This document shows positions 1-41,478 of a stretch of 41,478 bases of DNA, one piece after another. The stretch spans positions 1 to 41,478 of the forward strand of contig CAYIEL010000001.1 in assembly GCA_964362425.1 (NCBI GenBank), written 5' to 3'. Source of the stretch: an uncultured Candidatus Saccharibacteria bacterium. Its GTDB lineage: Bacteria; Patescibacteriota; Minisyncoccia; Phycocordibacterales; JACOZG01. The notes under the pieces are model-generated. The model saw nothing but the letters and a program-made list of their open reading frames with translations. It did not search any database and was not told the origin of the DNA. Position 1 is the first letter of the stretch. The number at the start of each line of letters is the position of its first letter. Position numbers and translations under genes: made by a program.

Positions 1-145
1 CTCGTTGGCTAGGTGATTTAATTACATATTTCAATAACTGAACACAATTAGGCGCCACCACGGCTAAAGTTAAAACCCCAGCAATCCCTAAAGTTGCTAA
101 TACAGCTTGTTTAATTTTAGTCCTTCTTTCGTCTCTAATTTTCAC
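1..145 (-). CDS. hypothetical protein, N-terminal fragment running off the window edge (GTG start)
   Basis: Open minus-strand frame from GTG (143-145) to the edge: VKIRDERRTKIKQAVLATLGIAGVLTLAVVAPN..., with one hydrophobic helix. It is too short for the ORF track. Confidence 0.25.
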   Translation of the reverse strand, partial: MKIRDERRTKIKQAVLATLGIAGVLTLAVVAPNCVQLLKYVIKSPSQR

Positions 146-237
146 CTGAATATCATATCATAAATAGTACACGATCGTAAATTATTTAGTATATAATCAA
201 TTTAAGCGGGAAAAATCTTAGATCAAGTAAAAATTCA

Positions 238-246
238 TGCTACAAT
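238..246 (+). promoter_or_regulatory. extended -10 (TGcTACAAT) 6 nt upstream of the dprA ATG
   Basis: TG at 238-239 and TACAAT at 241-246, with ATG at 253. No Shine-Dalgarno sequence fits in between. Confidence 0.4.
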
Positions 247-249
247 CGC

Positions 250-1146
250 GTGATGGGAAGCGAGGACAAGATTAGAAAACTAGAGCCGGAAGAATTTCCG
301 GCTAGCGTTATGGAAATGGCCGATCCGCCAAAGGAACTTTATTTAGAGGGAACGTTGCCCGATTCAAATGAATTTACCTATCTCACGGTTGTCGGCTCAC
401 GCCGAGTGACACGTTATGGACAAGAGGCTTGCGAATCACTGATTCATGGACTTAGTGGCCAACCAATCGCGATTATCTCCGGTCTCGCCATCGGCACTGA
501 CACGATTGCGCACAAAGCTGCTCTTGACGCCGGCCTGCCAACCATCGCCATCCCGGGTTCCGGTCTCGATCGAAGTGTCTTGCATCCACCATCCAACGTT
601 CGTCTCGCTGATCGAATTGTCGAGCAAGGCGGCGCGCTCCTCTCCGAACTTCCGCCGATGGCACCGGCTGGGATCCACACCTTCCCCCGCCGCAATCGAA
701 TTATGGCCGGGCTCTCAAAAGCCACGTTGATCATCGAAGCTGGAGAGAAATCTGGAACGCTTATCACGGCTCGTCTCGCGCTTGATTACAATCGCGAAGT
801 TGGCGCCGTTCCGGGTTCCATTTTTTCACCGCAATCTTACGGCACTAATCAACTCATTCGCCAAGGCGCCACGCCGATCACCGGTAGTGCTGATTTACTT
901 GAGATGCTCGGTTTCAAATCCAACGAAGAAAACAAAGCAAAAACCCTTGACCTCAATTTACTTTCACCGGCCGAGAAAGTGATTGTCGAACTTCTGATGA
1001 TCGAGCCGCTTCCACGCGATGAACTCATCCGCCGATTAGAACGGCCCACCAATGAGATTAATGTTTTACTCGCCACGATGGAAATTAAGGGGTTAATTAA
1101 AGAAGCTCTCGGTGAAATCCGCCTAGTGACAAGTTTGCAAAAATAG
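250..1146 (+). CDS. dprA: DNA processing protein DprA/Smf
   Basis: Rossmann-like DprA core GSRRVTRYGQEA...ISGLAIGTDTIAHKAALDAG..TIAIPGSGLD...FPRRNRIMAG, plus a C-terminal winged-helix-like tail. The start may be the ATG at 253. Confidence 0.9.
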   Translation: MMGSEDKIRKLEPEEFPASVMEMADPPKELYLEGTLPDSNEFTYLTVVGSRRVTRYGQEACESLIHGLSGQPIAIISGLAIGTDTIAHKAALDAGLPTIAIPGSGLDRSVLHPPSNVRLADRIVEQGGALLSELPPMAPAGIHTFPRRNRIMAGLSKATLIIEAGEKSGTLITARLALDYNREVGAVPGSIFSPQSYGTNQLIRQGATPITGSADLLEMLGFKSNEENKAKTLDLNLLSPAEKVIVELLMIEPLPRDELIRRLERPTNEINVLLATMEIKGLIKEALGEIRLVTSLQK

Positions 1147-1172
1147 TGAAGGCATAGTACTAATGTAGGCCA

Positions 1173-3386
1173 ATGCCCAAACTTGCAGACAAAAAATTAT
1201 TGATCGTTGAGTCGCCGGCCAAAGCAAAAACGATTGGCAAATATCTCGGCGGAGAATATCGCGTGCTCGCGAGTGTCGGCCACATTCGTGATTTACCAAA
1301 ATCAAACAAGAATGCTATCGACATCGAAGGCGGTTTTGTCCCCAATTACGAAATTGTAAAAGGGAAAGAGTTGATTGTGAACGAGCTCAAGAGCGCGACC
1401 AAAAATTACCCTAACGTCTTCCTCGCCACTGACCCGGACCGCGAAGGTGAGGCTATCGCTTGGCACATCGCCGAAGCAATTGGTTTGTCTGGCGCAAAAA
1501 TTAAACGAATCATTTTTCATGAAGTGACACCTGAAGCGATTAAAGAAGCCTTAACCCATCCGCGTCCGATTGATCAGAATTTACTCCAAGCCCAAGAAGC
1601 TCGGCGCGTACTTGATCGACTCTTCGGTTATGATCTCTCCGGCCTCATCTGGCAGAAATTGCGCTATGGTCTCTCGGCCGGCCGTGTTCAATCCCCCGCT
1701 CTCCGCATCCTCGTCGAACGGGAAAAAGAAATCCGCGCTTTTATCCCCGTCAAATATTGGGTTATCACCGCCATTCTCAAAACAAAAAAAGGGGATGAAA
1801 TAACTTTTACCGCCACTATCGAACCGAAGACTGAAACGGAAGCCGAAGCGATTGTTAATGCGGGTCGCAAGGCTAATTGGAAAGTCGGTGATGTCGAAGC
1901 GCGCTCCGTCGCTCGTCGGCCGCGACCACCCTTCACCACTTCAACCCTTCAACAAGCGGCCTCCTCGCGACTCGGTTTCTCACCAGCCGTCACCATGCGT
2001 CACGCCCAACGTCTTTACGAAGCCGGACTGATCACCTATATGCGCACCGACAGCACGGCGATGAACGCCGGCGCGGTCAACGACATTATTGCCATCGCCC
2101 GCGCCGAGTACGGCGCGGCTTACGCTAGCTCTCCCCGTTTCTACCAAACGAAAAGCAAAAACGCCCAAGAAGCCCACGAGGCAATTCGACCAACTAGAAT
2201 CGGGACGCGAAGCGGCGGAGCGAGCGACGGTGAACACAAACTTTATGATCTGATTTGGCGACGCACTCTCGCCTGTCAAATGGCTGATGCTGAAGGCGCG
2301 CAAACAACTGTCACGGCCATTGCCGACAATCCAACTGTCCCCACTTTCACCGCCAGTGGTTACCGTATCAAATTCGACGGCTGGTTGCGTGCCGATCCGG
2401 CCACCCGGGGCGAAGAAAATGAATTGCCGACGGTCAATAAAGATGAACCGCTGGATTTGAAAAATATCGCGAGCGAAGGCAAGGAGACGACACCGCCTAA
2501 TCGCTACAGCGAAGCGGGGTTAGTGAAAGAGTTAGAGAAACGTGGCATCGGTCGGCCGAGCACTTATGCCTCAATTATCAAAACAATTCTTGATCGCGGT
2601 TACGTCGAAAAACTTAATCGTTCGCTTCAGCCAACCGAGACTGGCGAAGTGGTTAGCGATTTCTTGTCCGCTAATTTCAATGACTACATTAGCGATTCTT
2701 TCACCGCCAAAATGGAAGATGAACTTGACGAAATTGCCGGTGGCCGGTTGGAATATATTAAATCGATGAAGAATTTTTACGGGCCATTTCATCAAGCGGT
2801 TTTAGCCAAAAAGAAAATCCCGAAAATTAGCAATCTGGGCGACGGCCCAGTCGAAATGAAGTGCCCGATCTGTAACGACAAAATGGTTTGGAAATTAGGC
2901 CGGAGTGGAAAATTTTTGAGTTGCACCCGATTTCCCGACTGCACTGGCGCGCGAAGCGCGGTGGGTGTGGCCATGGTTGGGCCAAAAGAAACCGGTGAGG
3001 AGTGCCCCAAATGTAAAGATGGAAAATTGGTGGAGCGTGACGGAAAATTTGGACGTTTCGTCGCTTGTTCTAATTACCCGAAATGCAAATTTGTGAAGCA
3101 AGACGAGCAAGCCGCCGCGGCGGCCGATACTGGTGTCAAATGTCCCGTTTGTGCAAAAAGCTTGCCCGACTCTCGGCGGGGAACGATGGCCGAACGCCGC
3201 GGTCGCTACGGCATTTTTTATGGTTGCACTAATTATCCGGCTTGCAAAAATGCCATCAAAGCCAAACCAACCGGTGATCTCTGCCCGCAGTGTGGCGCCT
3301 TAATGATGGAAGGGACAAAAACTATTCCGGTCCGTTGCTCAAATAAAGCGTGTCCGAATCACAATCCGCAGAAACTCAAAACTTAA
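1173..3386 (+). CDS. topA: DNA topoisomerase I
   Basis: TOPRIM N-terminus LLIVESPAKAKTIGKYLG and DPDREGEAIAWH, active-site Tyr context ITYMRTDS, and four C-terminal CxxC...C zinc-ribbon repeats. Confidence 0.95.
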   Translation: MPKLADKKLLIVESPAKAKTIGKYLGGEYRVLASVGHIRDLPKSNKNAIDIEGGFVPNYEIVKGKELIVNELKSATKNYPNVFLATDPDREGEAIAWHIAEAIGLSGAKIKRIIFHEVTPEAIKEALTHPRPIDQNLLQAQEARRVLDRLFGYDLSGLIWQKLRYGLSAGRVQSPALRILVEREKEIRAFIPVKYWVITAILKTKKGDEITFTATIEPKTETEAEAIVNAGRKANWKVGDVEARSVARRPRPPFTTSTLQQAASSRLGFSPAVTMRHAQRLYEAGLITYMRTDSTAMNAGAVNDIIAIARAEYGAAYASSPRFYQTKSKNAQEAHEAIRPTRIGTRSGGASDGEHKLYDLIWRRTLACQMADAEGAQTTVTAIADNPTVPTFTASGYRIKFDGWLRADPATRGEENELPTVNKDEPLDLKNIASEGKETTPPNRYSEAGLVKELEKRGIGRPSTYASIIKTILDRGYVEKLNRSLQPTETGEVVSDFLSANFNDYISDSFTAKMEDELDEIAGGRLEYIKSMKNFYGPFHQAVLAKKKIPKISNLGDGPVEMKCPICNDKMVWKLGRSGKFLSCTRFPDCTGARSAVGVAMVGPKETGEECPKCKDGKLVERDGKFGRFVACSNYPKCKFVKQDEQAAAAADTGVKCPVCAKSLPDSRRGTMAERRGRYGIFYGCTNYPACKNAIKAKPTGDLCPQCGALMMEGTKTIPVRCSNKACPNHNPQKLKT

Positions 3387-3387
3387 A

Positions 3388-4347
3388 TTAAACCGTAAAG
3401 TTTTTGATGTTGTAAAGCTCGTCTTCGGGGTCAGGTTGAGGAATTGGTTCGGAAGGAATAATTGAATCGGCAGGTGGCATCGCTTGATCTGGTAGGGTCG
3501 CGATGAAAACTGAACCAAGATCTCCAGAGGCGAGGCGATCAAGCAGATTGCGCAGATCGTCGGTCGAAAAGAAATCGATCGTCACCTTTCCGCCTGATTC
3601 ACGCCGTTCGACTTGAACGCGAGCCCCAAGGGTCTCGGCTAACTTCTGCTCGAGTTCCATCGTCGCGGGATCAAGAATGTATTCCTTCTTACGAACGCGG
3701 TCATTGGCGATCCGGCGCGCGATCTGCTCGGCCTCGCGGACGTTGAGATGTTTCAGAGTAATTTCTTGGAACAGATTCTGTTGAGCTTCGGGATGTTCAA
3801 TCAGCATCAGAAGTGGCCGAGTGTGACCCTCGGTAATGTGACCGGCCGTAATCGCATCAAGCATCTCTTCTGACAACGCTAGAATGCGAAGAGTGTTAGT
3901 TACATACTCCCGACTCTTGCCGACCTTCTTCGCAATTTCGGTATGCTTCAATTTAAATTCTTTCACCAAACGCTCGAAGGCGAGCGCACGGTCAACCGAA
4001 TTCAAATCTTCACGTTGAAGATTTTCAATAATTGCCATCTCGAGCTTCAACTTATCATTGTCCCCACCGGCGCGAATCACACACGGCACCTGCGAGATAC
4101 CAGCCAGCTGGGCGGCGCGCCAACGACGTTCACCGGCGATCAATTCATACTCGACATAAAGACTGCCGTCTTCGCGTTCTTGCTCGTGGCGAGTGAGAAC
4201 AAGTGGCTGAAGCACGCCGTATTGGCGGATAGAATCGGCCAAGTCGCGCAAACGATCCTCGTTAAATTCCCGACGGGGTTGGAAAGGATTGGGCTTGATT
4301 TTAGCCACTTCGATCCAGAAGATGGAATCGTTGTAGATTTCAGACAT
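3388..4347 (-). CDS. parB: chromosome partitioning protein ParB/Spo0J
   Basis: ParB N-terminal box PNPFQPRREF, CTP-binding GERRWRAA motif, and HTH region TEIAKKVGKSREYVTNTLRIL. Confidence 0.9.
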   Translation of the reverse strand: MSEIYNDSIFWIEVAKIKPNPFQPRREFNEDRLRDLADSIRQYGVLQPLVLTRHEQEREDGSLYVEYELIAGERRWRAAQLAGISQVPCVIRAGGDNDKLKLEMAIIENLQREDLNSVDRALAFERLVKEFKLKHTEIAKKVGKSREYVTNTLRILALSEEMLDAITAGHITEGHTRPLLMLIEHPEAQQNLFQEITLKHLNVREAEQIARRIANDRVRKKEYILDPATMELEQKLAETLGARVQVERRESGGKVTIDFFSTDDLRNLLDRLASGDLGSVFIATLPDQAMPPADSIIPSEPIPQPDPEDELYNIKNFTV

Positions 4348-4419
4348 AGCAGACTAATGATAACAAAAATTGCCTTTCAAGCCCAGAAGCGATAAGCTAG
4401 AAGCTAATAGTTGATAAAA

Positions 4420-4501
4420 GCCGGAGTGGCGGAATTGGTATACGCGCACGACTCAAAATCGTGTCTCGCAAGGGATGAGGGTTCGAGTCCCTCCTCCGGC
4501 A
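4420..4501 (+). tRNA. tRNA-Leu (anticodon CAA)
   Basis: Cloverleaf folded by hand: acceptor gccggag/ctccggc, anticodon stem cacga/tcgtg with loop cuCAAaa, long variable arm, T-arm gaggg-ttcgagt-ccctc. Confidence 0.9.
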
Positions 4502-4506
4502 TTATT

Positions 4507-4578
4507 GCTCTTGTAGTTCAACGGATAGAATGCCTCCCTCCGAAGGAGGTGATGTAGGTTCAATTCCTGCCAAGAGCA
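4507..4578 (+). tRNA. tRNA-Arg (anticodon CCG)
   Basis: Acceptor gctcttg/caagagc, anticodon stem cctcc/ggagg with loop ctCCGaa, T-loop ttcaatt. Confidence 0.88.
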
Positions 4579-4583
4579 TACTT

Positions 4584-5549
4584 ATGGAATCCTCTTTAGC
4601 TATCGCCGTAGTTGGGCCGACGGCCAGTGGTAAATCCGCGCTCGCCGTTCGGCTCGCGCGTCAATTCGGTGGGGAAATTATTTCCGCGGATTCGCGACAA
4701 GTTTATCGTGGGCTAGATATCGGAAGTGGAAAAATCACTAAACGGGAAATGCGTGGTATCCCCCATCACCTACTCGATGTGGCAAATCCAAAATCAGCTT
4801 TTTCGGCCGCGCAATATCAAAAATTAGCCGATCAAGCGCTTAAAGAAATCGGCAAGCGCGGTAAAGTGCCAATCATTTGCGGCGGTACCGGTTTTTACAT
4901 TGATGTCTTACGAGGCAAGGTGACTCTCCCACCGGTGCCACCGAATCGGGCCCTGCGGGCCAAACTCGAAAAACTAAGCACTGAGAAACTGGGTGAGAAG
5001 CTTAAACTTCTTGACCCCAAAAGATTTAAAAGTATTGATGCCAGAAACAGACCGAGACTGATCCGCGCTATAGAAATTGCTACGGCGCTAGGTCACGTGC
5101 CACCATTGGAATTAAATACAAAGGGTAGTCCTTGGGGGTCAAAGGACTACCCTTTAATCACCAGCAAGGACAGTCCTTGCTGGTTAAATTTGGGGATCAA
5201 GCTTGAGCCGGAAGAATTGCGGGAAAAAATTAATACTCGCCTGCGCTATCGCCTTCAGCATGGTTTAATCGCTGAAGTGAAAAAACTACACGCCAATGGT
5301 TTAAGCTGGAAACGACTCGATGCGCTCGGACTTGAGTATCGTTATATCGCGGAATTTTTACAAAAGCGCGAGAAATTCCTGCTCTTGCAGGAACAACTCG
5401 CCACCGCTATTTGGCATTACGCTAAAAGGCAAATGACTTGGTTTAAACGAGATAAAACTATTAAATGGGTGAAGGATTATCAAGAAGCGGAAAAACAAAC
5501 AGTGGCGTTTCTTAAGGTTCGACCTTTTTCTGTCAAGGTCGAACCTTGA
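4584..5549 (+). CDS. miaA: tRNA dimethylallyltransferase MiaA
   Basis: P-loop AVVGPTASGKSALA, then SADSRQVYRGLDIGSGK and CGGTGFY. The start was moved to the ATG at 4584 because the track ORF start (4530) lies inside tRNA-Arg. Confidence 0.9.
   Translation: MESSLAIAVVGPTASGKSALAVRLARQFGGEIISADSRQVYRGLDIGSGKITKREMRGIPHHLLDVANPKSAFSAAQYQKLADQALKEIGKRGKVPIICGGTGFYIDVLRGKVTLPPVPPNRALRAKLEKLSTEKLGEKLKLLDPKRFKSIDARNRPRLIRAIEIATALGHVPPLELNTKGSPWGSKDYPLITSKDSPCWLNLGIKLEPEELREKINTRLRYRLQHGLIAEVKKLHANGLSWKRLDALGLEYRYIAEFLQKREKFLLLQEQLATAIWHYAKRQMTWFKRDKTIKWVKDYQEAEKQTVAFLKVRPFSVKVEP
5120..5184. repeat. two adjacent perfect hairpin palindromes (AAGGAC/GTCCTT core) inside the miaA reading frame
   Basis: 14-bp stem 5120-5133/5142-5155 and 11-bp stem 5160-5170/5174-5184, in frame, encoding KGSPWGSKDYPLITSKDSPCW. 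Confidence 0.8.
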
Positions 5550-5551
5550 CA
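5514..5551. repeat. GTCAAGG...CCTTGAC palindrome family, double copy forming the miaA 3' end and stop codon
   Basis: aaggttcgacctt (5514-5526) plus tgtcaaggtcgaaccttgaca (5531-5551). The latter matches the reverse complement of the copy at 30568-30590 at 22 of 23 positions. Confidence 0.8.
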
Positions 5552-5556
5552 TGAGG

Positions 5557-5628
5557 CGGGCCCACCCCGACTCGAACGGGGAACTACGCTTTTGGAGAGC
5601 GCTGTTTTACCATTGAAACTATAGGCCC
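5557..5628 (-). tRNA. tRNA-Trp (anticodon CCA)
   Basis: The reverse complement folds as a cloverleaf: acceptor gggccta/tgggccc, anticodon loop ctCCAaa, T-arm ccccg-ttcgagt-cgggg. Confidence 0.88.
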
Positions 5629-5654
5629 ATCTTTCTCTTTCTTTGGGCAGTATA

Positions 5655-5813
5655 CTACTTCTTCCCCTCTTGATGAAGCGTATGTTTCTTACACCAACGA
5701 CAATGCTTCTTCAGCGCAATTTTGCGCTCGACAAGCTTCCGATTTTTCCGGCTCCAATAATTAGTGCGTTTGCACTCCTTACAGGCCAATCTAATGAGTT
5801 GATCTTGGGACAT
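5655..5813 (-). CDS. rpmG: 50S ribosomal protein L33
   Basis: Hand-translated 52 aa, MSQDQLIRLACKECKRTNYWSRKNRKLVERKIALKKHCRWCKKHTLHQEGKK, with the CxxC...CxxC L33 signature. It is below the ORF-track length cutoff. Confidence 0.85.
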   Translation of the reverse strand: MSQDQLIRLACKECKRTNYWSRKNRKLVERKIALKKHCRWCKKHTLHQEGKK

Positions 5814-5816
5814 AAT

Positions 5817-6044
5817 TTAAACTAAAACTGCACTCTTGGGATGAACTTTAAAAAACTTCTCCGAATGATTAAAAAACTTCCTCGCTTCCAAAATTTCCAC
5901 TAAGACTGGAGTGTGATCTTTGGAATAATGAACGACAAAATTGCCCGCCTCTTCAGCGTAATCAATCGGCCGAGCTGACACCTCCCAACTCATCACATCG
6001 GCCTCTGGTTCGTAATTAATTTTGTATTTTGGACTAATTTTCAT
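5817..6044 (-). CDS. DUF2283-like small protein (putative antitoxin partner)
   Basis: 75 aa with the Y-E-P-E-A-D motif typical of DUF2283. It overlaps the upstream DUF4258-like ORF by 11 nt. Confidence 0.6.
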   Translation of the reverse strand: MKISPKYKINYEPEADVMSWEVSARPIDYAEEAGNFVVHYSKDHTPVLVEILEARKFFNHSEKFFKVHPKSAVLV

Positions 6045-6285
6045 ATTGACTGCGACGACCTGGATAAAAAGTAATTATCACCTGATCATCATTTTCCTCT
6101 CTGTAGACTACACGTAAGACATGTCTCGAGTCAAGCTGGCCTTGAGCGATCAAGAGTGGCAAACGTTTAGTATCAATTAACTCTGGCTCCTCGACTATTT
6201 GCACGACCAAATCTCTCGTCACCCTAAAACCATGTCGGGCAAGAACCACAAATTTCCGTTCAGCATGCCGTGTAAACCTAATCAT
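6034..6285 (-). CDS. DUF4258-like small protein (putative toxin)
   Basis: 83 aa with N-terminal IRFTRHAERK, then LRVVYREENDDQVIITFY, resembling the DUF4258 family pattern. Confidence 0.6.
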   Translation of the reverse strand: MIRFTRHAERKFVVLARHGFRVTRDLVVQIVEEPELIDTKRLPLLIAQGQLDSRHVLRVVYREENDDQVIITFYPGRRSQYEN

Positions 6286-6344
6286 CGGACATAATTTGTA
6301 ACGATCACTCTAGCATAAACTTATTCTTAAACGCAAACTTTTGT

Positions 6345-6365
6345 CGTCAAAACTTAGCCTTGACG
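6345..6365. repeat. degenerate member of the GTCAAGG...CCTTGAC palindrome family
   Basis: cgtcaaaacttagccttgacg differs at 2 of 19 positions from the copy inside sod (11124-11142). Confidence 0.5.
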
Positions 6366-6375
6366 GGGGGCAACA

Positions 6376-7055
6376 TCAAGAACAACCAGGATCATTGCTG
6401 GCATCAACTCTCCAACAACGAGCACCGGAAGAAAAGACCGAAATAGTTTTGTCTTCATTTACACATGCTCCACCCGCCGCAAGAGGATTCCAATAATTGG
6501 GATTATACATACTAGATGGGATAGCGGAAACATTCCCTTCCCATGTACCAACAATGGCTAGCTTGTACTCCGAACCAGATGGATTAAAAGTGTACCAATA
6601 ACCACAATTCACACTGGCACCAAAAGGAAAAACTCCGATGGCGGGGACTAGCGGATCTTGAGGTCTTGGTTTCAAATAAACTTTGTTACCCAAAGAATTA
6701 ATTTCAAAGCCATCATAAGGACTTGCCCCACCTGCCCCTCTGATTTTTGTCAGATCTTGTGTAAAACTTCCTATTGCAGCATCTCCACAATCCCAACATA
6801 AAAGACCAGGGGGGCAGGTGCAACGGGTGGGGGTGTAGGATAATGCCCAAAGTCGGCATAAAATAATTCCAGCGCATTTCGTACTTGGATCAAATCCTGT
6901 ACCCGTTTACTATTCCTCGCTTTCGCTCGGGCTTGGCCAAGAGAAGCAAACACAATGCTCGAGAGCAACCCGATGATCGCGATAACGACGAGCAATTCGA
7001 TGAGAGTAAAACCACGATGGGTAGCTTCGTTAGCTTGTAGCTTCATTGGCTTCAT
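6376..7055 (-). pseudogene. type IV pilin-like protein split by a frameshift at a C6 (plus-strand G6) homopolymer
   Basis: The N-terminal ORF carries the prepilin motif HRGFTLIELLVVIAIIG. The C-terminal Cys-rich part continues in another frame that stays open across 6694-6860. The frames merge if one C is added to the run at 6809-6814. Confidence 0.7.
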
Positions 7056-7106
7056 TATAAGACACTTGAGTTATGTCAACAAGTCAGATACTATTGTGAT
7101 GAAATT

Positions 7107-7190
7107 GCGTCGGTGGCAGAGTGGTCAATTGCAACAGACTGTAAATCTGTCGCCCTTTGGGCTCCGGAGGTTCGAATCCTCCCCGACGCA
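7107..7190 (+). tRNA. tRNA-Tyr (anticodon GTA)
   Basis: Acceptor gcgtcgg/ccgacgc, anticodon stem acaga/tctgt with loop ctGTAaa, long variable arm, T-arm ggagg-ttcgaat-cctcc. Confidence 0.9.
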
Positions 7191-7199
7191 TCGAGTGTT

Positions 7200-9947
7200 C
7201 TACTTCCCCGCCATGGCGTGACCGCTTTTTACTTCACTGTTTACAATCACCTCGCGATTATCTTTCACTCTCCGCCCACCTTGGCGACCGCCATTGCGAT
7301 AAGCTTTAATCAATTCAATCGAGGGCTCACCATCTTTCATTGTCACTGTCACCACGCCGCCATTTGCCAACCGACGTCCGATGATAAACTCGGCAATTGG
7401 ATTAAGAATTTTCGTTTGGATTAGTCGTTTCAATGGTCGAACGCCATACTCGGGGCTGAAACCGCGTTCGGCTAGATAAGTCACCACCTCCGGCGCCACG
7501 GCCAATTCAATTTCTTTTTGACTCAACCGCGTCACTACTTGCTTGATTTGGATATCGACAATTTCTTTGATCGTCTCGCGCGAGAGCGGGTTGAAGATAA
7601 TAATATCGTCGAGCCGATTCAAGAATTCCGGACGAAAATAGTTTTTCAGATTATCCATAATTTTGCTTTTAATCTCGTCGAAGCTGGCCATCTCGCGATT
7701 GCCATCACCGCCATTGAAACCGATCTTCTGTTCCAACCGGTTGATATACTCGCTCCCGAGATTGGAAGTAAGAATAATGATCGAGTTTTTGAAATTGGCC
7801 ACGCGCCCTTTAGCGTCAGTGAGACGACCATTGTCGAGCACTTGCAAAAGCAAATTAAAAACTTCGGGATGAGCCTTCTCAATCTCGTCGAAAAGCAAAA
7901 CCGAGTACGGCCGATGACGCACCAGCTCGGTCAACGATCCACCTTCTTCGTAGCCGACATAACCGGGTGGCGAACCAATTAGTTTAGAGACCGAGTGCTT
8001 CTCCATGTACTCCGACATATCAATGCGGATCAGCGCTTTATCGTCGTTAAACATAAAGAGCGCGAGCGTCTTAGCGAGTTCGGTCTTGCCAACACCAGTC
8101 GGACCCAAGAAGATAAAAGAACCAATCGGCCGATCAGGATCACTGATCCCAGCCCGCGAGCGTTTGACGGCTTCGGCAATCTTCTTGATCGCTTCGGTCT
8201 GACCGCGCACGCGTTCGGCCAAAACCGTCTCCATCCGACCGAGCTTCTCGGCCTCTTCCTCTAGCATCTTCATCACCGGAATATGTGTCCAGCGAGCGAC
8301 CACGCGAGCGATATCTTCTTCGACAATCGCCTCTTTGAGAATTTGCCGCGAGCTCTGGAGTTTTTTCAAACGATCCGTTTTTATTTTTAGTTGGCGTTCC
8401 AATTCAGGAATTTTACTGTAACGAATTTCGGCGGCGCGAGTAAGATCAGCCTTCATCTCCGCTTGCTCGGCTTCCACCCGAAGCATCTCGAGTCCACCTT
8501 TCAACTCTTTGATTTCGGCAATCGCTTGTTTCTCATTTTTCCATTTGAGTTCGAGCTCCCCGGTCTTATCTTTAAGTTCAGCCACGGCTTGATCAATTTC
8601 TTTGATTCTAGTTCGCAACCGTTTATCATCCTTGATCGCCAATTCTTGATTGAGAGCTTCTTTCTCAACCTCTAAACGCATAATTTTAGTGTGCGCTTCT
8701 TCGAGAGCCGGCGGTTTATTTTCCAACTGAAGACGCAGAGCGGAAGAGGCTTCATCAATTAAATCAATGGCCTTGTCCGGCAAAAAACGATCAGTGATAT
8801 AGCGACTGGAGAGATTAACGGCCGCGACAATCGCGCCATCGGTGATGTGAATCCCATGATGAAATTCGTATTTCTCTTTCAGCCCGCGCAGAATCGCAAT
8901 AGCATCTTCGATACTCGGCTCTTCGACATAGACCGGCTGGAAACGGCGAGTAAAAGCTTGATCTTTTTCAATATATTTTTGGTACTCTCTAATGGTTGTC
9001 GCGCCGATCATCCGAATATCACCACGCGCCAGTGACGGCTTCAACATATTCGAAGCGTCAATCGACCCTTCGGCCGCTCCGGCGCCAATAATTGTGTGAA
9101 TCTCGTCGACAAAAAGAATAATTTTCCCTTCGGCGCGTTCAATTTCTTTAACAATATTTTTGAGCCGTTCTTCGAACTCACCGCGATATTTAGTCCCCGC
9201 TACCAACATTCCCAAATCAAGGGCAACAATCTCTTTCTGGCGGAGCGACTCGGGCACATCACCTTTGGCAATACGAATCGCCAATCCTTCGGCGATCGCC
9301 GTTTTCCCCGTCCCCGCTTCACCGATCAAGATTGGATTATTCTTGGTCCGGCGCGAGAGAATTTCCATAATTCGCTGAATCTCTTCTTCGCGCCCAATCA
9401 CCGGATCAAGTTTGTCCTTGCGACCAAGTTCGGTTAGATTCTTGGTGTAACGTTCAATCGCCCGAAACTTTTTCGTCTCGCCGACATCGCGAATTTTCCC
9501 CGATCGCAATTCTTGGAGAACGCGTAAGACCCGATCCTTCGTTACACGGAAACGGGTAAGAATCTCTTGAGTTTGATTAGGTGTCTCGAGCAAGCCAAGG
9601 ACCAGATGTTCAACCGAGACAAATTCGTCCTGCAAGTTGACCGCAATTTTTCCAGCAGCATCGAAAACGCGGACTAACTCTGGCGACAAATAAAGCTGGT
9701 AGGAAGGGGCCAAGACACCGCCACCCTCGGTCCCCTCAAGGTGATCGATCACGTAATCGGTAAGCATCGTGGTATCCACCTCAATCTTGTCGAGAATCGA
9801 GGCGAAGATACTCTCTTCTTGGAACAGCAGAGCGGCCAGAAGATGGAGCGGGTTGACCTGATTTTGGCCACGTTCAATTGCCAATTCTTGCGTCTTGCGA
9901 ATGGCTTCTTTGGCTTTCGAAGTAAAATTGTTAAATGGAGGTGGCAT
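7200..9947 (-). CDS. clpB: ATP-dependent chaperone ClpB
   Basis: Clp N domain, two AAA+ modules ([15 protein letters not shown] and [15 protein letters not shown]), and a long middle coiled-coil between them. Confidence 0.95.
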
Positions 9948-9959
9948 AGTTGTAATTAA

Positions 9960-10796
9960 TTATTGCCCGTAATTTTTTTGCATAATTTCGGGAAGAGCCG
10001 TTGTGATCACGTTAACCGGAATGGTGAAACCGGGCACCTTAATCAAGCCGACCACTTCACCTTTAATATTCATCAAAGGTCCACCTTGGTTCTCGGCACT
10101 CGCCGCATTGGTCATTATTAAAGGTGTAGATGAGGCGCCAGTTGATAAGAAACTGGACACGATGCCAACCGAGACATTGATATCCGGCCGATTAGAAAAA
10201 CCAAGGGCGACAACCGTTTGCCCAATAGAGATTGGTGTCTTAGCCAGAGTTAACGCTGACCACTTACCCTCGCTTGACGCCGGATCAGTGAGACGGAAGA
10301 AAATCAGATCTGGGGATGGTGAAAGGGCTGCCCCGGTTGGCGGTGTCGGAGTAGAAGCTAAACGAGCGAGAGGCACGGTCTGACCACCAGTCAAGATCGC
10401 CTGATAATTCGTGGTACTCGTCGCCGCGAGAATCGCGGCGCTATCCGCCACCAACACTCCGTTCGAAGCAACAAAGAAACCACTGGTTAAGAAATTTTTA
10501 TCTTTATCCGTTGCCCCTCCCACAATCCGCACAGTGCCGGGCATCGCACTGTTAATCACCTTCACAATTAGTTCCTCTTCGGTGACAATGACTGGCACTT
10601 CTTTAATCACCGGCGGCGGCGCTTGGCCGGGAACAATTTTTTCCACCGTTCGCTCGACAATCCGATTGATTGTCTGGGTTACGGCCGGCGGGGCTTGGTC
10701 CATCAAGGTTACCGTCACAATCCCCGTCGCGATCGAAGTGACGAAACTAACCAAAAGGACCAAGAGAACGATTTGATTTTTGTTTAGTTCTTCCAT
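9960..10796 (-). CDS. membrane-anchored HtrA/DegP-like trypsin-fold protein lacking a PDZ domain and with a degenerate catalytic triad
   Basis: N-terminal TM helix. The fold-level motifs TSGFFVASNGVLVAD, GQTVVALGF and NVSVGIVSS are present, but ENQGGPL replaces GNSGGPL and no His sits at the TNxHV position. Confidence 0.6.
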   Translation of the reverse strand: MEELNKNQIVLLVLLVSFVTSIATGIVTVTLMDQAPPAVTQTINRIVERTVEKIVPGQAPPPVIKEVPVIVTEEELIVKVINSAMPGTVRIVGGATDKDKNFLTSGFFVASNGVLVADSAAILAATSTTNYQAILTGGQTVPLARLASTPTPPTGAALSPSPDLIFFRLTDPASSEGKWSALTLAKTPISIGQTVVALGFSNRPDINVSVGIVSSFLSTGASSTPLIMTNAASAENQGGPLMNIKGEVVGLIKVPGFTIPVNVITTALPEIMQKNYGQ

Positions 10797-10840
10797 TATC
10801 TTGTTATTTTAAGTTATCTAGATGATATAACGATTATCTA

Positions 10841-11422
10841 CTATTTGTCAATGATTTTAAAGAAGGCATCAATGTATTCCGCCCGGCGGTTCTGATACTT
10901 GAGATAATAAGCGTGCTCCCAGAGATCTAAACCAAGAATTGGCGTCTGCCCCGTCGAGATCGGCGTGTCTTGATTGGCGGTATTGATAATTGAAAAGGGG
11001 CTTGCCCCGAGGGATTTATCCCGAGCAGAATCGAGGGAAGTCGAGGGGTTTTTGATTAACCACGTCCATCCAGAACCGAAGCAAGCCAAAGCCGAATCTT
11101 TAAATTGTTTTTTGATTTCTTCTGTCAAGGCTAAGCCTTGACTTGGCGAGGCAGGCGCCAGAATGTTCCAAAAGAAAGTATGATTCCAATGTCCCCCGCC
11201 GTGGTTGCGTACTGCTTCACGAATCGCTTCCGGTACCGCGTTCAGATCACCGAGTAATTCTTCCAACTTTTTATTTTGCAATTCGGGAAACTTTTCCAAC
11301 ACCGCGTTCAACTTATCAACGTAAGTTTGGTGGTGCTTATCATGATGCAACCGCATCGTTTGCTCATCGATGTACGGCTCAAGCGCATCATAAGCGTAGG
11401 GTAATGGGGGTAGGGTGTGCAT
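10841..11422 (-). CDS. sod: Fe/Mn superoxide dismutase
   Basis: LPYAYDALEPYID, HHDKHHQTYV, WNHTFFW and DLWEHAYY; all four metal-ligand positions are present. Confidence 0.9.
   Translation of the reverse strand: MHTLPPLPYAYDALEPYIDEQTMRLHHDKHHQTYVDKLNAVLEKFPELQNKKLEELLGDLNAVPEAIREAVRNHGGGHWNHTFFWNILAPASPSQGLALTEEIKKQFKDSALACFGSGWTWLIKNPSTSLDSARDKSLGASPFSIINTANQDTPISTGQTPILGLDLWEHAYYLKYQNRRAEYIDAFFKIIDK
11123..11142. repeat. GTCAAGGCTaAGCCTTGAC palindrome embedded in the sod coding sequence
   Basis: 19-nt perfect palindrome 11124-11142 encoding SQGLALT on the minus strand. Confidence 0.7.
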
Positions 11423-11428
11423 ACGACA

Positions 11429-11437
11429 ATTATATCA
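11429..11437 (-). promoter_or_regulatory. extended -10 (TGaTATAAT) 6 nt upstream of the sod ATG
   Basis: The minus strand reads tgtgatataat-tgtcgt-ATG. Confidence 0.45.
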
Positions 11438-11460
11438 CAAACCTTTTACGGCGGAGGGCA

Positions 11461-11495
11461 AAGGGCGGGGCTTGTAAAATACAAGCCCCGCCCTT
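11461..11495. terminator. 16-bp perfect hairpin between the surface-protein gene stop and the sod promoter
   Basis: aagggcggggcttgta-aaa-tacaagccccgccctt, 18 nt downstream of the stop codon of the 11513..13399 gene. Confidence 0.7.
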
Positions 11496-11512
11496 GTATT
11501 ATGCGCGATTGG

Positions 11513-13399
11513 CTACCGGAACAAGAGTGATCTCTGCAAATTTCGCAAAATCGCACTTAGAGCCGAGAGCGAATTGGCAAATTGGCTTTGGTTAGTAGGT
11601 AACAGGCCGGTCGTGGCCGGAGGGCAAGCCGGTAAGGTCTTGCCATTCCAACCACCATTAAGTAAATCAATGAAGGTTAAGAGATCCGCTGGCGCGAATA
11701 CTCCACTCCGATCAATATCGGTAGAATAAATTGGCAGAGTTTTAACGCCATTCAGAGCATCAATCAAATCAAGCTGGTCGGCCGGAGAAGTTGTCCCATC
11801 ACCATTCACGTCGCCGGGAAGAAAGCCGAGGCAGACGGAAGAATTAGACGGTTTGTGGGTAATTCGGATTCGTTCACCGGGCACATGGGCAAACACGTTG
11901 TTCCTACGAAAACTAAAACCGATAGTGTCGGGATCTTTTAGACCAAAATCCCCCGGCGTTAAACTGAGAAGAGATGTATTTGAACTAACGATTGATAGAT
12001 TGGGAATAATATCCGCTATGCTCACAGGACCAGAGAAATTAAGACTTACTCCTTCGTATGAATTACCATTCCAACTTCGCGCATCAATCGCACTATTTGG
12101 TGGATAGGAAGAAGTGATGGTGGGAATCGCTACCGGAACAGCGGAAATCGTAATTGGGAAAGTGTTGGTGTCTCGACCACCACGACAATCGGTAACAATA
12201 GCTGTTACAGTATATGTACCACTTTGTGAGTATGTATGACTAGTCGAAAAACTTGTCTGCGGTGAATTAGAAGGGCAAGTGCCGGGAGTTGGTCCTACCC
12301 CTTCGCCAAAATCAACACCCCAAACAAGATTATCATTATCTGGATCAGATGCTGACCAATTGAAACTGATTGGGACACCAACCGTAATGTTAGAAGGAAA
12401 TGCCGGGAAGCCATAAATCCGAGGCAAACCATTGTTGACTGTCCCTCCACCTACCGCCACGCTCAAGCTGGTGCGGACCGACTGGTTGGCATTGTCAGTA
12501 ACAGTGAAAGTCGGAGTGAAGGTGCCAGTGCGGGAGTAGGTGTGAGTAAAGGTCGCAGTTTGAACAATGCCCGAACTTCCCGATCCAGCCGTAGTCTCGT
12601 CACCCCAAATCACAGAATAACTCAACGCCCCATTCTCCGGATCGCTCGCACGCACAGACCATGTCCCACTCTGTCCGACATTTAACGTCGTCGGGCCAGA
12701 GACACCGGAAATAGAGGGCGGAAGGTTGTTAGAAGGTGGCAAATCATAAATCTTGAAATGAGAATCGCTACTATCTTTAGCTAAACTGTTGCCATTCCCA
12801 TCAATCGCCCGCACTTGAACAGTGTAAGCGCCACTAGGAATCACCACCCCGTTGAGGGCTTTGCCAACAGACCAACCGTAAGAAGAATGAGCTGTATCTG
12901 TTTTACCAATCAAGTAAGAAGCCGCGCCCACTGGGCAAGTTTGACCTACGGGGCAAGAACCGCCAGTGCTTGCGGCATTCAACCAAATTTCAATCGGAGT
13001 AATCTTGAACTCAAAACCGTATTTCCAAGTAATTTTTTGATAAGACCCTCTCTGCCAACCCTCCCCGCCATTTGGCGACACGACGGTAAGAAGAGAAACA
13101 GGGGTAGTGGTCGCATTACCGGCACATGGTAAACCAGTAACAGGATCATAAATCACGCCTGGCAAACAACCAGTTGCGTGGCCTGTCAATTGGGCAATCT
13201 GCTGAAGGAGTGCAGAAATCTGCTGTTGAAGATTAGCAATTGTTTGGTTAAGCTCCTGTATTTTAAGTTGGGAAATCTGGTTGGTTAACTGGCAAACCAT
13301 TAAATTCAGACTGCAAGTCGTCTGCGCGTTAGTTGCTACTGGAGTGATAAAAAACGCCAAGGCAATTAGACCGGCAATGACAAAGTTTCTTATTTTCAT
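11513..13399 (-). CDS. secreted surface protein: signal peptide, coiled-coil, Ig-like/PKD repeats, C-terminal dockerin-like repeats
   Basis: Start moved to MKIRNFVIAGLIALAFFITPVATNAQ (ATG 13399). Two PKD-like repeats (WGDETT...HTYSRTGTFTPTFTVTD; DFGEG...HTYSQSGTYTVTAIVTD). Dockerin pair GDVNGDGTTSPADQLDLIDALNG / DIDRSGVFAPADLLTFIDLLNG. Confidence 0.75.
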   Translation of the reverse strand: MKIRNFVIAGLIALAFFITPVATNAQTTCSLNLMVCQLTNQISQLKIQELNQTIANLQQQISALLQQIAQLTGHATGCLPGVIYDPVTGLPCAGNATTTPVSLLTVVSPNGGEGWQRGSYQKITWKYGFEFKITPIEIWLNAASTGGSCPVGQTCPVGAASYLIGKTDTAHSSYGWSVGKALNGVVIPSGAYTVQVRAIDGNGNSLAKDSSDSHFKIYDLPPSNNLPPSISGVSGPTTLNVGQSGTWSVRASDPENGALSYSVIWGDETTAGSGSSGIVQTATFTHTYSRTGTFTPTFTVTDNANQSVRTSLSVAVGGGTVNNGLPRIYGFPAFPSNITVGVPISFNWSASDPDNDNLVWGVDFGEGVGPTPGTCPSNSPQTSFSTSHTYSQSGTYTVTAIVTDCRGGRDTNTFPITISAVPVAIPTITSSYPPNSAIDARSWNGNSYEGVSLNFSGPVSIADIIPNLSIVSSNTSLLSLTPGDFGLKDPDTIGFSFRRNNVFAHVPGERIRITHKPSNSSVCLGFLPGDVNGDGTTSPADQLDLIDALNGVKTLPIYSTDIDRSGVFAPADLLTFIDLLNGGWNGKTLPACPPATTGLLPTNQSQFANSLSALSAILRNLQRSLLFR

Positions 13400-13489
13400 G
13401 ATACAAATGATTAACGAATTAAGACAAATAATAAAAGCTAACGAAGCCAACCTTCCCTAATCCTACACCCCTTTGAAGTAAAAAAAAAA

Positions 13490-13506
13490 TGGATAAGTTA
13501 TCCACA
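13490..13506. promoter_or_regulatory. inverted pair of DnaA boxes (TGGATAA-g-TTATCCACA)
   Basis: Perfect consensus 9-mer TTATCCACA at 13498-13506, abutted by an inverted near-consensus box. Confidence 0.5.
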
Positions 13507-13534
13507 CCTACTCCGAGCATCTGCATCTCTGCGC

Positions 13535-13562
13535 TTGACAACGGCCGAACGTTTACTAGCAT
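13535..13562 (+). promoter_or_regulatory. sigma70-like promoter TTGACA-16-TAGCAT
   Basis: -35 at 13535-13540 and -10 at 13557-13562, followed within 15 nt by a hairpin plus T-tract (13577-13618). Confidence 0.35.
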
Positions 13563-13576
13563 AGGGTATCATCATA

Positions 13577-13618
13577 AAAAAGACCCTGTTGCGGTTCCGT
13601 CCGCAATGGGGGCTTTTT
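13577..13618. terminator. bidirectional-looking terminator hairpin (AAAAAG...CTTTTT flanks, TTCCGT loop)
   Basis: Inner stem ttgcgg/ccgcaa (13589-13594/13601-13606), outer ccc/ggg and aaaaag/cttttt. Confidence 0.5.
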
Positions 13619-13714
13619 CTTTATGTTTTGTTGTTTCTGTATTCTAACTTCTTTCGTTGAGTATCTAGGTACTGCTAGTAGCAAGGACTCACCTTAATAT
13701 TAAAGCGAGAGCAG

Positions 13715-13723
13715 TTATCCACA
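13715..13723 (+). promoter_or_regulatory. DnaA box, perfect consensus TTATCCACA
   Basis: Identical 15-mer ttatccacacctact as at 13498-13512. It lies 21 nt upstream of a TTGACA-16-TATCAT promoter (13745-13772). Confidence 0.5.
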
Positions 13724-13828
13724 CCTACTTACAGATACAAAAGATTGACATGAGCGAGATGTTTGCTATCATAAAGATACATTCGGCGATTTGCCGCGGC
13801 CCCGCCCACAAGGCGGGGAATATTGGTC

Positions 13829-14218
13829 TTATTTGTACAACCTCCAGAAAAACTCTTTTACCCTCCTAAAATCTTCTTCATCTGTCACGCCTAACCGATT
13901 GGACAATCTTCGATAATCAATTGTTCTTAATTGATGTAAGCAAACGTACATATCTCGTCCTTCTTGTTTTATTGGCACATACCAAGTCCCCTCTTTCTTT
14001 TGAGAAGTGGTCGGAGCAACGAGAAAAAATCCTCGAGATAATTTTTTTATTATCAACCCTGGCCGAGAAAATAATCTGCTCTTGCCATTCATCTCCGAAC
14101 CAATATTTTCACCAAAACTCACCCACCACAAATCACGTTCTTTAACCAACGGCGGATCGTTATCGACATTATGAAGTTTTTCTTTAAGCCCTATCCATTC
14201 CAAAAATCTTTTGAGCAT
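13829..14218 (-). CDS. PemK/MazF-family-like toxin protein with no adjacent antitoxin ORF
   Basis: 129 aa with core ERDLWWVSFGENIGSEMNGKSRLFSRPGLIIKK. It is a clear paralog of the 36779..37171 product. Confidence 0.6.
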   Translation of the reverse strand: MLKRFLEWIGLKEKLHNVDNDPPLVKERDLWWVSFGENIGSEMNGKSRLFSRPGLIIKKLSRGFFLVAPTTSQKKEGTWYVPIKQEGRDMYVCLHQLRTIDYRRLSNRLGVTDEEDFRRVKEFFWRLYK

Positions 14219-14250
14219 AATGGTTATTATCTTATACTAAAAATTATTTC

Positions 14251-15372
14251 TTAAGCAATCCGCGCTCGTTTCAGAATCTCCGGTAAAATTTTGAGAACGT
14301 AATCCAGATCAGCTTTTTTGGTTTCGCGACTTAAGGTAAAACGCACGGCCGTTTGAGCATAAGTCGCGTCGTGACCCAAAGCGGTGATAACATGCGAGGC
14401 AGGTTTCTCTTGCGCCGAACAGGCGCTTCCGGACGCGGCGAGTACGCCACGCGCATCAAGATTCAAAACCATAAATTCACTATCTGCCTCCGCGAAACTA
14501 ACATTCACATTATTTGGTAAGCGGTTTGTCGCCGAGCCGTTGAGAGTTGTGCCGGGCAAAGCTAATAATTTTTTAATAAAATAATCGCGCAACTTGGCTA
14601 AACGCGCCGATTCTTTTTCCCGCGATCGCGTACACTTTTCAAGCGCTTGGGCGAAATTCGCCGCGGCCGACACATTTTCCGTGCCACTGCGTCGGCCGCG
14701 TTCCTGCCCACCGCCGTACAGAATCGGCTGCAGATTAATCCCCCGCCGCGCATAGAGACACCCACTACCCTTCGGTCCACCAACCTTGCTTGAATTTATC
14801 GTCATCAAATCAACTCCCAATCGCGCGGCATTAAGATCGAGAAATGGAGGAGCTTGGCAGGCGTCGGTGTGAAAGACACACCGTCGCCGAATTATTTTGG
14901 CAATTTCACGTAGCGGTTGGATAACGCCGATTTCGTTATTGGCATAACCGATCGAGACGAGAATTGTCTCCGGTCGCAGAGCTTGAGCTAATTCTTTCAG
15001 ATCAATCAGACCATCTGATTTAACCAGCAAATAAGTTACAGAGAAACCCTCATGCTCTAATTGCCGACACGATTCAAGAATCGAAGCATGCTCTATTTTT
15101 GTTGTAATGATATGAAATGTTAAACACCGAGTGTCGCACATTTTGTTTGACACTCGGTGTCGAGCTAATCCGAAAATCGCCAAATTATTCGCTTCCGTTC
15201 CGCCACTGGTAAAAATTATTTCATCACTGTGCGCGTTAAGCACCCGCGCAACCGTTTGTCGCGCTTCACTAAGTGTTTGCGCGGTACGCACGCCCGCACT
15301 ATGAATACTGGACGGATTATCGCTTCCAGCCGCCGCATCAAGGTTGATTAATCTCTTAGTTATCTTCGCCAT
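14251..15372 (-). CDS. cysteine desulfurase (NifS/IscS family) carrying an in-frame repeat insertion
   Basis: IIFTSGGTEANNLAI, the PLP-Lys context INSSKVGGPKGSG, and the catalytic Cys loop ASGSACSA. Confidence 0.9.
   Translation of the reverse strand: MAKITKRLINLDAAAGSDNPSSIHSAGVRTAQTLSEARQTVARVLNAHSDEIIFTSGGTEANNLAIFGLARHRVSNKMCDTRCLTFHIITTKIEHASILESCRQLEHEGFSVTYLLVKSDGLIDLKELAQALRPETILVSIGYANNEIGVIQPLREIAKIIRRRCVFHTDACQAPPFLDLNAARLGVDLMTINSSKVGGPKGSGCLYARRGINLQPILYGGGQERGRRSGTENVSAAANFAQALEKCTRSREKESARLAKLRDYFIKKLLALPGTTLNGSATNRLPNNVNVSFAEADSEFMVLNLDARGVLAASGSACSAQEKPASHVITALGHDATYAQTAVRFTLSRETKKADLDYVLKILPEILKRARIA
15118..15161. repeat. 44-nt palindromic repeat, copy A, inside the nifS-like ORF
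   Basis: tgttaaacaccgagtgtcgcacattttgtttgacactcggtgtc matches the reverse complement of 22075-22118 at 41 of 44 positions. 11-bp stem caccgagtgtc/gacactcggtg. Confidence 0.9.
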
Positions 15373-15378
15373 CTCCCC

Positions 15379-15428
15379 ATTCTAACGAAGCGCCAAAATT
15401 TTGCAAAAGTTCATTCTTTCGGTATAAT
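15379..15428. promoter_or_regulatory. back-to-back divergent promoters sharing one palindromic -35 hexamer, TTGCAA
   Basis: Plus strand: TTGCAA(15401-15406)-16-TATAAT(15423-15428). Minus strand: the same TTGCAA-16-TAGAAT (plus-strand 15379-15384), 6 nt from the nifS-like ATG. Confidence 0.5.
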
Positions 15429-15447
15429 TCGAAATAGCGCTTCGCTC

Positions 15448-15897
15448 ATGACTCTAACTCTCACTAATCTCTTAGTTATCGCTCTCGGACTGGTCATTAT
15501 TGGCTTAGCGGTTTGGTTGTGGCGAGTGGAGAGACGGATGGCCCGCCTCTTCACCGGTCGCGCCGGGCAGAATCTTGAAGAGTTGGCAATCAATTTTGGC
15601 AGTGAGCTCGCCGAGCTTGATCGTGCCCGGCAAGAAATTGAGAAGTTCCTCGTAGAGGCTAACCAACGTCTCTCGAGCTCGGTTCGCCATGTCCGCACTT
15701 TGCGCTACAATCCCTTCCCCGATCAAGGCGGAAATCAGAGTTTCTCCACCGCCTTACTCGACGAGAAGGGCAACGGCGTGATTATCACCGGCCTGCATGC
15801 CCGCGATACGATGCGCGTTTATGCCAAACCAATTCGCCAACGCGCCTCTGACTTTGAACTAACCATTGAAGAACAGGATGTGCTTAACCAAATATGA
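15448..15897 (+). CDS. DUF4446-family membrane protein
   Basis: N-terminal TM helix, then RYNPFPDQGGNQSFSTALLDEKGNGVIITGLHARDTMRVYAKP. The stop overlaps the infB ATG (ATGA). Confidence 0.7.
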   Translation: MTLTLTNLLVIALGLVIIGLAVWLWRVERRMARLFTGRAGQNLEELAINFGSELAELDRARQEIEKFLVEANQRLSSSVRHVRTLRYNPFPDQGGNQSFSTALLDEKGNGVIITGLHARDTMRVYAKPIRQRASDFELTIEEQDVLNQI

Positions 15898-17408
15898 AAA
15901 AGGTCACCCCTATCGCTCTGCAATCCCGACCGCCCGTGGTCGTCGTCGTTGGTCACATTGACCACGGCAAATCAACTCTGCTCGATTACATTCGAAAGAC
16001 GAGCGTCACCGAGACGGAAGCCGGCCCGCCTAGGCACGAGGCTGGCGGGATCACCCAGCGCGTTAGCGCTTATGAAGTGAAGCACCGTGACAAAACAATT
16101 ACCTTCCTCGACACACCCGGGCACGAAGCCTTCTCCAGTCTCCGCGAACGCAGTGCCAAGATTGCCGATCTCGCCATCGTCGTTGTCTCGGGCGAAGACG
16201 GAGTAAAGGCCCAAACACTGGAAGCTCTCAACGCCGTCACCGCCGCCAATCTTCCCTACCTCATTGCCATTAATAAGATTGATCGACCGACCGCCAATGT
16301 CGACCGCACGAAACAAAGCTTGACCGAAAATAGCATTCTGGTGGAAGGTTATGGCGGGACCATTCCCTGTCTCCCAATCTCGGCCAAAACCGGTGAGGGT
16401 GTGCCCGAACTGCTTGAACTTATTTTACTTATGGCCGAGATGGCTGAACTCACTACCAAGCCAACCTCTCCGGCTACCGGTTTCGTTCTGGAAGCCACGC
16501 GCCACCCGAAAACCGGTGTCATCACCACCCTGATTATCAAAGACGGAACTCTGCACTTGGGTGATTTCTTGGTGGTTGGTTCGATTGTCGGACGGATTAA
16601 AAAGTTGGAGAATTTCCGTGGTGAGAATGTCCCATCGCTTCAAGCTTCGAGTCCGGCGGTCGTCCTCGGTTTACCAGAAGTGCCGGAGGCCGGCGCTTGC
16701 TTCCGCCTCGCGCCAGACAAAAACACGGCCGAAGAAATGTCCCAAGAACCAGCCGAGGAAATAAGTGCAAGTGAAAATAGTTTAGAAAATCTAGCCGAAG
16801 GCATGACCCTTCTTCCGCTCATTCTCAAAGCCGATAACATTGGTTCGCTCGAAGCCCTTAAAAAAGAAACAGCCAAACTTAGTACCGAGACGGTTAAATT
16901 GAAAATCGTTCACACCGGTGTCGGTCAGATTACCGAGAATGACGTGAAGCTGGGTATGGGCACGCCGCCGGCGATAATTGTTGGCTTCAACGTTGTCGCC
17001 GAACGGGGGGCGATCGAGACCGCCGAGAAGTATGGAGTGACGATAAAAACTTTTGACATTATTTATCACTTGAGCGAGTGGCTCACAGAAGAAATTGCCC
17101 ACCGCACACCGGTCGTCGAAGTGGAAGAGACCATCGGTGAGATTAAGGTCCTTAAAATTTTCAGCCATGAGAAGAACCGCCAAGTGATTGGCGCGTCGGT
17201 GACGCAAGGTTATGTCGCTGATCGGCATCGGGTGCGAATTATGCGGCGCGGAGCGCCACTCGGTGAAGGCGATATCATTGAACTCAAACAGCAGAAACTC
17301 TCGGTCAGGAAGGTCGAGGAAGGCGCGCAATTCGGTGCGCTAGTGGAATCGAAAATTGCCATCGCCCCGGGTGATGCTCTGCTTATCTTCACACGCGGAC
17401 GACACTAA
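15894..17408 (+). CDS. infB: translation initiation factor IF-2 (short form)
   Basis: G domain VVVVGHIDHGKSTLLD, GGITQ, DTPGHEAF and NKID, followed by the C-terminal beta-barrel domains. Confidence 0.93.
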   Translation: MKKVTPIALQSRPPVVVVVGHIDHGKSTLLDYIRKTSVTETEAGPPRHEAGGITQRVSAYEVKHRDKTITFLDTPGHEAFSSLRERSAKIADLAIVVVSGEDGVKAQTLEALNAVTAANLPYLIAINKIDRPTANVDRTKQSLTENSILVEGYGGTIPCLPISAKTGEGVPELLELILLMAEMAELTTKPTSPATGFVLEATRHPKTGVITTLIIKDGTLHLGDFLVVGSIVGRIKKLENFRGENVPSLQASSPAVVLGLPEVPEAGACFRLAPDKNTAEEMSQEPAEEISASENSLENLAEGMTLLPLILKADNIGSLEALKKETAKLSTETVKLKIVHTGVGQITENDVKLGMGTPPAIIVGFNVVAERGAIETAEKYGVTIKTFDIIYHLSEWLTEEIAHRTPVVEVEETIGEIKVLKIFSHEKNRQVIGASVTQGYVADRHRVRIMRRGAPLGEGDIIELKQQKLSVRKVEEGAQFGALVESKIAIAPGDALLIFTRGRH

Positions 17409-17422
17409 GCTAGGATAAACCT

Positions 17423-17713
17423 ATGCGCCAGCATCATGAAGAAAGATTGACCTCCTCCGTCACTCGGCTGGCCGCCGAGTTTCTCGAACGACATCGCGGT
17501 ACGAGTTTAATCACCGTCAGCGGCGCGCAAATTGACAACAGTGGCAAATCGGTGACCATATTCATCACCGTTTACCCCGCGGAAGCCGAGAAACAGGCGT
17601 TGACCGAAACGAGGTTCTTGAGAAGCGAACTGCGCGACTTCCTCGACGCTCGTCTGCGCGGCAACTCACTGACCCACGTTGACTTCGCGCTCGACCAACG
17701 TCCCCTGGTATAA
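17423..17713 (+). CDS. rbfA: ribosome-binding factor A (tentative)
   Basis: 96 aa immediately downstream of infB, which is the conserved infB-rbfA order. The N-terminal pattern R..R....L..E is weakly RbfA-like. Confidence 0.55.
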   Translation: MRQHHEERLTSSVTRLAAEFLERHRGTSLITVSGAQIDNSGKSVTIFITVYPAEAEKQALTETRFLRSELRDFLDARLRGNSLTHVDFALDQRPLV

Positions 17714-17734
17714 TAAAAACAGAAATAAAAATTA

Positions 17735-17809
17735 GGTGCGGTGGCGAAGTGGTAACGCAGCGGTCTGCAAAACCGCAATACGCGGGTTCGATTCCCGCCC
17801 GCACCTCCA
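17735..17809 (+). tRNA. tRNA-Cys (anticodon GCA) with encoded CCA
   Basis: Acceptor ggtgcgg/ccgcacc, discriminator U, anticodon stem gcggt/accgc with loop ctGCAaa. Confidence 0.9.
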
Positions 17810-17810
17810 A

Positions 17811-17892
17811 GCCCGAGTGGCGGAATTGGTATACGCGCATGACTTAAAATCATGTCTCGCAAGGGATGTGGGTTCGACTCCCACCTCGGGCA
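17811..17892 (+). tRNA. tRNA-Leu (anticodon TAA)
   Basis: Acceptor gcccgag/ctcgggc, anticodon stem catga/tcatg with loop ctTAAaa, long variable arm. Confidence 0.9.
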
Positions 17893-17950
17893 TAAAATTT
17901 TGACCATTAACTAAATCGGCGCAATACTAATCGCAGAAAGGAGATCTTTA

Positions 17951-18187
17951 ATGCTGATGCAAATGCTTTACTGGATTTGGGCGTCAACCTTCATCTGGTT
18001 CATGGAACCAACTCCTGGAAAAATTGTCCCTTGGCGTTTCTGGACGCGACTTATTTTATGGGCGCCAGTGGTCTGGCTCGTCATCGTTCCGATTTGTAGT
18101 CTCTTCGCAATGTCATCTGTCGTCGGAATGTTTGTCTATGACGGCCTATTCCGATTCCACATTTTGCGAGAACGAGAAAAAGTTTAA
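17951..18187 (+). CDS. small hydrophobic protein, hypothetical
   Basis: 78 aa with 2-3 predicted TM helices, followed directly by a strong intrinsic terminator. Confidence 0.4.
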   Translation: MLMQMLYWIWASTFIWFMEPTPGKIVPWRFWTRLILWAPVVWLVIVPICSLFAMSSVVGMFVYDGLFRFHILREREKV

Positions 18188-18196
18188 GCGCCAACC

Positions 18197-18232
18197 CCCC
18201 CGTTAGACACGACTAACGGGGGTTTGTTTTTT
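18197..18232 (+). terminator. intrinsic terminator
   Basis: 10-bp stem cccccgttag/ctaacggggg with loop acacga, then tttgtttttt. Confidence 0.75.
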
Positions 18233-18249
18233 CGGGCTTGCTCTGCAAG

Positions 18250-18325
18250 TCCGCCCAGAGGGATTTGCATCCCCGACCGTCTGCTTAAGAGTCCGCCAGC
18301 CGGCGGATCTACTAACTGAGCTATT
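18250..18325 (-). pseudogene. degenerate tRNA-Lys-like sequence (tRNA ghost)
   Basis: Shares an identical 18-mer (cgaccgtctgcttaagag, 18274-18291 vs 18371-18388) and a 10-mer D-arm block with the adjacent tRNA-Lys. The anticodon-stem 5' half and the T-arm are replaced and no acceptor stem can be drawn. Confidence 0.5.
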
Positions 18326-18346
18326 TAACATCGATTGTAAATCCTA

Positions 18347-18419
18347 TCCGCCCGGCAGGGATCGAACCTGCGACCGTCTGCTTAAGAGGCAGCTGCTCTA
18401 CCAACTGAGCTACGGGCGG
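18347..18419 (-). tRNA. tRNA-Lys (anticodon CTT)
   Basis: The reverse complement folds: acceptor ccgcccg/cgggcgg, D-arm gctcagttggtagagc, anticodon loop ctCTTaa, T-arm gcagg-ttcgatc-cctgc. Confidence 0.85.
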
Positions 18420-18595
18420 GACCAACTAAAACAATAAATGAAAAAAAGGTTATTGTCTATTGCAAACTTGATATACCACAGTTTTCACGACCGTGATTTT
18501 TATAGTATGGGTGTAAAATTGAAACGGTCGTAAACATTTTACACCTAAGACAAAAAGTGGATGATAAAAAATTTCATGTTAAGATAGGAAGCTAG

Positions 18596-18669
18596 GCCGG
18601 AGTGGCGAAATTGGCACCATGCACTACGTTGAGTGCATGGCCGTGCACCTCGCATGGTGCACGGGACGC
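18596..18669 (+). pseudogene. truncated 5' copy of tRNA-Leu(UAG) (26 nt) interrupted by two related 9-bp hairpins
   Basis: 18596-18616 is identical to 18941-18961 (gccggagtggcgaaattggca) and gacgc recurs at 18665-18669. Between them lie the hairpins ccatgcact/agtgcatgg and ccgtgcacc/ggtgcacgg. Confidence 0.7.
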
Positions 18670-18680
18670 ATAAATTAAAT

Positions 18681-18932
18681 ATGTACTACATTTATATTCT
18701 CAGGTTAAACAACAATCAATTGTACACTGGTATAACCGACAACTTGAGGCGTCGCTTTAATGAACACAAAAATGGTGGGGTCATATCAACAAGCCATAAG
18801 CGACCAGTAAAATTGATATTTTATGAGACCTTCTTGCTGAAAAGTGATGCGACACGACGGGAAAAATACTTGAAAACAAGTAAAGGTAAAAGTACACTTA
18901 GGTTAATGTTGCGAGATTTCCTGGGCACCTAA
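18681..18932 (+). CDS. GIY-YIG nuclease superfamily protein (small, stand-alone)
   Basis: MYYIYILRLNNNQLYTGITDNLRRRFNEHKNG matches the GIY..YIG..R..H/E motif order. Start moved to the ATG at 18681. Confidence 0.8.
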   Translation: MYYIYILRLNNNQLYTGITDNLRRRFNEHKNGGVISTSHKRPVKLIFYETFLLKSDATRREKYLKTSKGKSTLRLMLRDFLGT

Positions 18933-18940
18933 AATATATT

Positions 18941-19024
18941 GCCGGAGTGGCGAAATTGGCAGACGCGTCAGCTTTAGGAGCTGATGGGAGCAATCCCTTG
19001 GAGGTTCGAGTCCTCTCTCCGGCA
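18941..19024 (+). tRNA. tRNA-Leu (anticodon TAG)
   Basis: Acceptor gccggag/ctccggc, anticodon stem tcagc/gctga with loop ttTAGga, long variable arm, T-arm ggagg-ttcgagt-cctc. Confidence 0.9.
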
Positions 19025-19045
19025 TCACTTGCATTTTTTTAGGGT

Positions 19046-19078
19046 ATAAAAAACCAGCGCTCATAGGAGAACGCTGGT
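19046..19078 (-). terminator. intrinsic terminator of the 19135..20556 gene
   Basis: The minus strand reads accagcg-ttctcctatga-cgctggt followed by ttttttat. Confidence 0.65.
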
Positions 19079-19134
19079 CGTAGTTGGGTTAAACAAACCC
19101 AGATTGTGGTAGTTACGGAGGAGTAAGAGGATCT

Positions 19135-20556
19135 TCACCCCCCTTCTTCCTCTTCAGCTGATGGCGCTGGATTTTCTCCCAGCAAGACGTCTGGCAAATT
19201 AACTAGAGTAGCTTGACCTCCGCCGCCGGCGTTGAGAACTCTGATGCCACCTTCACCGATTGACTCGGCAATACGCATCCTAGTGCCCGCACCGTCGGGA
19301 ATTGCTGCAATTTCCCGCATACCCTGAGCTTTCCCAAGATATGTCGACGCAGTCAAAGCCTTACGACCTATTGCCTTTGCTATATCCCTCCTTGCATCTA
19401 TCTCGGCCTGTCTTCTTTGTTGATTGGCCGTAAAGATACTGTCGATAGACGCCTGTAAGCCAGGATTCTGCAAACTCACACTCACAAGCGCTAGCCACAC
19501 AATTTCTTGGCCATAAGTGGGAATGGCTACTCTTCCATTCACTCCCTTAATTATTTCGGCCAGTTTGCCAGCCACTGCCTCCTTGTTCCCAAGAATCTTG
19601 TCATAATCCAAACCACCAATCCATGGCCGGATTTCATCGCGCAATTCCTTCATAATGGCTCCGAGCCACTCACCCGCCGAAGAAAGACCAGCGGTCCTGA
19701 ATAGGGTTTTCTGGGGATTGCGCGTTCGAGTTTCCATCACGAACTCTAACTTGAGTTGGATTTTTTCCTGTAGCTCTTCTTGATCTGTCCCCTCTCCTAT
19801 CTTTAATGTTCCCTTACCTGTTTCGACATTTTCCACAACAAGACCGTATAACGGGTAGGAGAAGTAGAGAGAACTCACTTCTTCTTCACGTGGGGTCATA
19901 ATAACCTCGCTAGACGGCTTGCCATCAGATGAGGTTTCCTTTTGGGCATACTTTATCCATCGGAATCGATAGTGGAAAACTCTAAACGGTGGCAAACCTA
20001 CCCAGACAACACCAAACAGTTTTTCGAACCATCCATAAGAATTAGCCCGCTTTAGCCGTTTGCAAAAGTCTGGTTTTAAGATAAACCAACTTGGCGATAC
20101 GATCACAGCACCGTCTTCATTCACCATCTGCGGATGTACCGGGACCTGATCATACTCGATTTTGATCCGCTCCACGAAAACAAGATCACTTTCTTCTAGT
20201 TCCTTGCGCACTTCCAGTAACTTGTTTTCATTGAATTCCCCAACTTCTTCACGGTGGCGTTCCGCCCAAGTCCAAAGTTCGCTAATCATTGGTTGTAGAT
20301 CAGCCGGGGATGTTTCGTCGCCAAGAAAACCCTTGAAGATATCAAAGTCGTCTGGATCGATGATATGATTTTCAACCGTCATTACATATCTTCGACAGTC
20401 CTCTCCTCTCATGAAGGCTTTGATCTCTCCTTCGGTTCTGAAAGTAACAAGGGAATCTTGTTTAGCCATTTCCGATAGCGCCCAACGCAAGGTCAAGTAG
20501 ATCACCCACAACGCCCCCACCCACAGTAAAAACCCAATCAAACTCGCAAAATTCAT
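19135..20556 (-). CDS. membrane-anchored protein with possible SPFH/band-7-like core (tentative)
   Basis: 473 aa with an N-terminal TM helix. The central FGVVWVGLPPFRVFHYRF...VENVETGKG...EFVMETRTRNPQ and an Ala/Arg-rich C-terminal helix region recall SPFH proteins. Judged by eye only. Confidence 0.3.
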   Translation of the reverse strand: MNFASLIGFLLWVGALWVIYLTLRWALSEMAKQDSLVTFRTEGEIKAFMRGEDCRRYVMTVENHIIDPDDFDIFKGFLGDETSPADLQPMISELWTWAERHREEVGEFNENKLLEVRKELEESDLVFVERIKIEYDQVPVHPQMVNEDGAVIVSPSWFILKPDFCKRLKRANSYGWFEKLFGVVWVGLPPFRVFHYRFRWIKYAQKETSSDGKPSSEVIMTPREEEVSSLYFSYPLYGLVVENVETGKGTLKIGEGTDQEELQEKIQLKLEFVMETRTRNPQKTLFRTAGLSSAGEWLGAIMKELRDEIRPWIGGLDYDKILGNKEAVAGKLAEIIKGVNGRVAIPTYGQEIVWLALVSVSLQNPGLQASIDSIFTANQQRRQAEIDARRDIAKAIGRKALTASTYLGKAQGMREIAAIPDGAGTRMRIAESIGEGGIRVLNAGGGGQATLVNLPDVLLGENPAPSAEEEEGG

Positions 20557-20651
20557 GGCAAACCCTTTCTTTTAGAACTTTTTCGATGTCAAGGTACAAA
20601 CCAAACCGTAACAATACTATCATTTTGGATAGAATTAGTCAAGGGTTTTGT

Positions 20652-20679
20652 TTGACAAAAGAATTTGGTATGATATAAT
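20652..20679 (+). promoter_or_regulatory. near-consensus sigma70 promoter TTGACA-16-(TGa)TATAAT
   Basis: -35 at 20652-20657 and -10 at 20674-20679, upstream of the 20735 gene. Confidence 0.6.
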
Positions 20680-20734
20680 CACGAGCAGTGGTAGTTTGAA
20701 GAAAAAATGAAATTGGTCTTTGAAAGGACAAACT

Positions 20735-21079
20735 ATGACTTGGTGGATGTGGGTGTTAGTTGTTTTCATCTATCTAGTGGTCGCTGATTGGGCTGAGGCG
20801 GTCTCAACTCAACTGAAAAATCGGCGATGGATACTCTGGTTTTTGCTTCATGTTCTCATTGCTCCAATCTGGATCCCACGGGTTATAATCAACGGTCTCC
20901 AGAAACTAGCAGAGTGGAAAAAACAGGGAAAAGAAACTGGAAGGATCAGTATGGAAACACGATTGGATGAAATTGAGAAGCGCCTCGTGGAATACGAAAG
21001 TGGAATCGAGTATCTAACCAAACAAGTTACTGAGTTAGTCGAAGGAACTGACCCAGTAACCAAAAAGGAAGGAGACTAG
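20735..21079 (+). CDS. small membrane protein with C-terminal coiled-coil, hypothetical
   Basis: ATG at 20735 preceded by AAAGGA. Two TM helices, then METRLDEIEKRLVEYESGIEYLTKQVTELVEG. Confidence 0.5.
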   Translation: MTWWMWVLVVFIYLVVADWAEAVSTQLKNRRWILWFLLHVLIAPIWIPRVIINGLQKLAEWKKQGKETGRISMETRLDEIEKRLVEYESGIEYLTKQVTELVEGTDPVTKKEGD

Positions 21080-21080
21080 A

Positions 21081-21998
21081 ATGGGGATTGTAAAAACAAT
21101 AAGGGAATGGCGGTGGCCGTTGGTAGTACTGGCGGGATTAAGCATTCTGTTCGGGCTGCTCCCTCAAACATTACCAACGTTTGAATTCCTAAAGAAGGTC
21201 ACGGTCTTAGAAGTTGTTGTGGTTTTTGTTTCGTTGATAGCTGTGTTGACTGTCGTTGGTTTATTTTTTCGCCGAGCGAATCTCAACAAGGCAAAGTCGA
21301 AAAGACCAGTGTCGGCTAACCCCTCAGTGCCAGGAGCAACTGAAAAAACAAAAACAGACTGGACACCATGGGCATCTTCGGCGTTAGTAATCGTTAGTTT
21401 TACCCTACTGTTCATTCTCATCGCCATTTTTTTCCCGGCGCTCTGGGAATGGTTCCTCGGTCAGGGAAAAGTATTTGGGCTATTGGTCGTAACCATATTG
21501 GTTGTGGCTCTAGCAACCAAATACAAACCAGTTTGGTGGTTAGTGGTGATAATGGGAACTGTTCTTCTGTTTAGTTGGACGAGTTTTCCACCCAATCCAC
21601 TTGATTGGCGACAATCAAGTCTAGCCAAGGCCAACCAAGCAACAACAGAGAGATGGGCCACCGCGAGCGGAGTGAGCGACCACTGGGAGTTGTGTTGGGC
21701 TAAAATCCCAAGCTCCACGGCACTTGACCCAAAAGTAAGGGAGAAATGCAACCCAGTCGTATCTTTCGATTTCCAAACTTCGGGGAAACCTAGAAGATTG
21801 GAGGCGCAGTACGAATCAGCGGGGATTTTGCGTCGTACTTTTCTAGAATGGGACTCGGAAACAGACGGCTCGTGTTGGCAAGAAGATCCGCCAGCGAAAG
21901 GTCGCTTCCAGCTCAAGGATATCGGAGGAGCATATCGTGGTTGGTGCGTAAATTCAGATACTAAAGAGGAAGGAATCTTGTGGTTAGTTAAAAAATAA
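21081..21998 (+). CDS. multi-pass membrane protein with Cys/Trp-rich C-terminal soluble domain, hypothetical
   Basis: 305 aa. AGGAG lies 8 nt upstream and the start is 1 nt after the previous stop. About 5 TM helices. Confidence 0.5.
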   Translation: MGIVKTIREWRWPLVVLAGLSILFGLLPQTLPTFEFLKKVTVLEVVVVFVSLIAVLTVVGLFFRRANLNKAKSKRPVSANPSVPGATEKTKTDWTPWASSALVIVSFTLLFILIAIFFPALWEWFLGQGKVFGLLVVTILVVALATKYKPVWWLVVIMGTVLLFSWTSFPPNPLDWRQSSLAKANQATTERWATASGVSDHWELCWAKIPSSTALDPKVREKCNPVVSFDFQTSGKPRRLEAQYESAGILRRTFLEWDSETDGSCWQEDPPAKGRFQLKDIGGAYRGWCVNSDTKEEGILWLVKK

Positions 21999-22026
21999 GA
22001 TTCCGCAGAAAGGAGAACATCAAAAA

Positions 22027-22054
22027 AGGCGGGATGCACTTCGGTGCCCCGCCT
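22027..22054. terminator. bidirectional terminator hairpin with UUCG loop
   Basis: aggcggg-atgcacttcggtgc-cccgcct, flanked by aaaaaa and ttttcttt. Confidence 0.7.
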
Positions 22055-22074
22055 TTTCTTTATGCCCTCTCCCC

Positions 22075-22118
22075 AACACCGAGTGTCTCACAAAATGTGC
22101 GACACTCGGTGTTTAACA
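22075..22118. repeat. 44-nt palindromic repeat, copy B (intergenic, overlapping the stop of a pilin-like gene)
   Basis: aacaccgagtgtctcacaaaatgtgcgacactcggtgtttaaca is an inverted copy of 15118-15161. Confidence 0.9.
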
Positions 22119-22364
22119 AGTAATCCCGGGAATTGTCTTGCAGATGACATGCATAATGCCGTAGAAGGAAATCATTATGAACATCCCGACCACTCCCCAG
22201 AGGATATGTTGTTGCCCCGTCTTGCGTGCTTCTTCATTGTCGGCATTACGAATGAACTCGAGCACGCCGTATAGGAAATAGATCAGGGCAAGGGCGAAAA
22301 GAAAATAGATAATCGGATCAACAATCGCTGTTTTGATCTTCTCGAGGAGTGGTATTGGGGGCAT
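22113..22364 (-). CDS. T4SS-pilin-like (TrbC/VirB2-like) small membrane protein, paralog 1
   Basis: 83 aa with a TM-polar loop-TM layout: LIYFLYGVLEFIRNADNEEARKTGQQHILWGVVGMFIMISFYG. Confidence 0.6.
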   Translation of the reverse strand: MPPIPLLEKIKTAIVDPIIYFLFALALIYFLYGVLEFIRNADNEEARKTGQQHILWGVVGMFIMISFYGIMHVICKTIPGITC

Positions 22365-22373
22365 TAGGCAAAG

Positions 22374-22739
22374 TTATAAACTATAACGGGGAATTTGGGG
22401 AAGCTCCGGCACATCCCCACCAGTCCTAACATTAAGGCTACTACTAAGAACCCTAACAAGTCCCCAAACCGCGGCCATGACAAAGAGAGCGATAACTCCG
22501 TAGATCATCATATTTCTTCCCGCCGCCCGTTTTTCCTCATCGACACTTCCCCCGAGAATATATTGCGCCAAGCCCCAAAAGAAGTAGAGGAGGGCAAGTG
22601 TCATGATAATCGGGATAGCAATACCCATAACATCTTGAATTCGAATCAAAATACTAGTAACTGTTTCCTGCGCGAACGCCAACACTGGCAGAAGAGCAAC
22701 CCCTATCGCGAACACTGATTTATTAAGCAATTTAGACAT
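22374..22739 (-). CDS. T4SS-pilin-like small membrane protein, paralog 2
   Basis: Signal peptide MSKLLNKSVFAIGVALLPVLAFA, then LLYFFWGLAQYILGGSVDEEKRAAGRNMMIYGVIALFVMAAVWG. Confidence 0.6.
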   Translation of the reverse strand: MSKLLNKSVFAIGVALLPVLAFAQETVTSILIRIQDVMGIAIPIIMTLALLYFFWGLAQYILGGSVDEEKRAAGRNMMIYGVIALFVMAAVWGLVRVLSSSLNVRTGGDVPELPQIPRYSL

Positions 22740-22868
22740 TATAATTTTATTTAACACTATTATTAATTAAACTAACGACCACTAATGCCCTACATTAGAG
22801 CATGTTCTAGACTAGTAACCAAGTATCGAGGGTGGATAAGGGATTGGGGTTGGGAGAAGGAGAATTTC

Positions 22869-23159
22869 TTATTTTGTCGTTGTTGGAAAACTAATTGGTT
22901 CATTCTTTAGTTCAAAAGTATTTTGCAACACCGTCACCAGGCCCCACATTGAAACCATAACAAAAATAGCAATAATTCCATAGGTCATCGTCGTGATCGC
23001 CTCTTTCCTTTTTTCGTCACTATCCGTTGACTGGATGTATTTGAGAACGCCCCAGAGAAAGTAAATTACGGTTAGCCCACCGATTAACAAAGTAATCGGT
23101 TTAAAAATGGCGCCGATAATCGTAGTAACAAGTTGTTCGAAATTTGGATTAGTAACCAT
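22869..23159 (-). CDS. T4SS-pilin-like small membrane protein, paralog 3
   Basis: VIYFLWGVLKYIQSTDSDEKRKEAITTMTYGIIAIFVMVSMWG. Confidence 0.6.
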   Translation of the reverse strand: MVTNPNFEQLVTTIIGAIFKPITLLIGGLTVIYFLWGVLKYIQSTDSDEKRKEAITTMTYGIIAIFVMVSMWGLVTVLQNTFELKNEPISFPTTTK

Positions 23160-23174
23160 ATTATTTACTATTGA

Positions 23175-23537
23175 TTAAACTTTTAATGACGTGACCGTCG
23201 TCTGAATCACCTGGGAGATGACCAGCGCGCCGAGGACAATCGCCGCGCCGATTATCGTCCAGTATAACGTCTTTTTCGCTTCGCTCAACTGCGAATCGTT
23301 CCCCTGCGCCTTGACGAAGAGGAAGCCAGAATAAACGATCGCCAGAGCGATCAAAGGAATCCCGACTTGGACGATGACATTGAGCAAGGCCGTGAGAAGA
23401 TCAAGAATAGTTTCAGAATTGAGAGGATTCTTGATAGCGGGAGAGGGTGGGGTGGGAGTTGGCCTACCATCACCAACAGGCAGTCGAGCAAAAACTTTGT
23501 TTACCAGTCCGAAAATGTTTAGTAAATAGTAAAGCAT
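23175..23537 (-). CDS. T4SS-pilin-like small membrane protein, paralog 4
   Basis: IVYSGFLFVKAQGNDSQLSEAKKTLYWTIIGAAIVLGALV. Confidence 0.6.
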   Translation of the reverse strand: MLYYLLNIFGLVNKVFARLPVGDGRPTPTPPSPAIKNPLNSETILDLLTALLNVIVQVGIPLIALAIVYSGFLFVKAQGNDSQLSEAKKTLYWTIIGAAIVLGALVISQVIQTTVTSLKV

Positions 23538-23546
23538 TTTAGTTAA

Positions 23547-23993
23547 CTAATTTTTAAAATTGGACGGGGTAAAATCTGGCTCGACAAGGGTGGTAAACAC
23601 TAATCTTACAATTAAATACGACGCGAGCACAATCACTAATCCCCAGATTGCCATCCAGATAATACTCTTGGCCTGCGAACGCTTGCTGTCATTCGTCCCC
23701 GCCGTCATCATCACTGCACCCCCCACCGCGATCACTCCCGCGGCGAGCGGCACGGCGAAAATGACGAGGTAATCAAAAACCCGCTTGACCAGCTCGAGAA
23801 AGTTGTTGTAGCCACAAGGCGTGGGGTTAGTTTTTGTCCCGCACGGCACTAAACCAGGAGCCAATGAACTCGGCGGCCCAGCTGGACCGCCCGGTAAACC
23901 GACCGTATCAGCTTGAGCCAACACAAAAATTGGTAAGCATATTAAAACCAAAATGAGTAGAGACCGATAATTATTTCTATTGGCCATAAGCAT
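23547..23993 (-). CDS. T4SS-pilin-like small membrane protein, paralog 5 (Cys-containing N-terminal extension)
   Basis: Start moved to MLMANRNNYRSLLILVLICLPIFVLAQA (ATG 23993 or 23987). C-terminal VIAVGGAVMMTAGTNDSKRSQAKSIIWMAIWGLVIVLASY. Confidence 0.55.
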   Translation of the reverse strand: MLMANRNNYRSLLILVLICLPIFVLAQADTVGLPGGPAGPPSSLAPGLVPCGTKTNPTPCGYNNFLELVKRVFDYLVIFAVPLAAGVIAVGGAVMMTAGTNDSKRSQAKSIIWMAIWGLVIVLASYLIVRLVFTTLVEPDFTPSNFKN

Positions 23994-25293
23994 CGGTGAC
24001 GAGATCTTCGAGCGCTTTATTCGCCGCACTGGCCGCTTGAACGCTTGCCAAACGACCCGTGAGGACATTATCGACCATTTGTTTGAAAATCGCTTCAGTG
24101 CGAGATGGATTGAAGTCAAACCAATTCCGGCCGATAATCGCCGCTTGGTAAAAAACGGACATCGTCGGGTCGGTCGTCCCCCGCGCCAAGAGATCCGACC
24201 GGGCCGGCGGGAGCCCGGTGAGCCCAGACAAACGATTGACGGTCGGCGCGGAAGCAAGCGCCTGCGCTACTGACCAAGCCGTGGCTACTTTTTTACTATC
24301 GCGAACCAAAGCCACACCGGTCGTTCGCGCGAAAGTCAGCTTCGGACCATCTAACTTCTGCGGCGGGATGGCGACGTCGAAAGCCAGATGCGGATTGCCA
24401 CGACTGATCTCATTGAACTCGCTCGCCGGCCCGAGATAGAAAGCCGCCTGTCCGCGAATGAAATCCTGTTTGGCTTCTGGTAGAGATCGGTTCCAAGAAT
24501 AATTCAGTCGCGCCGGATCGGCGAATTGCGAGTAGAAATCAAGCACCGCGGCGGCCGGTTTTAGAGTAAAGCCAAAAGATTCATTGAGAAGCGGGGTTGG
24601 ACGGACAGCCGTGTTATTAAAAATCGGATTCCCCGCCTGCAAAAGAAGTAGGGCAATAATATCCTTCATGTGGTTGATATTCCGATAATCGCCGAGAGCA
24701 ATCGTGCTCTGAAGAATGTTCCGGCGATCGTCAAAAATGGTAAGTGGCGCCGTTTTGGCAATAAATTCGGTCCAGGTTTTGGGTACGGTCGGCAAACCAG
24801 CGTTAGTGAGTAAATCGCGATTGTAATAGAGAACGAGTGGATCAATGAGAAGTGGCAAGGCGAGTGTCCCGTCAGTCCGAAGGAAGAGGCGACCGGCTTC
24901 GGGATAAGTATCAAGAAAAGTTCGCGGGGCATAAGTATCGGATGGAATGGGTAGAAGCCGATCTCGTTGAGTGAGAAAAACTTCATGCGACGCAATCAGC
25001 AAATCGGGAGCGTGATTGTCAGCTTTGGCCGTCAGGAAATCTTGCTCGATGGTTGACCGATCTTTCTCTTGATAAATAAGTGTGAACTCGCTTTTGTGTT
25101 GATCGTTGAATTCGTTGAGGAAATCGGCGATCAAGGCGCGCGGAATCGTCCCCCAGACCGTGACCTCACCACCCGTTCCACCTTGCGGTGATCGGAAACC
25201 CGGCAGGATGCCAGCGAAGATAAGCACACCAACCAGAAGCAGGGCAACGAAGACAATCAGGATGGCAAGTTGGAAAGTAGAAAGATTTTTCAT
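23977..25293 (-). CDS. membrane-anchored extracellular solute-binding protein (ABC family-1-like), orphan
   Basis: 438 aa with an N-terminal TM anchor. The GEVTVWGT...DLLIASHE...YYNRDL pattern is typical of sugar-type SBPs. No permease or ATPase gene is nearby. Confidence 0.6.
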   Translation of the reverse strand: MKNLSTFQLAILIVFVALLLVGVLIFAGILPGFRSPQGGTGGEVTVWGTIPRALIADFLNEFNDQHKSEFTLIYQEKDRSTIEQDFLTAKADNHAPDLLIASHEVFLTQRDRLLPIPSDTYAPRTFLDTYPEAGRLFLRTDGTLALPLLIDPLVLYYNRDLLTNAGLPTVPKTWTEFIAKTAPLTIFDDRRNILQSTIALGDYRNINHMKDIIALLLLQAGNPIFNNTAVRPTPLLNESFGFTLKPAAAVLDFYSQFADPARLNYSWNRSLPEAKQDFIRGQAAFYLGPASEFNEISRGNPHLAFDVAIPPQKLDGPKLTFARTTGVALVRDSKKVATAWSVAQALASAPTVNRLSGLTGLPPARSDLLARGTTDPTMSVFYQAAIIGRNWFDFNPSRTEAIFKQMVDNVLTGRLASVQAASAANKALEDLVTDAYGQ

Positions 25294-25814
25294 GAGAACA
25301 TTAAACCATAATGATGATCGCCGGCCGGGAAATCATTGATAAACTTGAATCCCGCCTCGGCGAAAATCTTTTTCGCCTCGGCGGGCGGCAGAACCTGCTC
25401 CGAAGTCGGCCCCAAACCACCGAATGACCCGCTCCAATCTACTAGCGCGACCTTACCATCTACTTTCAAAATTCGTTTCGCCTCACAAACTAAAGTATAT
25501 TTGGCAGAAGTCTGGAAAAGAAGATTGGCAATCAAGACGAAGTCAACGGATCCGTCGGCAAGCGTTGAACCGTGCGCGTGCTCAAGATCACCGCGTAAAA
25601 CTTCGATATTGCGAATATGCTTTTCCTTCGCCTCGTGCGCGAGGCGGGCGAGAATTTCTTTTTGAATATCAATGGCGTAGGCCCGCCCATCATGCCCGAC
25701 AGCTTGAGCCAGCGCTAGAGCATAAGCCCCGCTACCCGCACCAAAATCGGCCACGGTCATTCCTTCATTAAGGTGGAAGTGAGTGACAACTTCTTGTGGT
25801 TTCGAGAAGGGCAT
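25290..25814 (-). CDS. class I SAM-dependent methyltransferase
   Basis: Motif I VADFGAGSGAYALALA, then AIDIQ and VLIANLL. The stop overlaps the next start (ATGA). Confidence 0.75.
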   Translation of the reverse strand: MPFSKPQEVVTHFHLNEGMTVADFGAGSGAYALALAQAVGHDGRAYAIDIQKEILARLAHEAKEKHIRNIEVLRGDLEHAHGSTLADGSVDFVLIANLLFQTSAKYTLVCEAKRILKVDGKVALVDWSGSFGGLGPTSEQVLPPAEAKKIFAEAGFKFINDFPAGDHHYGLMFS

Positions 25815-25830
25815 AATATCTGCCCCTAGA

Positions 25831-28320
25831 TTATACCACCGGTGACAAACAGGTTAAAGAGGCAAGGGTGTCGCCGGGGTGGAGCTTCATGATGCGGACG
25901 CCTTGGGTCTGGCGGCCAAGAGTCGAGATTTCGGCGAGCGTCGTTCGAATCACTTGGCCGTGTTTGGAGATCGTAATAATTTCCGTGGCCGTCTCATCGA
26001 GCACTTGAGCGTTGATCAGAGGTCCGGTTTTATCCGTCACTTGGGCTGTCTTAATCCCCGATCCCCCTCGGCCCTGCACTTTGTATTCTTTCAAAAGCGT
26101 TTTCTTACCGAAGCCATTTTCGCTGACGACTAAGAATTGGCCGGCCTTTTGCTCGGGACCAATCGCCCCGAGACCAACGACCACATCGGTCTTCGTTTTT
26201 AATTTAATTGCCCGGACACCGCCGGCCGCCCGGCCCATTTCGCGAATTGAATTTATTTTGAAGCGAATCGCTTGACCGGCGCGGGTAGCAATAATTGCCT
26301 CATCACCCGAGTGAACGACCGCTACCGACAAGAGTTCGTCGCCCGAATGAAGTTTAATCGCAATGATCCCGCTCCGGCGCACATCACTCATGTCAGACAC
26401 GGCGACGCGTTTGGCCACACCACCGCGCGTCACCATAAGCAGGGAGGCATTATTTGATTTCCCACGTGGAACAGCGAGAACAGAAGTAACTTTTTCATTG
26501 TCAGCCAACGACAAGAAATTCATAATCGACTTGCCTTTGGTCGCTCGTTTACCTTCTGGGATATCGTACATCTTGATCTGGTAAACTTTCCCGCGATCGG
26601 TGAAGAAAAGTAGATCGTCATGCGTCTTAGCCGTTAAGAAAATAGTGACGAAATCTTCTTCTTTAGTATCTAGATCAATCACGCCGATACCGCCGCGCTT
26701 CTGCGAACGATACTCGACCGGATCAGTACGTTTGATGTAACCACCGCGGGTTAGAACAAGCACCATTGAGGTATCCGGCACTAGATCTTCCGTTCGAATC
26801 TCTTTGACACCGTGGGAAATAATTTTCGTTCGGCGAGCATCGCCGTATTTATCTTTAATCGCCACGAATTCTTGCTTGATTACCGCTTTCACTTTGCGCG
26901 GATCAGCGAGTAGCGCTTGCAATTCTTTAATCAGAACTTGTTTCTCTTTAAGTTCATCTTCAATCGCTTGCCGTTCGAGGCCGGCGAGTTTCTGAAGTTT
27001 CATTTCGAGAATCGCCGTCGCTTGCAATTCGGAAAAATCAAAACGTTTAACCAAATTCTTATGAGCCGTGGCGGCATCAGCTGATTGCTTAATCGTCTTG
27101 ATCACCGCATCGATTTGATCAATCGCCTTCACTAAACCGAGCAAGATATGCGCTCGCTCCTCCGCTCGCGCCAAGTCGAAACGGGTTCGCTTCAAGACAA
27201 TCACTTCGCGATGGGCTAAGAATTCTTGGAGAATCGCCTTGAGCGACAAGAGTTTCGGCACGCCATCAACGAGCGCCAACATGTTGTAATGGAACATCGT
27301 CTCAAGCTCGGTATTTTTATAAAGAGCGTTGAGAATTTTCTCGGGGTAAACTCCGCCTTTCAATTCAATCACTACGCGCGTGTCAGCGAGTGTCGTTGAT
27401 TCATCACGAATATCTTTAATCCCTTCAATCTTTTTCTCATGCACCAGATCAGCCATTCGAACGATAAGCTCAGCTTTATTCACTTGATACGGGACAGAGG
27501 TAATAACGATTTGGTGGCTCCCCGCTCCGCCACGAGGCGAGCCCGCTTTCGTCTCGACAATTTCCGCTTCGCCTCGGACCAGCACTCCGCCGCGGCCGGA
27601 GGCCGCGGCGTGATGGATGTCCGCTTGATTGAAAATCAGTCCGCCGGTCGGGAAGTCCGGTCCTTTGATGAAACGGAAAAGATCTTCCGGCGTGGCATCG
27701 TTATTGTCAACTAAAAAAATCAACGCCTCCATCACTTCGGTCAAGTTGTGCGGCGGGATTTTCGTCGCCATGCCGACAGCGATACCGATCGAACCCATCA
27801 ATAAGAGATTAGGAATGGCCGAGGGCAAGAGCGTTGGCTCTTTCCGCGAACCATCGTAGTTCGGCACGAAATCCACCGTCTCTTTTTCAATATCGTGCAG
27901 AAGTTCACCGGCGAGCGGCGCCATCTTGACCTCGGTATAACGCATGGCCGCCGGCGGGTCGCCATCGATCGAACCGAAGTTACCTTGACCAATAACTAAG
28001 GGGTAACGTAGGGAGAAGTCTTGCGCGAGCCGAGCGAGCGCTTCATAGCAAGCCACATCACCGTGGGGATGGAATTTACCAAGCACTTCACCAACCACCA
28101 GCGCCGATTTACGAAATCTAGAACTCGAACCTAATCCCAACTCGTGCATAGCGTAGAGAATCCGGCGGTGCACTGGCTTCAAACCATCACGAACGTCAGG
28201 TAAAGCGCGCGAGACAATCACCGACATCGCGTAGTCGAGATAGGAAGTCCGCATCTCGGACGAGATATCAGTGGGAATTATCCTACTTGTATTTTTATTT
28301 TCCGGTAAACTATCGGGCAT
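25831..28320 (-). CDS. gyrA: DNA gyrase subunit A
   Basis: [17 protein letters not shown], active-site AAMRYTE, and C-terminal beta-pinwheel repeats. Confidence 0.95.
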
Positions 28321-28326
28321 AAAAAA

Positions 28327-28593
28327 TTAAAATTGTTTGGTTAACGCCTGCCAACCAGCTTGAATCCTTTCAACAATACCGTGAGCCGGCACCGTTACTG
28401 TCGTCACCGAACCGACACTCGCCATCACTGGCACCGTCGGCGTCCCGCGCAGATTAGCCGACAAACGAAAACTAGCCAACCATAAAACGAATAGGCAAAT
28501 CGTCACACTGGAGGCCAGAAACAAAGCGCGGCGCTGACGCTTCGCCTCTGGCTCATTCCGCCAACGCTCGATGTGGTGAGAAAATGATTTCAT
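28327..28593 (-). CDS. small membrane protein, hypothetical
   Basis: 88 aa with one TM helix, 6 nt upstream of gyrA. Confidence 0.4.
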   Translation of the reverse strand: MKSFSHHIERWRNEPEAKRQRRALFLASSVTICLFVLWLASFRLSANLRGTPTVPVMASVGSVTTVTVPAHGIVERIQAGWQALTKQF

Positions 28594-28616
28594 AATTTCT
28601 ATTTTAACTTTATAAC

Positions 28617-29162
28617 TTAAATGGCTGATAAAACGATAACTTCGCCTTCTTTCTCGGCAACATCTTTTTTCTTAAACACGAACTTATCAATTGGTTTCAC
28701 TTCTTCCGCGCCGGCCTCTTTCAAAAATTGCCGAATCAACGTGTCGGATTCCGAAAGTGGGACAATAATTTTCGGCTGGAAAGTCAGCGCCAATTTATAA
28801 GCCGCGACGGGCGTTAGCGATGCTCCGCCAGCTGGCAGATCAAGCGGGACAAACAAAACATCAACTTCGCCAATGCCCGAAGATACCACTTCCGGAATCT
28901 TCGCCTCACCGAGCACACCCCAATGTGCGAGACGCAAACCGTCGAGCGATAAAACATAGACTGTATTTAAAGTCTCATTCGGTCCAGTTGTTTCAAAACC
29001 GCGAATAAAAATATTCGAGACCTCGTATTCCCCCGGCCCATTGATAACAAAAGGTGCTTTACCGCCAATTTTTATTTGGTTAAGGCCGTTCGGATTCCAA
29101 GCCACGGCGAGATCGCCATGTTGAATCTTGACAAAACCACCGCCGTGATAGGTGATAATCAT
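28617..29162 (-). CDS. beta-lactamase-fold-like (UPF0173-like) protein, tentative
   Basis: Start moved to MIITYHGGGFVKIQ (ATG 29162). The layout resembles short MBL-fold proteins, but I could not find a clear HxHxDH motif. Confidence 0.4.
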   Translation of the reverse strand: MIITYHGGGFVKIQHGDLAVAWNPNGLNQIKIGGKAPFVINGPGEYEVSNIFIRGFETTGPNETLNTVYVLSLDGLRLAHWGVLGEAKIPEVVSSGIGEVDVLFVPLDLPAGGASLTPVAAYKLALTFQPKIIVPLSESDTLIRQFLKEAGAEEVKPIDKFVFKKKDVAEKEGEVIVLSAI

Positions 29163-29197
29163 AGTCGTTAATTTCAGTATAGCAAAAAGCGAGCGCC

Positions 29198-29225
29198 TTG
29201 ACCAGTCGGCGACTTCTGTTATACT
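29198..29225 (+). promoter_or_regulatory. promoter TTGACC-16-TATACT, 7 nt upstream of the rpsA ATG
   Basis: -35 at 29198-29203, -10 at 29220-29225, ATG at 29233. Confidence 0.5.
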
Positions 29226-29232
29226 AGCCCGC

Positions 29233-30339
29233 ATGTTAACAGAAACTGAAACTATCATGGAAGTGACCGGTGCGGTCGGCCCAATGGACGGGATTCTGAA
29301 AATGTCTTTGGCCATGCCCGAGATTGATTCCCTGGTAAAAGGCACGGTCATTGCCAAAATTCGTGGCGCCGTCTACATCAACGTTCCCCCTTTCGGCACC
29401 GGCCTCATCTTCGGCCGCGAATACCTGAACGCTCGCGATCTCATTAAAGAGGTCAAGGTTGGCGATCACGTTACCGCCAAAGTCATTCTACCTGAAGGCG
29501 AGAATGGTTATATCGAACTCTCACTCAAGGAAGCCAAGCAAGCGCTCTTGTGGACTGACGCCAAGAAAGCCGTCGAGGGCAAAGAAAGCTACGAACTGGT
29601 GGTGAAAGAAGCCAACAAAGGTGGCCTAATTATGGAATGGCAAGGCATTGAAGGTTTCTTGCCCGCCTCCCAACTCAAAGCTGATCACTATCCGAAAGTT
29701 CCGGATGGCGACAAAATGAAAATTATGGAGGAACTCAAACGCCTCGTTGGCGAGAAACTCTCCGTCTATGTCATTGGCGCCGACCCGAAAGATAATAAAC
29801 TTATTTTCTCCGAGAAATCCGGCGACGGCAAGAGCCGAAAAGAAATAATTGAGCAATACAATTTGGGCGACACCGTTACCGGCGAAGTTACCGGTATTGT
29901 CGACTTCGGTGTCTTCGTTAAACTCGAAGAAGGTTTCGAAGGCTTAATCCACATTTCCGAAATCGATTGGTCACTGGTTGAGAATCCTCGCGACTATTTC
30001 AAAGTCGGTGAGAAAGTTCGCGCCAAAGTGATTGAGATTAAAGATGGCAAAGTTTCTCTCTCGGTTAAAGCGCTTAAGACTAATCCCTGGGTGGAAGCCG
30101 AAGGCAAATATAAGAAAGGTGATGAAGTAAAAGGCGTAGTTATTAAACACAACAAACACGGCGCGCTCGTTTCGATCGAAGAAGGTGTCGCCGGCCTCGT
30201 CCATATCTCCGAATTCAAGGGTGAAGATGAACTCCGCCGGGCGCTTGAACTCGGAAAAACTTATAGTTTCAAGATCAATCTCTTCGACGCCAAGAATCAG
30301 AAGCTAACGATGTCACCGGCCAAACCCCTTGCCAAATAA
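29233..30339 (+). CDS. rpsA: 30S ribosomal protein S1 (four S1 domains)
   Basis: Repeated S1 OB-fold motifs (GTVIAKIRGAVYINV, GDTVTGEVTGIVDFGVFVKL, GEKVRAKVIEIKDGKVSLSVK, GDEVKGVVIKHNKHGALVSI). The exact start is uncertain. Confidence 0.85.
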   Translation: MLTETETIMEVTGAVGPMDGILKMSLAMPEIDSLVKGTVIAKIRGAVYINVPPFGTGLIFGREYLNARDLIKEVKVGDHVTAKVILPEGENGYIELSLKEAKQALLWTDAKKAVEGKESYELVVKEANKGGLIMEWQGIEGFLPASQLKADHYPKVPDGDKMKIMEELKRLVGEKLSVYVIGADPKDNKLIFSEKSGDGKSRKEIIEQYNLGDTVTGEVTGIVDFGVFVKLEEGFEGLIHISEIDWSLVENPRDYFKVGEKVRAKVIEIKDGKVSLSVKALKTNPWVEAEGKYKKGDEVKGVVIKHNKHGALVSIEEGVAGLVHISEFKGEDELRRALELGKTYSFKINLFDAKNQKLTMSPAKPLAK

Positions 30340-30363
30340 TTTGGCTTGTGATATTATCAAGGC

Positions 30364-30556
30364 GGATGTCGAGATTGTTGGGAAACGCATTTAGGGAAGC
30401 GCTCTAGCGAGTGAAGTAGTATGTGGGGTAAAAATGCGGACGAGTGGCGGTGGGGACCGACTCTCACCCCGACAATTTCGGCCAGTCTGACCGGAGACAG
30501 CTAGGTAGGTTTTGGTTCCAACCCTTTACCAACCTCAGCTGCTCTCCGGCTTTTTT
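30364..30556 (+). ncRNA. candidate structured RNA with its own promoter and terminator (could instead be the rpsA 3' UTR)
   Basis: Promoter TTGCCA(30329-30334)-17-(TGa)TATTAT(30352-30357). 14-bp long-range helix 30368-30381/30469-30482 containing 3 G-U pairs. Inner helix 30386-30392/30432-30438. Terminator stem 30491-30549 plus T6. Confidence 0.35.
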
Positions 30557-30567
30557 ATGCTTAATCC

Positions 30568-30590
30568 ATGTCAAGGTTCGACCTTGACAT
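30568..30590. repeat. 23-nt perfect palindrome atgtcaaggttcgaccttgacat (GTCAAGG family)
   Basis: Lies between the candidate RNA terminator and the pth stop codon. Confidence 0.8.
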
Positions 30591-30600
30591 TAAAACTTGA

Positions 30601-31191
30601 CTAATTAAATTTATTCATTGCCACAGCTTGGCCAGCGGTGAGCCAGAGCGCGGCGGCTTCGGCAATCTCTTTGGCGAGCTTCTTCATCTCCACGAGCTCG
30701 GCCGGACGGAAGCGACCGAGAATAAACTTTACGATCGCCTCTTCGCCGATTGGTTTTTTAGCTGTCCCCTTCTTGCCAATCGGACTCACCCCGATGCGAG
30801 CGCGGAGAAAGGCGGTGGTCTTAATCGTTTTGATAATTGACTCAAGCCCGCGATGACCGCCGGACCCGCGGTTGAAAGAAATTTTGAACCGGCCAAAAGG
30901 CAAATCGATATCATCATGAATCACAAGCAGTCTTTCGGCATCTCTGCCACTTTTTATTAATCCAACAAAACTTTTCCCCGACCGATTCATCATCGTCTCG
31001 GGTAAAAGAAGCGTCACCGATTGGCCTTCATATTTTCCCTCACTTTTCAGAGCCAGAAGTTTCTTGTCTGGCGTCCAATCGGGAAATTCGAACTGTTTTC
31101 GAATTGTCTCGACGGCTATCCGTCCGGCATTATGCCGTGTCATCTCATATTCCTCGCCCGGATTCCCCAAACCAACAATTAAATATTTCAT
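30601..31191 (-). CDS. pth: peptidyl-tRNA hydrolase
   Basis: LIVGLGNPGEEYEMTRHNAG, DDIDLPFG and GHRGLESI. Confidence 0.92.
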   Translation of the reverse strand: MKYLIVGLGNPGEEYEMTRHNAGRIAVETIRKQFEFPDWTPDKKLLALKSEGKYEGQSVTLLLPETMMNRSGKSFVGLIKSGRDAERLLVIHDDIDLPFGRFKISFNRGSGGHRGLESIIKTIKTTAFLRARIGVSPIGKKGTAKKPIGEEAIVKFILGRFRPAELVEMKKLAKEIAEAAALWLTAGQAVAMNKFN

Positions 31192-31197
31192 ACGATT

Positions 31198-31206
31198 AGA
31201 TTACCA
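31198..31206 (-). promoter_or_regulatory. extended -10 (TGgTAATCT) 6 nt upstream of the pth ATG
   Basis: The minus strand reads tggtaatct-aatcgt-ATG. Confidence 0.4.
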
Positions 31207-31208
31207 CC

Positions 31209-31300
31209 TTGACTTATAAATACCACTTGCTATACTTGCCAACGTATCCCCAACGGAAAAGATCACCCCTTAAGGTTTCGTCCTTCTGGGGTCTTTTCTT
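31209..31300 (+). promoter_or_regulatory. promoter TTGACT-16-TATACT followed by a hairpin and T-tract (candidate tiny RNA or bidirectional terminator)
   Basis: -35 at 31209-31214 and -10 at 31231-31236. The hairpin gaaaag..acccc..aagg-tttcgt-cctt..ggggt cttttc spans 31256-31298. Confidence 0.3.
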
Positions 31301-31330
31301 TTTCATACGACAATTTTCCCCTTAAATCAT

Positions 31331-31588
31331 TCATGAACCGTAAGTGGAACCGTCTTTGTATTCCAATGTTGGTTTGAAGATACAAATAAAACCCACGCGC
31401 GCTAAAAAATCGTATAACTTCTTGTTTCCCTCGACATAACCAATAAACAAAAACGCTTTACTGATAGCATACTTTTCTTTTAGATAGACTCGGAAATGAG
31501 CGAAATCCAAAATCCAACCCTGATTTCGAATGTTCAGATTCAGATTCTGACTATCAATAAAGGCATGATTATTTTCTTCCCGCTTCAT
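31331..31588 (-). pseudogene. NYN/LabA-like domain protein, C-terminally truncated
   Basis: HAFIDSQNLNLNIRNQGWILDF...KAFLFIGY...LARVGFICIFKP stops at ...DGSTYGS, where the family normally continues (KGNVD...). Confidence 0.5.
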
Positions 31589-31650
31589 GGATTTATAAGT
31601 ACAGCCAAAATATAGCACAAAGCGGAAAGTTGTAGTACACTAAGCAATAT

Positions 31651-32211
31651 ATGAAGAAAGTGTGGTCATACGTTGGAGAAGTCTTGCGTTTTGCGATTAT
31701 CACGCTTGTCATTGTCATCCCGATTCGCGCCTATGTCGCCCAACCCTTCATCGTCAGCGGGGTTTCAATGGTTCCCTCTTTCGAAAATGGCGAGTATCTG
31801 GTAATTGACGAGCTCTCCTACCTCCTTCGCGCCCCCAAACGGGGCGAAGTGGTTGTCTTCCGCTATCCGCTTGACCAAACTAAATTCTTTATCAAACGTG
31901 TCATTGGTTTACCTGGCGAGACAGTGACGATTCGTGATGGCCAAGTTTTTATCAAGACTGGTCAAACCGAGACGACTTGGAATTATCCGGTGATTCAGAC
32001 CGAGACCATGGGCGGCAATGGCATTTATCCGCTCGGCCCCGGGCAATATTTCGTCCTCGGCGACAATCGCGGGATGAGTCTCGATTCGCGCGCTTGGGGA
32101 TCAGTTGATCAGAAATTAATCAAGGGCCGCGTCTTCGTCCGACTTTTCCCGCTCAATCGTCTTGGCCTCTTACCCGCCGATGGGACGGGCAGGCCCACCG
32201 ACGCATCATAA
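31651..32211 (+). CDS. lepB: signal peptidase I
   Basis: Catalytic Ser box GVSMVPSF, Lys box FIKRVIGLPGE, and GDNRGMSLDSR. Confidence 0.92.
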   Translation: MKKVWSYVGEVLRFAIITLVIVIPIRAYVAQPFIVSGVSMVPSFENGEYLVIDELSYLLRAPKRGEVVVFRYPLDQTKFFIKRVIGLPGETVTIRDGQVFIKTGQTETTWNYPVIQTETMGGNGIYPLGPGQYFVLGDNRGMSLDSRAWGSVDQKLIKGRVFVRLFPLNRLGLLPADGTGRPTDAS

Positions 32212-32216
32212 TTATT

Positions 32217-33539
32217 ATGCCGAAAAAACCAACTGAAAAAGGCATGGGTAAAGAAGATATTAAATTACAAACGCCTAAGGGCATGCGCGATCTGATTGGT
32301 GAAGAGTACTACCGTTATCAAGGATTCTTCGAGAAAGCTTCCGAAGTGGCAATCTATTACGGTTTCCAACCAATTGAAACGCCAATTCTCGAGAGCGAGG
32401 GACTCTTTTATCACAGTGTCGGCGCTCACACGGATATTATCGAGAAGGAACTCTACACTCTGCGCACCAAGGGTGGTGATCGCTTGGCTCTGCGTCCCGA
32501 GGGCACAGCGCCGATTATGCGCGCCTACTTTGAACACGGATTGCAGAGTCAGCCTCAACCGGTGATGCTCTATTATCATGGACCATTCTTTCGTCACGAT
32601 AGTCCGCAGAAAGGCCGCTACCGCGAACTCCGCCAATTCGGTTTGGAGGTAATCGGGAGTAGTAAGAGCATCACTGATGCTCTGGTGATTCGGCTTGTCA
32701 ACACAATCTTGACCGAAGCCGGACTCCCCGATTTAACCATTGAGATAAACAGTATCGGCGATCGCGACTGCCGACCGATTTGGAAACGCGAATTGGTCAA
32801 TTACTATCGAAAACATGCGAAAGAAATTTGCGCTGATTGCCGTGAGCGCTTGAAAGATAATCCTCTACGTTTGCTCGATTGCAAGAATCCAAAATGCCAA
32901 ACGCTTAAAATCGCCGCGCCGAGCGTAATCAGTTATCTCTGTACTGGTTGCAAACAACATTTTAAAGAAGTACTCGAATGCCTCGAAGCGATGAACATTA
33001 CTTACACGATTAATAATAATCTGGTGCGCGGGCTCGATTATTATTCTCGTACGGTGTTTGAGATAAGTATGGCGCCCGCCGAGGGCGAGGCCGACGGCCT
33101 GCCCCTAGCGTTAGCGGGGGGCGGACGTTACGACTATCTCTCACGCGCGCTAGGAAGCAAAAAGCAGGTGCCGGCGGTCGGTGTCGCCATCGGCGCCGAC
33201 CGCGTGCTCGCGGCGCCGGGCGTCGCTAATCTTCTCCCGCGCCTCATCAAGAAACCAAAAATCTTTTTCATCCAACTGGGGACCGAAGCTAAAATGAAAA
33301 GTCTGTCTATCATCGAGATTCTCCGCCATACTAAAACACCAATCGCTCATTCGTTATCCAAAGATTCTCTCTCGGCCCAGCTCGGTATCGCCGAGAAAGT
33401 AAATATCCCCTACGCCATGATCCTCGGCCAAAAAGAAGTCATCGACAATACTGTGATCATCCGCGACATGCGCTCCCGCGCCCAAGACGTCGTCAAACTC
33501 GACGAATTAGCGAATTATCTTAAGACCCTGAAAGCCTAG
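32217..33539 (+). CDS. hisS: histidine--tRNA ligase
   Basis: Class II motifs: LRPEGTAP, FRHDSPQKGRYRELRQFGLEVIG, LVRGLDYY, GGGRYD. Confidence 0.93.
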   Translation: MPKKPTEKGMGKEDIKLQTPKGMRDLIGEEYYRYQGFFEKASEVAIYYGFQPIETPILESEGLFYHSVGAHTDIIEKELYTLRTKGGDRLALRPEGTAPIMRAYFEHGLQSQPQPVMLYYHGPFFRHDSPQKGRYRELRQFGLEVIGSSKSITDALVIRLVNTILTEAGLPDLTIEINSIGDRDCRPIWKRELVNYYRKHAKEICADCRERLKDNPLRLLDCKNPKCQTLKIAAPSVISYLCTGCKQHFKEVLECLEAMNITYTINNNLVRGLDYYSRTVFEISMAPAEGEADGLPLALAGGGRYDYLSRALGSKKQVPAVGVAIGADRVLAAPGVANLLPRLIKKPKIFFIQLGTEAKMKSLSIIEILRHTKTPIAHSLSKDSLSAQLGIAEKVNIPYAMILGQKEVIDNTVIIRDMRSRAQDVVKLDELANYLKTLKA

Positions 33540-33639
33540 CCCAACGTCCGTTATTGTGTTTGACACCAATCCGACTTGGCGTTAAGGTTGGTTTAGAACG
33601 ATCGGTAATGTGCTGATCGAGTTCTTTCACAAATTGGCC

Positions 33640-33702
33640 CTCTCTGCGGAGAGTTAGCCAAAACCTTTGCTTGCGAGCAAGGGCGGAAGTGACTGCGGTC
33701 AC
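33640..33702 (+). promoter_or_regulatory. array of three stem-loops, each capped by a UGCG tetraloop, in the 5' leader of the 33715 gene
   Basis: ctctc-TGCG-gagag (33640-33653), cctttgct-TGCG-agcaaggg (33664-33683), gtgac-TGCG-gtcac (33689-33702). GAGGAG follows immediately. Confidence 0.6.
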
Positions 33703-33714
33703 GAGGAGATTAAC

Positions 33715-34899
33715 ATGATTGAAACTCTGTCGCGTGTCTTATCCCAAGGAAGAAACTACGAACTACTGACCTTGGTCAAAGATAAACCACTAGAAGAAAG
33801 AGTGCAGTTATTAGCTTCGGTTTTTTCAGAAGCTACAAAACACTTCGATGATGACCGAGCGGTGGACTTGATTCCACTTATTCTGCGGGCGATTGATGAC
33901 GTTCGTCTTAACACTCCACCAATAGACGAGGAGGGGGCGGCTCTTCAGCTTTGCGGGGGAAAAACCTGGCAAGAAGAACAAGTTCGGAGAGACTACACTC
34001 TCGACAGATACGTAAAACAATTCCGTGATCTCTGGTGCACACAATTACCGTGTAATCCGGACACGGCACAATATAATTTGGAGAGCAAAGAAGGTCGTCG
34101 TAAACTCACTTTTGTCAAAACAAGAAAGGTTTTGATCCGAGGATTTCTTGATGCCTGGGCGGTAACTGATTCTGACGATCGAGCGCGCGTTTACTGGAAT
34201 TCTTTGTTTAGCCTATCTTTTGGCCGAGATTATTTCGAGCACGATGATCTGCTGGTTGATGCTTTGCGTGACACAACGGACAAAAACGTTTCGATTTCAC
34301 CTCTTGACCAAGCTATTAACTGCTTGTCCGAAGAACACGCCTTGCGTGCTTTTCCCTTACTTCGCAAAAAGGAAGAGGGCCGAGATAAAGTTTTGCGAGT
34401 GCTTCTGACCGCCCGAGCGCGTAACGTTAAACTCGACCGGGCAAGACAAGAGATCTTGGTTTTGTCTTCTGTCCATGGAGCATCGGCGCCGGCTTACGCG
34501 GCGTTACTGGATGAAGCCAAGAAAATCGCGGCACAAGATGTGGCTGGCCAAGAACTTCTGCGTTTAGTTACCGGACGAACACCGGGTCTAGAGTATAGTC
34601 GTGACGACCAGATCGTCGGTGGCGTTATTTCTCTCGAGTTCCCCGATCGTCTCACGATTGTGATAAAAATCTTGTGGGACGCTAACAACTGGAGTAACCG
34701 GTGTAATCGTCAACCAGAAGACAAAGTTCTTCATCACTGGATGGAGATGGGGCTAGACCGCGCGATAATTTGGCGGAAAGGGTACAACGCTGATCATTCC
34801 CCATCCATGAAAGTCATTGTCCGTTTGTTCACTTGCGAAAAGGTATACGGAGATAAACCTAGGGAAGAGAAGCCCTTCCGCGAGGAAGTAGCAAAGTAA
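33715..34899 (+). CDS. hypothetical protein with no recognisable domain
   Basis: 394 aa from the ATG at 33715, with GAGGAG 7 nt upstream and a strong terminator downstream. No motif I could assign. Confidence 0.55.
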   Translation: MIETLSRVLSQGRNYELLTLVKDKPLEERVQLLASVFSEATKHFDDDRAVDLIPLILRAIDDVRLNTPPIDEEGAALQLCGGKTWQEEQVRRDYTLDRYVKQFRDLWCTQLPCNPDTAQYNLESKEGRRKLTFVKTRKVLIRGFLDAWAVTDSDDRARVYWNSLFSLSFGRDYFEHDDLLVDALRDTTDKNVSISPLDQAINCLSEEHALRAFPLLRKKEEGRDKVLRVLLTARARNVKLDRARQEILVLSSVHGASAPAYAALLDEAKKIAAQDVAGQELLRLVTGRTPGLEYSRDDQIVGGVISLEFPDRLTIVIKILWDANNWSNRCNRQPEDKVLHHWMEMGLDRAIIWRKGYNADHSPSMKVIVRLFTCEKVYGDKPREEKPFREEVAK

Positions 34900-34913
34900 A
34901 CGAAGTTTTTTCA

Positions 34914-34949
34914 GGGTCGGCCATATCGCCGGCCCTTTTTATTTGTTTT
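34914..34949 (+). terminator. intrinsic terminator
   Basis: gggtcggc-catatc-gccggccc followed by tttttatttgtttt. Confidence 0.75.
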
Positions 34950-34963
34950 AATCCCACCGCCGA

Positions 34964-34992
34964 TTGCATTAAATCCTCGCCTGTGTTAGCCT
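34964..34992 (+). promoter_or_regulatory. promoter TTGCAT-17-(TGt)TAGCCT, 7 nt upstream of the rpsU ATG
   Basis: -35 at 34964-34969, -10 at 34987-34992, ATG at 35000. Confidence 0.5.
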
Positions 34993-34999
34993 TTCTCCC

Positions 35000-35251
35000 A
35001 TGATTGTTATTGAGGTCAAAAAAGATAGTCCAAATGAATCGAACCTAAGCGTCATCAAGCGCTTCAGCCGGCGCGTCCAATCGTCGGGTATTATTCGCAA
35101 ACTCAAATCCCATCGCTACGCCGAACGCCCAAAATCGGATTTCAAACGTAAACGCGAAACCTTGAAACGGATTGCCCGCCGAGCCGAGATTGAGCACTTG
35201 CGCAAACTTGGCAAATTGCCCGATGTCACTAGCTATCAGAAATCTCACTAA
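35000..35251 (+). CDS. rpsU: 30S ribosomal protein S21
   Basis: LSVIKRFSRRVQSSGIIRKLKSHRYAERPKSDFKRKRE is typical basic S21. Confidence 0.88.
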   Translation: MIVIEVKKDSPNESNLSVIKRFSRRVQSSGIIRKLKSHRYAERPKSDFKRKRETLKRIARRAEIEHLRKLGKLPDVTSYQKSH

Positions 35252-35675
35252 GTCGGCGCTCCCGCGCCTCCCTTACAAGGCCATTGCCGAGCAAGTGCTC
35301 GGCTTATCTGTCTCCGAGGTAAGTCTCACTTTCATCGGCCCTAGTCGTTCGCATGAGCTAAACCGCATTTATCGCGGGAAGGATAAGCCCGCCAACATTC
35401 TCACTTTCCCACTAGCAAAAAACGAAGGTGAAATTTTGATTGATCTCATCACCACCCGCGCCGAAGCGGCGCGGACCGGCGCGCTCTTCACTGATTATCT
35501 TCGCCACCTCTTTATCCACGGTTTACTTCATTTGAAAGGTTTCGACCACGGGAGTAGAATGGAGTCACTCGAACGCGATATTATCAGTTTTTTTAGTCGT
35601 TATGGGCAGAACCATCGTCACCGGACTCGACGTCGGCACAGCGTCGGTCAGAGTTGCAGTCTGCGAAGTCATTAA
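35223..35675 (+). CDS. ybeY: rRNA maturation endoribonuclease YbeY
   Basis: Zn-binding signature HGLLHLKGFDH. Start placed at the ATG at 35223 (uncertain). The 3' end overlaps ftsA by 74 nt. Confidence 0.8.
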   Translation: MSLAIRNLTKSALPRLPYKAIAEQVLGLSVSEVSLTFIGPSRSHELNRIYRGKDKPANILTFPLAKNEGEILIDLITTRAEAARTGALFTDYLRHLFIHGLLHLKGFDHGSRMESLERDIISFFSRYGQNHRHRTRRRHSVGQSCSLRSH

Positions 35676-36768
35676 GGGCGCCAGACACCCGAAAGTTTTG
35701 GCGTTGGTAAAAACCGAATCCCGCGGCCTACGTCGCGGTTACGTGATCAATCAAGAAGAAGCCAGCCAATCAATCCGCACCGCCTTGGCCGAAGCCGAAC
35801 GCCAATCGCAAACACGAATCAAAAAAGTTTTCTTGGGCCTCGGTGGCGTCACCCTTGAATCGCGCATCAGCGACGGCCAAGTGGTCGTCTCACGCGCTGA
35901 CGCCGAGATCACCGACAACGATATCAATCGAGCGATTGAATTGGCCGAAAGCAGTCTAACTGACATGGCCAATAATCGAGTTATTCATACCATCCCAATT
36001 TCTTTTAAACTTGATGGCAAAAGAATTCCGGGCCGGCCGGAAGGCATGCATGGGACGAAGCTCGAAGCCCGCGTCCTCTTCATTGTCTGTCTCGACCAAC
36101 ATCTTAATAATCTGGTGCGGTCGGTCGAAATGGCGAAGGTCTCCGTCAACGACATTGTTGCCGCGCCGATTGCCGCGGCTTTAACCTCTCTTAATACACA
36201 ACAGAAAACCGTCGGTTGTGTCTTGGCCAACATCGGTTCGCAAACCACTTCACTCGCCGTCTTCGAAGACGGCATTCCTGTCTCGCTCCAAATTCTGCCA
36301 ATCGGTTCAATGGATATCACCAATGACATCGCTCTCGGTCTCCGTGTCCCCCTCGACGAAGCGGAACGTCTGAAAATCAGTGGCGATCAAATGTTTACTT
36401 ACCGGAAAAAACTCGACGAGATTATCGAGGCTCGTTTATCAGATATGTTTGATTTAATTGAAGGGCATTTGAAAAAAATCGGCCGGAGCGGATTACTGCC
36501 GGCCGGCATTATTATTACTGGCGGGGGTGGAAATATCGAAAACATTGCCGGCTTGGCCAAAGATGAACTTCGTCTTCCCGCTCGCGTCTTCACTCCAGTC
36601 GGCGATAATCAAGGCCGACCAGCACTCCGTGACAGCAATTGGATTGTGGCTTACGGACTTTGCCTCTTCGGCTTGGGTGGCGACTACGTTGAGGATTCAA
36701 TTATCTCCAATATCGTCAATCGAACAAAGCACACCTTTTTCCACTGGCTTAAAGAACTCTGGCCGTAA
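35602..36768 (+). CDS. ftsA: cell division protein FtsA
   Basis: Actin-fold phosphate-1 GLDVGTASVRVAV, IIITGGGGNIENI, and a C-terminal amphipathic helix FFHWLKELWP. Confidence 0.9.
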   Translation: MGRTIVTGLDVGTASVRVAVCEVIKGARHPKVLALVKTESRGLRRGYVINQEEASQSIRTALAEAERQSQTRIKKVFLGLGGVTLESRISDGQVVVSRADAEITDNDINRAIELAESSLTDMANNRVIHTIPISFKLDGKRIPGRPEGMHGTKLEARVLFIVCLDQHLNNLVRSVEMAKVSVNDIVAAPIAAALTSLNTQQKTVGCVLANIGSQTTSLAVFEDGIPVSLQILPIGSMDITNDIALGLRVPLDEAERLKISGDQMFTYRKKLDEIIEARLSDMFDLIEGHLKKIGRSGLLPAGIIITGGGGNIENIAGLAKDELRLPARVFTPVGDNQGRPALRDSNWIVAYGLCLFGLGGDYVEDSIISNIVNRTKHTFFHWLKELWP

Positions 36769-36769
36769 A
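36755..36769 (+). repeat. 15-bp direct repeat DR1 (AACTCTGGCCGTAAA), including the ftsA stop codon
   Basis: Identical 15-mer at 37299-37313. Confidence 0.85.
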
Positions 36770-36778
36770 GAATTTTCC

Positions 36779-37171
36779 ATGCAGAAAGATTTTCAACAAT
36801 GGCACATTGCCAAAGAAAAGATTCATTGCCAATCAGACGGTCAGACCATCTATTTTCACGAACGAGATATATGGTGGTGTCGGATCGGCGTTAATGTTGG
36901 TTTTGAACAAGACGGCAAAGGAAAATCATTTAGCCGGCCGGTGCTAATTGTTAAGAAATTCAATCAGTTTGTGTTCTGGGCTATCCCACTTTCCACAAAA
37001 ATCAAAAAGAATCGTTATTATTTAGCTTGTGCCTGTTCAGATGGAGAAACCCGTGCCGCGATAATCTCCCAACTTCGTTTGATTAGTTCAAAACGACTAA
37101 CGGACAAAGTTGGTTTTGCCAAAGAAGACTCTTTTTCGGCTATCAAAAAAGCGATCAAAGATTTACTCTGA
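36779..37171 (+). CDS. PemK/MazF-family-like toxin protein with no adjacent antitoxin ORF
   Basis: 130 aa from the ATG at 36779, with core ERDIWWCRIGVNVGFEQDGKGKSFSRPVLIVKK. Paralog of the 13829..14218 product. Confidence 0.6.
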   Translation: MQKDFQQWHIAKEKIHCQSDGQTIYFHERDIWWCRIGVNVGFEQDGKGKSFSRPVLIVKKFNQFVFWAIPLSTKIKKNRYYLACACSDGETRAAIISQLRLISSKRLTDKVGFAKEDSFSAIKKAIKDLL

Positions 37172-37263
37172 CCGCTTCTCTGATTGATTATTCCTGATCC
37201 GTTTGCGCGGATCAAAGCCCGAAGGCCATTTGTACTTTCTAGTATACTCACCCGCCATTTTTA

Positions 37264-37275
37264 GTCAAGCTTGAC
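37264..37275. repeat. short GTCAAG-CTTGAC palindrome
   Basis: gtcaagcttgac is a minimal form of the GTCAAGG...CCTTGAC family. Confidence 0.4.
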
Positions 37276-37298
37276 ACAACGATTATTCATTATCCAAA

Positions 37299-37313
37299 AA
37301 CTCTGGCCGTAAA
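37299..37313 (+). repeat. 15-bp direct repeat DR2 (AACTCTGGCCGTAAA)
   Basis: Identical to 36755-36769. Together they bracket the PemK-like cassette. Confidence 0.85.
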
Positions 37314-37318
37314 AAGTG

Positions 37319-37705
37319 TCAAACAAACTTTTTAGAAATGGCCAGCAGGTAAACAGCCATCCCCACAACAAGTACTGCATTAATAAGCCCCGTTGCATAA
37401 AATTTGCTATTAATAAAAAAGAACGAAATAACTTGCAAAATAGCTAGAGCCGTGAATGCGTGGAGAGTCCACTTTCTCATTGCCCGAAGGCTGAAAGATA
37501 AAATTATATAGAACAATCCAATAATCACAGGCAGTATCATAAGATAGGAATCCGCAAAAGAAGCCCCTACCACTATTGCTACAAAAAATGCTAAAGGAAC
37601 TACCGCCAGACTGCCAACTCCCATCGCAAAAATAATCCAAGAAATTATCGTGACAAGTACTGGGCGGTTCGGCTTATTGGCAATCTGAGTATCCGAATTA
37701 AGCAT
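37319..37705 (-). CDS. four-helix membrane protein, hypothetical
   Basis: 128 aa from the ATG at 37705, strongly hydrophobic, lying between ftsA and ftsZ. Confidence 0.45.
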   Translation of the reverse strand: MLNSDTQIANKPNRPVLVTIISWIIFAMGVGSLAVVPLAFFVAIVVGASFADSYLMILPVIIGLFYIILSFSLRAMRKWTLHAFTALAILQVISFFFINSKFYATGLINAVLVVGMAVYLLAISKKFV

Positions 37706-37744
37706 GAATTTTAATATAGCACAGTTGAACAAAAAACATTTGGG

Positions 37745-37753
37745 TTATCCACA
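37745..37753 (+). promoter_or_regulatory. DnaA box, perfect consensus TTATCCACA, 68 nt upstream of ftsZ
   Basis: Exact 9-mer match. Confidence 0.35.
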
Positions 37754-37820
37754 GTCACTTAAATCCCGACCGGTGATTTGCCTTTTTTGTCCGTTCTGAT
37801 ACGCTTAAGCCACAAAACCT

Positions 37821-38978
37821 ATGCCTAAAATCAATCCAGAAATTGAAGCTTTTGCCAGAATTAAAGTCGTCGGTGTCGGCGGTTCCGGCAAGAACGCCGT
37901 TAATCACATGATTAATTCCAAGGTTCGAGGGGTTGATTTCATCGCGATTAACACTGACGCCCAGGACCTTCATCATTCGCTAGCCAAACACAAAATTCAC
38001 ATTGGCAAAAATTTAACGCGCGGACTCGGCACCGGCATGAACCCCGAGGTCGGTCGCAAAGCGGCCGAAGAGAGCGTGGAAGAAGTTCAGAACGCTATCA
38101 AGGGCGCCGATATGGTCTTCATCGCTGGCGGAACCGGCGGCGGAACGCTAAGTGGCGCTGGACCTTTTGTCGCCAAAGTAGCAAAAGATTTGGGTGCGCT
38201 CACGGTGGCTGTGGTCACAAAACCTTTCTTCTTTGAGGGTTCACAACGAATGCAAATTGCTGAACGGGCGATCGAGGAATTGCGAAAAGAAGTTGACGCG
38301 CTTGTTGTCATTCCGAATGATCGTTTGCTCGGCTTGATTGATAAAAATACAACTTGCTTCTCGGCTTTTGCCACTTGCGACGAAGTGCTTCGCCAAGCCG
38401 TCGAGGGTATTTCCGATTTGATTACTACGCCCGGTATCATTAACGTCGACTTCGCCGACATCAAATCAATTATGTCGAACGCCGGTTCGGCACTAATGGG
38501 GATCGGCCGCGGTTCGGGCGACAATCGCGCCGCCATGGCCGCCCAACAAGCGATCAATTCTCCCCTCCTCGATGTCTCGATTGAGGGGGCACACGGCGTC
38601 CTCTTTGCCATTGCCGGCGGAAAAGATATGACCATGTTTGAAATTCAAGAGGCCGCTAAAGCCATTATTGAATCCGTTGACCCGAATGCCAAAATTATTT
38701 TCGGCGCCATTCATGATGACAAGTTAAATAAAAATGAAATTAAAATCACCGTCATCGCTTCTGGTTTTCCAGAAAATGCCAAGAAGAAACCGATGACCCG
38801 ACTGGGCGAAGAAACCACACCGGTCGAACAAACTAAAGAAAAAGAAGTCTCTGTCGAACCAGATATCCGTTATCCAAAACGCGCCGAAGTGCCGAAAACC
38901 GCAACAACCAAGATTGAAGAAGAAACCGACGACTGGGCTTCCATCCCTGCTTTTCTACGACGTTCCAAGAAGCCGTAA
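37821..38978 (+). CDS. ftsZ: cell division protein FtsZ
   Basis: IKVVGVGGSGKNAVNHM, the tubulin signature GGTGGGTLSGAGP, NDRLL, and the C-terminal peptide DDWASIPAFLRR. Confidence 0.95.
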   Translation: MPKINPEIEAFARIKVVGVGGSGKNAVNHMINSKVRGVDFIAINTDAQDLHHSLAKHKIHIGKNLTRGLGTGMNPEVGRKAAEESVEEVQNAIKGADMVFIAGGTGGGTLSGAGPFVAKVAKDLGALTVAVVTKPFFFEGSQRMQIAERAIEELRKEVDALVVIPNDRLLGLIDKNTTCFSAFATCDEVLRQAVEGISDLITTPGIINVDFADIKSIMSNAGSALMGIGRGSGDNRAAMAAQQAINSPLLDVSIEGAHGVLFAIAGGKDMTMFEIQEAAKAIIESVDPNAKIIFGAIHDDKLNKNEIKITVIASGFPENAKKKPMTRLGEETTPVEQTKEKEVSVEPDIRYPKRAEVPKTATTKIEEETDDWASIPAFLRRSKKP

Positions 38979-39037
38979 ATTAAATTGGTTATTGTTGTGA
39001 TGTGGAAAAGTTTATCAAGTCAAAAAAATAAATTATT

Positions 39038-39634
39038 ATGAAAAATAAACAAGGTTTTTCAAGTCTCGTTTTTATTATCATTATCGTTCTCATTTTAGGC
39101 GGCGGCTACTGGGTGTGGAAAGGGAAAACCGAAGCACCGGCACCAGTCGCTGATACCAACATCGAGCCACCACCTCCAGTTAATTTTTTTACAACTAAGA
39201 TTGACACCGTTAACTTACCCGCTGATCAGTTTGGTTGGAAAACTTACACAAATGAGCAATACGGATTTGAACTTAAATATCCAGGTACTTTATCTATAGA
39301 GTATACTAAGTTTCAAGACACCTCCACATTTATTTTTGATGATCCATATTCGAATCAATCTCCTGACGGTTTATTAGGAATTACCATATTCAATACAGCG
39401 GAAGCGTTTGCTGTTCAGAACACTAATTCGACCAATGCTGGAGAAGATGTTACTGTCGGTGGAGAAAAAGCTAAAAAAAAGTTTTGGACAATTTCTCTTG
39501 GCCAGGCACCGAGTGAAATCTCTTATTCAATTCCAAGCAAGAAAATCGTTTTAAGATTTGATAGGGGTTCTTACAATGCAATTATTGATTCTGATATGGA
39601 TAAGATCCTCTCCACCTTCCGGTTCACAAAATAA
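39038..39634 (+). CDS. secreted or membrane-anchored hypothetical protein
   Basis: 198 aa with an N-terminal TM/signal segment SSLVFIIIIVLILGGGYWVW. Confidence 0.45.
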   Translation: MKNKQGFSSLVFIIIIVLILGGGYWVWKGKTEAPAPVADTNIEPPPPVNFFTTKIDTVNLPADQFGWKTYTNEQYGFELKYPGTLSIEYTKFQDTSTFIFDDPYSNQSPDGLLGITIFNTAEAFAVQNTNSTNAGEDVTVGGEKAKKKFWTISLGQAPSEISYSIPSKKIVLRFDRGSYNAIIDSDMDKILSTFRFTK

Positions 39635-39646
39635 AACAACCTAAAA

Positions 39647-40576
39647 ATGACCTACGATCTCGCAATCATCGGAGGAGGGCCAGCCGGCATTGCCGCCGGG
39701 GTTTATGCCGCGCGTAAAAAACTCCAGACCATTTTTTTGACTGACGATTGGGGCGGTCAATCAACCGTCTCGCCCGAAATTCAAAATTGGATCGGGATAA
39801 AAACAATCTCCGGCGAGGCCTTGGCTAGCCAGCTTAAAGATCATCTCTTCGCTTACCAAGGCGCTGGGTTAAAAATTGTTGATAGTGTTCGAGTATCAAG
39901 TATCACGAAAGACAACGAAACTTTCTCAGTCACTACTGATCATAACGAAAAATACGAAGCCAAGACAATTCTTATCACCACCGGCGCGCATCGGCGCAAA
40001 TTGACCGTGCCGGGAGCCGAGACCTTCGAACAAAAAGGAATTACTTATTGCGCCAGTTGCGATGCCCCGCTCTTCGCCGACAAGGCGGTGGTGGTGATCG
40101 GTGGCGGAAACGCTGCTTTCGAGAGCGTTTCTCAACTTCTCGCTTACGCCAGCCACGTCACTATTCTTCATCACAGTGCCGACTTCAAGGCCGATGCTAT
40201 TACCATCGAGCGCGTACTAGCTAACCCAAAAGTAACTGCCATTAAGAATGCCGAGATGATTGAGATGAAAGGTGAACAGTTTGTTTCTTCTTTAATCTAT
40301 CAAGACAAAACGAGTGGCGCAAAAAAAGAAATTTCAGTTGAGGGAATTTTTGTCGAGATCGGTTTCCTACCGACAACTGGTTTGGTAAAAGATTTAGTGA
40401 CTTTAAATAAATACGACTCGATTGTCGTTGATCCGCGAACACAACGCTCATCTCTCACGGGCATCTGGGCAGCTGGTGATTGCACTGATGGGCTCTTCCA
40501 CCAAAACAACATCGCCGTCGGTGATGCCATCAAAGCCCTTGAAGATATTTATAATTATCTACACTTGGGGAAATAA
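39647..40576 (+). CDS. trxB: thioredoxin-disulfide reductase
   Basis: FAD motif IIGGGPAGIAAGVYAAR, redox-active CASC, NADPH motif VVIGGGNAAFE, and GIWAAGDC. Confidence 0.9.
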   Translation: MTYDLAIIGGGPAGIAAGVYAARKKLQTIFLTDDWGGQSTVSPEIQNWIGIKTISGEALASQLKDHLFAYQGAGLKIVDSVRVSSITKDNETFSVTTDHNEKYEAKTILITTGAHRRKLTVPGAETFEQKGITYCASCDAPLFADKAVVVIGGGNAAFESVSQLLAYASHVTILHHSADFKADAITIERVLANPKVTAIKNAEMIEMKGEQFVSSLIYQDKTSGAKKEISVEGIFVEIGFLPTTGLVKDLVTLNKYDSIVVDPRTQRSSLTGIWAAGDCTDGLFHQNNIAVGDAIKALEDIYNYLHLGK

Positions 40577-41422
40577 TGACAGGAGCGAAAAAACAACAGA
40601 AATTGCTAGCAAAACCCATGGGATAATAACGAAGGCGATCGGCCAACCGCGACGAGGTTCTTTGACTTGCGGATCGGCGAGGGTGAGAGACACAGCCGAG
40701 AGGTAAAGAGATCGAAGGTAGAGAAGCGAAAAAGGCACTATTAAAATCATAATCATCCACATGATAATTGTGGCAATATAATTAATAGGGCTAAGTTCCC
40801 CGAAAATTTTTGCCAGAAGTGACACAACCAAAGAAACAACCATCGGGATTAAACTAATCAGGAGTACTCGTCCAAACACCGCCCACCACCGTCCGCGAAC
40901 CAATGTCCGACTTCTGGCAATTGCATCAATCCCCCTGCGATTTTCGAGAATAAAAACAAAATTAACAAAGACAAGGCTAAGACCCCAAATGATACCGGGA
41001 ATGACAAAAAACATCATGGCTCCAACCACGAGTAAACCAGTCAAAATTGTCACCCATAAATAAGAGAAGAACTTCGACCACGCAATTCGATAAGCCTGTG
41101 TCCAAGTGACATTATCATCCGTCACTCCCACAACCAAGGCCAATTGCGCCCAGATACTTACAAAACCAATAATTATTCCAAATACAACAGACAGAATCAC
41201 TACTAAAATAATTGGCATTAAAGAAATCGAACCACCACTAGTCATCGACACCCCAATCAAAACACCCGCCAAAAGAGGCAACCCAACACTAAGTAAAAAT
41301 GAAATGATTAGAGCAGAAAATGAGAGGGCCACAAGTTTCCCCCATCGCGTCTTATACGCCGTCCACGCTTCGCGAAAAAGCACCATTGGTGCCACTAATT
41401 TTTGTTGTTGATCCATACTCAA
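40559..41422 (-). CDS. multi-pass membrane protein, hypothetical
   Basis: 287 aa with about 6-7 TM helices. The convergent 3' end overlaps trxB by 18 nt. Confidence 0.5.
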   Translation of the reverse strand: MSMDQQQKLVAPMVLFREAWTAYKTRWGKLVALSFSALIISFLLSVGLPLLAGVLIGVSMTSGGSISLMPIILVVILSVVFGIIIGFVSIWAQLALVVGVTDDNVTWTQAYRIAWSKFFSYLWVTILTGLLVVGAMMFFVIPGIIWGLSLVFVNFVFILENRRGIDAIARSRTLVRGRWWAVFGRVLLISLIPMVVSLVVSLLAKIFGELSPINYIATIIMWMIMILIVPFSLLYLRSLYLSAVSLTLADPQVKEPRRGWPIAFVIIPWVLLAISVVFSLLSLFPQV

Positions 41423-41478
41423 TAGTATACTTTGTGTTTTCCTTCTTGTCTGGTGGATAAAGTGGGCGGTACAGGATT

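Follow-up and report, generated by a model that had tools for sequence, protein, structure and literature searches.

A REPIN-like palindromic repeat family in Patescibacteria, with an in-frame copy in a cysteine desulfurase gene

The palindromic repeats of the window and their genes

The stretch of DNA analysed here in its entirety (41,478 nucleotides from an uncultured Candidatus Saccharibacteria bacterium), henceforth the window, carries among others a gene for a NifS/IscS-like cysteine desulfurase and a gene for a pilin-like protein, each of which is associated with one copy of a short palindrome (Table 1). The original prediction, made from the DNA letters, was that of a 44-nt palindrome present in two inverted copies, and it was confirmed: copies A and B are identical at 41 of 43 positions, both fold into a hairpin, and the stretches 15118-15160 and 22076-22118 (43 nt, 95% complementary) together make the longest inverted repeat that a repeat search returned for the window. 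The fold is alike in the two copies, with an outer stem of 13 bp made of the arms ACACCGAGTGTC/GACACTCGGTGT and an inner stem of 3-4 bp; folding energies lie between -24 and -28 kcal/mol, and z-scores between -5.6 and -7.9. The 11-mer CACCGAGTGTC has four exact matches in the window, which are the four arms of copies A and B, and six matches if up to one mismatch is accepted, against 0.48 expected, a count that was reached in 0 of 100 shuffles.

Copy A is best delimited as 45 nt. As had been proposed, it lies in frame inside the desulfurase ORF, where it makes exactly 15 codons (CGA CAC CGA GTG TCA AAC AAA ATG TGC GAC ACT CGG TGT TTA ACA) of an otherwise intact gene, encoding the peptide RHRVSNKMCDTRCLT at residues 71-85 of NifS. 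The enzyme retains the columns that are invariant over 64 homologues, K196 and C318 included. The linker that accommodates the peptide had been put at about 8 residues longer than in IscS, and the comparison with the closest solved structures (A. fulgidus IscS2, 4R5F/4EB5) bears this out, with an excess of 7-8 residues. It had also been suggested that a structural model be used to see whether the insert is exposed: in the AlphaFold model of the protein (mean pLDDT 90.8) helix 58-76 is extended by the insert, which also makes up a coil at 77-86, the pLDDT of the block being 78-82 as against about 95 for its flanks. The insert would be translated as part of the desulfurase, for which its presence would be neutral or nearly so.

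Copy B was described at the outset as non-coding save for the last codon and the stop of the pilin-like gene, and this is how it stands: the TGTTAA end of the palindrome supplies the final Cys codon and the TAA stop (TGT-TAA) of that ORF. A spurious ORF of the plus strand (22044..22274) reads the same peptide there, as had been noticed, and encodes HRVSHKMCDTRCLTS. A T-run is absent 3' of copy A and of copy B alike, and a canonical terminator-like hairpin stands apart at 22022-22059, between the convergent genes, which shows that the terminator is something other than copy B; intrinsic termination was rejected for both copies on these grounds. Neither direct repeats nor target-site duplications were found flanking copy A or copy B, nor was a clear target motif found for insertion of the family.

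Several other known kinds of elements were considered and set aside. A known RNA family was rejected, the Rfam matches in the window being tRNAs only. DNA uptake sequences are short motifs present roughly once per kb, often as single copies; the four arms counted here in 41 kb are too sparse, and in the window all are hairpin-paired. Integron attC sites, CRISPR repeats, CIRCE-like operators and parS fit neither in sequence nor in layout.

The family of copies A and B, henceforth F1, is not the only one in the window. A second family, F2, laid out as TGTCAAGGT-CGA-ACCTTGACA, has at least three copies there, against two for F1. The 21-nt core of its intergenic singlet is identical to a repeat (REP) upstream of a RAYT-like transposase gene in a related locus, L147, described below. 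In relatives an in-frame F2 doublet occupies the superoxide dismutase position that matches the F2-like singlet of the window, and the MiaA loop that holds two adjoining hairpins in the window is occupied by F2 in L143 and by F1 in L146. A further insert of 13 residues in superoxide dismutase (10997-11050) was rejected as a REP, as it displays no clear palindrome.

Table 1. Positions of the repeats discussed and of associated genes in the window
Feature	Position	Strand	Remarks
Two adjoining hairpins	5120..5186	+	in frame in miaA; the first (5120-5155) with GTAG, GGGTAGTCCTT/AAGGACTACCC
F2 doublet, AAGGT-TCG-ACCTT ... AAGGT-CGA-ACCTT	5512..5549	+	last 12 codons and stop of miaA (KVRPFSVKVEP*)
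F2-like singlet, GTCAAGG-CTAAG-CCTTGAC	11117..11145	-	in frame in superoxide dismutase, between N and C domains
Cysteine desulfurase, NifS/IscS-like, 373 aa	14251..15372	-	PF00266, 203 bits; ORF intact
Copy A, F1 long form, 45 nt	15118..15162	-	15 in-frame codons; outer stem ACACCGAGTGTC/GACACTCGGTGT; inner stem degraded
Terminator-like hairpin, canonical	22022..22059	.	A-run and T-run flanks; between convergent genes
Copy B, F1 long form	22075..22118	-	in the 3' UTR of the pilin-like gene
Pilin-like gene, 83 aa	22113..22364	-	weak T4SS_pilin match: PF18895, 23.7 bits where the cut-off is 26.6, E 5e-5
F2 singlet, ATGTCAAGGTTCGACCTTGACAT	30568..30590	.	intergenic, between convergent S1-domain gene and pth

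Spread of the F1 family and state of its orthologous sites

The count of copies goes well beyond the two of the window. Exact F1 arms are present in at least 118 metagenome loci, both coding and intergenic, and also in Patescibacteria genomes; a search for the contrary situation, with two copies only and a peptide shared by desulfurases of unrelated lineages, found nothing of the kind. Among the matches listed, about 90% of the loci with an F1 arm show the further signature (A/G)A...T(C/T), and the consensus of the family reads (A/G)ACACCGAGTGTC...GACACTCGGTGT(C/T). About 10 database matches have no such signature beside them, and these hairpins have probably arisen by chance. Each arm is a mini-palindrome of 13 nt, GACAC-CGA-GTGTC, and the element consists of two inverted arms and a short spacer, with common forms of 33 nt or 45 nt; the arm is found as a lone singlet hairpin in L009 (2381-2409) and in doublets elsewhere, while in L076 tandem copies have their spacers repeated as well. 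The folds range from -24 to -35 kcal/mol, and the layout X5-N3-X5' is represented by 63 distinct arm pairs in the loci examined, as against none in shuffled sequence. Related loci carry several repeat copies apiece, and the contigs that carry the identical F1 arm span 34-67% G+C. One subfamily, outside the window, lies between an A-run and a T-run and resembles bidirectional terminators.

The arms are free of stop codons in all six frames. In its host ORFs F1 appears in each of the three frames and in either orientation, giving peptides of the types RHRVS..RHSVS, DTEC..DTRC and TPSV..TLGV. Its in-frame hosts include MnmA, RpoB, RecJ, TsaD and QueA, and each of the 10 host ORFs tested proved to be a genuine conserved gene whose domains lie on either side of the insert; intergenic copies are found too.

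Alignment of NifS orthologues, collected like the other orthologous copies from NCBI, ENA, JGI and Logan, revealed the presence/absence polymorphism that had been looked for. The site of copy A (NifS site 1) holds an insert in the window and in L016, L018, L019, L144 and L146, and has none in L143, L039, L139 and L145; the closest orthologue, at 72% identity, is without insert, and the form is of 45 nt in the window as against 33 nt in relatives. A second NifS loop, unfilled in the window, is filled in L018, L039, L139, L144, L145, L146 and L019. The lineages that fill the same NifS loops, the same MiaA loop and the same site after the pilin stop share merely 64-72% NifS identity, and the families differ between lineages at the same sites (F1, F2, a GTAG type and GAAGT-CCG-ACTTC), the relatives' post-stop pilin site, for example, holding REP doublets of F1, of F2 or of a third family. 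Since related inserts occur at the same loop in orthologues, NifS site 1 is not the place of a one-off event: it is a hotspot, or else an old, continually renewed insertion. Compensatory changes were scored in the alignment of orthologous sites only, covariation over all doublet families having been dropped as circular because the doublets had been picked for their pairing. At NifS site 1, 4 of the 15 pairs have changed on both sides and 97.3% of the cells are still paired; L144 has the variant GACAT..ATGTC at both NifS sites, and L145 a compensated CGG:CCG centre.

Transposase genes of relatives and likeness to known repeats

L147/L148 contain a 231-aa Y1_Tnp gene (PF01797, 42.6 bits, cut-off 23) with F2 palindromes on its flanks, and the stop codon of this gene is overlapped by one of them. 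The gene was reached via a neighbouring methyltransferase gene, a 76-aa C-terminal RAYT fragment having matched fragments only, and the sole NCBIfam match of its product is NF047646 (REP-associated tyrosine transposase), at 48.7 bits for a cut-off of 80. PF01797 scores above its cut-off of 23 in five proteins, with 25-49 bits. RAYT-like homologues in which the HUH (NHFH) and Tyr (AYIHxNP) motifs are intact adjoin F1 itself in L009/L085, L059a and L059b, the repeat next to the L059b gene being an F1 variant, GGACAT-CGG-ATGTCC. These RAYT-like proteins are of 218-238 aa and have FQ/FE in place of the usual W motif; clustering of the loci by their neighbouring genes gathers L059, L085, L099 and L141 in a RAYT cluster. 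No RAYT homologue was found in the 41-kb window, and the link between F1 and RAYT therefore rests on related contigs, where their adjacency suggests that a RAYT moves F1.

Like F1, REP and REPIN sequences are built from a short palindromic unit, mostly set in inverted pairs, each pair folding into a single longer hairpin, and they are sited downstream of genes as well as in frame in housekeeping genes, those for tRNA-modification enzymes included. The REPtron layout, in which one Y1/HUH transposase gene has copies on its flanks that may overlap its 3' end, is that seen for F1 and F2 in relatives, and RAYT paralogues that possess their own REP variants are paralleled by L059a and L059b. Unlike most described REPs, F1 has neither a GT[AG]G nor a CGTC tag, which, together with the NF047646 score under its cut-off, speaks against a REPIN-like nature; unlike known REPs, it is very short, with arms palindromic around a CGA/TCG centre, and it is hosted by ultra-small Patescibacteria genomes. 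It also differs from described REPIN-RAYT systems in that one arm sequence extends over contigs so diverse in G+C. The prevailing view is that REPIN-RAYT systems are inherited vertically and specific to a lineage, and such an extent is unexpected for a system that would strictly be so. RAYT genes have been found to favour larger genomes in a survey that lay outside CPR (PMC6006769), and intragenic REPs, mostly dimers, have been described in other phyla (Di Nocera et al. 2013, PMC3733652).

The behaviour of the palindrome had initially been likened to that of the Rickettsia palindromic elements (RPE), which are likewise repeated palindromes present in frame in essential genes, where they add a surface peptide, and which have non-coding copies too. 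This stood as far as the in-frame behaviour is concerned, in NifS and in ten other genes, but not as kinship: there is no relationship in sequence, the host clade differs and so does the size, RPE-1 being roughly 100-150 bp long, far above F1. RPEs are not known to have a transposase. The CGTC tag that F1 lacks is carried by the short RPE-4 and RPE-6 (PMC3733652). Miniature inverted-repeat elements (MITEs), as exemplified in frame by the QMITEs of Coxiella (PMC5896051), are also small non-autonomous repeats able to add residues to proteins; they have terminal inverted repeats round a core, target-site duplications and DDE transposases, and F1 shows none of these. While the kind of element (REP/REPIN) is known, the F1 family and its Patescibacteria host group seem to be unreported: a literature search on the motif and on CPR palindromes found no paper that treats either.

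Origin of the repeats and what it would mean

We consider it probable that F1 is a REPIN-like REP doublet tolerated in protein loops, and that a RAYT-type Y1/HUH transposase acting in trans copies it. F1 would be a non-autonomous element; tyrosine transposases of this sort recognise the folded hairpin in single-stranded DNA. Those insertions that fall into permissive surface loops would survive selection and be translated as 11-15 extra residues, because the arms are free of stops in six frames and the common lengths are 33 and 45 nt. Copy A in the desulfurase would be one such loop insertion, and copy B an extragenic copy of the usual sort, lying in a 3' untranslated region.

An alternative is that the hairpin is a selected cis-acting site, in RNA or DNA, for a conserved factor, kept where it is useful and perhaps a co-opted REP, with roles for example in mRNA stability or processing, in replication or in nucleoid organisation. 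We deem this unlikely, although it would account for the same NifS, MiaA and post-pilin-stop places being filled in lineages as distant as those compared above, for arm nucleotides identical over many lineages, for the compensatory changes that preserve pairing and for the terminator-like subfamily. The recurrent filling of these sites might also, against a REPIN-like origin, reflect selection of the hairpin for a function. Yet families of unrelated sequence fill these places, which is unexpected for a sequence-specific function, the places are empty in close relatives (L143), the genes that host F1 are functionally unrelated to one another, and neither copy A nor copy B has a T-run of its own, with a separate terminator after copy B.

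A derivation of F1 from insertion sequences, as a miniature inverted-repeat element of a DDE-type IS or as a fragment of an IS200/IS605 end, would agree with a small palindromic repeat and with the IS200-like tnpA that lies 2 kb from one copy in L062; it is quite improbable, as 33-45 nt are too short for terminal inverted repeats and a core, copies A and B show no target-site duplication, the L062 tnpA has no flanking F1 hairpins, and F1 hairpins directly flank RAYT-like genes. Even less credit can be given to an ancestral or selected segment of the desulfurase in which the DNA palindrome would be incidental, a reading that is already contradicted: RHRVSxGHSVS-like peptides do occur at the same position in several orthologues, but the identity holds at the nucleotide level and not for residues alone, the segment is missing from the closest orthologue and from solved IscS structures, and the 45-nt form of the window faces 33-nt forms in relatives at NifS site 1. 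The same DNA is moreover found in other frames of other proteins, in all three frames and both orientations, and in non-coding DNA, and it is therefore no ancestral protein segment. As for an artefact of assembly or sequencing, or a chance palindrome, for which the few signature-less database matches might plead, its probability is practically negligible, with the identical NifS and its insert present in three further independent assemblies, orthologous copies drawn from four separate sources, an intact reading frame and shuffles that never match the observed count.

With F1 taken as a REPIN-like element, we may tentatively propose, as a possibility, that REP-RAYT systems are active and diverse in the ultra-small genomes of CPR/Patescibacteria, where they would steadily feed in-frame loop insertions into essential proteins, different REP families taking each other's place one after another at shared permissive loops and intergenic sites, with a ACACCGAGTGTC core shared over 34-67% G+C. 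If this is true, the shared core would mean either that a REP-RAYT pair spreads horizontally or that recognition is under a conserved constraint, at odds with the prevailing view of vertical, lineage-specific inheritance. Odd short peptides of CPR proteins (RHRVS..GHSVS, DTEC..DTRC, TPSV..TLGV, KGSTFFCQGRTL) can be understood as REP hairpins that are translated, as can numerous small spurious ORFs, and indels in CPR markers (RpoB, TsaD, MnmA, NifS) may be REP insertions and not lineage signatures. Selfish DNA is thought to be scarce in highly streamlined genomes; if F1 depends on RAYT, REPIN-RAYT systems would exist in such genomes of ~1 Mb. The filled and empty sites would then be as many natural experiments on protein loops that tolerate 11-15 added residues, and the repeated filling of one site by different REP families would allow a direct test of how RAYT-type enzymes choose their targets.

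The two copies and the second family

The window, an entire 41,478-bp contig of a Hainich groundwater Patescibacteria MAG, holds two copies of the palindrome family F1, which form its longest inverted pair in a repeat search (15118-15160 against 22076-22118, 43 nt, 95% complementary). Exact matches to the 11-mer CACCGAGTGTC number four, one for each arm of the two copies; allowing one mismatch raises this to 6, where 0.48 are expected, a count that 0 of 100 shuffles reached. Each copy folds into a hairpin whose outer stem has 13 bp and whose inner stem is short (-24 to -28 kcal/mol, z -5.6 to -7.9). Repeat search, shuffles and folding thus confirm the two inverted, hairpin-forming copies of the original prediction; the first does lie in frame, as whole codons, inside an intact desulfurase gene, and the spurious plus-strand ORF at the second does read HRVSHKMCDTRCLTS.

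Since the F1 arm, GACAC-CGA-GTGTC, is itself palindromic, the element is a 13-nt unit doubled in inverted orientation. Its loop defines subfamilies of 3 nt, 9 nt (TGGGAGYCC, with conserved flanks), 10 nt (flanked by an A-run and a T-run) and 13-14 nt, the last being the long form of the window, which ends in GGTGTTTAACA. A second REP family, F2, is built on the same scaffold but has other arms, reading CCGA-GGT-CGA-ACC-TCTGAGAGCCCGA-GGT-TCG-ACC-TCTAAGGCATTT in the comparison contig L034, the F1 counterpart being CCGA-CAC-CGA-GTG-TCTGGGAGTCCGA-CAC-TCG-GTG-TCTAAAGCATTT. The F2 palindrome takes the form TGTCAAGGT-CGA-ACCTTGACA. More generally, the X5-N3-X5' doublet layout was found with 63 distinct arm pairs among the comparison loci and with none in shuffled sequence.

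In the window, the SOD gene lacks some 17 conserved residues (LEKNFGSVD...) right beside its F2-like singlet, a place where relatives carry a full in-frame F2 doublet, and the loss may be a REP-associated deletion. The tRNA-like fragments may have been left behind by a duplication or by integration at tRNA genes. A PemK_toxin gene is also a neighbour in the related contig L016, where it adjoins pilin genes.

Features of the window, and occupants of the site directly after the last pilin stop codon in related contigs
Feature	Position	Strand	Remarks
F1 copy A	15118-15162	minus (ORF)	exactly 15 codons, peptide RHRVSNKMCDTRCLT, residues 71-85
Host ORF of copy A	14251..15372	minus	373-aa class-V aminotransferase/cysteine desulfurase, PF00266, 203 bits
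F1 copy B	22075-22118		directly after last pilin stop codon; gives last Cys codon and TAA of pilin-like gene
Pilin-like gene	22113..22364		weak T4SS_pilin match, 23.7 bits against cut-off 26.6
Terminator-like hairpin	22022-22059		distinct from copy B, comes after it
F2 doublet	5512-5549		C-terminal 12 codons and stop of miaA
Two adjacent strong hairpins	5120-5186		in frame in miaA (4530-5549), -41 kcal/mol together; first carries classical GTAG tag
F2-like singlet	11117-11145		in frame in SOD gene (10841-11422)
Extra 13-residue SOD insert	10997-11050		not clearly palindromic
F2 singlet	30568-30590		intergenic
PemK/MazF-type toxin gene	13829-14218		directly downstream of desulfurase
tRNA-like fragment 1	18250-18323		beside intact tRNA genes; partial copy, 74% identical, of region overlapping tRNA-Lys
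tRNA-like fragment 2	18596-18622		beside intact tRNA genes; partial copy of tRNA-Leu 5' end, 70-81% identical
Post-pilin site, L019	3960-3994		F1
Post-pilin site, L016	4723-4790		F2-like
Post-pilin site, L146	4798-4830		GAAGT-CCG-ACTTC

Spread and host genes

F1 is a DNA element and not a segment of the protein. The opposite outcome had been framed as two copies only, with the same peptide in unrelated lineages; what we find is exact arms at at least 118 metagenome loci (single pattern scan), in every reading frame and in various hosts. Arms are read in all three frames and in both orientations (RHRVS/RHSVS, DTEC/DTRC, TPSV/TLGV), the 33-nt form of L016 being free of stops in all six frames, the long form having stops in two of six. 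Ten host ORFs were tested, and every one is a genuine conserved gene in which domains flank the insert on both sides: MnmA, RpoB, RecJ, TsaD, MsrA-MsrB, QueA, YjeF, a Mur ligase, a pseudouridine synthase and a GT4 glycosyltransferase. Among species-representative genomes a scan gave 15 matches, Patescibacteria and two Chloroflexi MAGs included. About 90% of matches share the signature (A/G)A...T(C/T); for the ten or so without it, a chance hairpin is the probable explanation.

The 33-nt hairpin also occurs in tandem arrays, in the contigs L076 (2403-2535), L067 (255-346) and L132 (1180-1270), with periods of 53, 57 and 64 nt. These contigs have 61-67% G+C, unusual for Patescibacteria, and F1 therefore probably occurs outside that phylum as well.

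Filled and empty sites

An alignment of 60 NifS homologues places the insert in a variable linker (site 1), where many orthologues carry RHRVSxGHSVS and others nothing, so that presence and absence are both seen among orthologues. L016, L018 and L146 have arms nucleotide-identical to those of the window in the shorter 33-nt form, AGACACCGAGTGTCC-NNN-GGACACTCGGTGTCT; the site is empty in L143 (the closest orthologue, 72% identity), L039, L139 and L145. The enzyme keeps the columns invariant across 64 homologues, K196 and C318 included. As predicted, the linker is about 8 residues longer than in IscS: the nearest solved structures (A. fulgidus IscS2, 4R5F/4EB5) show a gap of 7-8 residues opposite the insert. 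An AlphaFold2 model built with the homologue alignment (mean pLDDT 90.8) has the insert lengthening helix 58-76 and making up coil 77-86 ahead of strand 87-91, with pLDDT 78-82 in the insert block against about 95 on either side, all of which would fit a tolerated surface loop.

A second site, the loop just ahead of FHTDACQ, is unfilled in the window. In L018, L039 and L146 it is filled by the 45-nt long form; L144, L145 and L139 have variants there, and in L019 the copy is flipped. Other recurrent peptides (KSYKLEA.., KLKAD.Y, TPPLL..EG) appear at this site in homologues P0004, P0009, P0014, P0015, P0023-27, P0029 and P0058, and resemble translated copies of additional palindrome families: one is centred on AAGCTT, another is the CCCCTCCCC/GGGGAGGGG hairpin that also lies upstream of F1 in L088, L098, L116, L123 and L141.

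Copies also vary in a coordinated manner. Over five orthologous loci at site 1, 97.3% of stem cells are paired and both partners differ in 4 of 15 pairs, values reached by only 6-8 of 500 shuffles. A compensated A>C / T>G change is present in L019 and a compensated centre, CGG:CCG, in L145; L144 shows four coordinated changes giving GACAT-CGA-ATGTC, with GACAT..ATGTC arms also in its long-form copy at the second site. The post-pilin site is filled in all four loci of the Table by REP doublets of three families, and the MiaA loop with the hairpins at 5120-5186 is occupied by a GTAG-type hairpin in the window and L016, by F2 in L143 and by F1 in L146. As different families stand at the same places across lineages, these places are hotspots or replacement sites and not single ancient insertions, their recurrent occupancy reflecting either target preference or survivorship in a few permissive loops.

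A transposase and the place among known elements

In the related contigs L147 and L148 a gene of 231 codons is inserted between gyrA/DUF4190 and a methyltransferase gene (82% identical to that of the window). The window has gyrA and methyltransferase genes adjoining, 16 nt apart (25814-25831), and lacks the inserted gene and DUF4190 (compare L147 8728-10001). The L147 protein matches PF01797 Y1_Tnp (42.6 bits, cut-off 23), and its sole NCBIfam match is NF047646, REP-associated tyrosine transposase (RAYT), at 48.7 bits, under the cut-off of 80. The gene has F2 TTGTCAAGGTTCGACCTTGACAA 31 nt upstream and F2 TGTCAAGGTCGAACCTTGACA overlapping its stop codon, and the F2 core of the window is identical to these flanking REPs. 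When the protein was used as a tblastn query against the window and comparison loci, no homologue was found in the window. In L009/L085 (a Hainich H41 Patescibacteria MAG) a homologue has an F1 singlet on its upstream side, and its stop codon is abutted by an F1 doublet. L059 has two: an F1 doublet precedes the start of one by 12 nt, and the 3' end of the other contains the variant GGACAT-CGG-ATGTCC. The L067 match, weak (E 0.05) and limited to an N-terminal fragment at the edge of the contig, lies near two F1 doublets. Homologues keep the HUH (PNHFH) and Tyr (AYIHxNP) motifs, and four pass the Pfam cut-off. The variant beside the second L059 gene matches the GACAT..ATGTC type found at the NifS sites of L144, which fits distinct REP types going together with distinct RAYTs. 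Elements placed next to RAYT-like genes in relatives reproduce the REPtron arrangement known for REP/RAYT systems (PMC3733652, PMC6006769), and this adjacency gives good support to a proposed RAYT-mediated mechanism for F1.

The likeness to Rickettsia palindromic elements (RPEs) in the original prediction stands for behaviour, F1 lying in frame in genes and also in non-coding DNA; in kind it belongs with REP/REPIN elements instead. From these it differs in lacking the GT[AG]G or CGTC tag, in being very compact with arms that are themselves palindromic, in its host, an ultra-small CPR genome, and in keeping one arm sequence across contigs of 34-67% G+C. Our literature search found no paper with the F1 motif in a relevant context and none tying RAYT to Patescibacteria. 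Intragenic REP copies, mostly dimeric, are known from housekeeping genes of Proteobacteria, Verrucomicrobia and Rickettsia (PMC3733652). We rate F1 as a new family of this kind.

Follow-up and report, generated by a model that had tools for sequence, protein, structure and literature searches.

Within the window, the 41,478-nt stretch of DNA analyzed here, a small GIY-YIG nuclease gene lies between an incomplete and an intact copy of tRNA-Leu(UAG), with two hairpins ahead of it. The features of the locus, in order, are as follows.

18577..18585, plus strand: putative promoter element of tRNA-Leu(UAG), an extended -10 reading TGtTAAGAT, from alignment with empty alleles
18596..18616, plus strand: dead 5' stub, tRNA-Leu(UAG) positions 1-21, an exact repeat of 18941-18961
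18617..18640, plus strand: hairpin 1, CCATGCACT-acgttg-AGTGCATGG, between positions 21 and 22 of the tRNA (D-loop), from folding
18641..18664, plus strand: hairpin 2, CCGTGCACC-tcgcat-GGTGCACGG, from folding
18665..18669, plus strand: gacgc, D-stem 3' strand (tRNA positions 22-26), lying 3' of the hairpins
18670..18680, plus strand: AT-rich leader ahead of the start codon, diverged and with an indel in the related genome G028
18681..18932, plus strand: gene for an 83-aa single-domain GIY-YIG nuclease (UPF0213/Slx1-like), from Pfam
18933..18940, plus strand: 8-nt spacer from stop codon to tRNA, from the sequence
18941..19024, plus strand: intact tRNA-Leu(UAG), Rfam 55.4 bits, ARAGORN 18940-19026

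The cassette has a repeat period of 345 nt. The 21-mer gccggagtggcgaaattggca occurs exactly at both 18596-18616 and 18941-18961, and at up to 3 mismatches the only further matches were two other tRNA-Leu genes, with a chance expectation of 0.01. The stub thus repeated holds the acceptor 5' strand, the D-stem 5' strand and the D-loop (tRNA positions 1-21), and gacgc, corresponding to tRNA positions 22-26, is found at 18665-18669. The initial annotation had described this layout of repeat, gacgc, hairpins, ORF and 8-nt gap, and on recheck it was correct in every detail. It had also considered that the tRNA match might be part of another functional RNA gene; ARAGORN and Rfam scans of 18596-18680 returned no tRNA and no other RNA family. 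The intact tRNA-Leu(UAG) is the only copy in the whole-genome tRNA list for the assembly (genome G000, 678 kb in 62 contigs, a size typical of Patescibacteria), and it closes an array in the window in which ARAGORN placed tRNA-Cys at 17735, tRNA-Leu-UAA at 17811, tRNA-Lys-CUU at 18347-18419 on the minus strand and tRNA-Leu-UAG at 18940-19026. The GIY-YIG ORF is the sole credible gene between the repeats, with no tyrosine or serine recombinase there. The tRNA is contiguous and matched no group I intron family in Rfam at E-values up to 1, and no terminator-like site was found on the plus strand between stub and tRNA.

Allelic states of the tRNA-Leu(UAG) site

Related genomes show this site in several states. 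In three genomes of the same genus (G003, G004 and G005) tRNA-Lys is followed by a spacer of ~180 nt and then by an uninterrupted tRNA-Leu(UAG), and in alignment with these alleles the window carries a clean 345-nt insert. The site is filled in G000 and G028, holds a remnant in G001, and is empty in G003, G004, G005, G022, G029 and G030. Insertion into the tRNA gene with regeneration of an intact copy, as had been proposed from the window, is therefore borne out by cassette-free alleles in G003, G004, G005 and several genomes of genus g6. A -10-like element, TGnTAARAT, is kept in the empty alleles ~10 nt 5' of the tRNA and reads TGaTAAAAT in G005, TGaTAAGAT in G003 and TGtTAAGAT in G004, in each case directly 5' of the intact tRNA. 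In the window the same element (18577-18585) now lies 10 nt 5' of the stub, and because this conserved element sits there the stub can be recognized as the ancestral start of the tRNA. From its consensus and conservation the element is probably the tRNA promoter. This fits the earlier suggestion that the nuclease exploits the tRNA promoter as far as the conserved -10 directly 5' of the stub is concerned; transcription onward through the cassette is something that we infer.

The second filled site, in G028 (Candidatus Vogelbacteria), belongs to another genus, with an IF-2 that is 52-54% identical to that of the window's genome. The order after tRNA-Lys is stub, two hairpins, gacgc, leader and nuclease, at the same tRNA position as in the window, and the two cassettes share 81% identity at the DNA level and 82% at the protein level. 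Only 10 nt of the second repeat copy are on the G028 contig, which stops there, and the remainder of its tRNA-Leu(UAG), sought as a test for a chimera, was absent from the assembly. The D-arm of the G028 stub has its own-genus spelling, gtggtgaaatggca. Past the hairpins G028 has gacgc, like the window, in place of the gacac of its genus-typical tRNA, and this single-base difference hints that gacgc is part of the cassette. The D-arm type GCGAAATTGGCAGACGC was considered as a mark of cassette-borne tRNA-Leu and rejected, as it is common in cassette-free relatives too.

In G001, the sister of the window's genome in the IF-2 tree, a decayed 3' remnant of the same nuclease gene lies ahead of tRNA-Leu. 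In G002 the same D-loop position is occupied by a nuclease of 42% identity, whose hairpin is a different one of 40 nt; there the analogue of gacgc is cagacgc, and the acceptor strand of the stub, gccttgg, mismatches its own intact tRNA (gccgaag...cttcggc). Four states thus occur at one site: empty in several relatives, filled in G000 and G028, distantly filled in G002 and decayed in G001. Full tandem tRNA-Leu copies lacking the ORF were not seen in close relatives.

The nuclease

The ORF runs from an ATG at 18681 to a TAA at 18930-18932 and encodes 83 aa, residues 1-70 of which are covered by the domain. It matches Pfam GIY-YIG PF01541 with an E-value of 4.3e-17 and 62.6 bits, the cut-off being 22.6. 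Across 113 homologues Y5, Y15, G17, R25 and K65 are invariant and H29 and E49 are at least 90% conserved, and an AF2 model with a pLDDT of 96.5 shows elements E2-8, E14-19, H22-30, E44-51 and H54-64. By domain score, catalytic residues and beta-beta-alpha-beta-alpha core fold the protein is a member of the GIY-YIG superfamily. Its fold is closest to UPF0213 and to the structure-specific nuclease Slx1, not to I-TevI: the best Foldseek matches were UPF0213 structures 1ZG2 and 1YWL and Slx1 structures 6SEH and 7CQ3, with I-TevI a weak structural match only (rank 9, E 0.73). The nearest PDB sequences are the UPF0213 proteins EF2693 and BH0048, and the TIGR01453 score of 18.5 bits was below the cut-off of 56. 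Neither Pfam nor the AF2 model gave a DNA-binding domain beyond the GIY-YIG domain in the 83-aa protein, and PADLOC and PHROGs had no match for it.

The ORFs of G000 and G028 differ at 10 first, 6 second and 37 third codon positions (dN 0.083, pS 0.71), and the resulting dN/dS of ~0.04 indicates that the protein is functional. The composition of the ORF is rich in A and poor in GC (~37-41% over the ORF region, 48-54% in the flanks), in a host whose four-fold sites are C-rich.

The twin hairpins

The 48 nt between stub and gacgc consist of two 9-bp hairpins with 6-nt loops. The segment 18590-18685 has a minimum free energy of -42.3 kcal/mol, which none of 200 shuffles equalled (z = -4.4). Between the window and G028 the stem of hairpin 2 is identical with a changed loop, hairpin 1 differs by two compensatory pair changes, and at locus L113 hairpin 2 has a compensatory C-G to T-A variant. 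Among ten homologous hairpins pairing holds in 98.9% of cells, double changes occur in 3 of 9 pairs, the covariation score was reached by 0 of 500 shuffles, and the pattern CCnTGnAC...GTnCAnGG is invariant or nearly so. A functional role had been suggested for the hairpins in the initial annotation, and conservation with compensatory change, together with the way in which they track the nuclease lineage, supports it. Judging from these substitution patterns the hairpins are functional parts and not scars, and, by sequence comparison, nuclease and hairpins are both under purifying selection. An excess of G.T over A.C in the stems, as a sign of sense-strand or RNA function, was sought and no asymmetry was seen (8 vs 10), and neither the stub nor the hairpins, nor the GC-rich spacers between tRNA and ORF at other loci, matched an Rfam family. 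Hairpins 1 and 2 each occur once in this genome, which gives no indication that they are spreading at present.

Association with stable-RNA genes in other genomes

All three small GIY-YIG genes in the window's genome adjoin tRNA-type genes, namely tRNA-Leu, tRNA-Lys and tmRNA. The gene on contig C3 is directly 5' of tRNA-Lys(UUU), and ahead of it stand 20 nt of tRNA-Lys(UUU), the palindrome gatccgccggccggcggac and 15 nt of the anticodon arm of the same tRNA; the gene on contig C30 lies ~150 nt 3' of tmRNA. A search for other GIY-YIG genes next to tRNA fragments, which the initial annotation had proposed, thus yielded contig C3 and, with the same layout, many other genomes. The survey covered 160 related loci from public genomes and metagenomes, and a tRNA or tmRNA was counted as adjacent when it lay within 100 nt downstream or 400 nt upstream of the ORF. 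Such a gene was adjacent in 87 of the 160 loci, and 104 of 106 adjacent tRNA or tmRNA genes were on the same strand as the nuclease. The downstream tRNA in related loci usually begins 1-10 nt past the nuclease stop. A piece of it at least 9 nt long was repeated 5' of the ORF at 25 of 38 loci (4 of 38 in a reversed-tRNA control), and a mirror layout of intact tRNA, hairpins, ORF and 3' tRNA piece was found at 11 of 46 loci (1 of 46 in the control). Further copies lie before SRP RNA and inside a 16S gene. Stubs are broken, or bear hairpins, at the loops of the tRNA: the D-loop (11-21), the anticodon loop (35-38) and the T-loop. No cassette relatives or phage vector were found in the viral contigs scanned.

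Hairpins with a stem of at least 8 bp stand 5' of 59% of ORFs, compared with 25% of control flanks, and hairpin type co-varies with nuclease lineage. The CCATGYAC...GTRCATGG hairpin in particular is found just 5' of the ORF and only beside nucleases at least 48% identical to the focal one. The same hairpin type accompanies this lineage in tRNA-Leu(UAG) at position 21, in the anticodon loop of tRNA-Leu(CAA), at the 3' CCA end of tRNA-Ser and in tRNA-Glu at position 12. One hairpin and nuclease lineage in four tRNA contexts means that the lineage has changed site repeatedly and kept its hairpin, as would be expected if it were a mobile element with a cognate element in cis. Among 61 relatives the number of copies per genome ranges from 0 to 7, with none in 9, and sister species differ (7 in G003 and 4 in G005). 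Different tRNAs are occupied in different genomes, and some copies in relatives contain stop codons.

What the cassette carries and the age of the insertion

The tRNA-Cys of G003 holds a cassette in the same tRNA array as the focal locus, and its sister G005 (IF-2 90% identical) is without one. With hairpins removed, the G003 stub matches the tRNA-Cys of G005 at 32 of 33 positions and the intact tRNA-Cys of G003 itself at 27 of 33. The intact tRNA-Cys genes of G003 and G005 agree at 59 of 71 positions, and those of the more distant pair G000 and G005 at 67 of 71. Since the stub is native and the working tRNA foreign, the cassette in G003 brought a whole replacement tRNA with it. The focal stub and tRNA-Leu are identical over 21 nt, and over that length native and foreign origin are indistinguishable. 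If the remnant in G001 goes back to one shared ancient insertion, this identity would imply gene conversion, selection or re-arrival.

As a test for recent transfer between G000 and G028, identity at 4-fold sites was 14/24 (0.58) for the nuclease and 53/128 (0.41) for infB, a difference that is not significant with 24 sites. Synonymous sites are nearly saturated between the two (pS 0.71). The copies in G000 and G028 are thus probably old, and ancient vertical descent with repeated precise loss could also have produced them. The nuclease is far better conserved between these genomes than IF-2 (82% vs 52%). The case for horizontal movement is made by this difference in conservation together with patchiness, ORF composition and the presence of one lineage at different sites.

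Discussion

The comparison of alleles indicates that a cassette has been inserted into the tRNA gene at this locus and the tRNA regenerated, and that the cassette is a member of a widespread family. We consider it probable that this is a family of small, likely selfish cassettes, each made of hairpins and a minimal GIY-YIG gene and resident in tRNA and other stable-RNA genes. At the focal locus the resident 5' part of the gene has been left as a dead stub at the old promoter, with a complete tRNA-Leu 8 nt past the nuclease stop. A single RNA transcribed from the old tRNA promoter would contain the stub, the hairpins, the nuclease mRNA and the tRNA, which RNase P would then release, and because of this presumed joint transcript the cell could not silence the nuclease without losing an essential tRNA. 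The cassette may travel with part or all of a replacement tRNA, as the tRNA-Cys of G003 and the mORFs of fungal mitochondria suggest. Entry could be by recombination within tRNA homology, perhaps stimulated by a cut from the cassette's own nuclease, either through gene conversion after a break or through a single crossover of a small circular or tandem intermediate, and precise loss would be possible via the 21-nt direct repeat. By analogy with the Ssn nucleases and their NTS hairpins, the twin hairpins may be the cognate ssDNA recognition element of the nuclease.

How far the nuclease itself brings the movement about is a separate matter, and we regard nuclease-driven movement as rather doubtful. 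In its fullest form it would make the cassette a self-sufficient mobile element of a new kind, whose nuclease recognizes and nicks at the hairpins, or at folded single-stranded loops of tRNA genes, and drives insertion with a replacement tRNA into tRNA, tmRNA, SRP RNA and rRNA genes of many bacterial phyla, with such essential genes serving both as the place of entry and as the platform for expression. This seems to us unlikely. Simple homing is opposed by the intact tRNA, which retains the D-loop sequence of the stub, so that a nuclease reading that D-loop would also cut the working gene of the host. It is opposed as well by the lack of a DNA-binding domain and by a fold nearer to UPF0213 and Slx1 than to I-TevI.

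Several of the patterns detected could have other origins. The hairpins could be MITE-like palindromes moved in trans, which are tolerated in the loops of dispensable stubs and are not needed for movement of the nuclease, an explanation partly compatible with the cassette family proposed above. Their location at the tRNA loops (D-loop 11-21, anticodon loop 35-38 and T-loop), the presence of several in some stubs and of tandem units in tRNA-to-ORF spacers, and a stem count of 8 vs 10 for G.T and A.C, as expected for DNA-level palindromes, are all consistent with this, as is the finding of gatccgccRgcYggcggac also in a tRNA-Lys ghost in the window without an adjoining nuclease gene. However, hairpins 1 and 2 are present at this cassette only in the genome, hairpin type co-varies with the nuclease lineage and is always just 5' of the ORF, and the stem of hairpin 2 is invariant even though synonymous sites are nearly saturated, and we therefore hold such an origin to be possible but doubtful. 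A tRNA-Lys ghost in the array also shows that duplicates and ghosts do occur there, and local tandem duplication of the tRNA, after which the upstream copy decayed and an unrelated small ORF arrived by chance without any tRNA-directed element, might on that ground be proposed for the locus. This is strongly disfavored and in our view hardly credible, because the order of stub, hairpin, ORF and tRNA recurs over many tRNAs and many phyla and the strands agree in 104 of 106 cases, the cassette is common to two genera at an identical tRNA position, and the stub stops exactly at the hairpins.

A different objection is that the nuclease may be a domesticated, vertically inherited host gene that resolves R-loops or branched DNA at busy stable-RNA genes, with leader and hairpins acting as a regulatory or mRNA-stabilizing 5' UTR. 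Very strong purifying selection (dN/dS 0.04), the conservation of noncoding hairpins, synonymous sites near saturation between two genera, a fold like that of Slx1 and UPF0213 rather than I-TevI, and an association that reaches tmRNA, SRP RNA and 16S genes would all suit a beneficial function. Such a function would not account for a distribution that is patchy even among sister species (7 copies in G003, 4 in G005 and none in 9 of 61 genomes), for occupied tRNAs that differ by genome and copies that have decayed, for the arrival of the G003 cassette with a foreign tRNA allele, or for an ORF composition atypical for the genome, and we judge it quite improbable.

If the family of selfish cassettes is as it appears, its members, at ~350 bp, would be among the smallest gene-bearing mobile elements known. 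They would persist by lodging in essential tRNA genes, of which they provide a functional copy. Such a family would account for many of the tRNA "ghosts" and partial tRNA duplicates that reduced genomes contain, for the patchiness with which one tRNA allele replaces another from species to species, and for metagenome contigs that break at tRNA genes. A large natural library of Ssn-like ssDNA nucleases with sequence or structure specificity could also lie in the nuclease-hairpin pairs. Literature searches returned no description of tRNA-resident mini GIY-YIG cassettes, and the cassette family is, as far as we found, unpublished.

Relation to known systems

Presence/absence polymorphism at a fixed site among relatives is a likeness of the cassette to homing endonucleases. 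Enzymes of the SegB type are much larger proteins that have a DNA-binding part in addition, and the Seg and I-TevI homing endonucleases in general combine nuclease and DNA-binding domain, in contrast to the 83 aa without an extra domain found here. SegB of phage T4 is a free-standing GIY-YIG homing endonuclease in a tRNA gene cluster (PMC2330249). The likeness lies in being lodged among tRNA genes, in preferential inheritance with the flanking tRNA region and in polymorphism between relatives. SegB differs in lying between tRNA genes and not inside one, in having no stub and hairpin architecture, and in being phage-borne, whereas no viral relatives of the cassette were found.

In enzyme-hairpin pairing the closest system is that of the Ssn nucleases with their NTS/SRM hairpin repeats, among them SsnA of Neisseria meningitidis (CDD cd10448) (PMC11893778). 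These are single-domain GIY-YIG proteins of ~90 aa whose gene is flanked by cognate hairpin repeats, with a hairpin that co-varies with the enzyme (PMC11893778). An Ssn enzyme binds its cognate hairpin in ssDNA and cuts a few nt 5' of it, and cleavage has been demonstrated (PMC11893778). Single-domain size is a feature in common (83 aa here). The Ssn paper does not mention tRNA (PMC11893778). With the SRM consensus HGTCWYN(0-2)YYVSBRHN(0-5)WNVSBRGN(0-2)RNCYNB there were 0 matches in the whole 678-kb genome and 1-4 in shuffles. The Ssn repeats are dispersed in hundreds of copies, whereas the hairpins here are unique and on the 5' side only.

Closest in logic are the mORFs of fungal mitochondria, known from atp6 of Allomyces macrogynus and from atp6, atp9, cox2 and nad3 of Glomus (PMC3630166). 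A mORF is a free-standing endonuclease ORF (GIY-YIG in Glomus atp9) inside a host gene, for which it supplies a foreign replacement part, and the native part is displaced as a duplicate (PMC3630166). The tRNA-Cys of G003 shows the same pattern of native stub and foreign intact gene, and a duplicated part of the host gene with one functional copy is also present at the focal locus (the 21+5-nt stub and the intact tRNA). The cassette differs from mORFs in that the host gene is a tRNA in a bacterial chromosome, in that the displaced piece is the 5' part, although a mirror 3' layout exists too, and in having a bare 83-aa domain with conserved twin hairpins. Integrase-borne islands and prophages in tRNA genes resemble the locus in their direct repeat of part of the tRNA and in the regenerated tRNA. 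Here, in contrast, the nuclease is the sole gene and an integrase is lacking, the element spans 345 nt and not kilobases, and it is the 5' portion of the tRNA that is duplicated, with insertion at the tRNA loops.

A further cassette and related features in the same genome

The genome that holds the window carries two complete cassettes, the one in tRNA-Leu(UAG) and another in tRNA-Lys(UUU) on contig C3, in which a 20-nt piece of tRNA-Lys(UUU) comes first, then a palindrome and a 15-nt piece of the anticodon arm, and after these the GIY-YIG gene and the intact tRNA-Lys(UUU). This gene encodes 88 aa with 23% identity to the nuclease of the tRNA-Leu(UAG) cassette and, by the ORF call made here, its end (last codons and stop) overlaps the intact tRNA.

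C3:29041-29430, minus strand: complete tRNA-Lys(UUU) cassette (locus L003)
Window 18250-18322, minus strand: tRNA-Lys(CUU) ghost (a decayed tRNA copy), lying 24 nt beyond the 3' end of the intact tRNA-Lys(CUU)
Window 18291-18309, minus strand: palindrome gatccgccggctggcggac within the ghost
C30:3441-4280: region of the small GIY-YIG gene near tmRNA (locus L002)

Within the ghost, the palindrome replaces the 3' strand of the D-stem and the 5' strand of the anticodon stem. The stub, or dead tRNA fragment, of the C3 cassette has an identical palindrome at that position of the tRNA, and the palindrome is present too in a tRNA-Lys(CUU) cassette of a relative (L015 in genome G025). Because all three share it, the ghost looks like the relic of a second cassette type that has lost its nuclease gene.

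On contig C30, tmRNA is followed after about 150 nt by the third small GIY-YIG gene of this genome. The spacer between them bears the motif ttcgactcg...ctcgctca...ccccgagc..gtcgaaggg, which matched no Rfam family. In loci of Omnitrophota, Planctomycetota and other CPR (L071, L073, L077, L080, L081 and L093) the motif again stands between a tRNA or tmRNA gene and a GIY-YIG gene.

Variation among the surveyed loci

The association of small GIY-YIG genes reaches past tRNAs to further stable-RNA genes, since related genes occur inside a 16S rRNA gene and before SRP RNA, in the latter case about 85 nt upstream.

L122, 513-2228, same strand: region of the small GIY-YIG gene inside 16S rRNA gene
L111 and L112, 1336-1434, same strand: region of SRP RNA with a small GIY-YIG gene upstream
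L007 (genome G003), 300-720 and 742-825: tRNA-Cys cassette and neighbouring tRNA-Leu(UAA)
L021 (genome G017), 132-212 and 347-433, divergent orientation: two tRNA-Leu(UAG)-like genes

At the tRNA-Cys cassette of G003, a genome of the same genus, the stub is native and the intact tRNA-Cys foreign. The adjoining tRNA-Leu(UAA) has the opposite orientation to its counterparts in G000 (the genome holding the window), G004, G005 and G028, a sign that a rearrangement may have accompanied cassette insertion.

Structured spacers between RNA gene and nuclease gene are tandem in several loci, with two to three copies of 27-115-nt units; the tRNA- or tmRNA-to-ORF spacer is so multiplied in L027, L028, L065 and L071. 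The tRNA-Leu(UAG)-like pair of L021 is located at a contig start, and one member, whose 3' end differs, may be a chimera.

Follow-up and report, generated by a model that had tools for sequence, protein, structure and literature searches.

Patescibacteria encode tandem arrays of VirB2-like pilins of type IV secretion systems (T4SSs) (Quinonero-Coronel et al. 2025, PMC12102498; reviewed in PMC12857230), and the published arrays comprise 2-11 genes with a mean identity of ~25%. In Ca. Southlakia epibionticum ML1, which belongs to another class than the Paceibacteria, the pilin series of the T4SS locus and the T4SS itself are essential (Wang et al. 2023, PMC10633639). In addition, T4SS pilins ranked with the most strongly expressed of all genes encoding signal peptides when Paceibacteria enrichment cultures were examined (PMC10936435). 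The tandem pilin array described here, located in a 41,478-nt stretch of DNA (the window) from an ultra-small bacterium of the class Paceibacteria (Patescibacteria/CPR), in itself belongs to a type known from earlier work on Patescibacteria (PMC12102498, PMC10633639). What goes beyond the published accounts that we found is the gene for a solute-binding protein (SBP) that leads the array, the orphan status of this SBP, and the old, position-fixed pilin paralogues. The text of PMC12102498 does not mention 'solute', 'gyrA' or 'ABC', and our literature search retrieved no paper joining Patescibacteria, VirB2 and a substrate-binding protein. We conclude, with a probability of about 0.6, that the region is an SBP-led VirB2-like pilin operon for a T4SS-assembled surface structure, with the SBP likely serving host-glycan recognition. 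An SBP-led array would be a clue to the recognition target of this secretion machine, which is poorly understood.

The pilin array, the SBP and the T4SS core

The whole unit is located on the minus strand. Its coordinates and spacings were matched against the list of open reading frames (ORFs) and the sequence, and all values given in a preliminary description of this DNA agreed with both. From gyrA downstream, the features are:

25831..28320, minus strand: gyrA, from the ORF list; neighbour upstream of the module
25830..25857, minus strand: predicted promoter of the methyltransferase-SBP-pilin unit, overlapping the gyrA stop; -35 TTAACC, 16 nt, TG-extended -10 TATAAT
25290..25814, minus strand: small class I SAM-dependent methyltransferase (MT), 174 aa; matches to Methyltransf_31, _11 and _25
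23977..25293, minus strand: orphan MalE-fold SBP, 438 aa; one N-terminal membrane helix
23547..23987, minus strand: pilE, VirB2-like pilin, 146 aa; PF18895 31.9 bits
23175..23537, minus strand: pilD, VirB2-like pilin, 120 aa; PF18895 34.7 bits
22869..23159, minus strand: pilC, VirB2-like pilin, 96 aa; top PF18895 match of the array, 50.6 bits
22794..22839, minus strand: internal promoter in the pilC-pilB gap, predicted from the sequence
22374..22739 (ATG start), minus strand: pilB, VirB2-like pilin, 121 aa; PF18895 37 bits
22113..22364, minus strand: pilA, VirB2-like pilin paralogue, 83 aa; final gene of the array, without a signal peptide
22022..22113, minus strand: predicted operon end, two strong hairpins after the pilA stop, from RNA folding

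The five ORFs at 22113-23987, encoding 83-146 aa on the same strand, had been proposed to specify VirB2/TrbC-type pilins. Indeed, the T4SS_pilin profile PF18895 matched all five proteins (E 2e-13 to 5e-5), and pilC also matched NCBIfam NF045849 (Mbov_0395 pilin-like conjugal transfer protein; 43.5 bits, cut-off 40). Four of the five paralogues exceeded the curated PF18895 cut-off of 26.6 bits, while pilA stayed below it (23.7 bits, E 5e-5). The other profiles suggested in the preliminary description gave a weak match of TrbC PF04956 to pilD (E 4e-4) and 57.9 bits for SBP_bac_1 against the SBP. The start of pilE overlaps the SBP stop by 11 or 17 nt, depending on the start chosen, the protein being 148 aa long if translation starts from the ATG at 23993. 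The subsequent gaps measure 9 nt (pilE to pilD), 15 nt (pilD to pilC), 129 nt (pilC to pilB; 111 nt from an alternative pilB GTG start at 22757) and 9 nt (pilB to pilA).

The paralogues share a core identity of 9-37% and differ in their N-termini. Specifically, pilE carries a signal peptide, a Pro/Gly-rich extension with a Cys pair and three hydrophobic segments; pilD has a Pro-rich N-terminal extension; the N-terminus of pilB is signal-peptide-like (...LAFAQ); and pilA displays hydrophobic segments at residues 10-39 and 53-76. No signal peptide was present in pilC, whereas its closest longer homologues (118-120 aa) have one, which pilC has lost. The AlphaFold2 model of pilC was a two-helix hairpin (helices 7-46 and 48-82, pLDDT 75). 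When this model was compared with solved structures using Foldseek, no resemblance to pilins was detected, and the best PDB profile match, the pKM101 pilin TraM, reached an E of only 0.12. The analysis showed that the five small proteins are diverged T4SS_pilin-family paralogues, each a two-helix membrane hairpin. To our knowledge, no Patescibacterium has been observed to carry a pilus built from these proteins.

The SBP matched SBP_bac_8 (68.5 bits) besides SBP_bac_1, and contained a single transmembrane segment (residues 1-36). Its AlphaFold2 model (pLDDT 92.8) gave sucrose-, malto-oligosaccharide- and sophoro-oligosaccharide-binding proteins as top Foldseek matches, with E down to 5e-22 and TM (normalised to the query) of 0.65-0.74. 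The SBP is thus a membrane-anchored protein with a MalE-type oligosaccharide-binding fold. It was the sole SBP_bac_8 match in the genome, and its earlier designation as an orphan proved correct: a profile search detected no BPD_transp_1 permease in this genome, and no MalF/G-type permease was found in 37 of the 41 order-level relatives. The MT received no specific NCBIfam assignment, and its stop and the SBP start share 4 nt. The MT was found in 66 of the 70 class loci, and the two genes are fused in frame in one relative (L097:537-2384).

Neither VirB4 nor VirB6 nor an ABC permease was found within the window. The claim that there is no secretion ATPase nearby was thus right for the window and wrong for the genome, and the proposed search for VirB4 and VirB6 retrieved both types on contig C17. 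There, VirB6-like, PrgI/VirB3-like and VirB4-like genes and a sixth pilin adjoin dnaA, while a VirD4-like coupling protein is encoded on contig C20. This showed that the genome encodes a matching monoderm-type T4SS core on other contigs. Throughout the 678-kb genome, one single further PF18895 match was detected besides the five, which speaks against a chance cluster, and a VirB4 orthologue was present in 196 of the 201 class genomes.

Predicted promoters and the position behind gyrA

The array had been described as apparently co-transcribed with gyrA, which precedes the MT by 16 nt. The predicted promoter before the MT made 10 of 12 matches, with TG, in a pattern scan. Most of the 30 order-level relatives had a TGnTATAAT-like element ~3-22 nt ahead of where the MT is estimated to start, and it was also kept in relatives with 0.5-1.5 kb inserted after gyrA. 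The predicted internal promoter comprises a DnaA-box-like TTATCCAC at 22839-22832, followed after 9 nt by a -35 TTGGTT (22822-22817) and, 17 nt further on, by a TG-extended -10 TCTAAT (22799-22794); next comes a conserved GGTCGTT at 22780-22774. The TTATCCAC box, the -10 and the GGTCGTT recur in the same gap of relatives. Genome-wide, TTATCCAC occurred 65 times versus 25 expected, and 18 of these 65 sites were followed by a promoter-like site in the same orientation at an offset of 0 to 29 nt, which was 8-14 nt in 10 of the 18. On the opposite side this was the case for 3/65, and for random segments in 3.6%. At the far end of the unit, the hairpins at 22113-22075 and 22059-22022 are followed, after the second, by a U-run resembling an intrinsic terminator; this operon end folded at -62.2 kcal/mol (z = -9.8 versus shuffles).

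Conserved promoter-like sites thus precede both the MT and the last two pilins, which speaks against an obligatory joint transcript with gyrA; co-transcription with gyrA is not supported. The proposed tie to gyrA itself held within the class, where 65 of 70 loci had a gyrA orthologue (47-88% identity) upstream and all five SBP-less genomes had one immediately preceding the pilins. Outside the class it did not hold, with gyrA upstream in only 1 of 40 loci. Adjacency to gyrA is specific to the class Paceibacteria.

Conservation of gene order and of the paralogues

We sampled SBP loci from the order (30), the class (40; together 70 Paceibacteria) and outside the class (40). The SBP was followed by pilins in 30/30, 40/40 and 32/40 loci, respectively, showing that this order is conserved across the phylum. 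Background synteny at the class level dropped within a few genes, to 1-2/40 on the right and 3-5/40 on the left. In 31 of the 32 out-of-class pairs neither gyrA nor an MT was nearby, and thus the SBP, not gyrA, is the more widely conserved partner of the pilins. The partnership appears dispensable in some lineages, since five class genomes kept the array without an SBP and 8 of the 40 out-of-class loci had a solitary SBP. In many genomes the SBP stop overlaps or abuts the first pilin start, which suggests production in fixed proportion. Among 115 loci (110 with an SBP), no SBP-pilin gene fusion was found.

Each paralogue had positional orthologues across the order, and best matches between genomes landed on the same array position (for pilB in 29 of 30 relatives). 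The first-position sequences of the 30 relatives and the window formed one clade with pilA in 29 of 31 cases (support 99). Likewise, pilD fell within a 31-sequence clade (support 96), 28 members of which came from the second-to-last position, and pilE corresponded to the SBP-proximal position in relatives. The position label required 24 changes on the pilin tree, versus 99.9 with shuffled labels. All five paralogues are under purifying selection (dN/dS within the genus 0.08-0.32), pilA being the most conserved at 0.08 and pilB reaching 0.16. Together these findings showed that the paralogues are old lineages with fixed array positions, which speaks for separate roles and not for recent variation. 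Such lineages agree poorly with the antigenic or host-range variation suggested in the literature.

Possible roles and comparison with known systems

We propose that the operon reads MT, SBP, pilE, pilD, pilC, internal promoter, pilB, pilA, terminator, and that it is served by two promoters of its own, located before the MT and before pilB. The pilins would enter the membrane and be assembled by the VirB4/VirB6 machine into a surface structure that mixes major and minor subunits, some of which bear large adhesin-like domains in other lineages. The tethered SBP would work with this structure and not with an importer, most likely recognising a host-cell-surface glycan or oligosaccharide so as to dock or to trigger the machine. 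The Paceibacteria-specific place behind gyrA may add read-through, which the SBP-pilin partnership would not need. A non-conjugative surface or attachment role, as favoured in the preliminary description, agrees with the published view of Patescibacteria T4SSs.

Conceivably, the genes are merely frozen side by side in streamlined genomes, the SBP having an unrelated role, for example in an unrecognised transporter, and sharing only a transcription unit with the pilins. Since gyrA is functionally unrelated and nevertheless block-conserved in the class, as is an MBL-fold hydrolase, synteny alone is no proof of shared function; moreover, the SBP can be lost with the pilins kept, and stands alone in other lineages. 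We nevertheless regard this as unlikely, because outside the class the pair survives the change of every other neighbour in 31 of 32 loci, against a background synteny down to 1-5/40 within a few genes, and no candidate transporter was found in 37 of 41 genomes. It is rather improbable that, instead of building an extracellular filament, the two-helix 'pilins' form a membrane conduit. Alone or together with the VirB4 machine, such a conduit would receive from the SBP an oligosaccharide derived from the host, or another solute, replacing the missing ABC permease in a nutrient-scavenging bacterium. In line with uptake, the SBP is present in 41/41 order-level relatives and 188/201 class genomes, yet 37 of the 41 lack a MalF/G-type permease; its fold is that of true transport SBPs, with 22 invariant columns among 42 aligned homologues, including 8 with Trp or Tyr; throughout the phylum, the SBP gene is tightly coupled to the first pilin gene; and Patescibacteria T4SSs usually lack a relaxase. 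However, the family is homologous to filament-forming VirB2/TrbC, and in other lineages some array members carry extracellular domains of 300-1200 aa that suit adhesion better than transport. The array also persists without an SBP in some genomes, and we know of no T4SS pilin that acts as a solute channel.

In Agrobacterium, the vir T4SS genes are induced through VirA, and the sugar-binding protein ChvE potentiates this induction. The SBP might similarly be a sugar sensor that signals to pilin/T4SS expression via a histidine kinase or other membrane partner, without being a structural partner of the pilus. The two HisKA kinases in the genome, the missing permease and the regulated-looking array promoters with their DnaA-box-like element would be compatible with this. 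We consider such sensing quite improbable, as the neighbour conserved beside the SBP gene is the pilin array: across the 110 SBP loci, a marker set without kinase domains detected only pilins, MT, gyrA and a few window neighbours next to it. Furthermore, no MCP gene is present, and the overlap with the first pilin gene suggests fixed-proportion production.

Compared with the published Patescibacteria arrays, the five genes are likewise tandem, strongly diverged PF18895 members, the monoderm-type VirB4/VirB6/VirB3 core of this genome adjoins dnaA, and the window holds no conjugation context in a search that did not include relaxases. In contrast, the array is located outside the virB4 cluster, on another contig, while that cluster has its own single pilin; and an orphan MalE-fold SBP and an MT lead the array, behind gyrA. 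With the VirB2/TrbC/TraA pilins of diderms (PF04956; pKM101 TraM, PDB 8cw4), the proteins share a small two-helix hairpin with a short charged loop, the weak TrbC match of pilD and TraM as top PDB profile match, although similarity at the PDB level is not significant and Foldseek finds nothing. There are five or six paralogues here versus one, two of them without a signal peptide, and the cell is a monoderm, in which no VirB5 tip protein was recognised. The match of pilC to the pilin-like Mbov_0395/MMCAP2_0565 of a Mycoplasma ICE, above the NF045849 cut-off, fits the published MPF-FATA ancestry of Patescibacteria T4SSs. Those are single genes in a mobile conjugative element, whereas the present array is chromosomal, with multiple paralogues and an SBP. 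The ChvE-VirA/VirB T4SS system of Agrobacterium resembles this locus in that a periplasmic sugar-binding protein is functionally tied to a T4SS, but ChvE is a member of another SBP family, signals via a sensor kinase and is encoded apart from the pilin genes. Finally, the two-lobe fold is common to MalE-type ABC binding proteins (T. maritima MalE2, 6dts; Atu4361, 4qsd; sophoro-oligosaccharide binding protein, 5yse), whereas the present SBP is anchored by a transmembrane helix, has no MalF/G-type permease and is partnered in the genome by a pilin array.

Gene layout and identity of the small proteins

The ORF list shows a minus-strand block at 22113-28320 in which gyrA is followed by genes for a 174-aa SAM methyltransferase and a 438-aa membrane-anchored solute-binding protein (SBP), and by five small ORFs which we named pilE, pilD, pilC, pilB and pilA in the order of transcription. 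The spacings reported in the preliminary description proved exact, with a 16-nt gap between gyrA and the methyltransferase gene, a 4-nt overlap of the latter with the SBP gene, an 11- or 17-nt overlap of the SBP gene with pilE, and inter-pilin gaps of 9, 15, 129 and 9 nt. With a GTG start for pilB, the gap between pilC and pilB amounts to 111 nt instead of 129 nt.

The small proteins had been proposed to be pilins of a type IV secretion system (T4SS), and this was borne out by an HMM check in which all five matched PF18895 (T4SS_pilin). Relative to the curated gathering score of 26.6 bits, pilC (50.6 bits), pilB (37.0 bits), pilD (34.7 bits) and pilE (31.9 bits) were above the cut-off, whereas pilA (23.7 bits) was below it but still grouped with the orthologues at the same array position. 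In addition, pilD showed a weak match to the TrbC/VirB2 profile, and pilC passed the cut-off of NCBIfam NF045849, a Mycoplasma ICE pilin-like family. A hydropathy scan revealed two hydrophobic core segments flanking a short charged loop in each paralogue, and the AlphaFold2 model of pilC, based on an alignment of 45 sequences, is a two-helix hairpin (helices 7-46 and 48-82; pLDDT 75). When this model was compared with the PDB using Foldseek, there was no match at E <= 0.001, and the helical-hairpin matches were non-significant. In a PDB profile search the pKM101 pilin TraM (8cw4) ranked first, yet with an E-value of 0.12. Core identity between the five paralogues is 9-37%. Since the whole 678-kb genome contains just one further PF18895 match beyond the array, the adjacency of five such genes is not due to chance. 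We regard the pilin identity of the five small proteins as near certain.

As judged by sequence, signal-peptide-like N-termini are present in pilB (ending in AFAQ) and pilE (ending in LAQA), the leader of pilD is atypical, and pilA and pilC begin directly at helix 1. Comparison with the relatives' loci L019 and L020 and the relative's protein P0126 showed that, within one genus, pilC occurs in a signal-peptide form of 118-120 aa and a leaderless form of 93-96 aa, the latter being the one in the window. As pilC is found with and without leader inside one genus while its two-helix core is conserved, the leader was apparently lost recently. In many other families (loci L079, L112, L064, L065, L078 and others), an ORF matching the pilin profile, often the one proximal to the SBP, reaches 300-1239 aa, which suggests that a large surface domain may be joined to the pilin module.

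Conservation of the neighbourhood and of the pilin positions

SBP neighbourhoods from relatives were annotated with profiles built in this analysis, using an order-level sample of 30 genomes from 17 families and, at class level, another 40 genomes representing about 40 families. At the order level, the SBP gene was followed by 3-8 same-strand pilin genes in 30/30 loci, with the methyltransferase gene in 29/30 and gyrA in 28/30. The same succession of SBP and pilins was found in 40/40 class-level loci, where gyrA and the methyltransferase gene were each present in 37/40 and SBP identity went down to 24%. In class genomes lacking the SBP, the pilin array was located directly behind gyrA, with or without the methyltransferase gene, in 5/5 cases. 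As for the class-level background, an rpsA-like gene divergent from the block was retained in 32/40 loci, the next genes rightward in 1-2/40, and the three left-flank genes tested (IF2, RbfA-like and GIY-YIG) in 3-5/40. Elsewhere in the phylum, 202 of 251 genomes encode a member of the SBP family. Among 40 sampled out-of-class loci, 2-11 pilin genes immediately followed the SBP gene in 32, and the methyltransferase gene and gyrA were upstream in only one. The remaining eight carried a solitary SBP gene, and no permease was apparent among their flanking ORFs when the N-termini were inspected by eye. These counts, together with the low background synteny, therefore distinguish two separate linkages. 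The SBP-pilin pair spans the phylum and survives when all other neighbours change, and its location downstream of gyrA and a gene for an MBL-fold hydrolase is specific to Paceibacteria. Phyletic co-occurrence of SBP and VirB4 is uninformative, because VirB4 is nearly universal (196/201 genomes of the class). Two unrelated out-of-class families (loci L115 and L118) have two tandem SBP paralogues in front of the pilin array.

The best cross-genome match of each paralogue in the window is the pilin at the same array position, and in larger arrays the extra copies are inserted mid-array. A FastTree phylogeny of 166 pilins over 117 columns, in which only the starred groups are trustworthy, required 24 position-label changes as compared to 99.9 with shuffled labels. 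For the distal position, 29 of the 31 sequences formed one clade (support 99), and the two SBP-proximal positions jointly formed another (support 98) that included the pilin of the virB4 locus. The shortest and most conserved paralogue is pilA. Within-genus dN/dS values, which are rough since dS is near saturation, were 0.08-0.32 for the five pilins, all indicating purifying selection, with 0.05 for gyrA and 0.09 for the SBP. Antigenic or host-range variation has been suggested for such arrays in the literature (PMC12102498). For the present lineage we rejected the antigenic-variation reading, against which stand the positional orthologues across an order and the dN/dS range of the pilins. Position-fixed lineages under purifying selection would fit distinct structural roles better than antigenic or host-range variation.

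The SBP itself was described as an orphan, which our searches upheld in that the genome has no match to BPD_transp_1, the MalF/G-type permease family. Such permeases were likewise absent from 37 of 41 order-level genomes, mostly 97-100% complete, although all 41 encode the SBP; in the control, the same search found matches in 14/14 reference genomes. The SBP is the genome's only SBP_bac_8 match. It combines a single N-terminal TM helix with an SBP_bac_1/8 profile match and the two-lobe fold of the carbohydrate ABC-importer type. Its AlphaFold2 model is confident (pLDDT 92.8) and aligns with binding proteins for sucrose, malto-oligosaccharides, sophoro-oligosaccharides and cycloalternan (E-values down to 5e-22; query-normalised TM scores of 0.65-0.74), a likeness also seen at the sequence level. 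However, whereas carbohydrate ABC importers have cognate permease genes, the SBP has none in its operon or in the genome. Across 42 homologues 22 columns are invariant, eight of them Trp or Tyr, and we infer that these residues may line a sugar cleft. SBP-pilin fusions were found neither among the best 120 SBP homologues nor in the 40 out-of-class loci, where each ORF was tested with both profiles, and the SBP frames of all 70 class loci were too short to include a pilin domain. The one oversized SBP frame that was followed up, in the genome G021 of the same family, is a single 615-aa ORF (locus L097, 537-2384) comprising a methyltransferase domain, a TM helix and the SBP, in that order. This fusion may be real or an assembly frameshift, the latter because the junction is located at a poly-A run.

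Predicted transcription signals

The following signals were predicted around the block.

25835-25830, minus strand: TG-extended -10 element TGGTATAAT of a predicted methyltransferase promoter, with a -35 element at 25857-25852; the promoter overlaps the gyrA stop
22839-22832, minus strand: TTATCCAC, at the head of a predicted promoter in the pilC-pilB gap; followed by 9 nt, TTGGTT, 17 nt, a TG-extended TCTAAT at 22799-22794, and then GGTCGTT
After pilA, minus strand: predicted terminator consisting of two strong hairpins (z = -9.8), of which the second carries a U-run

A TGnTATAAT-like element precedes the estimated methyltransferase start by approximately 3-22 nt in the majority of the 30 order-level loci, and it is kept even where 0.5-1.5 kb is inserted between gyrA and the methyltransferase gene. 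The unit of methyltransferase, SBP and pilin genes is predicted not to depend on read-through from gyrA. Such read-through would be possible, since there is no terminator-like site at the junction of gyrA and the methyltransferase gene. Because the -10 element of the methyltransferase promoter is just 16 nt from the ATG, the leader would be very short. Upstream of the starts of the block genes (22364-29357) there is no recognisable Shine-Dalgarno sequence, the upstream regions being merely AT-rich. At the other end, the first hairpin past the pilA stop (22075-22113) is a near-perfect 13-bp palindrome that folds strongly.

The elements of the gap promoter recur in the pilC-pilB gap of relatives. 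TTATCCAC corresponds to the DnaA-box core. The genome contains 65 copies as compared to about 25 expected, and a promoter-like -35/-10 pair in the same orientation follows it in 18/65 cases at offsets of 0-29 nt, 10 of the 18 lying at 8-14 nt. On the opposite side such pairs were found in 3/65 cases, and in 3.6% of random segments. This pattern indicates that the DnaA-box core TTATCCAC(A) probably behaves as an upstream promoter element across the genome. Within the window, TTATCCAC(A) is located at 22832-22839, 13498, 13715, 35512, 37745 and 41453, and one copy of TTATCCAC precedes dnaA on contig C17 (10724). An exact GGTCGTT (22774-22780) in the predicted pilB leader, 13-25 nt past the -10 element, is kept across the order in the relatives' loci L017, L019, L020, L029, L033, L036, L038 and L044; genome-wide this motif is not enriched (85 copies, with 68 expected). 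A structured RNA in the 129-nt gap was also considered and rejected, as tRNAs were the only Rfam matches in the window and a promoter explains the gap better. In metatranscriptomes of Paceibacteria, T4SS pilins are among the top-expressed genes for secreted proteins (PMC10936435).

Secretion machinery and the role of the pair

Within the 41-kb window T4SS core genes are absent. The earlier claim that there is no secretion ATPase accordingly holds inside the window but not genome-wide, as the search for VirB4 and VirB6 detected both kinds on another contig, C17. The assembly comprises 62 contigs and is 92.6% complete.

C17, locus L001, 51-8137: T4SS cluster with, in order, a TrbL/VirB6-like gene, a PrgI/VirB3-like gene, a VirB4-like ATPase gene, an NYN-domain gene, three unassigned ORFs and a sixth pilin gene
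C20, 7112-8800, minus strand: gene for a VirD4-like coupling protein, which exceeds the respective cut-offs of T4SS-DNA_transf (33.5 bits), TrwB_AAD_bind (29.3 bits) and TraG-D_C (25 bits)

In the C17 cluster, the TrbL/VirB6-like protein scored 24.8 bits, slightly under the cut-off, PrgI scored 40.8 bits, and the VirB4-like ATPase matched P-loop_TraG with 87.5 bits (E 1e-24) and AAA_10 with 40.5 bits. Judged from translations, the cluster adjoins yidC-rnpA-dnaA-dnaN. The NYN-domain gene product is RNase-like, and the sixth pilin has a Cys pair within an N-terminal extension. A further AAA_10 match, on contig C18, was rejected as a coupling ATPase since by eye its sequence resembles an FtsK-type DNA translocase.

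Our preferred reading, to which we assign a probability of roughly 0.6, is that the VirB4/VirB6 machine encoded near dnaA would handle the pilins as its subunits, and that the tethered sugar-type SBP would have been recruited to work with them as a partner, its likeliest role being that of a receptor for a glycan or oligosaccharide on the host surface. The partnership is weakened by the loss of the SBP from some lineages in which the pilins remain, by its solitary occurrence in others, and by the absence of fusion evidence from the sample. The loss and the solitary occurrence of the SBP would also suit a neutral co-location of SBP and pilins, which we nevertheless consider unlikely given that the pair persists throughout the phylum in changing surroundings.

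The remaining readings concern what the SBP would do. With a sugar-type fold and no permease in the genome, it could belong to an SBP-dependent uptake conduit, for which we see a rather slim chance, or it could take part in ChvE-like sensing via one of the genome's two histidine kinases, which appears improbable. A broader proposal is that the SBP, as a T4SS substrate or host-glycan receptor, would form with the mixed, position-fixed VirB2-like subunits an undescribed SBP-guided surface organelle, serving either host choice by surface oligosaccharides or SBP-dependent import in place of the lost ABC permeases; this we likewise hold to be unlikely. A binding protein of known fold that is conserved beside the pilin genes throughout the phylum but lacks a transporter could show what the T4SS of Patescibacteria moves or binds, a system that proved essential in the single Patescibacterium studied by genetics. 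The old, position-fixed lineages furthermore speak for a structure of several subunits, each with its own role, rather than for interchangeable antigenic variants.

Three features are not mentioned in the literature searched, namely an SBP heading the array throughout the phylum together with the lack of any permease, paralogue lineages that are fixed in position, and the location behind gyrA across the class. The array as such is an already known kind of locus, because published dnaA-proximal T4SSs, VirB2 arrays and an essential pilin series precede it. The T4SS of Southlakia epibionticum is essential, and so is the series of pilins belonging to it (PMC10633639; review PMC12857230). The dnaA-proximal monoderm-type T4SS of the present genome is of the kind that Quinonero-Coronel et al. 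2025 (PMC12102498) reported in Patescibacteria; they found relaxases in just 103 of 3,035 genomes of this group. The same study described 441 'VirB2 arrays' of 2-11 genes each, with a mean identity of about 25%, in 383 assemblies, and the five tandem, low-identity pilin genes agree with this description. Whereas such arrays were near virB4 in 1135 of 1948 assemblies, here the two lie on different contigs, C1 for the array and C17 for virB4.

Follow-up and report, generated by a model that had tools for sequence, protein, structure and literature searches.

Between ftsA and ftsZ, the DNA analysed here carries two unrelated accessory units, the first of which – a MazF-fold toxin gene followed by a predicted convergent antisense RNA – is bracketed by an exact 15-bp direct repeat. 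The explanation that, on balance, we favour as a whole is that this clade of Paceibacteria has an accessory-gene hotspot in the stretch from the ftsA stop codon to the ftsZ promoter, that the hotspot here holds a toxin/antisense-RNA module next to a second cargo unit, and that the second repeat copy is a fossil ftsA tail. On this explanation, the repeat is the leftover end of a second ftsA, a scar that dates from when two cargo haplotypes recombined, and not a general attachment site or target duplication.

We are also slightly more inclined to accept than to doubt that the toxin belongs to a large patescibacterial MazF-fold family whose protein antitoxin has been replaced by a convergent structured antisense sRNA. 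The result would be a self-contained 0.5-kb module of an undescribed type, lodged repeatedly in essential operons (ftsA–ftsZ, atp, fusA–tuf and spc).

The ftsA–ftsZ interval

The window – the whole 41,478-nucleotide stretch of DNA that was analysed – comes from a genome of groundwater Patescibacteria. Its relevant features, apart from the RNA gene listed further below, are these:

35602–36768, plus strand: ftsA, 388 aa (Pfam FtsA/SHS2_FTSA; 34 orthologous loci)
36755–36769, plus strand: repeat copy 1, the functional ftsA tail (Leu-Trp-Pro-stop), extending to 36752; the same 15-mer ends ftsA in L001, L006 and L057
36779–37171, plus strand: MazF/PemK-fold toxin gene, 130 aa, starting 10 nt after the ftsA stop codon (Pfam PemK_toxin)
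37277–37298, no strand: lineage-specific stretch of 21–22 nt, from the end of the conserved module to repeat copy 2, in which the alignment diverges from L038, L044 and L045
37299–37313, plus strand: repeat copy 2, a non-functional ftsA tail, extending to 37296 and lying 6 nt (37313–37318) from the stop codon of the next gene
37319–37705, minus strand: gene for an orphan hydrophobic (3–4 TM) protein, 128 aa from its ATG (hydropathy), the second cargo gene, unrelated to the toxin
37713–37753, minus strand: promoter region of this 4-TM gene, including a perfect DnaA-box-like TTATCCACA (37745–37753)
37777–37805, plus strand: ftsZ's own promoter, TTTGCC-17-TACGCT, kept beside ftsZ whether the site is empty or filled (L001, L007, L008, L038, L004)
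37821–38978, plus strand: ftsZ (Pfam Tubulin/FtsZ_C)

In most relatives, ftsA and ftsZ lie 17–60 nt apart; here the gap measures 1052 nt, the figure given by an earlier, sequence-only reading of this DNA. That reading had taken the toxin gene for an insertion and had proposed looking for an empty site in relatives, and such sites exist in the close relatives L001 (FtsA 87% identical) and L062 (84%), where the two genes are 51–56 nt apart and the 15-mer is present once. Differing cargo occupies the same position in L004, L006, L057, L029, L022, L023, L033, L034 and L038, and the closest FtsA found, 89% identical, is encoded at a locus with other cargo. Both accessory genes have a GC content of 40%, against 50–51% for ftsA and ftsZ. 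Because ftsZ has its own conserved promoter, retained in all cases compared, the ‘split operon’ is probably harmless.

The second accessory gene, read earlier as encoding a four-TM protein on the opposite strand, does encode a strongly hydrophobic protein with 3–4 predicted TM spans. It has no match in Pfam, NCBIfam or PADLOC, and a search of 5.8 billion proteins yielded a single homologue, encoded away from ftsA and beside RNase J (L055). Its promoter region can be aligned both with the region upstream of that homologue and with those upstream of unrelated minus-strand cargo in L004 and L006. A direct junction of ftsA with the 4-TM gene would read GGCTTAAAGAACTCTGGCCGTAAAAAGTGTCAAAC.

The 15-bp repeat

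The exact 15-mer AACTCTGGCCGTAAA occurs at 36755–36769 and 37299–37313, the two places reported before, with 529 bp between the copies and no third site in the window, even when up to two mismatches are allowed (0.06 expected). The earlier description of its content – the four codons E-L-W-P plus the stop – was right about Leu-Trp-Pro and the stop codon, but the Glu codon contributes its last base alone, and one further base follows the stop. The match extends to 17 of 18 positions (36752–36769 versus 37296–37313); upstream of this extended repeat, where a longer, decayed ftsA homology might precede copy 2, similarity is not significant, and the lineage-specific stretch at 37277–37298 likewise has no significant similarity to ftsA.

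The repeat is not an assembly artefact, as L035, L036 and L037, which were assembled independently, each contain both copies. Nor is the 15-mer a common word: across 463 kb of loci from relatives, each genome has a single occurrence, which invariably coincides with the ftsA stop codon. That the repeat exceeds chance, as had been claimed, is supported by Markov simulations, in which an exact 15-mer repeated directly within 1 kb is expected 0.035 times per window. In insertion-bearing loci (n = 13), the longest match between the ftsA tail and the downstream gap is 5–10 nt, the exception being this locus, with 15. The region of copy 2 is alignable in L055, the sole locus with a 4-TM homologue, and the 6 nt separating copy 2 from the 4-TM stop codon match the spacing at real ftsA/cargo junctions (9 nt in L004, 2 nt in L006).

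The MazF-fold toxin

The 130-aa ORF, correctly recognised at the outset as PemK/MazF-like, matches the PemK/MazF family PF02452 with 43.1 bits (cut-off 23.1, E = 5e-11). Its AF2 model (pLDDT 82.6) has the predicted SH3-like barrel of MazF and Kid, and the 50 best listed PDB matches in Foldseek are all MazF-family proteins (MazF, EndoA/YdcE, MoxT; E ~1e-6, TM 0.6–0.77). When aligned with Bacillus subtilis MazF by hhalign, R53 corresponds to the catalytic R25 and S72 to T48, which by alignment alone gives the protein the catalytic residues of the family; R53 is invariant in 28 sequences. Given the modelled MazF fold and these aligned residues, the toxin is probably active. In all, 453 relatives were detected, with at least two per genome here.

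Searched with the toxin, NCBIfam and PADLOC returned nothing over cut-off; the NCBIfam model of type III CptIN gave a weak sub-threshold match (E 0.04, 13.8 bits versus a cut-off of 90), and the toxin does not fall into the ToxN/CptN/TenpN families. It is not a small hydrophobic peptide of the kind found in type I systems either, but a predicted soluble MazF-fold protein. As for a protein antitoxin, as in type II MazEF, no gene for one lies beside the toxin: its neighbours differ in every context, and no conserved neighbouring ORF, MazE/PemI-like or other, was found in at least eight contexts. Between ftsA and the toxin ATG, no plus-strand promoter or terminator was found, and the toxin gene, promoterless here, is probably transcribed by read-through from ftsA.

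A predicted antisense RNA gene

On the strand opposite to the toxin gene lies a predicted small RNA gene with the following parts:

37145–37234, minus strand: predicted antisense sRNA of ~90 nt, convergent with the toxin gene and overlapping its last nine codons and 3′ UTR
37241–37268, minus strand: sRNA promoter TTGACT-16-TATACT, the best promoter match in the region (10/12), its −35 box within the palindrome GTCAAGCTTGAC (37264–37275)
37216–37227, minus strand: helix P1, GGCC-UUCG-GGCU, with a c(UUCG)g tetraloop; invariant
37194–37215, minus strand: helix P2 (hairpin TGATCCG/CGGATCA), 8 bp, with compensatory changes at six of the eight pairs
37142–37184, minus strand: helix P3 and U-run, an intrinsic terminator, probably bidirectional, within the toxin codons KKAIKDLL-stop

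The 7-bp hairpin (37195–37201/37208–37214) and the palindrome that had been noted between the repeats are thus both present, and they are parts of this gene – a helix and the site of the −35 box – not recombination sites.

At the sequence level, the structure, strand and promoter of the RNA are well defined. The RNA in the window folds with an MFE of −41.6 kcal/mol (z −7.4) and scores 96 bits against the covariance model (E = 2e-21). Across 279 alignment cells, 98.2% are paired on the antisense strand versus 79% on the sense strand, 54 G·U cells turning into C·A on the latter, and compensatory changes occur at 11 pairs, a number reached by none of 500 shuffles. In P3, the 16 pairs are 98.8% paired, with compensatory changes at five and 30 G·U cells that would become C·A mismatches on the toxin-sense strand. 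A simple terminator scan misses this terminator because the stem runs into the U-run.

The promoter keeps its position and spacing in all ten cassettes despite a variable spacer, 40–41 nt from P1, and does so too in paralogues at 35–47% identity, which share the layout with different sequences; a second such module lies within this window. In 426 kb scanned, the covariance model finds one match per cassette (81–103 bits), the remainder being one marginal match (E 0.93) and, on the opposite strand of these terminator sites, weak matches (17–30 bits). The first 21 nt of the RNA (ACAAAUGGCCUUCGGGCUUUG) are nearly invariant, although the toxins are 62–67% identical. An Rfam search of 36700–37850 with E values up to 10 returned two chance-level matches and nothing else. 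The mini-ORF AUGGCCUUCGGGCUUUGA within the RNA was considered as coding and rejected, its AUG being absent in L044, L067 and L072.

With its promoter, covarying structure, terminator and strand test, the RNA qualifies in silico as a cis-encoded antisense RNA overlapping the toxin transcript, and we infer that it is the antitoxin of the MazF-fold toxin. Its most likely mode of action would be pairing with the 3′-terminal part of the toxin mRNA, in the manner of 3′-overlapping type I systems. The module accordingly has a type I-like look, combining a MazF-fold toxin and an RNA without a conserved protein antitoxin, although the RNA could instead regulate something else.

An unlikely alternative is that the RNA binds the toxin protein in the manner of type III systems, or is a decoy for the RNase or one of its substrates, instead of pairing with toxin mRNA. 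Its near-invariant 5′ 21 nt exceed what pairing with a co-evolving complementary strand needs, there is the weak CptIN match, and ToxN-type toxins share the Kid/MazF fold. However, no tandem repeat array surrounds the toxin (repeat scan of 36400–38000), the conserved RNA being single-copy and antisense; an opposite-strand RNA that is perfectly complementary to the toxin's 3′ end and has a terminator in common with it is a type I layout; and the fold search groups the toxin with MazF, not ToxN. Highly improbable is the idea that the conserved 3′ region is no RNA gene but a sense-strand terminator or 3′ UTR, or an attC-like DNA recombination site: three palindromic elements directly 3′ of a gene do recall integron attC sites and terminators, yet the strand-specific pairing, the conserved, correctly spaced antisense promoter beside a drifting spacer, the antisense-biased covariance scores, and the lack of a RYYYAAC/GTTRRRY core and of an integrase all argue against it.

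Distribution of the module

The module comprises the toxin gene and ~105 nt of 3′ sequence, ~0.5 kb together, and its conservation across loci stops at ~37277, 21 nt short of repeat copy 2. The search for the cassette elsewhere that the sequence-only reading had suggested places the module at no fewer than six further kinds of locus. It is seen downstream of ftsA and of recG, within the fusA–tuf and rplE–rpsN intervals, ahead of atpG, beside TrmB and in a pilin cluster, and no flanking motif is common to these contexts. A metagenome scan with the invariant RNA motif found only six loci, and a viral contig scan with the toxin profile one.

In two further lineages, L038 and L075, the same module lies 9 nt after ftsA, with the toxin as the ftsA-proximal gene, other cargo beyond it and no repeat. 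Toxin identity among the window, L038 and L075 is 85–87%. Between clades, identity is 85% for the toxin, which exceeds that for FtsA (65%), TrxB (70%) and even FtsZ (81%), and sister lineages without the toxin – at least eight – occur in both clades. The module has been acquired horizontally, and both the insertion and the module boundaries are shown at the sequence level.

The module copies of the spc operon and the pilin cluster have no flanking repeats, nor do those that follow recG or adjoin TrmB. The sole other clear flanking duplication, ~80 nt at the atpG copy, is of a different kind. A 35-nt flanking repeat at fusA–tuf in L045 was considered as a target duplication and rejected, because what is duplicated there is the TTGACT-N17-TATAAT promoter of paralogous genes on the minus strand.

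Neither terminal inverted repeats around the cassette nor a recombinase, integrase or transposase in the 41 kb were found. The module does not resemble an IS, MITE or transposon, its flanking repeats being mostly absent and of variable length where present. Nor does it match an integron cassette, the palindromes being strand-specific RNA helices and a promoter, or an integrative element at a gene 3′ end, as the 529 bp hold only the toxin and the RNA and as L038 and L075 have no core repeat.

How the repeat may have arisen

The module encodes no recombinase, and its horizontal spread would probably rely on DNA uptake and the recombination machinery of the host. For the repeat, the preferred course would begin with one cargo unit already abutting the ftsA stop codon, the other unit then arriving on a relative's DNA in which it likewise abutted ftsA. 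The incoming DNA would be joined by homologous recombination at one end and by an illegitimate join at A-rich microhomology at the other, so that both ftsA tails would be kept. Consistent with this, the module abuts ftsA in the potential donor lineages L038 and L075, convergent cargo genes come within 2–9 nt of ftsA stop codons in L004 and L006, and DprA is encoded in the window (250–1146), which holds no recombinase. The 3′ part of ftsA has no clear mosaic signal of a recombination tract, its C-terminal region being generally more variable. An exact 15-bp repeat with a sharp edge is also expected from staggered-cut insertion. As no intermediate haplotype was found (ftsA–4TM–ftsZ, or ftsA–toxin–ftsZ within clade I), and a strain-level empty haplotype was likewise searched for and not found, the recombination route and the order of events are conjectural.

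The alternative that survives best, possible if clearly the less probable, is that copy 2 did not form when the toxin was inserted but came later, as a piece of donor ftsA tail forming the 3′ flank of a 4-TM unit that arrived downstream of a resident ftsA–toxin module. Beyond the stop codon of the 4-TM gene, homology with L055 continues for another ~24 nt, as far as the outer edge of copy 2; the L055 flank, read in ftsA orientation (AAAAAACTTTTGTCGTAG, K-K-L-L-S-stop), matches the ftsA tail at 15 of 21 positions; and in L038 and L075 it is the toxin that lies next to ftsA. Yet the flank similarity is short and A/T-rich, the boundary coincidence is uncertain by about 3 nt, and clade I has yielded no haplotype with ftsA and the toxin only.

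The sequence-only reading had taken the repeat for the duplicated target or attachment core of an inserted cassette. That copy 2 duplicates the ftsA end holds good; that it marks a self-contained mobile cassette is not supported. We regard it as improbable that a discrete 529-bp unit is mobilised in trans by a site-specific or transposition mechanism, with the 15-mer as its target duplication or att core, even though the exact repeat brackets the cassette, one copy regenerates the ftsA stop codon, the empty site holds a single copy and the shared post-ftsA position in three lineages could suggest a site preference. Against this, the repeat is missing at the same site in L038 and L075 and in four other contexts, the only other duplication measures ~80 nt, no common flanking motif, terminal inverted repeat or, in the 41 kb, integrase or transposase was found, and the conserved module ends short of copy 2. 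Ancestral synteny – a toxin always after ftsA and lost repeatedly, with a repeat due to chance or local slippage – is very improbable: the adjacency does recur in three lineages of two clades, but the toxin is more conserved between clades than even FtsZ, many sister lineages lack it, its GC content is low and a chance repeat of this kind is rare.

Implications

To our knowledge, the partners described so far for MazF proteins, textbook type II toxins, are protein antitoxins, a Myxococcus transcription factor aside. A MazF lineage with a cis-antisense RNA as its only conserved partner would blur the boundaries between types I, II and III and would account for many of the PemK/MazF genes annotated as orphans in genomes of candidate phyla; the module is small and directly testable in E. 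coli. If the proposal is true, toxin transcription at some sites, as here, depends on essential-gene read-through, and the expression of growth genes is coupled to a growth inhibitor kept in check by RNA.

The arrangement was not described in the limited literature searched on MazF/PemK with RNA or antisense antitoxins, solitary MazF and candidate-phyla TA systems. The nearest items are aMEF (PMC8749433) and the E. faecalis mazEF/txpA locus (PMC3074167); in Myxococcus, MazF-mx is paired with the transcription factor MrpC (PMC4803016).

The locus further illustrates how ultra-small genomes may take up cargo without mobile-element enzymes, the stretch from the ftsA stop codon to the private ftsZ promoter acting as a swap site and the 15-bp repeat as the readable scar of one swap. 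For genome scanning, the practical message is that an att site should not be deduced solely from a short repeat that regenerates the end of a gene.

Comparison with known systems

Homology-facilitated illegitimate recombination and integration hotspots flanked by core genes are both known. As in such hotspots, recombinase-free cargo lies here between conserved core genes and varies among relatives, with a joint that combines a short duplication and microhomology; unlike there, the process, the donor and the intermediate haplotypes are hypothetical here.

With type III ToxIN, CptIN and TenpIN, the module shares an RNase toxin, a structured RNA (here a candidate antitoxin) and the lack of a protein antitoxin, but their RNA is an upstream, same-strand tandem repeat array processed by the toxin, whereas here it is single-copy and antisense. 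With type II MazEF/PemIK, it shares the toxin fold, the RPV(L/V) catalytic Arg, the Ser/Thr and the SQ(L/I)R..KRL motif; unlike them, it has no conserved neighbour ORF, and its toxin carries an extra N-terminal helix of ~25 aa and a five-residue loop insertion.

Enzyme toxins also occur in type I systems, namely SymE/SymR, where SymR overlaps the 5′ end of its target, and RalR/RalA, where RalA acts in trans with Hfq; a nuclease toxin with a small RNA controller is what is predicted here as well, though the toxin folds differ. The closest layouts are those of type I loci with 3′-overlapping convergent RNAs – par/Fst RNA I–RNA II of pAD1, and txpA/RatA and bsrG/SR4 of B. subtilis. The toxins there are membrane peptides of <60 aa, whereas here we find a predicted 130-aa soluble MazF-fold RNase, and the toxin coding sequence here contains the RNA terminator. 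In common with those loci, the module has a small cis-encoded convergent RNA – here a candidate antitoxin – with a strong promoter of its own; this RNA is complementary to the toxin mRNA at its 3′ end, and terminates at a hairpin that it shares with the toxin gene.

The repeat and its surroundings

The window (41,478 bp) has two exact copies of the 15-mer AACTCTGGCCGTAAA, at 36755–36769 (copy 1, at the end of ftsA) and 37299–37313 (copy 2), and no further site at up to two mismatches. Including flanks, the copies match at 17 of 18 positions; farther upstream their similarity is not significant. The ORF, hairpin, palindrome and minus-strand gene that the sequence-only reading placed around the repeat, and the wide separation of ftsA from ftsZ, were all borne out on re-check:

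35602–36768: ftsA
36779–37171: PemK/MazF ORF, 130 aa, starting 10 nt past the ftsA stop
37195–37201 / 37208–37214: 7-bp hairpin
37264–37275: palindrome GTCAAGCTTGAC
37319–37705, minus strand: hydrophobic ORF, 128 aa (the 4-TM gene)
37777–37805: ftsZ promoter, TTTGCC-17-TACGCT
37821: ftsZ start, 1052 nt from ftsA

The repeat is real and is not a dispersed element, as several observations indicate: both copies are present in three independent assemblies of one population; in simulated sequences, 15-mer repeats this close together numbered 0.035 per window, in keeping with the earlier view that chance would not produce it; among 13 loci with insertions after ftsA, only the window has an ftsA-tail match of more than 10 nt in the gap; and the motif, far from being frequent, occurs once per genome, at the ftsA stop only, in the 463 kb covered by related loci.

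The contig comes from a Patescibacteria (Paceibacteria) population of Hainich groundwater. The order ybeY–ftsA–ftsZ–trxB is kept in 34 related loci (from other genomes or assemblies, and denoted here by L numbers), with ftsA and ftsZ mostly 17–60 nt apart. By FtsA identity there are two clades, clade I comprising the window, L057, L001, L062, L003, L002, L004 and L006 (79–96%), and clade II comprising L038, L007 and L008 (~65% identical to the window's FtsA). The empty site with a single motif copy, proposed as a check on an insertion, was found in L001 (87%) and L062 (84%), where a 51–56-nt spacer leads to ftsZ. Elsewhere the gap holds secreted proteins (L004), 416-aa and 197-aa proteins (L006), large surface proteins spanning more than 4 kb (L057, the closest relative, 89%) or still different genes (L029, L022, L023, L033, L034), and ftsZ retains its own conserved promoter in all filled and empty sites compared. 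As the cargo differs among relatives and this promoter is always kept, the stretch from the ftsA stop to the ftsZ promoter is a tolerated cargo hotspot; and, since ftsZ has a conserved promoter of its own, its separation from ftsA need not upset its expression.

The ftsZ–trxB spacer is a second cargo site, empty in many relatives: in L001 (7392–7781) and L006 (9445–9834) it carries a paralogue of the toxin together with the associated RNA, and in the window (39038–39634) an unrelated 198-aa protein without Pfam match. A 410-aa ORF without Pfam match (33667–34899), between hisS and an 83-aa gene upstream of ybeY, has no counterpart in the gene tables of L057 and L062 and so may be another lineage-specific insertion.

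A toxin module at many loci

In total, 453 relatives of the toxin were detected, most of them from Patescibacteria. Looking for the cassette at other loci, as had been proposed, revealed close relatives in several unrelated contexts:

L038, L075: 9 nt past the ftsA stop; toxin 85–87% identical, FtsA only 65%
L044: after recG
L045–L049, L051: between fusA and tuf
L050, L052, L053: directly before atpG
L070: between rplE and rpsN
L067: pilin cluster
L072: adjoining TrmB

Cross-context alignment delimits a conserved unit that begins at the start codon and extends ~105 nt beyond the stop (to ~37277 in the window), and the toxin and 4-TM genes have a GC content of 40%, against 50–51% for ftsA and ftsZ. 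By these comparisons, the toxin unit is an acquired module. No integrase or transposase is encoded in the 41-kb window and the unit has no terminal inverted repeats; a gene for DprA (DNA processing protein A) at 250–1146 is compatible with uptake of foreign DNA and recombination as the cargo's way into hotspots.

In L045–L049 the fusA–tuf spacer holds an array of short genes on the minus strand (130, 128 and 57 aa; L045 2770–4930), in which near-perfect promoters (TTGACT-N17-TATAAT) and terminator hairpins recur, and the module sits inserted within it.

Origin of the repeat

The 15-mer had been proposed as the duplicated target or attachment core of an inserted cassette. The end of ftsA is indeed duplicated, but most other copies of the module lack a repeat: there is none at L038 and L075, where the module occupies the identical place after ftsA, and none flanking the recG, pilin, spc and TrmB copies. 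An apparent flanking repeat at fusA–tuf was rejected, since what is duplicated there is a promoter belonging to adjacent paralogous genes. Only atpG (L050, L052, L053) is comparable: a second copy of ~80 nt of its 5' coding region lies upstream of the toxin. Because this duplicate shows many synonymous differences in its first 30 nt and then 38 of 40 identical positions in the next 40 nt, recombination of diverged alleles fits better than a staggered cut. The pseudo-copy of atpG codons 1–27 that precedes the module (L050 520–610; L053 2720–2825, compared with 3340–3412) differs from the real atpG start mainly synonymously and is broken by a 31-nt palindromic insert (CTGCCTGTGC...GCAGACAGGTC).

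Copy 2 is a second ftsA tail rather than a general mark of this module's insertion. The convergent 4-TM gene has its stop codon 6 nt from copy 2; genuine ftsA stops lie similarly close to convergent cargo genes, at 9 nt in L004 and 2 nt in L006. Among 5.8 billion proteins, the 4-TM protein has one homologue, adjoining RNase J in a Vogelbacteria genome (L055); DNA homology between the two loci reaches ~24 nt beyond the 4-TM stop, as far as the outer edge of copy 2. Read in ftsA orientation, this 3' flank (L055 5409–5431) encodes K-K-L-L-S-stop and matches ftsA tails at 15 of 21 positions. Together, the flank homology and the likeness to ftsA tails suggest that the 4-TM unit once adjoined an ftsA end and was able to carry it along.

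The simplest reading would be that two cargo haplotypes of the hotspot, ftsA–toxin (as in L038 and L075) and ftsA–4TM, each abutting an ftsA stop, were joined at one end by a homologous crossover and at the other by an illegitimate join at A-rich microhomology, so that both ftsA tails were kept. As neither intermediate haplotype was found among the relatives searched, we infer the order of events and the recombination route. The repeat would then be a minor recombination scar, and the module that it brackets the more interesting object.

Unrelated cargo genes in L004 and L006 share the promoter region found upstream of the 4-TM gene, including its TTATCCACA box, which lies ~40 nt upstream of them (at 3330 and 7460). 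Perfect copies of this DnaA-box-like sequence number only three in the window, each at an accessory-unit edge: one at 37745–37753, upstream of the 4-TM promoter, and two inside a 17-nt direct repeat AGTTATCCACACCTACT (13496–13512 and 13713–13729, 217 nt apart), just upstream of a second toxin's RNA promoter (13746). The box is a candidate operator or shared cargo promoter. The window also has further exact direct repeats of at least 15 nt: 15349/15465 (16 nt, spacing 116 nt, near the DUF4446 gene start) and 18274/18371, 18596/18941 and 4424/17815, which look like putative tRNA-gene parts.

The toxin and its predicted convergent RNA

A structure model of the toxin (28 homologues; mean pLDDT 82.6) has exclusively MazF-family proteins as its best PDB matches (E ~1e-6, TM 0.6–0.77). 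In profile alignment with Bacillus subtilis MazF, the invariant R53 corresponds to the catalytic R25 and S72 to T48, and the SQLRLIS.KRLTDK motif is likewise aligned; an N-terminal helix and a 5-residue loop insertion are extra. By profile, modelled fold and aligned catalytic residues, the toxin is a member of the MazF/PemK family. As no ORF is conserved beside the toxin across the compared contexts, a protein antitoxin is not evident, and an RNA appears to be the sole conserved partner.

The hairpin and palindrome are best read as parts of an opposite-strand gene for this RNA. All 10 of 10 distinct cassettes carry, on the strand antisense to the toxin, a promoter TTGAC(N)-16/17-TA(N)(N)(N)T at a fixed 40–41 nt from an invariant GGCCUUCGGGCU element, with a freely variable spacer sequence; three helices are predicted in the 90 nt downstream:

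37268 to 37241, minus strand: antisense RNA promoter, TTGACT-16-TATACT, the top promoter match in the region (10/12)
P1: c(UUCG)g tetraloop hairpin
P2: the 7-bp hairpin
P3: long stem, then a U-run

P3 covers the toxin stop codon and the KKAIKDLL codons, its U-run being complementary to the two Lys codons. Standard pairs make up 98.2% of 279 pair cells, and 11 pairs show compensatory double changes, values reached by 0 of 500 shuffles. The signal is strand-specific: read on the toxin-sense strand, 54 G.U cells would be C.A, and pairing drops to 79% of cells. Folding of the window's RNA gives an MFE of -41.6 kcal/mol (z = -7.4). A covariance model derived from the aligned cassette RNAs and run over 426 kb gave one antisense match per cassette (81–103 bits) and otherwise only weak mirror-image matches at the palindromic terminator and one marginal match (E 0.93); the RNA has no Rfam family.

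More distant paralogues (35–47% identity) keep this layout although their sequences differ: a strong promoter in convergent orientation, hairpins at the 5' end (with a UUCG loop again in one paralogue) and a terminator located at the toxin end or within it. They lie at:

L001 and L006: after ftsZ
L001: a second paralogue
L066: on a viral contig
Window 13829–14218, minus strand: Pfam 1e-11

Compensatory changes separate the L001 and L006 RNA versions. The window's paralogue shares 35% identity with the ftsA-linked toxin and 59% with the L001 copy after ftsZ. It is accompanied by a convergent promoter of its own (TTGACA-16-TATCAT, from 13746) and by a hairpin and U-rich RNA (CCCCGCC..GGCGGGG) with homologues in L001 and L006.

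Since no promoter of its own was detected for the window's toxin, nor a terminator between it and ftsA, the toxin is probably co-transcribed with ftsA here, and the RNA made separately, from a strong promoter of its own. Examples of type I loci with 3' overlap are par/Fst, txpA/RatA and bsrG/SR4. The module resembles them in its convergent transcripts, perfectly complementary over the toxin 3' end, and in a terminator common to both genes and probably bidirectional. Given this layout, we favour an RNA antitoxin that would pair with the 3' end of the toxin mRNA, leading to mRNA decay or blocked expression. The first 21 nt of the RNA are near-invariant across toxins of only 62–67% identity, which exceeds the needs of pairing and leaves room for direct, type III-like binding to the toxin protein.

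Comparison with known systems

A limited literature search found no description of a MazF-family toxin with a convergent antisense RNA. Among the nearest published items are aMEF, which regulates an ordinary mazEF operon in antisense (PMC8749433), the E. faecalis mazEF that adjoins a separate txpA type I module (PMC3074167), and the solitary MazF-mx, controlled by the protein MrpC (PMC4803016). The locus fails as a type II operon because the defining protein antitoxin is absent, and as type III because the defining repeat array and ToxN-family toxin both are; it matches type I in its RNA architecture, but not in the peptide toxin of that class.
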